A stretch of DNA of 28,465 nucleotides from Chlamydiota bacterium (lineage in GTDB: Bacteria > Auribacterota > Tritonobacteria > UBA1439), in the NCBI GenBank assembly GCA_037133055.1, contig JBAXOY010000028.1, positions 1-28,465 of the forward strand, given 5' to 3'. Below the pieces are notes generated by a model. The model ran no database searches. It was not told the DNA's origin and saw only the letters and a list, made by a program, of their open reading frames with translations. The translations under genes and the position numbers were made by a program. Below, one piece after another: positions 1 to 28,465 of the stretch. Within the stretch, counting starts at the first letter, position 1, and each line of letters opens with the position of its first letter.

Positions 1-51
1 CGCGCCCGCGAGGGGGGCGGGGCGAAGGAAGGGATTCTGCATGAGGAATAA

Positions 52-101
52 ACTGGTGGAGCTGGGGGGAATCGAACCCCCGATCTCTTGAATGCCATTC
101 A
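52..101 (-). repeat. Duplicated 3' part of tRNA-Ala (att-like direct repeat)
   Basis: 52-101 matches 1025-1074 over 50 bp with one mismatch (t84 vs c1057). It covers the anticodon loop through CCA. Confidence 0.95.
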
Positions 102-185
102 CTTTTTTTGTTTTGCGAACTCGGTGACCGCTTGTGCCAGGTTCGTTTTCAGGGACTTCCGACATCTCACACCCCATATCCCCAC

Positions 186-330
186 GAAAGAATCAACAGG
201 GTCAAACCTTTACAAGAATCAACAGGGTCAAACCTTTACTCTTTACTAAGTGCTAAGTGAAGAATCAGGGTCACACTAAGTGGCATACAGATGCCTCAGT
301 AAAGAGTAAAGGTATGACCCCGGTGACCCC
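186..330. repeat. Rearranged copy of the 903-980 hairpin element
   Basis: Perfect 26-bp tandem AAGAATCAACAGGGTCAAACCTTTAC (188-213, 214-239), CTAAGTG duplication (246-259), partial restart at 260-273, loop plus right arm at 275-322, extra TGACCCC at 324-330. Confidence 0.9.
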
Positions 331-379
331 TATTTCTCGCCATTGTTCTGATTTGCTTTCAATCTCTCGCGCCTTGGCG

Positions 380-889
380 CTATTTTGTTTCCGGCATCGC
401 AGATGAATGATGGCTAATAATCAACCACTTCGAACCATCCCATCGGTAGGTGAAGCTATACCGTCCGTTTACCACCTCACCGGTCTTGGCGAAAGTAAAT
501 GTGTATAATCCGGAATCTACCGCCATATTGCAGCCTATTTCAATCTGGCGAAGGTCGATTTTGCCGGATGGACGCTTTTCCAAAAAGTGACGGAAGTAAT
601 CTTCTTTTTCAGCCGGTGTTAATCGCGGCTTGTTGGATACTGTGGGTAGAAGAATTGACCTTTCAGCATAGTTTGCGACAACCTTACTCGGATCCCCCGT
701 CTGCAATGACTGATTCCAACGGTCAAAAAGTGCCGCGATTTCAACTTCACTGGCAGGCTTGCAACGTTCACTATGTGTAACTAGCCGTGAGGCGGGTTCT
801 TTTGGGGGGACGGCACATCCAACAAGCACCTCCAACGCGATTGCAGCAGTTACAGCAGGGTAGCAGGCAAAAATTTTATAAATCTTCAT
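380..889 (-). CDS. SgcJ/EcaC-like (DUF4440 / CaMKII association domain, NTF2/SnoaL fold) putative lipoprotein
   Basis: LVGC lipobox-like motif after a hydrophobic stretch. Family-typical motifs FDRWNQSLQTGDP, LLPTVSNKPR, DSGLYTF, RYSFTY, WLIISHHSSAMPE. Confidence 0.85.
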   Translation of the reverse strand: MKIYKIFACYPAVTAAIALEVLVGCAVPPKEPASRLVTHSERCKPASEVEIAALFDRWNQSLQTGDPSKVVANYAERSILLPTVSNKPRLTPAEKEDYFRHFLEKRPSGKIDLRQIEIGCNMAVDSGLYTFTFAKTGEVVNGRYSFTYRWDGSKWLIISHHSSAMPETK

Positions 890-910
890 ATCGGCATTTT
901 AGGAAAGAAT

Positions 911-980
911 CGGGGTCAAACCTTTACTCTTTACTAAGTGGCATACAGATACCTCAGTAAAGAGTAAAGGTTTGACCCCG
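911..980. repeat. Perfect 25-bp inverted repeat with 20-nt loop
   Basis: CGGGGTCAAACCTTTACTCTTTACT (911-935) is the exact reverse complement of 956-980. It is preceded by GAAAGAAT, as is the left copy, and followed by a duplicated CCCCGTGCTCG (976-986, 990-1000). Confidence 0.95.
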
Positions 981-1026
981 TGCTCGCGGCCCCGTGCTCG
1001 TACGGTCAGAAACTGAGGAAAAGTAC

Positions 1027-1102
<76 letters not shown>

Positions 1103-1156
1103 AGAGTTCACTCCCGCGCGCCTGCGCGAGAAAATTCCGATCGCACCGCGGTCGAT

Positions 1157-1185
1157 AGTATCACCGCCGGAGGGGGAAAAGTCAA
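1157..1185 (-). promoter_or_regulatory. Putative sigma70 promoter of tRNA-Ala
   Basis: TTGACT-17 bp-GATACT on the minus strand. Confidence 0.65.
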
Positions 1186-1214
1186 TTGCTTTCGGGTCCC
1201 CGGTGGGCTAAACT
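1186..1214 (+). promoter_or_regulatory. Putative sigma70 promoter of the leu operon, back-to-back with the tRNA promoter
   Basis: TTGCTT-17 bp-TAAACT. Confidence 0.55.
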
Positions 1215-1241
1215 ATATCCCCTTTTCGGAGAGCGGCCGCC

Positions 1242-2501
1242 ATGGGAATGACCATTGTCGAGAAGATACTCGCGGCGCACGCGGGCAGGAAGTCGGTCTC
1301 GCCGGGTGAGATCATCATGGCCTCGGTGGACATCGCGCTCGGCAACGACATCACGGCGCCGATCGCGATCAAGGAGTTCAAGGACGCGGGCGCCCGCCGG
1401 GTGTTCGATCCCGCGCGCGTCGTCCTCGTCGCCGATCATTTCACGCCCAACAAGGACATCAAATCGGCCGAGCACGCGAAGGTTCTCAGGGATTTTGCGC
1501 GCGCGCAGGGTCTCACGCACTATTTCGACGTGGGCCGCGCCGGGATCGAGCACGCACTCCTTCCCGAGAAGGGGATCGTGGTCCCCGGGGACCTCGTGAT
1601 CGGGGCGGACAGCCACACCTGCACCTACGGGGCGCTGGGCGCTTTCGCGACGGGGGTCGGCAGCACCGACCTCGCCGCGGCGATGGCGACCGGGGAAGTG
1701 TGGCTGAGGGTCCCCTCGTCCATCCGGTTCGTCTACCGGGGGGCGTTGAGGAAGTGGGTGGGGGGGAAGGATCTCATCCTTCGCACCATCGGCGAGATCG
1801 GGGTCGACGGCGCGCTCTACCGGGCGATGGAGTTCACCGGGGACGCGATCGACCGGCTCCCCATGCACGATCGCATTCCCATCTGCAACATGGCGATCGA
1901 GGCGGGGGGGAAATGCGGGATCATCGCGCCCGACGGGATCACCCAGGGCTACATAGGGCCGCGGGCCGAGCGCGAGCCGCGCCTGTACGCGAGCGACCCG
2001 GACGCGTCGTACGAGCGGGTGATCGAGTTCGACGCGGCGGCGATCGAGCCGCAGGTTGCGCTCCCCCCGCTCCCGGAGAACGCACGCGGCGTGAGCGAGA
2101 TCGGAGACATCCGCATCGACCAGGTCGTGATCGGCTCCTGCACCAACGGGCAGATCGAGGACCTCAGGGTCGCGGCGGAAATACTAAAGGGGAGGAAGGT
2201 CCACCGGGACGTCAGGCTGATCGTCATCCCGGCGACGCAGGCCATCTACACGCAGGCCATCAGGGAGGGCCTGCTCGAACTGTTCGTCGCGGCGGAGGGG
2301 GCGGTCTCTACGCCCACCTGCGGGCCGTGCCTCGGGGGGCACATGGGCGTGCTCGCCGCGGGGGAGCGGGCCCTCGCGACGACCAACAGGAATTTCACGG
2401 GGCGCATGGGGCACCCGTCGAGCGAGGTGTACCTGAGCGGCCCGGCGGTGGCGGCGGCGAGCGCGGTCGCGGGCCGCATCTGCGGCCCGGACGATATTTG
2501 A
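1242..2501 (+). CDS. leuC: 3-isopropylmalate dehydratase large subunit (short LeuC/HacA type)
   Basis: TIVEKIL, DHF, GADSHTCTYGA, IGSCTNG, CGPCLG and TTNRNF motifs; adjacent to leuD and leuB. Confidence 0.95.
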   Translation: MGMTIVEKILAAHAGRKSVSPGEIIMASVDIALGNDITAPIAIKEFKDAGARRVFDPARVVLVADHFTPNKDIKSAEHAKVLRDFARAQGLTHYFDVGRAGIEHALLPEKGIVVPGDLVIGADSHTCTYGALGAFATGVGSTDLAAAMATGEVWLRVPSSIRFVYRGALRKWVGGKDLILRTIGEIGVDGALYRAMEFTGDAIDRLPMHDRIPICNMAIEAGGKCGIIAPDGITQGYIGPRAEREPRLYASDPDASYERVIEFDAAAIEPQVALPPLPENARGVSEIGDIRIDQVVIGSCTNGQIEDLRVAAEILKGRKVHRDVRLIVIPATQAIYTQAIREGLLELFVAAEGAVSTPTCGPCLGGHMGVLAAGERALATTNRNFTGRMGHPSSEVYLSGPAVAAASAVAGRICGPDDI

Positions 2502-2511
2502 AAGGAAGCGC

Positions 2512-3012
2512 ATGAAAATCAAGGGCAGGGCGTGGAAGTTCGGCGACGACGTGAACACCGACGAGATCATCCCGGCGAGGTACCTGAACACCATCGACCC
2601 CGCGGCGCTCGCCGCGCACTGCATGGAGGACGCCGGCCGCGAATTCGCGGGGAGGGTGGGGAAGGGCGACCTCATCGTCGCGGGCAAGAACTTCGGCTGC
2701 GGCTCCTCCCGGGAGCACGCCCCGATCGCCATCAAGGCGGCGGGGGTGGGCGCGGTGATCGCGGCCTCCTTCGCGCGGATATTCTACCGGAACGCCTTCA
2801 ACATCGGACTGCCGATATTCGAGTCCCCCGGGGCCAGCGCGGCCATCGCCGCCGGCGACGAGATCGAGATCGACGGGGGGAGCGGGGAGATTCGCAACAT
2901 CTCCCGCGGAGAAGAGTATCGCGCCGCGGCGATCCCCCCGTTCATGGAGGAGCTCGTCAGGGCGGGGGGGCTGATGGCGTACGTCAAGAAGCGCGTGGCG
3001 GGGCGGGACTGA
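2512..3012 (+). CDS. leuD: 3-isopropylmalate dehydratase small subunit
   Basis: GDDVNTDEIIPARYL, NFGCGSSREHA, SFARIFYRNAFNIGL. Confidence 0.95.
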   Translation: MKIKGRAWKFGDDVNTDEIIPARYLNTIDPAALAAHCMEDAGREFAGRVGKGDLIVAGKNFGCGSSREHAPIAIKAAGVGAVIAASFARIFYRNAFNIGLPIFESPGASAAIAAGDEIEIDGGSGEIRNISRGEEYRAAAIPPFMEELVRAGGLMAYVKKRVAGRD

Positions 3013-3052
3013 ACCGGCGGCTGTTCCGCCGGGAGGAACGGGGGAGGGAACA

Positions 3053-4114
3053 ATGGCACGTAACCACGAGATCGCGGTGATCGCCGGCGACGGGACCGGG
3101 CCCGAGGTGATACGGGAGGGGCTCAAGGTCCTCAGGGCCGCGGCGGAAAAATTCGGCTTCGGGATAAAGACCCGGGACTACGACTTCGGGGGGGAGCGCT
3201 ACCTGAAGACTGGCGAGACGCTCCCCGACGGGGCCGTCGAGGAACTACGCGGGTTCAAGGCCATCTACCTCGGCGCGATCGGTCACCCGAAGGTGAAGCC
3301 CGGCATCCTCGAGAAGGGGATACTGCTGAAACTGCGATTCGAGCTCGACCAGTACATCAACCTGAGGCCCGTGAAGCTCTACCCCGGCGTCGAGACCCCG
3401 CTCAGGAACAAGAAGCCGGAGGATATCGACTTCATCGTGGTCCGTGAGAACACCGAGGACGTCTATGCGGGGATCGGGGGATTCCTCAAGAAGGGCACCC
3501 CCGACGAGGTGGCGCTTCAGGAGATGATCTACACCCGCAAGGGCGTGGAGCGCTGCGTCCGCTACGCCTTCGAGCTCGCCAGGACGCGGAAGCGGAAGAA
3601 GCTCACCTTCTGCGGCAAGACGAACGTGCTCACCTACGCGCACGATCTGTGGCAGCGGGTGTTCGACGAGGTGGCGGCGGAGTACCCGGACGTCCGGAAG
3701 GATTACGCGCACGTGGACGCCACCTGTATGTGGATGGTGAAGAGTCCGGAGGTCTTCGACGTCATCGTGACGACGAACATGTTCGGCGACATCATCACCG
3801 ACCTCGGCGCGATGATCCAGGGCGGGATGGGGATCGCGGCGGGGGCCAACATCAACCCCTCCGGCACCTCGATGTTCGAGCCGATCGGCGGCTCGGCCCC
3901 CAAGTACACGGGAAAGAACGTCATCAACCCGCTCGCGGCGGTGTGCGCGGGGGGGATGATGCTGGATTTTCTCGGAGAGAAAGAGGCCGGGCGCGCCGTC
4001 GAATCCGCCGTGATGCGGGTGGTTTCGACGAAGCTGAAGAGCCTCTCCGCGGGGAAGATGGGCTGCGGAACCGATGAAGTCGGAGATATGGTTGCCGCCC
4101 TCGTGCAGGGATGA
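3053..4114 (+). CDS. leuB: 3-isopropylmalate dehydrogenase
   Basis: GDGTGPEV, NLRP, VRENTED, NMFGDIITDL, FEPIGGSAP, NPLA. Confidence 0.93.
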   Translation: MARNHEIAVIAGDGTGPEVIREGLKVLRAAAEKFGFGIKTRDYDFGGERYLKTGETLPDGAVEELRGFKAIYLGAIGHPKVKPGILEKGILLKLRFELDQYINLRPVKLYPGVETPLRNKKPEDIDFIVVRENTEDVYAGIGGFLKKGTPDEVALQEMIYTRKGVERCVRYAFELARTRKRKKLTFCGKTNVLTYAHDLWQRVFDEVAAEYPDVRKDYAHVDATCMWMVKSPEVFDVIVTTNMFGDIITDLGAMIQGGMGIAAGANINPSGTSMFEPIGGSAPKYTGKNVINPLAAVCAGGMMLDFLGEKEAGRAVESAVMRVVSTKLKSLSAGKMGCGTDEVGDMVAALVQG

Positions 4115-4192
4115 AGTCGGAATACGTCGACCCTCACGCCGACACAATCGGCGCGGGCACATGATACGGGATGTAGATGAGGAGATTACATC

Positions 4193-5203
4193 GTGTCCAG
4201 ACTTTATAATGTGGCGATCGCCGGCGCGACCGGCGCCGTAGGGGCGGAGATGATCCGCACCCTCGTGGAGCGCAGGTTCCCGGCGGGGAAGATACGGCTG
4301 CTCGCATCCGCGCGGTCCGTGGGGAAGAAGCTCCGTGTTGCGGGTGAGGACATCCCGGTCGAGGAGCTCAAGGCCGACTCGTTCATGGGCGTCGAGATCG
4401 CCCTCTTCAGCGCTGGCGCTTCGCGCAGCAGGGAGTTCGCCCCGGCGGCCGTGAAGGCGGGGGCGGTCGTGGTGGACAACTCGAGCGCCTTCCGGATGGA
4501 CGCGGAGGTCCCGCTTGTCGTCCCCGAGGTGAACCCGGAGAAGGTCCGGGAGCACAAGGGGATCATCGCCAATCCCAACTGCTCCACCATCATCATGGTT
4601 GTCCCCCTCTGGCCGCTCCACCAGGCGGCCCGTATCGTGAGGATCGTGGTGGCCACCTACCAGGCGGCATCGGGGGCGGGGGCGGGCGCCATGGCGGAGC
4701 TTCGGAATCAGATCCGCGAAATCGAGGAGGGGAGGGATCCGGGGGTCTCCGTCCTCCCGCAGCAGATCGCCTACAACCTGTTTCCGCACGTGGATGTCTT
4801 CATGCCCAACGGATACACGAAAGAGGAGATGAAGATGGTCCACGAGACCAGAAAGATCTTCGGCGACGACTCGATCCGGGTGACCGCGACCTGCGTGCGG
4901 GTGCCGGTGCTCCGGGCGCATTCGGAGGCCGTGAACATCGAGACGGAGCGGAAGCTCTCAGCCGACGAGGTGCGGCGCATCCTGGCGAAGGCCCCCGGCG
5001 TCGCGCTCGTGGACGAACCGGAGCGGAAGCGCTACCCGATGCCCCTCACGGCGACCGGGCAGGGCGAGGTCCTCGTGGGGCGCATCCGGGAGGACATCTC
5101 ACAGCCGAACGGCATCGACATGTTCATCGCAGGCGACCAGCTTCTGAAGGGGGCGGCTTTGAACGCCGTGCAGATCGCGGAACTCGTCATCGGCAAGGTC
5201 TGA
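4193..5203 (+). CDS. asd: Aspartate-semialdehyde dehydrogenase
   Basis: GATGAVG, DNSSAFRM, ANPNCST, TCVRVPV, LLKGAALNAVQIAE; GTG start after GAGGAG. Confidence 0.97.
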   Translation: MSRLYNVAIAGATGAVGAEMIRTLVERRFPAGKIRLLASARSVGKKLRVAGEDIPVEELKADSFMGVEIALFSAGASRSREFAPAAVKAGAVVVDNSSAFRMDAEVPLVVPEVNPEKVREHKGIIANPNCSTIIMVVPLWPLHQAARIVRIVVATYQAASGAGAGAMAELRNQIREIEEGRDPGVSVLPQQIAYNLFPHVDVFMPNGYTKEEMKMVHETRKIFGDDSIRVTATCVRVPVLRAHSEAVNIETERKLSADEVRRILAKAPGVALVDEPERKRYPMPLTATGQGEVLVGRIREDISQPNGIDMFIAGDQLLKGAALNAVQIAELVIGKV

Positions 5204-5209
5204 ACATTT

Positions 5210-5326
5210 GGACGCGGATCGCCGCGGATACACGCGGGTTTAAAACGTTTACTGAACCAAGAACCCCGAACGCTGAACGCTGGTTGTCTCTGCGTCCATT
5301 TTGACGATCTGCGTTCATCTGCGTGC
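5210..5326. repeat. Intergenic periodic element: inverted 10-mer arms around a 7-mer array
   Basis: nnnCGCGG(A/G)T x3 (5210-5239), GAACnnn x4 (5254-5281), CTCTGCGTCCA (5288-5298), ATCTGCGTnC x2 (5307-5326). Confidence 0.8.
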
Positions 5327-5358
5327 TCCATTGAACCGCCTCCCTTGAAGATGCGTGC

Positions 5359-6105
5359 ATGGATAACGACCGCAACATCAAACTGGTGATCGAGTATGAC
5401 GGCACGGACTACTGCGGCTGGCAGGTCCAGCCGAACGGCCCCACGATCCAGGAGAAGGTCGAGGCCGCGATCGCCCGCATCACCGGCGAGACCGTGCGGG
5501 TGGCGGGGGCCGGGCGGACCGACGCCGGGGTGCATGCGGCCGGGCAGGTCGCGAATTTTCACACCGCGAGCCGCCTCCCCGCGAAGCGGCTCCTCGCCGC
5601 GCTGAACGCGGTGCTCCCCCCCGATATCGCCGTCCTCTCCGTCGATGATGCCGGGAGCGTCTTCCACGCGCGCTTCAGCGCGAAACGCAAGCTCTACCGC
5701 TATGCCATCCTCAACCGCCCCGTCCGCCCGGCGCTCGACCGGTGGACCGTCCTTTACGTTCCGCGCCCGCTCGACGTCGAGGCGATGCGGGATGGCGCGC
5801 GATGCCTTGTCGGGACGCATGACTTCTCCTCGTTCGGCTGCAACGCGGGAAAGGACGACAACCCGGTCAGGACTGTCCGCGCGGTGTCGGTCGAGCGGAG
5901 GGGAGAGCTCGTCCTCATCGACATAGAGGCGGTGAGCTTTCTCTACAAGATGGTCCGGACCATCGCCGGGACGCTGATCGCGGTCGGCAAGGGCTCGCTC
6001 CCTCCGGCTGGGGTCGCCGTCATCCTCGCCGCGCGCGACAGGAGCAGGGCGTACCCTACCGCCCCCGCGCACGGGCTGAGCTTGATCAGCGTTTCTTACG
6101 ACTGA
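5359..6105 (+). CDS. truA: tRNA pseudouridine(38-40) synthase
   Basis: EYDGTDYCGWQVQ, AGRTDAGVHA, FHARFSA, GTHDFSSF, FLYKMVR. Confidence 0.97.
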   Translation: MDNDRNIKLVIEYDGTDYCGWQVQPNGPTIQEKVEAAIARITGETVRVAGAGRTDAGVHAAGQVANFHTASRLPAKRLLAALNAVLPPDIAVLSVDDAGSVFHARFSAKRKLYRYAILNRPVRPALDRWTVLYVPRPLDVEAMRDGARCLVGTHDFSSFGCNAGKDDNPVRTVRAVSVERRGELVLIDIEAVSFLYKMVRTIAGTLIAVGKGSLPPAGVAVILAARDRSRAYPTAPAHGLSLISVSYD

Positions 6106-6133
6106 AGACGGAAAAATATTCCGGACTCGCCGG

Positions 6134-6162
6134 TTGACATTCTCGCGTGCTTCTGACACACT
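6134..6162 (+). promoter_or_regulatory. Putative sigma70 promoter
   Basis: Consensus TTGACA-17 bp-CACACT with an extended -10 TG. Confidence 0.65.
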
Positions 6163-6205
6163 TGGGCGGCCGCTGTTGAGGCGGGTGACTGAAAGGGGGA
6201 TTCCC

Positions 6206-6724
6206 ATGAACGACGTTGTGAAGGTGACCACCGGCTACATGGCGGTCAGCGCGATCCTTGGCGTCGCGCTCGGACTGCTCATGCTCTTCTATCCGGGCGG
6301 GACGATGGTCCTGATGCAGTCCGCGTTCATGGTGTTCCAGTGGCTGCTCTCGATATTTATCCTTTACTGGGCGATCACCGAGGCGGCCCACTATTTCAAG
6401 ACGCGCCATGCCGTCACCGGCGTCGGCTATGTCATCCTCGGGCTCCTCGCCGTCATACTCGTCTGGAGCTTCGGGGTCGGGATCGTCTTCCTGGTCGTCT
6501 CCGGGTTCCTGCTCCTCTCGGGCCTCGGGGAGGTCATCTCCTCGTTCAGGGATGCGCAGGGCACGCTGTTCCTCACGCTCCTCGGCATCATCGACATCTT
6601 CGTCGGCGTCCTGGTGATCAAGAACCCGCTCATCCTCCCGCTTCTCATCGCGTGGTACGTGCTTTTCTGGGGGATATCGAGGCTGATGCTCTCGCTCGAA
6701 CTCAGGCGCCTGCTCGCGCGCTGA
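6206..6724 (+). CDS. DUF308/HdeD-like integral membrane protein
   Basis: About six hydrophobic segments in a repeated pattern (GLLMLFYP...; GVLVIKNP...WYVLFWGI); ATG at 6206 after AAGGGGG. Confidence 0.7.
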   Translation: MNDVVKVTTGYMAVSAILGVALGLLMLFYPGGTMVLMQSAFMVFQWLLSIFILYWAITEAAHYFKTRHAVTGVGYVILGLLAVILVWSFGVGIVFLVVSGFLLLSGLGEVISSFRDAQGTLFLTLLGIIDIFVGVLVIKNPLILPLLIAWYVLFWGISRLMLSLELRRLLAR

Positions 6725-6737
6725 AAGGGGGGACGCG

Positions 6738-7829
6738 ATGCGCACGCAAGCCCGACCGGCTTTCATGCTGGCCTTCGCGGCGGCACTCTTCCTCACCGGA
6801 CCAACCTTCTCCCAGGACGAGGCTTCGCTCGACGCCGAGTCGGGGCAGGATGCGGCTGCCGGGGCCACGGAGAAGGCCGCGGCGCCGGGGACCCCGGAGG
6901 CAACTCCGGGCGGGATCGAGGGATGGGTGCGTGCCGCCAAGAAGCGCACCTCCCTTTCCGTGGCCAACATCTTCACCTCGCGGGACGTATGGCGCGGGAT
7001 CAACTGGTTCGGGCATGATCCCGGTTATCTCCTCGGCGGGGATGTGAAGTTCGACCTCACCCCGTACGACGAGCAAAAGAAGCGGGACGTCTGGGAGGTC
7101 AAGCTCCACTCCATGGTGGCGATGGCGGACGGCCTGAAATCCGGGAACGAGGACCTCGACCGGTACAAGGTGATGGCCGTACTCGAGAATCGGTTTTTCA
7201 AGTACCTTGATTTCGACATCGGCTACGAGCACTACGGCCTTCCCCCGTTCGGCAATCACGACAGGGACTTCGAAGAGCTGCTCATCCGGACCGGCTTCAA
7301 CGCGATCCCCACCTTCAAACCCCTGTCGCTCCCCGGCTACGCGAAACCGATCACCGCGATACCGTTCGCCGTCCACTATGGCGCCTACAGCGGTTTCTCG
7401 AGCAAGTCGTTCACGCTCACGAACGACCGGTTCGGGTTCCACGGCTATCCGAATAACTGGTGGTGGCACAACGTGGAGTTCAACCTGATCGTCCCGTTCC
7501 CCGACGCCGTGCCGGACAAGACCCTCGGCATCCTCCAGTGCCTGAAGCTCGATTCGACGATCTGGGCCATCGACAGGGAGAACGTGCTCCCCGGCCTGAA
7601 GAGCGGCATACAGGACGCCGAGTTCGGCCTCGCCCTCCCGCTCATCTGCGACCTCGGGAAGGGGCTCGCGCTCGACCGGTATGCGTGGGGCCTCCTCGGC
7701 GAATCCAAGTTCATCGTGGAGCCGTTCATCCGCTACGCCCTGGACGCCCAGCAGCTTGACACCCGGACGAAGACCTGGAGCAGCGACGACGAGTTCTTCG
7801 GCGGCGTGGCGCTGGTCTATGCGTTCTGA
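6738..7829 (+). CDS. Putative outer-membrane beta-barrel protein (TorF/Gcw_chp-like start motif)
   Basis: Signal peptide; TSRDVWRGI resembles the family SxYxxRG motif; C-terminal amphipathic strand ends in Y-x-F (GVALVYAF). Confidence 0.55.
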   Translation: MRTQARPAFMLAFAAALFLTGPTFSQDEASLDAESGQDAAAGATEKAAAPGTPEATPGGIEGWVRAAKKRTSLSVANIFTSRDVWRGINWFGHDPGYLLGGDVKFDLTPYDEQKKRDVWEVKLHSMVAMADGLKSGNEDLDRYKVMAVLENRFFKYLDFDIGYEHYGLPPFGNHDRDFEELLIRTGFNAIPTFKPLSLPGYAKPITAIPFAVHYGAYSGFSSKSFTLTNDRFGFHGYPNNWWWHNVEFNLIVPFPDAVPDKTLGILQCLKLDSTIWAIDRENVLPGLKSGIQDAEFGLALPLICDLGKGLALDRYAWGLLGESKFIVEPFIRYALDAQQLDTRTKTWSSDDEFFGGVALVYAF

Positions 7830-8529
7830 CCCGCTCAAGGCAGACCTTCACGTCCACACCTCCGAGGACCCCGAGGACCCGGTCGAGTTTTCCGCCCTGG
7901 AACTCATCGACATGGCCTCGCGCCTCGGGTATGCCGTCCTCTCAATCACCAACCACAATACGGTGACCTGGGACGAAGGCCTTGCCGCATACGCCGCGGA
8001 GAAGGGCATTCTTCTCCTCCCCGGCGTCGAGCTCTCGGTGGCAGGACGGAAGCACGTCCTTGCCATCAACTCAGCCCTTCGCGGGGATAAACTCGGGAGT
8101 AGGTTTCCGCGTTTCGAGGACCTCGCGGCCATTCGGGGGGAGGGAACGATCATCATCGCCCCGCACCCGTTCTACAAAGCCCCCGTGTGCGTGGGAAGGG
8201 ACCTCGAAAAGCACCACAGTCTCTTCGACGCGCTCGAGGCGTCGCACTTTTATTCCCGACTGATCAACCCCAATCGGGCGGCGGAGCGTTTCTCGATGCG
8301 GCACGGCCTCCCGATGGTCGGCACCTCGGACGCGCACTTCAGGTCGCAGTTCGGGCGCGCCTATTCGCTGGTCGAGGCGGAGAGGGACCCCCGGAGCCTC
8401 GCGGAGGCGGTGAAGAAGGGGAGGGTGCGGATCGTGTGCCCGCCGCTCTCGATCGCGGGGATGGGGCTCATCCTCGTGCGGATGCTCTTCGCGCGCGGGG
8501 TGAATCCGCGTCACGGACACGAACGCTGA
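7819..8529 (+). CDS. PHP-domain metallophosphoesterase
   Basis: DLHVHT, ITNHN, PGVE, APHP and SDAH metal motifs; start overlaps the upstream gene end. Confidence 0.88.
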   Translation: MRSDPLKADLHVHTSEDPEDPVEFSALELIDMASRLGYAVLSITNHNTVTWDEGLAAYAAEKGILLLPGVELSVAGRKHVLAINSALRGDKLGSRFPRFEDLAAIRGEGTIIIAPHPFYKAPVCVGRDLEKHHSLFDALEASHFYSRLINPNRAAERFSMRHGLPMVGTSDAHFRSQFGRAYSLVEAERDPRSLAEAVKKGRVRIVCPPLSIAGMGLILVRMLFARGVNPRHGHER

Positions 8530-8571
8530 AAAAGGGATGCCGGCCGAAATGACCTCTTCTCAGCCGGCATC
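8527..8571 (-). terminator. Intrinsic terminator downstream of the small basic ORF
   Basis: Arms 8536-8547 and 8560-8571 (the single mismatch is G:U on the minus strand), followed by a short U tract on the minus strand. Confidence 0.65.
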
Positions 8572-8605
8572 GGGAGACATCGCTCGCCCCCTTGGCAGGG
8601 GACAC

Positions 8606-8707
8606 TCAGTAAACGCGCTTTTTCTCTTTCTTCTCGCGGCGCTTCTCCTTGAGGGACTTCTGGGACTTCTTCTTGTCTTCGTGTTTGGTTTTATCCATCG
8701 AGCCCAT
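8606..8707 (-). CDS. Small Lys/Arg-rich protein, 33 aa (not in ORF track)
   Basis: MGSMDKTKHEDKKKSQKSLKEKRREKKEKKRVY; AAGGAGG 6 nt upstream of ATG; terminator downstream. Confidence 0.75.
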   Translation of the reverse strand: MGSMDKTKHEDKKKSQKSLKEKRREKKEKKRVY

Positions 8708-8798
8708 TGTCAACCTCCTTTAGAGCCGGATTCTCCGCGTTCGCGGGATTTATATCCGGGACCTTTGATGGCTGAGGCAGTACCGAAACACGCCGCCG

Positions 8799-9470
8799 CT
8801 ACTTCTTCGCCGCCGCCTTTGACTTCTTCTTGAGCGCCTTCTTGATCACGAGATAGGCGCCGTTCGCGCCCGGCACCGCCCCGCCGATGAGAAGGATGTT
8901 CTTGTCATCGAGCACCTTGACCACTTTCAGGTTCTGGACGGTGGCCCGGGCGTTGCCCATCTGGCCGGCCATGCCGAGCCCCTTGAACACCCTTCCCGGG
9001 AACGAGTGCTGGCCCACCGAGCCGCCGTGGCGGAAACACTCGTGTGTGCCGTGGCCGGCGTCGAAGCCGTGGAAGTGATGGCGCTTGATGACGCCGGCGA
9101 AGCCCTTCCCCTTCGAGACTCCGCAGACGTCGACGAACTCGCCCTCCTGGAAGACGGCGGCGCCGATGACCTGCCCGGCGGTGAAGTTCTTGAACTCGTC
9201 CCCGGAGACGCGCACCTCCCGGAGAAACTTGAATGGGGGTGTGCCCGCCTTCGTGAAGTGCCCCAGGAGGGGCTTCGTGAACGATTTGGCCTTGCCCTCG
9301 TTGAAACCGAGCTGCAGGGCGTGGTAGCCCCCCGCGTTGCCGTTCTTGAGCTGGACGACCGTACAGGGGCCTGCCTGAATGACGGTGACCTGCACGGCCT
9401 TCCCGTCGTCGGTGAATACCTGGGTCATGCCCAGCTTCATGCCCAAGAGCCCCATTTTATAATCTCTCAT
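8799..9470 (-). CDS. rplC: 50S ribosomal protein L3 (uL3), isolated copy
   Basis: GMKLGMTQVF, VTVIQAGPC, SKGKGFAGVIKRH, PGRVFKG, MAGQMG, GAVPG; ATG at 9470 after GAGGA. Confidence 0.95.
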   Translation of the reverse strand: MRDYKMGLLGMKLGMTQVFTDDGKAVQVTVIQAGPCTVVQLKNGNAGGYHALQLGFNEGKAKSFTKPLLGHFTKAGTPPFKFLREVRVSGDEFKNFTAGQVIGAAVFQEGEFVDVCGVSKGKGFAGVIKRHHFHGFDAGHGTHECFRHGGSVGQHSFPGRVFKGLGMAGQMGNARATVQNLKVVKVLDDKNILLIGGAVPGANGAYLVIKKALKKKSKAAAKK

Positions 9471-9508
9471 TATGACATCCTCATTATGCCAGCCTTGTGG
9501 AGGGGGTA

Positions 9509-9536
9509 AGTATATACAAAAACGGGGCATCCGCAA
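9509..9536 (-). promoter_or_regulatory. Putative promoter of rplC
   Basis: TTGCGG-16 bp-TATACT on the minus strand. Confidence 0.5.
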
Positions 9537-10088
9537 CTATTTTTTTGGGGCACTATTTTTTGGGGCCCGCGCCCCGACAACGGGAACTGGGGAAGCCGCA
9601 AGAGGATGAGGAGAAGGGGAACGCGCGGCGGGCGGGGGCTTGGGAGGGGCTGAAAGGCCCTTGAGCGCTCCGGCGCCCTTGTCGTCGAAATAGGCCTCCA
9701 TCATGTTCGATTTGTCCGGGCGCTGGAGGATCACCGAGATCTTGGTATCCCCGCAAAAGTTCTTCATCTTCTGGAGGAGCGCGAGGAGGGAGTCGTCGAA
9801 TCCCTGTCGTGTCGTATCGAATGCCTTGTCCCCATCGGGTGAAAGGATGAGGATGAGGAAACGGTTGGAATCCTTGTCTTCCCGCTCGGTGACGACGAAC
9901 GACTTCGAGTAGTAGCGCCCCTGCCCTCGGTCGGAGAGGAGCCGCGCGGCCGCCTGCGCCGCCTCCATGCCCGCCGCGGAGTCCGAGAAGCACACGATCT
10001 CCTCGATGGAGAGCGCCTTGTCGGAGGCCGCGTACGAGGCGGAGGCGGCGACCAGCATCCCCAGCAGCATCCCCTGATATCTCTTCAT
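9537..10088 (-). CDS. Hypothetical exported protein with Pro-rich C-terminal tail
   Basis: MKRY plus hydrophobic signal peptide with an A-x-A type cleavage region; host-like codon usage; no recognised family. Confidence 0.7.
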   Translation of the reverse strand: MKRYQGMLLGMLVAASASYAASDKALSIEEIVCFSDSAAGMEAAQAAARLLSDRGQGRYYSKSFVVTEREDKDSNRFLILILSPDGDKAFDTTRQGFDDSLLALLQKMKNFCGDTKISVILQRPDKSNMMEAYFDDKGAGALKGLSAPPKPPPAARSPSPHPLAASPVPVVGARAPKNSAPKK

Positions 10089-10218
10089 GGCGTATGCGTC
10101 CCGCCTCAGGCGCGAAACCCGAGTGCGATTCCACGTGATGCTATGCTACCATACCCGAGGCGAAAATCAAGAATGAGAAGAAGGGGAGTCGGTCATTACT
10201 ACAGCCCGAGCTGCAATA

Positions 10219-11109
10219 GTGTGTGTTGTCATCATAACTCTTCTCCCGGCCACCGTGTGCCCGGGCGCGGAGATCGGGAAAACCGGTGTTCCCCGAGGGC
10301 CGCAGGTCCAACGGGCGGCGTCCGTGACGGTGCGGGAAGTCGAAGCGCTCGACATGGCGGAGGCGATCGCGAAGGAGGAAGCCCACCGCCGGAGCCGCGG
10401 GGAGACCGCGGCAACGGACGGGGAGCCCGCGGGATGGTTTTCGCTCGGGCGCCTTTTCGGGAGGAAGCCGCGCCCCGTGACCGGGGCGGCGAGCGAAGTC
10501 GTCGGGCCCGGCACGGTGGGTGAACCGGCAGCCCTGCCGCTCACGGCGCCGTCGCCGCTTCCCGCCCCCGCGGGCTCCGGCGCGGAGGACGGCGACCGGG
10601 AACTCTCGGAGATGCTCCTCGGCGATGCCGGGAGCCTCGCCGAAAAGGGAGACACCGGGGGGGCGATCGCCGTCCTGGGCGCGCTGTTGGAGAAGGCCCC
10701 TGACTTCGCGGAGGCGTGGGGCGCGCGGGCGAAGTTATTACTCGCGAAGCAGGAGTACGCGCGCGCGGTCGAAGACTACCGCAAGGCTCTCGCCATCGAG
10801 GGGGGGGACATCGAATCCCATTACGGGATGGGAACCGCCCTGGAGAAATGGGCGGAAAAAATAGAGGCGGAGGGGGGCGGGGGAGGGGCGAGCGAGAAGT
10901 ATCGCGACGCGGCCCTCGAGTACAAGGCGGTGCTCTGGCGGCGGCCCGACTACCCCCCGGCCTGCTACAGTCTCGGATGCGTCTACGCGAGGATGGGCAA
11001 GAAGGATGACGCGCTCTACTATTTCAGGAAGACCCTTGAGAGGGCCGAGAAGGATTCCGACCTCGCGCGCCGCGCCCGGTACAACATGAAGCTGCTGGGG
11101 GAGTACTGA
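10219..11109 (+). CDS. Tetratricopeptide-repeat protein, probably exported (start uncertain)
   Basis: TPR-like units (AEAWGARAKLLL...EYARAVEDYRKAL; ACYSLGCVYARMGKKDDALYYFRKTL); hydrophobic N-terminus. Confidence 0.8.
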   Translation: MCVVIITLLPATVCPGAEIGKTGVPRGPQVQRAASVTVREVEALDMAEAIAKEEAHRRSRGETAATDGEPAGWFSLGRLFGRKPRPVTGAASEVVGPGTVGEPAALPLTAPSPLPAPAGSGAEDGDRELSEMLLGDAGSLAEKGDTGGAIAVLGALLEKAPDFAEAWGARAKLLLAKQEYARAVEDYRKALAIEGGDIESHYGMGTALEKWAEKIEAEGGGGGASEKYRDAALEYKAVLWRRPDYPPACYSLGCVYARMGKKDDALYYFRKTLERAEKDSDLARRARYNMKLLGEY

Positions 11110-11115
11110 AAGGAC

Positions 11116-11213
11116 GTGTGCGGGTATGCGCGTGAGGGCGTCTGAGCGTAAGGGCATGCACTGACCAGTCGTTGTTTCTGCGCGCACACCCGCAGACGCT
11201 CACACGCCCTTAC
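11116..11213. repeat. Inverted octamer arrays between convergent genes
   Basis: GTGTGCGG GTATGCGC GTGAGGGC GTCTGAGC GTAAGGGC (11116-11155) versus GCGCACAC CCGCAGAC GCTCACAC GCCCTTAC (11182-11213). Confidence 0.85.
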
Positions 11214-11217
11214 GGCC

Positions 11218-12531
11218 TCACATTTCTTTCTCGATCAGCCCGAGGCACTCGTCGAGGGTGCGGACGATGAACTCCGTATCGCCCTTGTCGATGCAGAGCG
11301 GGGGCTTGATACGCACGACGTTGCCCGCCATTGCGCCCTTGCCGATGAGCAGCCCCCGGTCCTTGCACAGGTCCATGAGGCGGAGCGTCTCCTTCGCCGC
11401 GGGCTCCTTGGTCTTCCGGTCGCGAACGAGCTCGATCCCCAGCATGAGCCCCTTCCCGCGCACCTCGCCGATCATCCGGTGCTTCTCCTGCAGGCCCCGG
11501 AAGCCGTCGATAAGCCTGTCGCCCATCAGCTTCGCGTTGTGCGGGTAGTTGTGCTTCTCGATCACCTCGAGCACCCCGAGTCCCTGGGTCATCGACACCG
11601 GGTTTCCGCCGTAGGTGTTGAAGTGCACCTTCCCGCGCATCGATTCCGCGATCGGGCGCGTGGTGGTCACGCCGCCGAGCGGGACGCCGTTCCCGATGCC
11701 CTTCGCCATGGTGATGATGTCCGGGACGCAGCCCCACTGCTCGATACCCCACATCCTGTCGCCGGTCCGCCCGAATCCGGTCTGGACCTCGTCGGCGATG
11801 CAGAGGCCGCCGTACCTGCGGACGATCTCGTAGATGATGCCGAAATACTCCTTCGGGGGGCAGACGACGCCGCCGAACCCCTGGATCGGCTCGGCGATGA
11901 AGCCGGCAATGTGGCCGGAGGTCGAGTATTTGATGATCTCCTCGACCTGCTTTGCGCAGACCAGATCGCAGGAGGGGTAGGTGAGGGAGTAGGGGCACCG
12001 GTAGCAGTAACCGGCCGGCGCGTGGGAGACCCCGAAGACGTACGGGAGGCTGTGGCGCCAGGCGGACTGCCCCGTCAGGGTCATCGCCATGAGGGTCCTG
12101 CCGTGGAACGAGTGGCGCAGGGCGATGAACTCCTGCTGTTTGGTGAAGTTCTTCGCCAGGAGCGCGGAGAGCTCGGTCGCCTCGGCGCCGCTGTTCGTAA
12201 AAAAGCTCACCTTGAGCTCTCCGGGCATCACCCCCGCAAGCGTTTTCGCGTAGACGGCGATCACCGGGTGGTAGTAGAGGGTGGTCATGTGCTGGAGCGT
12301 CTGCACCTGCTTCACCACCTTCGGCACGATGTCCGGGTGGCAGTGCCCGACGCTGATCGTGACGACGGCGCTGAACCCGTCGAGGTACCGCTTCCCGGCG
12401 GCGTCATAGACGTACTGCATCTCTCCGCGGACGATCTCCACCGGCGTGGTGAAATAGCTCATTGTGCTCGGCAGGAGATACTCCTCCCGCATCTTCCTGA
12501 TCTCGTCGACCGTGTAGTTCCGCTCTTCCAT
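11218..12531 (-). CDS. Class III PLP aminotransferase (AGXT2/PydD-like, likely beta-alanine transaminase)
   Basis: FTNSGAEA, SFHGRT, AEPIQG, ADEVQTGFGRTG, MAKGIGNG, NTYGGNP; ATG at 12531 after AAGGAG; substrate inferred from context. Confidence 0.85.
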   Translation of the reverse strand: MEERNYTVDEIRKMREEYLLPSTMSYFTTPVEIVRGEMQYVYDAAGKRYLDGFSAVVTISVGHCHPDIVPKVVKQVQTLQHMTTLYYHPVIAVYAKTLAGVMPGELKVSFFTNSGAEATELSALLAKNFTKQQEFIALRHSFHGRTLMAMTLTGQSAWRHSLPYVFGVSHAPAGYCYRCPYSLTYPSCDLVCAKQVEEIIKYSTSGHIAGFIAEPIQGFGGVVCPPKEYFGIIYEIVRRYGGLCIADEVQTGFGRTGDRMWGIEQWGCVPDIITMAKGIGNGVPLGGVTTTRPIAESMRGKVHFNTYGGNPVSMTQGLGVLEVIEKHNYPHNAKLMGDRLIDGFRGLQEKHRMIGEVRGKGLMLGIELVRDRKTKEPAAKETLRLMDLCKDRGLLIGKGAMAGNVVRIKPPLCIDKGDTEFIVRTLDECLGLIEKEM

Positions 12532-12594
12532 GTGCGAATGGCTCCTTTCCAGATCCCCTGTGCCTGCGATATACGGGTTGAACCGCTTGAACAA

Positions 12595-13995
12595 TTACTG
12601 TCGTATCCTTCCCTCGATTCCTCCCCACGGGGCGCGCTTCACGAAGCGCCCCCACCCCTTCTCGCCCGCGAACTTCCCGTTCTTCGCGACGAGGCGCCCG
12701 CGGCTGAAGGTCATCGCCGGGTAACCGGCAAGGGTCCATCCGTTGAACGGCGACCAGTCGCAATTTGTCTGGAGCCTCCCCGGCGAGACGACGAACTTTT
12801 TGCGCGGGTCAAAGACCACCACGTCGGCGTCGGCGCCGATCGAGAGCGTCCCCTTCCGCGGATAGAGGCCGTGGATGCGCGCCGGGTTCGCGCTCACGAG
12901 CTGCACGAGGCGGTTCAGCGAGAAGCGGCCCTTGGCGGCTCCGAAGGCGTGCATGAGCGGGAGCATCGTCTCCACCCCCGGCATCCCGAACGGGATCTTC
13001 GTGAAATCGCCGCCCCACATCGCCTTCTGTTTCTTCGTGAATGTGCAGGTGTCGGTCGCGATGAGCGAAAGCTCCCCGTTGATCACCGCGCGCCAGAGGC
13101 GCTCCGCGTCCGCCTTCGTCTTTATCTGGGGGCAGGTGGCGAACAGGTGCCCGTCCCTTCTTTTAAAGACCGACTCGTCCAGCAGGAGGTACTGCGGACA
13201 GGTCTCCCCGTAGACGTGCACGCCGCGCTCCTGGCCGGCCTTGATGATGTCGGCGGACCCTCCGGCGGAGACGTGGACGATATAGACGCGCCCGCCCGTG
13301 ACCTCGGCCCACTTCACGGCCCTCTGGACCGCCTCCTCCTCGACGAACGCCGGCCGGGAGAGGGCATGCCCCCATGCGCCGAGCTTCCGGTAGCGTGCGT
13401 GGTGCCGCCGGACGAGGCCGTCCAAAACGAACACGCTCTCGGCGTGCAGCTCGATCATCGAGCCGGTGCGCGCGGTCTCCTCGAGGGCGCTGTAGAGCAT
13501 GTAGTCGTCCGCCATCCAGCCCTGGTCCTTGTAGATCATGAACATCTTGACCGTGGGGATGCCGGCGTCGACGAGCCGGGAGAGGTCTTTGCGCGACGCG
13601 TCGCTCCAGTCGGTGATCCCGGCGTGGAGGGAATAGTCCACGCAGACCCTCCCGTCCGCCTCTTTCTTCCGGTTCGCCACCGCCTCCATCACCGGGCGCC
13701 CCTTTGCCTGGATGGCGTAGTCGATGACCGTGGTGACGCCCCCGCACGCCGCGGCCTTCGTGCCGTTCTCGAAGTCGTCGGAGGAGACCGTGCCGCAGAA
13801 GGGGAGCTGGAAGTGGACGTGCGCGTCGATCGCCCCCGGCATGACGTACATGCCGCGGGCGTCCACCACCCCGGTCCCCTTGCGCGGGGTGAAGCCGCTG
13901 CCGATCGCGGCGATCCGCTCCCCGTCTAGCACCAGGTCGGCCTCGAAACGGTCGGACTCGGTGATCAACGTCCCGCCCCTGATGATCGTGCGCAT
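12595..13995 (-). CDS. hydA: Dihydropyrimidinase (D-hydantoinase)
   Basis: PGAIDAHVH, AAACGGVTTVID, HAE, IVHVS, GETCPQYL, GMPGVET, GADADVV. Confidence 0.92.
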   Translation of the reverse strand: MRTIIRGGTLITESDRFEADLVLDGERIAAIGSGFTPRKGTGVVDARGMYVMPGAIDAHVHFQLPFCGTVSSDDFENGTKAAACGGVTTVIDYAIQAKGRPVMEAVANRKKEADGRVCVDYSLHAGITDWSDASRKDLSRLVDAGIPTVKMFMIYKDQGWMADDYMLYSALEETARTGSMIELHAESVFVLDGLVRRHHARYRKLGAWGHALSRPAFVEEEAVQRAVKWAEVTGGRVYIVHVSAGGSADIIKAGQERGVHVYGETCPQYLLLDESVFKRRDGHLFATCPQIKTKADAERLWRAVINGELSLIATDTCTFTKKQKAMWGGDFTKIPFGMPGVETMLPLMHAFGAAKGRFSLNRLVQLVSANPARIHGLYPRKGTLSIGADADVVVFDPRKKFVVSPGRLQTNCDWSPFNGWTLAGYPAMTFSRGRLVAKNGKFAGEKGWGRFVKRAPWGGIEGRIRQ

Positions 13996-14022
13996 GGGCC
14001 CTCCGCGAAATTCCCGCGACGT

Positions 14023-15261
14023 TTAATGTTTCTTCAGCGGCACGGTCGATTTTTCCATCGTGATGCAGCCTTCGACGGGGCAGACGTGCGAACAGAGGCT
14101 GCAGCCCGTGCACTTCTCCTCTTCCACCGAGGGCTCGCGCTTCTTGCCGTCCCACGCGATCGCCTGGTACGCCGAGTCCCTGCAGGCGACGTGGCAGAGC
14201 CCGCAGCCGATGCAGGCGTCCTTGTTGATGTGCGAGACCACGCGGTAGTCGCGGCTCAGGGCCTCGTGCATGGTGATCTTCTGCGCCGCCAGGCCGACCA
14301 TCTTGGCGACCGACGTGAAGGAGTGGTCGTCCATGTAGTTTGCGAGCCCGTCGCAGATGTCATCGATGATCCGGTAGCCCCAGTGCATCACCGCGGTGCA
14401 GACCTGGACCGTGGTCGCCCCGAGCAGGATGAACTCAGCCGCGTCGCGCCAGGTCCCGACCCCGCCGATGCCCGAGACGGCGCAGTTCGTCGATTTGAAT
14501 ATCTCGCAGACCGCCCGCAGGGCGATCGGCTTCATCCCCGGCCCCGAGCAGCCGCCGTAGGTGCTGTGGCCGTTCACCGAGGGCAGCGGATCGAGGGTAT
14601 CGAGGTCCACCCCGATCAGCCCGGCGACGGTGTTGATCGCCGAGATCGCGTCCGCGCCGCCGGCCTGAGCGGCCTTCGCGGTCACCTTGATGTCGGTGAT
14701 GTTCGGGGTGAGCTTGATGATGACGGGGATCTGGGATATGTCCTTGACCCACTGGGTGATGTGCTTGGTAATCTCCGGGTCCTGGCTGCAGATGCTCCCC
14801 ATGCCGCGCTCGGGCATGCCGTGCGGGCACCCGAGGTTGCATTCGATCATATCGGCGCCCGAGCCCTGCACGCTGCGGGTGAGCTCCTGCCAGTCCTTTT
14901 TCGCCGTGCCCGCGGCCATGATGCTCGCGATCACGACGTGGTCCGGGTAGCGCTTCTTTATCTGGCCCATTTCCTTCAGCCAGACCCGGACGCCGCGGTC
15001 GGTCGTGAGCTCGATGTTCTGGATGACCGACATGCGGTTCTTCCCGTAGCTGAGGGAGGCGAGCCGGGGGGCGACGTTCAGGACCGGCTCGCCCTCGGGG
15101 ACCAGCGTCTTGATGACGGCACCCCCCCATCCCGCGTCGAAGGCGCGCATGATCATCTCGCCCGTGGTGGTGGGCGGCGCCGAGGCCAGGATGAACGGGT
15201 TCTTGAACTTCACTCCGCAGAAGTCCACGCCGAGGAGCGGGTGTTGTGTCGAGTCTGCCAT
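14023..15261 (-). CDS. preA: Dihydropyrimidine dehydrogenase FMN/Fe-S subunit
   Basis: NPFILASAPPT, NIELTTDR, catalytic NLGCPHGMPERGMG, KLTPN, and two C-terminal CxxCxxCxxxC clusters. Confidence 0.93.
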   Translation of the reverse strand: MADSTQHPLLGVDFCGVKFKNPFILASAPPTTTGEMIMRAFDAGWGGAVIKTLVPEGEPVLNVAPRLASLSYGKNRMSVIQNIELTTDRGVRVWLKEMGQIKKRYPDHVVIASIMAAGTAKKDWQELTRSVQGSGADMIECNLGCPHGMPERGMGSICSQDPEITKHITQWVKDISQIPVIIKLTPNITDIKVTAKAAQAGGADAISAINTVAGLIGVDLDTLDPLPSVNGHSTYGGCSGPGMKPIALRAVCEIFKSTNCAVSGIGGVGTWRDAAEFILLGATTVQVCTAVMHWGYRIIDDICDGLANYMDDHSFTSVAKMVGLAAQKITMHEALSRDYRVVSHINKDACIGCGLCHVACRDSAYQAIAWDGKKREPSVEEEKCTGCSLCSHVCPVEGCITMEKSTVPLKKH

Positions 15262-15304
15262 GTACGTCCTCCCTTAGTTCATCGCCCGGTGCTGCACTAT
15301 CTTT

Positions 15305-15328
15305 CTCGATAGCTCGATAGCTTGATCG
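15305..15328. repeat. Short octamer tandem between preT and preA
   Basis: CTCGATAG CTCGATAG CTTGATCG. Confidence 0.6.
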
Positions 15329-15330
15329 CT

Positions 15331-16668
15331 CTAGCGCTTCCTCAGGTACTTGTCTATCGCCTCCGCGGCGGCCTTTCCGGCCGCGATGGCCTCGACGGCG
15401 GTGGCTCCCCCGTTGACCGCGTCGCCCCCGGCGAACACGCCGGGGAGGTTCGTGAGAACGTTCGCCTTCGTCTTGACACAGCCCCGGGCGTCGATCTTCA
15501 GGCCGAGCGCTGCATGGAGGCCGGCATCCGGGTCCTGACCGAGCGCCTGGATGACGGTGTCCGCCTCGAGGATGAACTCGGAGCCGGGGATGGGGATGGG
15601 GCGGGGCCGCCCGGATTCGTCCTTTGGGCCCAGCTTCATCTTGACGCATTCGACCGCCTCGACCCTCTTCTTCCCGATGATCCTCTTCGGGGCGGTGAGG
15701 AGCATGAACTCGGTCCCTTCGCGAAAGGTCATCGCAACCTCGCTCTCCCACGCGGGCATTTCCGCCATGCCGCGGCGGTAAATGATGAGCACGCGCTTCG
15801 CTCCGAGCCGGAGGGCCGTCCCCGCGCAGTCCATCGCGGTGTTGCCGGCGCCGAAGATGGCGACCGTTTCCCCCACCCGGGGTTTCTTCGGGCCGAACTT
15901 GGCGGCGGCGATGAAGTCGAGGGCGTCCCATACCCCCTCCATCTTCGTCTGCTCGATGTTCTGCCGGTGGGATTTCCATGCGCCGGTGCCGACGAAGACC
16001 GCGGAAAAGCCCGCCGCTTTGAGCTTCGGAAGACTGGTGATCTTTTTCCCGGTGAGGATCTTGACCCCCGCCTTCCTGATCCCGTCGATCTCGGCGTCGA
16101 CGATATCCTGATCCAGACGGTACGAGGGAATGCCGTAGGTGAGCATCCCCCCCGCCTTATTGTTCTGCTCGAACACGGTGACGTCATAGCCGCGCCTGGC
16201 GCACTCGATCGCGCAGGTGAGCCCCGCGGGTCCCGCGCCGACGCAGGCGACCTTCTTCGCCCCCTTGCGGATCGCGACCGCGGGCGGGAGCGCGCCTTTC
16301 AGGAGATCGAGATCCGCGACGTAGCGCTGGAGCGTGGCGATATCGAGCGGGGAGGTGGCGAACTGATTCCGGCAGGCGCCGATGCAGAACTCCTCCGCGG
16401 GGCAGATACGCCCGCAGACGCTGGCGAACGGGTTCGAGTCCTTGATTATCCTGATGGCGCTCCGGAGGTCGCCCACAAAGATCCGCCTGATGAACGCGCT
16501 CACGTCAACGCCGCTCGGGCACCCGGTGCTGCAGGGCGCATCGAGGCAGTAGTTGCAGCGGACGGCCTCTTTCTGGGCGAGGTTGTGCGGGATCGGCTTG
16601 TGGATTTCCTTCCAGTCCTTGATACGTTCCTTTACGGGCCGCTCGGTCGATCGCGTCATGCCGCTCAT
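15331..16668 (-). CDS. preT: Dihydropyrimidine dehydrogenase FAD/NAD(P) subunit (GltD-like)
   Basis: RCNYCLDAPCSTGCP, CGRICP, GAGPAG, GAGNTAMD, YRR, FAGGD; directly upstream of preA; RBS GAGGAGG. Confidence 0.85.
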   Translation of the reverse strand: MSGMTRSTERPVKERIKDWKEIHKPIPHNLAQKEAVRCNYCLDAPCSTGCPSGVDVSAFIRRIFVGDLRSAIRIIKDSNPFASVCGRICPAEEFCIGACRNQFATSPLDIATLQRYVADLDLLKGALPPAVAIRKGAKKVACVGAGPAGLTCAIECARRGYDVTVFEQNNKAGGMLTYGIPSYRLDQDIVDAEIDGIRKAGVKILTGKKITSLPKLKAAGFSAVFVGTGAWKSHRQNIEQTKMEGVWDALDFIAAAKFGPKKPRVGETVAIFGAGNTAMDCAGTALRLGAKRVLIIYRRGMAEMPAWESEVAMTFREGTEFMLLTAPKRIIGKKRVEAVECVKMKLGPKDESGRPRPIPIPGSEFILEADTVIQALGQDPDAGLHAALGLKIDARGCVKTKANVLTNLPGVFAGGDAVNGGATAVEAIAAGKAAAEAIDKYLRKR

Positions 16669-16704
16669 GGATATCCTCCTCGATGAGGGGGGTGAAGAGA
16701 GCGT

Positions 16705-16713
16705 AGTATAGCA
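16705..16713 (-). promoter_or_regulatory. Extended -10 element of the pyrimidine operon
   Basis: TGCTATACT on the minus strand, about 37 nt upstream of the preT start. Confidence 0.55.
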
Positions 16714-16779
16714 TCAACGCGCGTGACCGCGCCACAGTTTTGTCGGTGGGGGTGTCGCGCAAAATTGCGCAAAATTGCC

Positions 16780-16808
16780 TTGCGCCCGCCAGGCGCATGT
16801 GGCAAGAT
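16780..16808 (+). promoter_or_regulatory. Putative promoter of the V/A-ATPase operon
   Basis: TTGCGC-17 bp-CAAGAT with an extended TG. Confidence 0.45.
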
Positions 16809-16881
16809 GGCCGCCGTGCCCGGCACTCGAAAAAGAGCGGCGGCAGCGGCGGAAATGGAGCCCGGAGAGAGGGGTGCCCGT

Positions 16882-17181
16882 ATGGATCTTGAGCAGGAAA
16901 TCATCGCCATCGAAGAATCGGCGGACGCGATCGTCACCGCCGCCCGGACGGAAGCGAAGAGGCTGATGGGATCGCTGGACGAGCGGCGGAAGGTGATACG
17001 GGACGAGATCGCGGCACGCGTCGAGGAGGAGAAGGCGCGGATGACCCGGGAAAACGTCGAGGATGTCACAAAGGCCCTGGCGGATATCTCGCAGGAACGA
17101 GCTCGCGGCGAGGCGGCCGTCGAGAAGGTCCGCGGCGCGCGCGTTTCGGCGTGCGTGCGCGGGATCATAGAGGCACTCTGA
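16882..17181 (+). CDS. V/A-type ATPase peripheral stalk subunit H/G
   Basis: 99-aa charged helical protein (IIAIEESADAIVTAARTEAKR) in the first operon position. Confidence 0.7.
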   Translation: MDLEQEIIAIEESADAIVTAARTEAKRLMGSLDERRKVIRDEIAARVEEEKARMTRENVEDVTKALADISQERARGEAAVEKVRGARVSACVRGIIEAL

Positions 17182-17195
17182 GGGGAGACTGACGC

Positions 17196-19292
17196 GTGGC
17201 CATCGAGCGGATGAAGAAACTCACTATCCTTTTCCCCGCGAAGGAGGGGGAGCGGGTGGAGGAGTGGCTCTACGCGAAAGGGGCGCTGCACCTCGATCGC
17301 ATCGAACGCGATTTCGCGAAAATCGCCGCGTCAGGGAGCCCGGTTTGCATCGACGATCAGGAGGCCGCGGAGCAGCTTTCCCGGGTAAAGGACCTTCTTG
17401 CCGAGTGCAACGCGGTGCATCCCCGTGAACGAAGCTTCCTGGACGCCATGCTCCCGGTGAAGGCGATCGTGCCCGCCCGCGAGCTGAACGAGGCCATGGC
17501 GACCGTGGACGTGGATGCGCTCCACTCGCGCGTCAGGGAAAAGGCGGAGGCCCGAAAGGACGCCGTCGGGAGATTGAACCTCGTGACCCGCGAGGGCGAA
17601 CTGCTCCGCGAATTCGACTTCGTCGACGTGCCCCTCTCGCGCCTGAAGGCCCTCTCCCGGACATTTTTCATCGTCGCGGAGGGCAGCCCCGCCAGGATCG
17701 AGAACCTCTCGAGAGACCGCGAGGCGGCCGCGTTTCTCGCCTGGGAAGTCAGAAGAAGGCGCGGGGAGAGGGTCACGGTCGCGGCGGCGGGCCTCAAAAG
17801 GGACGAGGTGAAGTGCGGCGACATCCTGCGCGCCCACGGCTTCCGGATCATGGAATGCCCGGACTGCGAGGGGACGCCCGCCGCGCGGCTGGAGGAGCTC
17901 CGCCGGGAGGAGGAGGCGCTGCGGGGAGAGATTGCGGCGCGGGACGCGGATATACGCGCCCTTCTTCCCGAGGCGGTCGCGCGGAAGATCGAGTGCCTCA
18001 ACGGACACTGGGAGAGCGAGAATCGCCGTGCCGTGCGGGCCAACGCCATGATCTGCTCGCGCGCGGTGGGAATCGCGCGCGGATACGCCCGCGCTTCCGA
18101 GGCCGGCGCGTTCGCCGACGCGGTCGAGAAAGAGTTTCCGGGATCAAGCGTCATCGTCGCCGACCCCGATCCCTCGGACAACGTGCCCGTTTCCATAACG
18201 CTCTCCCGATGGGCGCGCCCGGGACAGCTTTTGATCAACATGTTCGGCCTGCCAAACTACTTCACCTTCGACCCCACGCCGTTCCTGCTGTTCGTCTTCC
18301 TTGCGTTCTTCGGGATATGCTTCGCCGACGTGGTCTACGGCGCCCTGCTCATCTGGTGCTCCTGGAAGCTCATGAAACGCTACCGGGGGCAGGAGAACCT
18401 GCGGGAGTTTTTCCACCTCTTTCTCTACTGCGGGGTGAGCACCGTGATCTTCGGAGTGCTCACCGGGAGCTGGGCCGCCGACCTCTACAATCCCGAGTAC
18501 CTGGGCAAGGACAATATCCTTCTCCGGCTCGTGCAGAAGACCACCGTTCTCGACATGCTCGCCAAACCGGTCATTGCGCTCATGGTCGCACTCAGCATCG
18601 GCGTCCTGACCCAGTTCTACGGCATCGTGATGAGGATGTTGAAAGACTACCGGCAGAAGAACTGGCAGGGGGTCCTCTATGACGGGGTGCTCTGGCTCAC
18701 CTATCTCGGCGGTCTCCTGGTATTTGCCGTCTCGTCCATTTCCGGCGCGGGGGGCGCGGTGCTTGCCCGAGCGAGCATCATCATCGCGCTCGCGTCCATG
18801 GTCGGCCTGATCCTCACCCAGGGGCGCGATCAAAAAGGATGGGCGGCCAGGCTCGTCACCGGATTCGTGAGTCTGTACGGGATCCTGGGGGGGTACGGGA
18901 CCACCTCGTTCGTCGGCGACGTGCTTTCGTATTCACGGCTCCTCGCGCTGGGGCTCAACACCTACATCGTGGGGATGTCCTTCAACATCATCGCCAAGAT
19001 CACCCCCCAGATCATGATAAGCATGACGAGCATACTGTCCATTGTCCCGTTCCTCGCGCCGCTGGGGAATTTTCTGGCCCGGGTGCTGTCGAATTCCATC
19101 GCGGCGGGTTTGATCATCGCGCTGGTGATGATCGGCGGGCATCTGTTCAACTTCAGCATGAGCATCCTGAGCGCCTTCGTCCATTCGGCGCGCCTGATCC
19201 TGCTCGAGTTCTTCGGGCGCTTCTACCAGGGGGACGGCCGGTGGTTCGAGCCGCACGGCTTCTCCAGCGAGAGCGTGCAGCTCGACCCGTAG
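17196..19292 (+). CDS. ntpI: V/A-type ATPase subunit I (a)
   Basis: MAIERMKK start, FDPTP, FFGICFADVVYG, GDVLSYSRLLALGL, HSARLILLEFFGRFY. Confidence 0.95.
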   Translation: MAIERMKKLTILFPAKEGERVEEWLYAKGALHLDRIERDFAKIAASGSPVCIDDQEAAEQLSRVKDLLAECNAVHPRERSFLDAMLPVKAIVPARELNEAMATVDVDALHSRVREKAEARKDAVGRLNLVTREGELLREFDFVDVPLSRLKALSRTFFIVAEGSPARIENLSRDREAAAFLAWEVRRRRGERVTVAAAGLKRDEVKCGDILRAHGFRIMECPDCEGTPAARLEELRREEEALRGEIAARDADIRALLPEAVARKIECLNGHWESENRRAVRANAMICSRAVGIARGYARASEAGAFADAVEKEFPGSSVIVADPDPSDNVPVSITLSRWARPGQLLINMFGLPNYFTFDPTPFLLFVFLAFFGICFADVVYGALLIWCSWKLMKRYRGQENLREFFHLFLYCGVSTVIFGVLTGSWAADLYNPEYLGKDNILLRLVQKTTVLDMLAKPVIALMVALSIGVLTQFYGIVMRMLKDYRQKNWQGVLYDGVLWLTYLGGLLVFAVSSISGAGGAVLARASIIIALASMVGLILTQGRDQKGWAARLVTGFVSLYGILGGYGTTSFVGDVLSYSRLLALGLNTYIVGMSFNIIAKITPQIMISMTSILSIVPFLAPLGNFLARVLSNSIAAGLIIALVMIGGHLFNFSMSILSAFVHSARLILLEFFGRFYQGDGRWFEPHGFSSESVQLDP

Positions 19293-19300
19293 GACGGTTC

Positions 19301-19327
19301 AATCAGTGTAATCCGCGTAATCCGCGG
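19301..19327. repeat. Nonamer tandem between subunits I and K
   Basis: AATCAGTGT AATCCGCGT AATCCGCGG. Confidence 0.7.
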
Positions 19328-19337
19328 TCAACGATGA

Positions 19338-20489
<1,152 letters not shown>

Positions 20490-20506
<17 letters not shown>

Positions 20507-21440
20507 AACGGCCGCGGAGTGGGGCTATGTCTCCGGAAGGTGCGCATCCCTCGAGGGAAGCCTCCTCGACGCGGGCTTCTTCAGGGAGCTCCTCCGCGCC
20601 CGCACCGCCGCCGAGGCGCACGCCCTGCTCTCGAAAACGACCTACGCGGGGCTGTTCCCCCACCCCGCGACGCTCGACGCCTACGACCGCCTTCTAAAGA
20701 ATCATCTCCGCGACGGCCTCCATTCGCTGCAGGCGGGGAGCCCGCCGCAAAGCCCGATGGAGATCCCGCTCAGGGAGATGGAGCTCCAGGATGTCCACGA
20801 GCTCCTCGCGAGACAGGGCCTCGCGCGGGCGTCCGGGGACGAGGTGGAGCGGTGGGCGGCCAGGCTCGGCGGAGGGTTCCCCTGGCTCGGGGGGTTCGCG
20901 GTCCCCGCGGAGCGCAGGTCCCTGTTCGCCTCGCAGCCGGTGCGCGCCCTGTCGCTCTGGGTCGACGCGGCGTATCTCGCGGAGATGATCGCGCTCGCCG
21001 AGAAGCAGCCCGGGTTTTCCCCCTATGTGGCCGCCCTCGTGTCCCTCACGGCGCTCGAGGTATGTTGGCGCGCGTTCCGCGGCGGGCTGGGCATTGACTG
21101 GCTCGACGGGTTCTTCCTCCGCGATCCCCTGCCGATTCCCCCGATGGGGTCGCTCGCGGCTGCGGGACGCGAGAGATCGCCCGCCGCCCTGGTGAAGCTC
21201 CTCGGCCCGCCTGATTTTGCGCCGCCGATGGATGATCTTGCGGAGAACTTCGGGCGCGAGGCGGACGATTACCTGACGCGCATCGCGCGTCGAGGCGCGT
21301 ACGAGGTCTGCGGCCCGGGGCGGGTCCTGTATTACGCGCGACGGCTATGGGTCGAGCAGTTCAACCTGAGGCTCTGCATCGCAGCGGTGCTCACGCCGCT
21401 TGACCGGAGGCAGGCGCGGGCGAGGTTGAGAAGTGGCTAA
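20490..21440 (+). CDS. ntpC: V/A-type ATPase subunit C (d), divergent
   Basis: YVSGRCASLEGSLL N-terminus, LSKTTY, C-terminal EQFNLR...RARLR; lies between E and F. Confidence 0.75.
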
Positions 21441-21810
21441 GGGACGGGTTTACGTGATCGGCGGCGCGCAGGTCATCCTCCCCTTCAGGGCGGGCGGTGG
21501 CGTCCTCCGCCCGGCCGAGGACGCGGCGGGCGTGAGAAGCGCCCTCGACGAGGTCGCCGCGGAGCCGCCGGGCTCGCTCGTGCTCATCACCGGGGAGGCG
21601 GCGGCGCTTGACGCCGACGCGGTGCGGGACTTCGAGGATGAGGGGGCTCACGCGATCCTGGTCATCCCGACGCGCCTGAGCGACAAGAGCGCGGGGCTCG
21701 AGCGGATGCGGGGGATGATCATACGCTCTGTGGGGGTGGACCTGATCGCGCGGTCCCCGTCGGCCGCCATCGGCGAGGAGATCAGGCTCGGCGAGGAAGA
21801 GGAAGAGTGA
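21433..21810 (+). CDS. V/A-type ATPase subunit F
   Basis: VYVIG...PFRAGG, ILVIP, RSVGVDL; canonical position. Confidence 0.85.
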   Translation: MAKGRVYVIGGAQVILPFRAGGGVLRPAEDAAGVRSALDEVAAEPPGSLVLITGEAAALDADAVRDFEDEGAHAILVIPTRLSDKSAGLERMRGMIIRSVGVDLIARSPSAAIGEEIRLGEEEEE

Positions 21811-21835
21811 AAGAAGCTTCAAAGTACGGATATTC

Positions 21836-21911
21836 ACCACGGAGATCACGGAGGAAGGGGAGCCGATTGAAGCCGATCATCTGTCTCCGTGGATTCTGTG
21901 CGCTCCGTGGT
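21836..21911. repeat. Inverted nonamer arrays between subunits F and A
   Basis: ACCACGGAG ATCACGGAG (21836-21853) versus CTCCGTGGA TTCTGTGCG CTCCGTGGT (21885-21911); AGCCGAT x2 in the loop. Confidence 0.85.
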
Positions 21912-21942
21912 AATTCGTTGAAATGAATCAAGGAGAATCAGG

Positions 21943-23721
21943 ATGAACGGGAAAAGGATCGAGGGGAAGATCGTGAAGGTGAGCGGACCGCTCGTGGTGG
22001 CCGAGGGGCTCGGGGACACCCGGATGTATGAGATGGTGCGCGTGGGGACAATGGGCCTGTTCGGCGAGGTGATCGAGATACGATCCGGGCGCTTCTCCAT
22101 ACAGGTGTACGAGGAGACGGGCGGAATCGGTCCCGGCGAGCCGGTCGTCTCGACCGGGGCGCCGCTCACGGTCGAGCTCGGCCCCGGCCTCATCACCTCG
22201 ATCTTCGACGGGGTCCAGCGGCCGCTCGACGCCCTCCGGGTCAAGTTCGGCGACTTCGTGGTGCGCGGGGCCGAGGCGCCATCCCTCGACCGGAGCACAA
22301 AATGGCATTTCGTCCCCCGCGTGAAGAAGGGAGACCGGGTCGTGGGCGGGGACATCGTCGGCGTCATTCCGGAGACCCCCATCATCGAGCACCGCGTCAT
22401 GGCGCCCCCGGGGTGGGAGGGGACGATCGAGTCCATCGCCGAGAAGGACCTGACTATCGAAGAAACCGCCGCGGTGCTGAAATGCGCGGACGGGATGAAG
22501 ACGCTCTCCCTTCTCCAGAAGTGGCCGGTGCGGACTCCGCGGCCCGTGAAAAGGCGTATCCCCCCGGAGGCGCCGCTCGTCACGGGGCAGCGGGTGCTCG
22601 ACATGCTTTTCCCCATCGCCAAGGGCGGAACCGCCTGCGTCCCCGGGCCCTTCGGGAGCGGGAAGACCGTCGTCCAGCACCAGCTCGCCAAGTGGGCCGA
22701 CGCGGACCTGATCGTGTACGTGGGGTGCGGCGAGCGGGGCAACGAGATGACCGAGGTGCTCATCGAGTTTCCCGAGCTCGCGGACCCGCGGTCGGGAAGG
22801 CCGCTCATCGAGCGGACGATCCTCGTCGCCAACACCTCCAACATGCCGGTCGCGGCGCGCGAGGCGTCGGTCTTCACCGGCATCACGATGGCCGAGTATT
22901 ACCGGGACATGGGCTACAGCGTGGCCCTGATGGCGGATTCGACCTCGCGGTGGGCCGAGGCGATGCGCGAGATGTCCGGCCGGCTCGAGGAGATGCCGGG
23001 CGAGGAGGGATTCCCCGCCTACCTTTCCTCGCGAATCGCGAGCTTCTACGAGCGCGCCGGCCGCGCGGTGTGCGCGGGGAGCGTGGACCGGGAGGGAAGC
23101 CTCTCGGTGATCGGCGCCGTGTCGCCCCCCGGGGGCGATCTCTCCGAGCCGGTGGTCCAGGCGACGCTCCGCGTGGTGAAGGTCTTCTGGAGCCTCGACG
23201 ACAAGCTCGCCGGGCAGCGGCATTTTGCGGCGATCAACTGGCTCTCGAGCTACTCGCTGTACCAGGACCTCGTGGACACGTACTGCAACGGGCATGTGAA
23301 CGGGTACTGGGCGAAGAACCGCCAGGAGGCCATGGCGCTCCTCAAGCGCGAGTCCGAGCTCGAGGAGCTCGTGCGGCTCGTCGGCATGGACGCCCTCTCC
23401 GCCCAGGACCGCCTCCTCCTCGAGGCCTCGAAGATGATCCGGGAGGATTTTCTCCACCAGAACGCCCACGACCCGGTGGACACTTACACCTCGCTCCCCA
23501 AGCAGTTCGCGCTCCTCCAGATCATCCTGTTCTTCTACCACTGGGCGTACCAGGCGATCGCGGTGGGGGTGGAGCTGGATGACATCATCGCGCTCCCCGT
23601 GCGCGCCGAGATCTCCCGGGCGAAGGGGATCCCGGAGAACGAACTCGGGAAGATTGAGGAGCTCAAGAAGAGGATTCACGCGTCGATCGATGCCCTCAAA
23701 CCAAGCGGAGAAAAATCATGA
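21943..23721 (+). CDS. ntpA: V/A-type ATPase catalytic subunit A
   Basis: Walker [40 protein letters not shown]. Confidence 0.98.
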
Positions 23722-25097
23722 GGAAGGAATACCTGACGGTCGAAAACATCGTCGGCCCGCTCATGCTGGTGCAGTCCGTGAGCGGCGTCTCCTTCGCGGA
23801 GATCGCCGAGATCATCATGCCCGGCGGCGCCGTCCGGCACGGCCAGGTCCTCGAGGTGCACGAGGACAAGGCGCTCGTCCAGGTCTTCGAGGGAACGAGC
23901 GGCCTCACCCCCGGCGAGGTGCGCGTCAAGTTTCTGGGCAAGGGTCTCCAGATCGGGCTCTCCCGCGACATCGTCGGGAGGATGTTCGACGGGTTCGGCA
24001 GGACGATCGACGGAGGCCCCCCGCTCATCCCCGAGAAATACCTCGACGTGAACGGCGTCCCGATCAACCCCGAGGCGCGGGACTACCCGATGGAGTTCAT
24101 CCAGACCGGGATATCCACCATCGACGTCCTGAACACGCTCGTGCGGGGCCAGAAGCTCCCGATCTTCTCCGGCTCGGGGCTCCCGCACTCCCGCCTCGCC
24201 GCCCAGATCGCGCGCCAGGCGAAGGTGCTGAAGACCGGCGAGCAGTTCGCGGTGGTCTTCGCGGCGATGGGCATCACCTTCGAGGAGGCGAACTTCTTCA
24301 TGCGGGAGTTCGAGAAGACGGGCGCCCTCGAGCGGGCGGTCCTCTTCATCAACCTGGCGAGCGACCCGCCGATCGAGCGGATCGCCGTGCCGCGGCTGGC
24401 GCTCACTGCCGCCGAGTACCTTGCCTACGAGCTGGGGATGCACATCCTGGTCGTGCTCACGGACATGACGAACTACTGCGAGGCGCTCCGCGAGGTCTCG
24501 GCCGCGCGGAAAGAGGTGCCGTCCCGCCGCGGCTACCCCGGCTACCTCTACACCGACCTCTCGATGATCTACGAGCGGGCCGGGCGGATCAAGGGGAAGA
24601 AGGGGTCGATCACGCAGATGCCGATCCTCACCATGCCCGAGGACGACAAGACGCACCCGATCCCCGACCTGACCGGCTACATCACGGAGGGGCAGATCAT
24701 GCTCTCCCGCCCCCTGCACACCGAGGGGATCTACCCGCCGGTGGACGTGCTGCCCTCCCTCTCGCGCCTCAAGGACCGCGGCATCGGCGAGGGGAAGACG
24801 CGCGAGGACCACGCGGGGGTGATGAACCAGCTCTACGCCGCCTACGCGCGCGGGAGGTCGGCGAAGGAGATCGCCGTGGTGCTGGGCGAGTCCGCCCTGA
24901 CGCCGATCGACCTCCTCTACGTGAAGTTCTCCGAACGGTTCGAGAAGGAGTTCATCGCCCAGGGGGAGAACGAGAACCGGGAGATCACGGCCTCCCTTGA
25001 GATTGGCTGGCGGCTGCTCGGTATGCTGCCCGCGACGGAGCTGAAGCGGATCAAAGAGGAGTACATCGCGAAGTACTATCCCGGGGAGAAGAAATAG
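23718..25097 (+). CDS. ntpB: V/A-type ATPase subunit B
   Basis: [50 protein letters not shown]. Confidence 0.98.
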
Positions 25098-25116
25098 CCG
25101 CGGCAGGTCCTCAACC

Positions 25117-25743
25117 ATGCAGATTCTCGTCAACCCGAACCGGATGGAGCTCCTGAAGCTTCGCAAGCGGCTGGACCTCTCCATCCGCGGCCATCATCTC
25201 CTCAAGGAGAAGCTCGAGGGGCTGGTGAAGGACTTCATGCCGCTCGTCGACGCCTACCGGCGGAAGCGGGGGCAGATGGACCAGCTCATCCCCCGGACGC
25301 TCAACCTCTTCGCCCTCGCCGCGGCCACCTCGTCCGGCGAGGCCGTCTCGCTCGCGCTCGAGGAGTGCCGGGGCGAGGCGGAGATCACCGCCGAGACGAG
25401 GAAGGTCATGGGCGTGAGCTCGCCGTCGTTCAGGATGGGCGAGTTCCGCGTCGAGATGGCCTACAGCCTCGTCGCCACCCCGCCCGAGCTCGACCTCGCC
25501 GCCTCCGAGCTCGGCTCCCTCCTCCCGAAGATCATCGAGCTCGCCTCCCTCGAGGAGCTCCTCCGCCGCCTCGCCCGCGAGATCGAGAAGACCCGCCGCC
25601 GCGTGAACGCCCTCGAGTACGTGATGATCCCCGGGATCACCCGCACCAAGAAGATCATCGAGGCGAAGCTCGAGGAAGCCGACCGCAGCTCCCGCGTCCG
25701 CCTGATGAAGGTGAAGGAGATGCTCGAGGCGCGCGGGATGTAG
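25117..25743 (+). CDS. ntpD: V/A-type ATPase subunit D
   Basis: NPNRMELL, RGHHLLKEK, EIEKTRRRVNALEYVMIP. Confidence 0.96.
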   Translation: MQILVNPNRMELLKLRKRLDLSIRGHHLLKEKLEGLVKDFMPLVDAYRRKRGQMDQLIPRTLNLFALAAATSSGEAVSLALEECRGEAEITAETRKVMGVSSPSFRMGEFRVEMAYSLVATPPELDLAASELGSLLPKIIELASLEELLRRLAREIEKTRRRVNALEYVMIPGITRTKKIIEAKLEEADRSSRVRLMKVKEMLEARGM

Positions 25744-25823
25744 CGATTCTTCCCAACCGGGAGTGTCCGGGAGGGGGCTCGCCCCTATCGCCCGCAGCAG
25801 GCATCGCCCGGAGACGGTGTACT

Positions 25824-25859
25824 CCATAAGAAAAGATAGACCCGTATCTTTTCTTATGG
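25824..25859. repeat. Perfect AT-rich 15-bp inverted repeat upstream of the R-M gene
   Basis: CCATAAGAAAAGATA-gacccg-TATCTTTTCTTATGG. Confidence 0.9.
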
Positions 25860-25886
25860 GGCGCGCAAAGAAAGGATTTATCTCTC

Positions 25887-28430
25887 ATGCCGGATTCTCC
25901 ATTTGACGTTTCCTTCGCCAGGGTCAAGGAACTCGCTGCCACGTTCAAGGCAAACGAGGCCCGCTATCTCTCGCCCCATTACCAGGAGGCGGAGGCCCGG
26001 AAGGATTTCATCGACAAGTTCTGGATCGCGCTCGGGTGGGACGTGAATCACGACCGCCAGACGAATCCCTACGAACAGGAAGTCAAGGTCGAGCGCACCG
26101 TGCACGCCGGGGGACAGAGGCGGGCGGATTACGTATTCTACCTCGCCCCCAATTTCCGCGATCCCCGCTTCTTTGTGGAGGCCAAGAAGCCCGCGGTCGA
26201 AGTCGGCACAAAAGAGGGTTATTTCCAGCTCATACGCTACGGCTGGAACAGCCGGACCCCCCTGGCGGTCATCACCGATTTCGAGCAATTCCATATTCTC
26301 GACTGCCGCTATAAGCCGGATCTCGCGACCGCCCTGAACTGCGCCGTGGCGAAATATCACTACTCGGACTACACCGATCGGGAGAAGTTCTCGAAGATCT
26401 ACTGGATATTCTCGCGGGAGGCGATTTCAGGCGGTTCACTTGAGAAACGCGCGGCCGAGCTGCGGGAGCCCCGCGGCAAGACCGCAAAGCGCGGCCTGTA
26501 CCCCGGCAGCCATCAAAGCATTGACGAGTCTTTCCTCAAGGAACTGGACGACTACCGGATCGCGGTGGCCCATGCCTTCAAGGCCGGAAACCTTCGCCTC
26601 GACAGCGGGACGTTGACCGAGATCACCCAGCGCGCTCTCGACCGGCTTGTCTTCATGCGGTTTCTCGAGGACAAAGGCATAGAGCTGCGCCGCCACGTGG
26701 AAAAATTCGGCGAGAAGGGCTCGGCATGGGAGGATTTCATCGCCGCCTCACGGCGGCTCGACGGCATCTACAACGGCGTCGTCTTCAAGCAGCACGGCAT
26801 CCTCGACGCCCCGAATTTCCGCGTGGATTCCGCCGCGTTCGCCGCCGTCTGCAAGAGCCTCGGCCACGCCGATTCGCCCTACGACTTCGACGCCATACCC
26901 ATCCACATCCTCGGGTCGATTTATGAACGCTTCCTCGGCAAGGTCATCGTCGCTACGGACAAGCGGGTGCGCATCGAGGACAAACCCGAGGTCCGCAAGG
27001 CGGGCGGGGTTTATTACACGCCCGAGTACATCGTGCGCTACATAGTCGAGAACACCGTCGGCAAGCTCATCGCCGACAAGCCACCCGAAAAAATCGCCGA
27101 GTTGAGATTCGCCGATATCGCCTGCGGCAGCGGCTCATTCCTTCTTGGAATATACGATCTCCTGCTGATCAGCCACGGGAAATATTATAACGCGCTCGGC
27201 CCGAAAGAGAGGGCGCGCTGCGTCAAACGCGGCGACTGCGTGGAGCGCGACGGAAAGCTCTATCTCTCTCTGCGCAAGAAGCGCGAGATCCTGCTCAACA
27301 ACATCTACGGCGTGGATTTGGACTCGCAGGCCGTCGAAGTCTGCCAGCTCTCGCTCTACCTGAAGCTCCTCAAGGACGAAACCCCCGCCACCGCCCACCA
27401 ATACCTGCTGGATTTCGAGCACACGGCGCTGATGAAGAAGCTGCTGCCCGACCTGAGCAGGAACATCGTCTGCGGCAACTCACTGATCGGCACCGACATC
27501 CTGGAGGGCCAGCTTTTCGCCGGCGAGGAGGAGCGGAAACTCAACCCCATGAACTTCGAGGACGCCTTCCCCGAGGTCATGAAGCGCGGCGGCTTCGACG
27601 CCATCGTCGGCAATCCGCCGTATATTTTTACACGTGAAACAATCACAGTCCGGGAACGGAAGTATTACTCGGGTAAATATGCGTTAAGCTGGGAAAAACA
27701 GAACACATTCATGCTTTTTATGGAGCGCCTGCTCCATCTAATACGTCCAACTGGCAGGGGAAGCTATATTGTACCGAATTCTTGGCTCACGATCGAAAGC
27801 GCAAAGCTGTTACGAAAGCGTTATCTGTTTCATCTGCGGAGGGTTATCGATCTCAACTATCCTGTTTTTCACGGCGTTTCCATGGAACCATCTATCTTCG
27901 TTGTTGGCGGCGCCAAGAATGATGATTCCATCGAATTATCCAGAATCAAATCATCCGAAGAGTTGTCCTCGGCAAATTATGTCTGCACAGACAGACTACG
28001 GCTCCAAAAACATAACCGCATTGTGTTCCATGAAAGTAATTCAGTGAGTGATCTTGTCGAGCGCATTATTGCGATGACAAAACCTCTTGGAGAGCTGTTT
28101 GACGTTCGTACAGGGCTTCAAGCTTATGAAAGAGGTAAAGGCAATCCGCCTCAGACTGCCGAAGATGTCAGAAACCACATTTTTGACCGGCAACATTGTG
28201 AGAACTCACATAGCATACGCTATCTGGAAGGCAGAGACGTAGAGCGTTATAGGATCCATTGGTCAGGATTGTGGATGCAATATGGCCCGTGGCTTTCACA
28301 ACCACGTGAGATCGGGATTTTTACCAGACCGCGGATTTTACTCCGCGAAATTACAGGACAATCCCCGTATTGTCTTAATTACATGTATGCCGAGAAGCAG
28401 TTCCTGAATAATGTCCTAGCGACCAGATGA
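25887..28430 (+). CDS. Fused type IIG (Eco57I-like) restriction endonuclease / N6-adenine methyltransferase, possibly C-terminally truncated
   Basis: PD-(D/E)xK-like RADY...FVEAKK; GVYYTP; motif I DIACGSGSF; motif IV GNPPY; TaqI_C-like region (LEGRDVERY, PRILLREI). Confidence 0.88.
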   Translation: MPDSPFDVSFARVKELAATFKANEARYLSPHYQEAEARKDFIDKFWIALGWDVNHDRQTNPYEQEVKVERTVHAGGQRRADYVFYLAPNFRDPRFFVEAKKPAVEVGTKEGYFQLIRYGWNSRTPLAVITDFEQFHILDCRYKPDLATALNCAVAKYHYSDYTDREKFSKIYWIFSREAISGGSLEKRAAELREPRGKTAKRGLYPGSHQSIDESFLKELDDYRIAVAHAFKAGNLRLDSGTLTEITQRALDRLVFMRFLEDKGIELRRHVEKFGEKGSAWEDFIAASRRLDGIYNGVVFKQHGILDAPNFRVDSAAFAAVCKSLGHADSPYDFDAIPIHILGSIYERFLGKVIVATDKRVRIEDKPEVRKAGGVYYTPEYIVRYIVENTVGKLIADKPPEKIAELRFADIACGSGSFLLGIYDLLLISHGKYYNALGPKERARCVKRGDCVERDGKLYLSLRKKREILLNNIYGVDLDSQAVEVCQLSLYLKLLKDETPATAHQYLLDFEHTALMKKLLPDLSRNIVCGNSLIGTDILEGQLFAGEEERKLNPMNFEDAFPEVMKRGGFDAIVGNPPYIFTRETITVRERKYYSGKYALSWEKQNTFMLFMERLLHLIRPTGRGSYIVPNSWLTIESAKLLRKRYLFHLRRVIDLNYPVFHGVSMEPSIFVVGGAKNDDSIELSRIKSSEELSSANYVCTDRLRLQKHNRIVFHESNSVSDLVERIIAMTKPLGELFDVRTGLQAYERGKGNPPQTAEDVRNHIFDRQHCENSHSIRYLEGRDVERYRIHWSGLWMQYGPWLSQPREIGIFTRPRILLREITGQSPYCLNYMYAEKQFLNNVLATR

Positions 28431-28465
28431 TGAGACCGTGAAAATGGAGAAAATGGGTAACACTC

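Follow-up and report, generated by a model that had tools for sequence, protein, structure and literature searches.

TIRtrons and TIRYT were published in 2013 by Di Nocera et al., and in the accessible part of that description their terminal inverted repeats (TIRs) share the sequence GGGGWSAS and occur as singles, dimers and groups (PMC3733652). Subclass 2.1.2 of TnpA-Y1, as far as the available part of the classification by Quentin et al. (2018) goes, comprises a Y1 enzyme with a DnaA-like tail (PMC6006769). Cleavage by HUH enzymes leaves a 5'-phosphotyrosine and a 3'-OH, and according to the accessible part of the work on TnpA-REP an unrelated 3'-OH can resolve the link (PMC8266576).

The window, i.e., the whole stretch of 28,465 nucleotides analysed here (contig JBAXOY010000028.1 of a Chlamydiota bacterium, genome G000 of our set), contains close to its start a hairpin-ORF-hairpin unit, which sits between a tRNA-Ala(GGC) gene and a 50-nt copy of the 3' half of this tRNA (Table 1). 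A preliminary description had regarded the unit as a candidate for a new integron-like cassette system, in which two hairpin copies of the same orientation serve a trans-acting enzyme that captures single genes. We instead consider it rather probable that a TIRYT HUH-Y1 enzyme, acting in trans, introduces a nick into single-stranded DNA some 10 nt outside GGGTCA and joins the resulting end to other DNA, and that two neighbouring copies of the element trimmed a larger island at tRNA-Ala to one gene.

Table 1. Features of the tRNA-Ala islet and of the elements within it (positions in the window)
Feature	Position	Strand	Basis
tRNA-Ala 3' 48-nt duplicate, att-like islet end	52..101	-	50-nt copy, 98% identical; extends to 42 at 93%
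Islet-end remnant, non-coding	102..185	.	sequence
Stutter: leader and first 15 nt of left TIR	186..213	+	sequence
Left element: 11-nt leader and left TIR (225-250)	214..252	+	sequence
Internal stutter: CTAAGTG repeat and third leader with GGGTCA	253..274	+	sequence
Left element: loop and right TIR (295-322)	275..322	+	46/48 identical to 933-980
Right-TIR end stutter (323-330) and outer leader of about 10 nt	323..339	-	sequence
Cargo segment, ends about 10 nt outside both inner arms	340..902	-	sequence; join position inferred
Predicted 169-aa lipoprotein, SgcJ/EcaC family	380..889	-	homologue comparison
10-nt A-rich leader travelling with the element	903..912	+	shared with copies at 186, C3:30866 and C130:2941; composition shift at -10
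Right element, an internally deleted TIRtron: left and right TIR with a short spacer between them	913..978	+	folding, L006 arm identity
Outer leader of right TIR with 11-nt stutter (976-986 again at 990-1000)	979..1000	-	sequence
tRNA-Ala(GGC), islet target; sigma70-like promoter 1185-1157	1027..1102	-	tRNA and promoter scans

The hairpins and their relation to TIRtrons

By their sequence, both hairpins are gene-less, internally deleted TIRtrons, composed of a left TIR, a short spacer and a right TIR. At a locus of a related genome (L006), inverted arms enclose a gene for a 337-aa HUH-Y1 protein (PF01797), and the first 23 nt of the window's arms are identical, letter for letter, to both of its TIRs. 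The next base agrees as well, with A at the end upstream of the gene and G at the other end. Since both the arms and the asymmetric base equal the ends at L006, the hairpin corresponds to the two ends of the transposon minus its gene. Like a MITE it is short (66 bp) and non-coding, and its arms are the TIRs of an autonomous partner. The link to HUH (Y1) nucleases, which the preliminary description had named for palindromes of the GGGG(A/T)CA type, is supported by this identity, and so is its expectation of a trans-acting enzyme and of hairpins with other cargo: a Y1 gene is co-located with the arms at L006, and copies on contig C3 of G000, a second locus, enclose a different foreign gene.

The elements probably belong to TnpA-Y1 subclass 2.1, a placement made on domain layout and TIR type only. 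The HuH and Y motifs of the enzymes are aligned, HFH and the Y of YLHLNP being invariant or nearly so among six PF01797 proteins; matches to a C-terminal HTH tail (Bac_DnaA_C/DnaA) are weak and below the cut-off in three of the six, and the L006 protein has none. G000 possesses eight Y1 genes, four of which (on C4, C17, C64 and C88) have GGGTC-type TIRs on both sides, and a fifth (C11) on the one side that is assembled. A Y1 gene with the exact arm of the window was not found in the G000 assembly (92% complete), and the G000 enzyme nearest to that of L006 is 70% identical and has a different arm. Compared with the start GGGG[AT][CG]A[CG], the arms of the window begin with GGGGTCAA (7 of 8 positions) or AGGGTCAA, and sister subfamilies in G000 begin with GGGGTCAG, a full match. 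Other hairpin subfamilies can be paired with the arms of resident TIRtrons, namely those at C20, C65, C68 and C62 with C11, those at C11, C40, C42 and C92 with C64, and that at C41 with C88. No target-site duplication of fixed length was constant in the listed flanks of hairpins and TIRtrons, and the stutters at the junctions vary. The complete TIRtron on C88 (G000:C88:4960-6090, L012), stuttered at its left end, occupies precisely the space from a stop codon to the next ribosome-binding site; at this site G002, a genome of the same genus, has a permease gene instead, of which G000 carries a 56% homologue elsewhere.

The right copy is a hairpin in the strict sense: its 28-nt arms (911-938 and 953-980) are 96% complementary, and as single-stranded DNA it folds at -28.5 kcal/mol (z -8.5), which none of 200 shuffled sequences equalled. 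The left copy (186-330) shares the leader GAAAGAATC, the loop and the orientation with it, as originally described, and is the same element scrambled via short duplications; the description of it as a second clean hairpin had to be given up. A leader with an arm fragment and a leader with a full arm are followed by a 22-nt insert and by the loop and right arm, which together have one substitution, and the copy ends with a repeat of GTGACCCC (Table 1). Logan contigs from the runs X2, X3 and X4 cover positions 52-252, 223-942 and 223-501 with zero differences from the window, no listed piece spanning the entire stretch; the scrambling is therefore genuinely present in the DNA, and an assembly artefact as its cause is ruled out. 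The intrinsic-terminator scan did not return the hairpin because of its long loop. Among 13 Rfam matches the tRNA alone exceeds the threshold, and the miRNA matches, which reflect a generic hairpin, are far below it.

The arm as query in an exact scan of the genome contigs gave eight stretches, all in one genome. The inventory of G000 consists of 13 hairpins, three pairs of about 1 kb (gene length) and 21 single arms, in a count that dropped arms scoring below 22 or lacking an exact GGGTC and hence excludes C4. Ten of the 13 hairpins are solitary, free of cargo and situated in host-like DNA with a GC content of 0.63-0.73. The remaining three, all of the window's subfamily, bracket foreign genes in the tRNA-Ala islet and on C3. 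The dispersed TIR pattern is found in all nine genomes of the class, with reversed controls at zero; the full hairpin with the window's loop is found in none of the seven other genomes of the family, three of which have the arms alone. Viral contigs gave no exact arm match. Of the loci from the metagenome scan L018 alone is new; L017 and L019 have the same sequence as the window and C3 and are not independent. The comparison of inner and outer GC content around single arms gave a mixed picture.

Co-oriented single arms were also observed between small accessory genes, five of them in L018:602-2522 and three in L041:2823-5559; judged by eye, these genes resemble toxin-antitoxin modules. One of the L018 arms comes after an apparent half attC. 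On C130 of G000 (2941-6081) two co-oriented arms surround two genes, presumably RecQ-like and nucleotidyltransferase-like as judged by eye, and the latter is broken where its copy outside the arm is (-9). In L040 (G003:C152:20000-34103), where some ten paralogous genes for secreted proteins stand in tandem, three co-oriented arms recur as a component of the duplicated unit.

The tRNA-Ala islet, its cargo and the integron remnants

The nesting of the unit in a tRNA islet was recognised correctly from the start, the tRNA gene and the copy of its 3' end being 98% identical over 50 nt. In all five relatives examined, tRNA-Ala is present without an adjoining duplicate. Outside the hairpin pair the islet retains about 110 nt only, too little for an integrase island, so a deletion likely occurred. 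A search of the 78 other genomes of the phylum revealed no intact parent island, and the matches to 102-185 are all no better than E 0.002. G002 lacks the islet at tRNA-Ala and is too diverged for mapping of the junctions; as a clean empty site was not obtained, insertion and deletion are not directly distinguishable. A further arm of the window's subfamily follows tRNA-Val at a distance of about 60 nt (G002:C1:56278, L189:3781), which together with tRNA-Ala and rnpB makes three copies near the 3' ends of structural-RNA genes.

The ORF product belongs to the SgcJ/EcaC family (TIGR02246; CaMKII_AD/DUF4440, NTF2-like), and its nearest single-domain relative (P0029) is 84% identical. The preliminary description of the ORF as compositionally foreign, starting about 20 nt from the hairpin and devoid of an evident ribosome-binding site or promoter stands in every point. 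Its GC content is 0.47 compared with 0.64 for the genome, and its GC3 0.46 compared with 0.92 in leuC. The start aligns with the starts of six of eight homologues (the other two have short N-terminal extensions); about 22 nt separate it from the arm and 13 nt from the leader. These 13 nt contain no visible Shine-Dalgarno motif, and the promoter scan returned only the promoter of the tRNA and one site within the ORF. Homologues occur in two of the 78 other genomes of the phylum and in none of the seven of the family; none of three homologue loci examined has the hairpin repeat or an islet match beyond the ORF. In the signal peptide (820-889) a Glu replaces an Ala of the 84% relative in the hydrophobic stretch. 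The gene has lost its promoter and, considering this exchange, may perhaps be decaying.

On C3, the window's element brackets an ORF for a 487-aa membrane protein directly behind a gene that we take, by eye, to be rnpB, and the insert is absent from G002. Upstream of the ORF lies a 49-nt module that ends with GTT and is 84% identical to a site located divergently before the integron integrase of G006; on this resemblance it is an attI-like site. The 3' end of the ORF is a decayed attC-like stretch, followed by the sequence that on C11 follows a canonical-looking attC, and the cargo includes the start of a second cassette. The simplest reading of the C3 cargo is thus an integron piece with a cut at either side. 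On C72 (G000:C72:14943-15183, L156) intI is broken off in its first codons by fusion with a single TIR arm; its promoter and the attI-like site, with an ORF after them, remain. Altogether, G000 contains four attI-like modules (C3, C72, C1 and C52; L146, L156, L158 and L159) and no intact IntI. Three of the four are located at most about 1.3 kb from a TIR arm, compared with 3% of the genome within 1.5 kb, a comparison confounded by the shared preference for islands.

That the hairpins lack an attC consensus, as first reported, is upheld: the hairpin ends with GTCAAAC/GTTTGAC in a near-perfect stem, in which neither the boxes RYYYAAC/GTTRRRY nor extrahelical bases are found, and none of seven TIGR02249 matches in G000 (92% complete) exceeds the cut-off for IntI. 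A strict home-made attC scan of G000 yielded one implausible match and missed the C11 site, which a looser scan found, and therefore carries no weight. Without attC boxes and IntI, a new integron-like site was rejected. The proposal of a new integron-like cassette system is not supported either, given a hairpin that is a MITE-like TIRtron derivative, ten of 13 hairpins without cargo, opposite ORF orientations at the two loci (against the written orientation of the element in the window, along the element on C3), the absence of the repeat from all three homologue loci and a cassette look of C3 that is owed to a genuine integron.

The C3 precedent and the presence of integron integrases in three of the nine genomes of the class also suggest that the cargo of the window could derive from an integron cassette that lost its attC and first bases to a cut and that owes its single-gene, promoterless form to IntI and not to the hairpins. 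The short 5' flank would agree with this origin, and an AAC 12-14 nt before the left junction could begin an attC. This AAC is weak, however, a crude scan found no attC around the ORF, and the two cellular homologue loci examined have ribosome-binding sites of their own and no evident attC. We therefore regard such an origin as very improbable; it concerns the source of the cargo and is compatible with the trimming of an island.

Leaders, stutters and the proposed trimming of accessory DNA

The ends of the elements bear an A-rich leader of about 10 nt. Its motif AAGAATC recurs with the window's subfamily at C28, C3 and C130, which indicates that the leader travels with the element. Stutters of at least 9 nt across the outer junction occur at nine of 50 ends in G000 and at 13 of 128 ends in other loci, compared with 24 among 3000 sites chosen at random; for the other loci the difference from these random sites has a Fisher p of about 1e-9. 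The 128 ends contain 36 of an earlier count, two of the 13 are longer repeats rather than clear stutters, and the random control was not GC-matched. The stutters start 8-12 nt outside GGGTCA; the cut-off of 9 nt favours offsets of 8-9, and 10 of the 24 control matches fall at 8-11. Among stutters of at least 14 nt, ten of 11 begin 9-12 nt outside GGGTC, and at the inner side they stop anywhere between 5 and 29 nt within the arm. The bias for purines and A sets in at -10, and the positions -2/-1 are YR in 56 of 62 matches. Outer flanks cease to match a homologue elsewhere at -9 (C72 versus C19; C130) and -10 (C44), while other flank matches end at -6, -14, -17 and -28. At C44 of G000 (8905-9150) the arm is inserted at -10, and a promoter-like stretch of 45 nt upstream is duplicated about 190 nt later.

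The pattern of leaders and stutters predicts a cut about 10 nt outside each repeat. In the TIRYT scheme, all enzymatic steps of which we infer, a HUH-Y1 enzyme supplied in trans would nick a single strand at this distance outside GGGTCA and, after nicking near -10, would stay attached to the leader and TIR. Attack by a nascent strand already inside the TIR would produce stutters whose outer start is fixed and whose inner end varies, as is observed, and attack by a distant 3' end would produce deletions, new junctions and fusions of single arms to foreign DNA.

Both ends of the window's cargo (about 340-902) coincide with the -10 positions, and no more than about 110 nt of islet are left, which makes trimming of an island the simplest explanation. 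Further support is provided by the C72 arm fused into intI and by the C3 pair, which cuts an integron on both sides. It is possible, from the arrangement of the outer arms, that the unit at 186-1000 forms a composite element. Against trimming stands the observation that the four copies with the loop occur as two closely spaced pairs, each enclosing exactly one intact ORF (chance roughly 5e-6, assuming uniform placement), as random trimming would need selection or a pre-formed cassette.

The pairing is the chief support for a capture of cassettes driven by TIRYT, the idea of the preliminary description with TIRYT as its enzyme, in which cargo and one element, as a single-stranded circle, join beside a resident element and so yield direct repeats of the element around the gene. 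All four loop-bearing copies are direct repeats paired around a foreign ORF, at C3 as in the window; a 9-nt trailer is common to the C3 copies and a 9-nt leader to those of the window, and co-oriented arms part accessory genes at L018 (five arms) and L041 (three arms). The ORF polarity differs between the two loci, however, the trailers in the window differ, ten of the 13 hairpins have no cargo, and the C3 cargo, in which an attI and the beginning of a second cassette are included, points to arbitrary cut points in an integron. As evidence for a circle there is one Logan joint from 981 to 222, with unknown letters in between, which fits the C3 locus equally well. We thus consider capture via circles unlikely.

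It is also conceivable that two independent MITE insertions struck a tolerant islet that already held the gene, the bracketing being incidental, with neither capture nor trimming. Solitary hairpins are indeed the rule in G000, the two copies in the window differ at two of 48 positions, and islands of low GC content tolerate insertions. Such insertions would nevertheless require a separate cause for the lost interior of the island and for the lost promoter of the gene, and leave unexplained both the same pairing at C3 and the truncation of intI at an arm, so we find this quite improbable.

Beyond the trimming of an island that we prefer, the mini-elements may constitute a Y1-HUH gene capture system that nicks about 10 nt outside its ends, joins any free 3' end, lifts single genes, including integron cassettes with their attI, and parks them behind RNA genes with strong transcription such as tRNA-Ala or rnpB; we put this forward as a doubtful extension. 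If true, it would represent an integrase-free route that feeds on integrons and replaces them. The leaders and stutters define a substrate (the 66-nt hairpin with 10 nt on either flank) and predict where it is cut, and L006 provides the enzyme that matches it, by which the function of TIRtrons and TIRYT becomes open to direct assay. If the ends accept any 3'-OH, these elements would be a frequent cause of the trimming of islands, the decay of integrons and the capture of genes in uncultured lineages.

Comparison with known systems

The elements of the window resemble TIRtrons and TIRYT in the GGGGWSAS-type TIRs, in the Y1 HUH gene that these enclose and whose product has a DnaA-like HTH tail, and in the dispersed TIRs. 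The accessible parts of the descriptions contain no outer leader of about 10 nt, stutters, bracketing of cargo, truncation of integrons or biochemistry (PMC3733652, PMC6006769). Literature searches, with most subscription journals outside their reach, gave no account of leaders, stutters or cargo bracketing by these elements.

REPIN/RAYT systems likewise have a doublet of hairpin-forming repeats that also flanks a Y1 gene, according to the portion of the source available (PMC3116915). Cleavage outside the repeat with strand transfer, as reported for TnpA-REP in the accessible part of that work (PMC8266576), is for the window a proposal by analogy. In contrast to REPIN/RAYT, the window's element is without a GTAG foot and its arm is not itself palindromic, and the Y1 proteins score 69-72 bits with NF047646, under the cut-off of 80, outside the REP/REPIN groups 2-3. 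Integron cassettes likewise consist of one ORF without a promoter, flanked by direct repeats that form folds when single-stranded; the window differs from them in its near-perfect stem, without extrahelical bases and RYYYAAC/GTTRRRY boxes, and in an ORF polarity that is not fixed.

In the MITE-flanked integrons of Acinetobacter and the IMU elements, two identical non-autonomous elements bracket and truncate accessory or integron DNA, with the transposase supplied in trans; the parts of these reports at hand give lengths of 288-439 bp and target-site duplications (PMC3575428, PMC3934969). The window's elements, by contrast, are hairpins of 66 bp with a link to Y1 HUH enzymes, and no fixed target duplication was seen. 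With these differences, the best reading of the locus remains one by analogy to the MITE-flanked integrons, namely that pairs of mini-transposons would trim and bracket accessory DNA.
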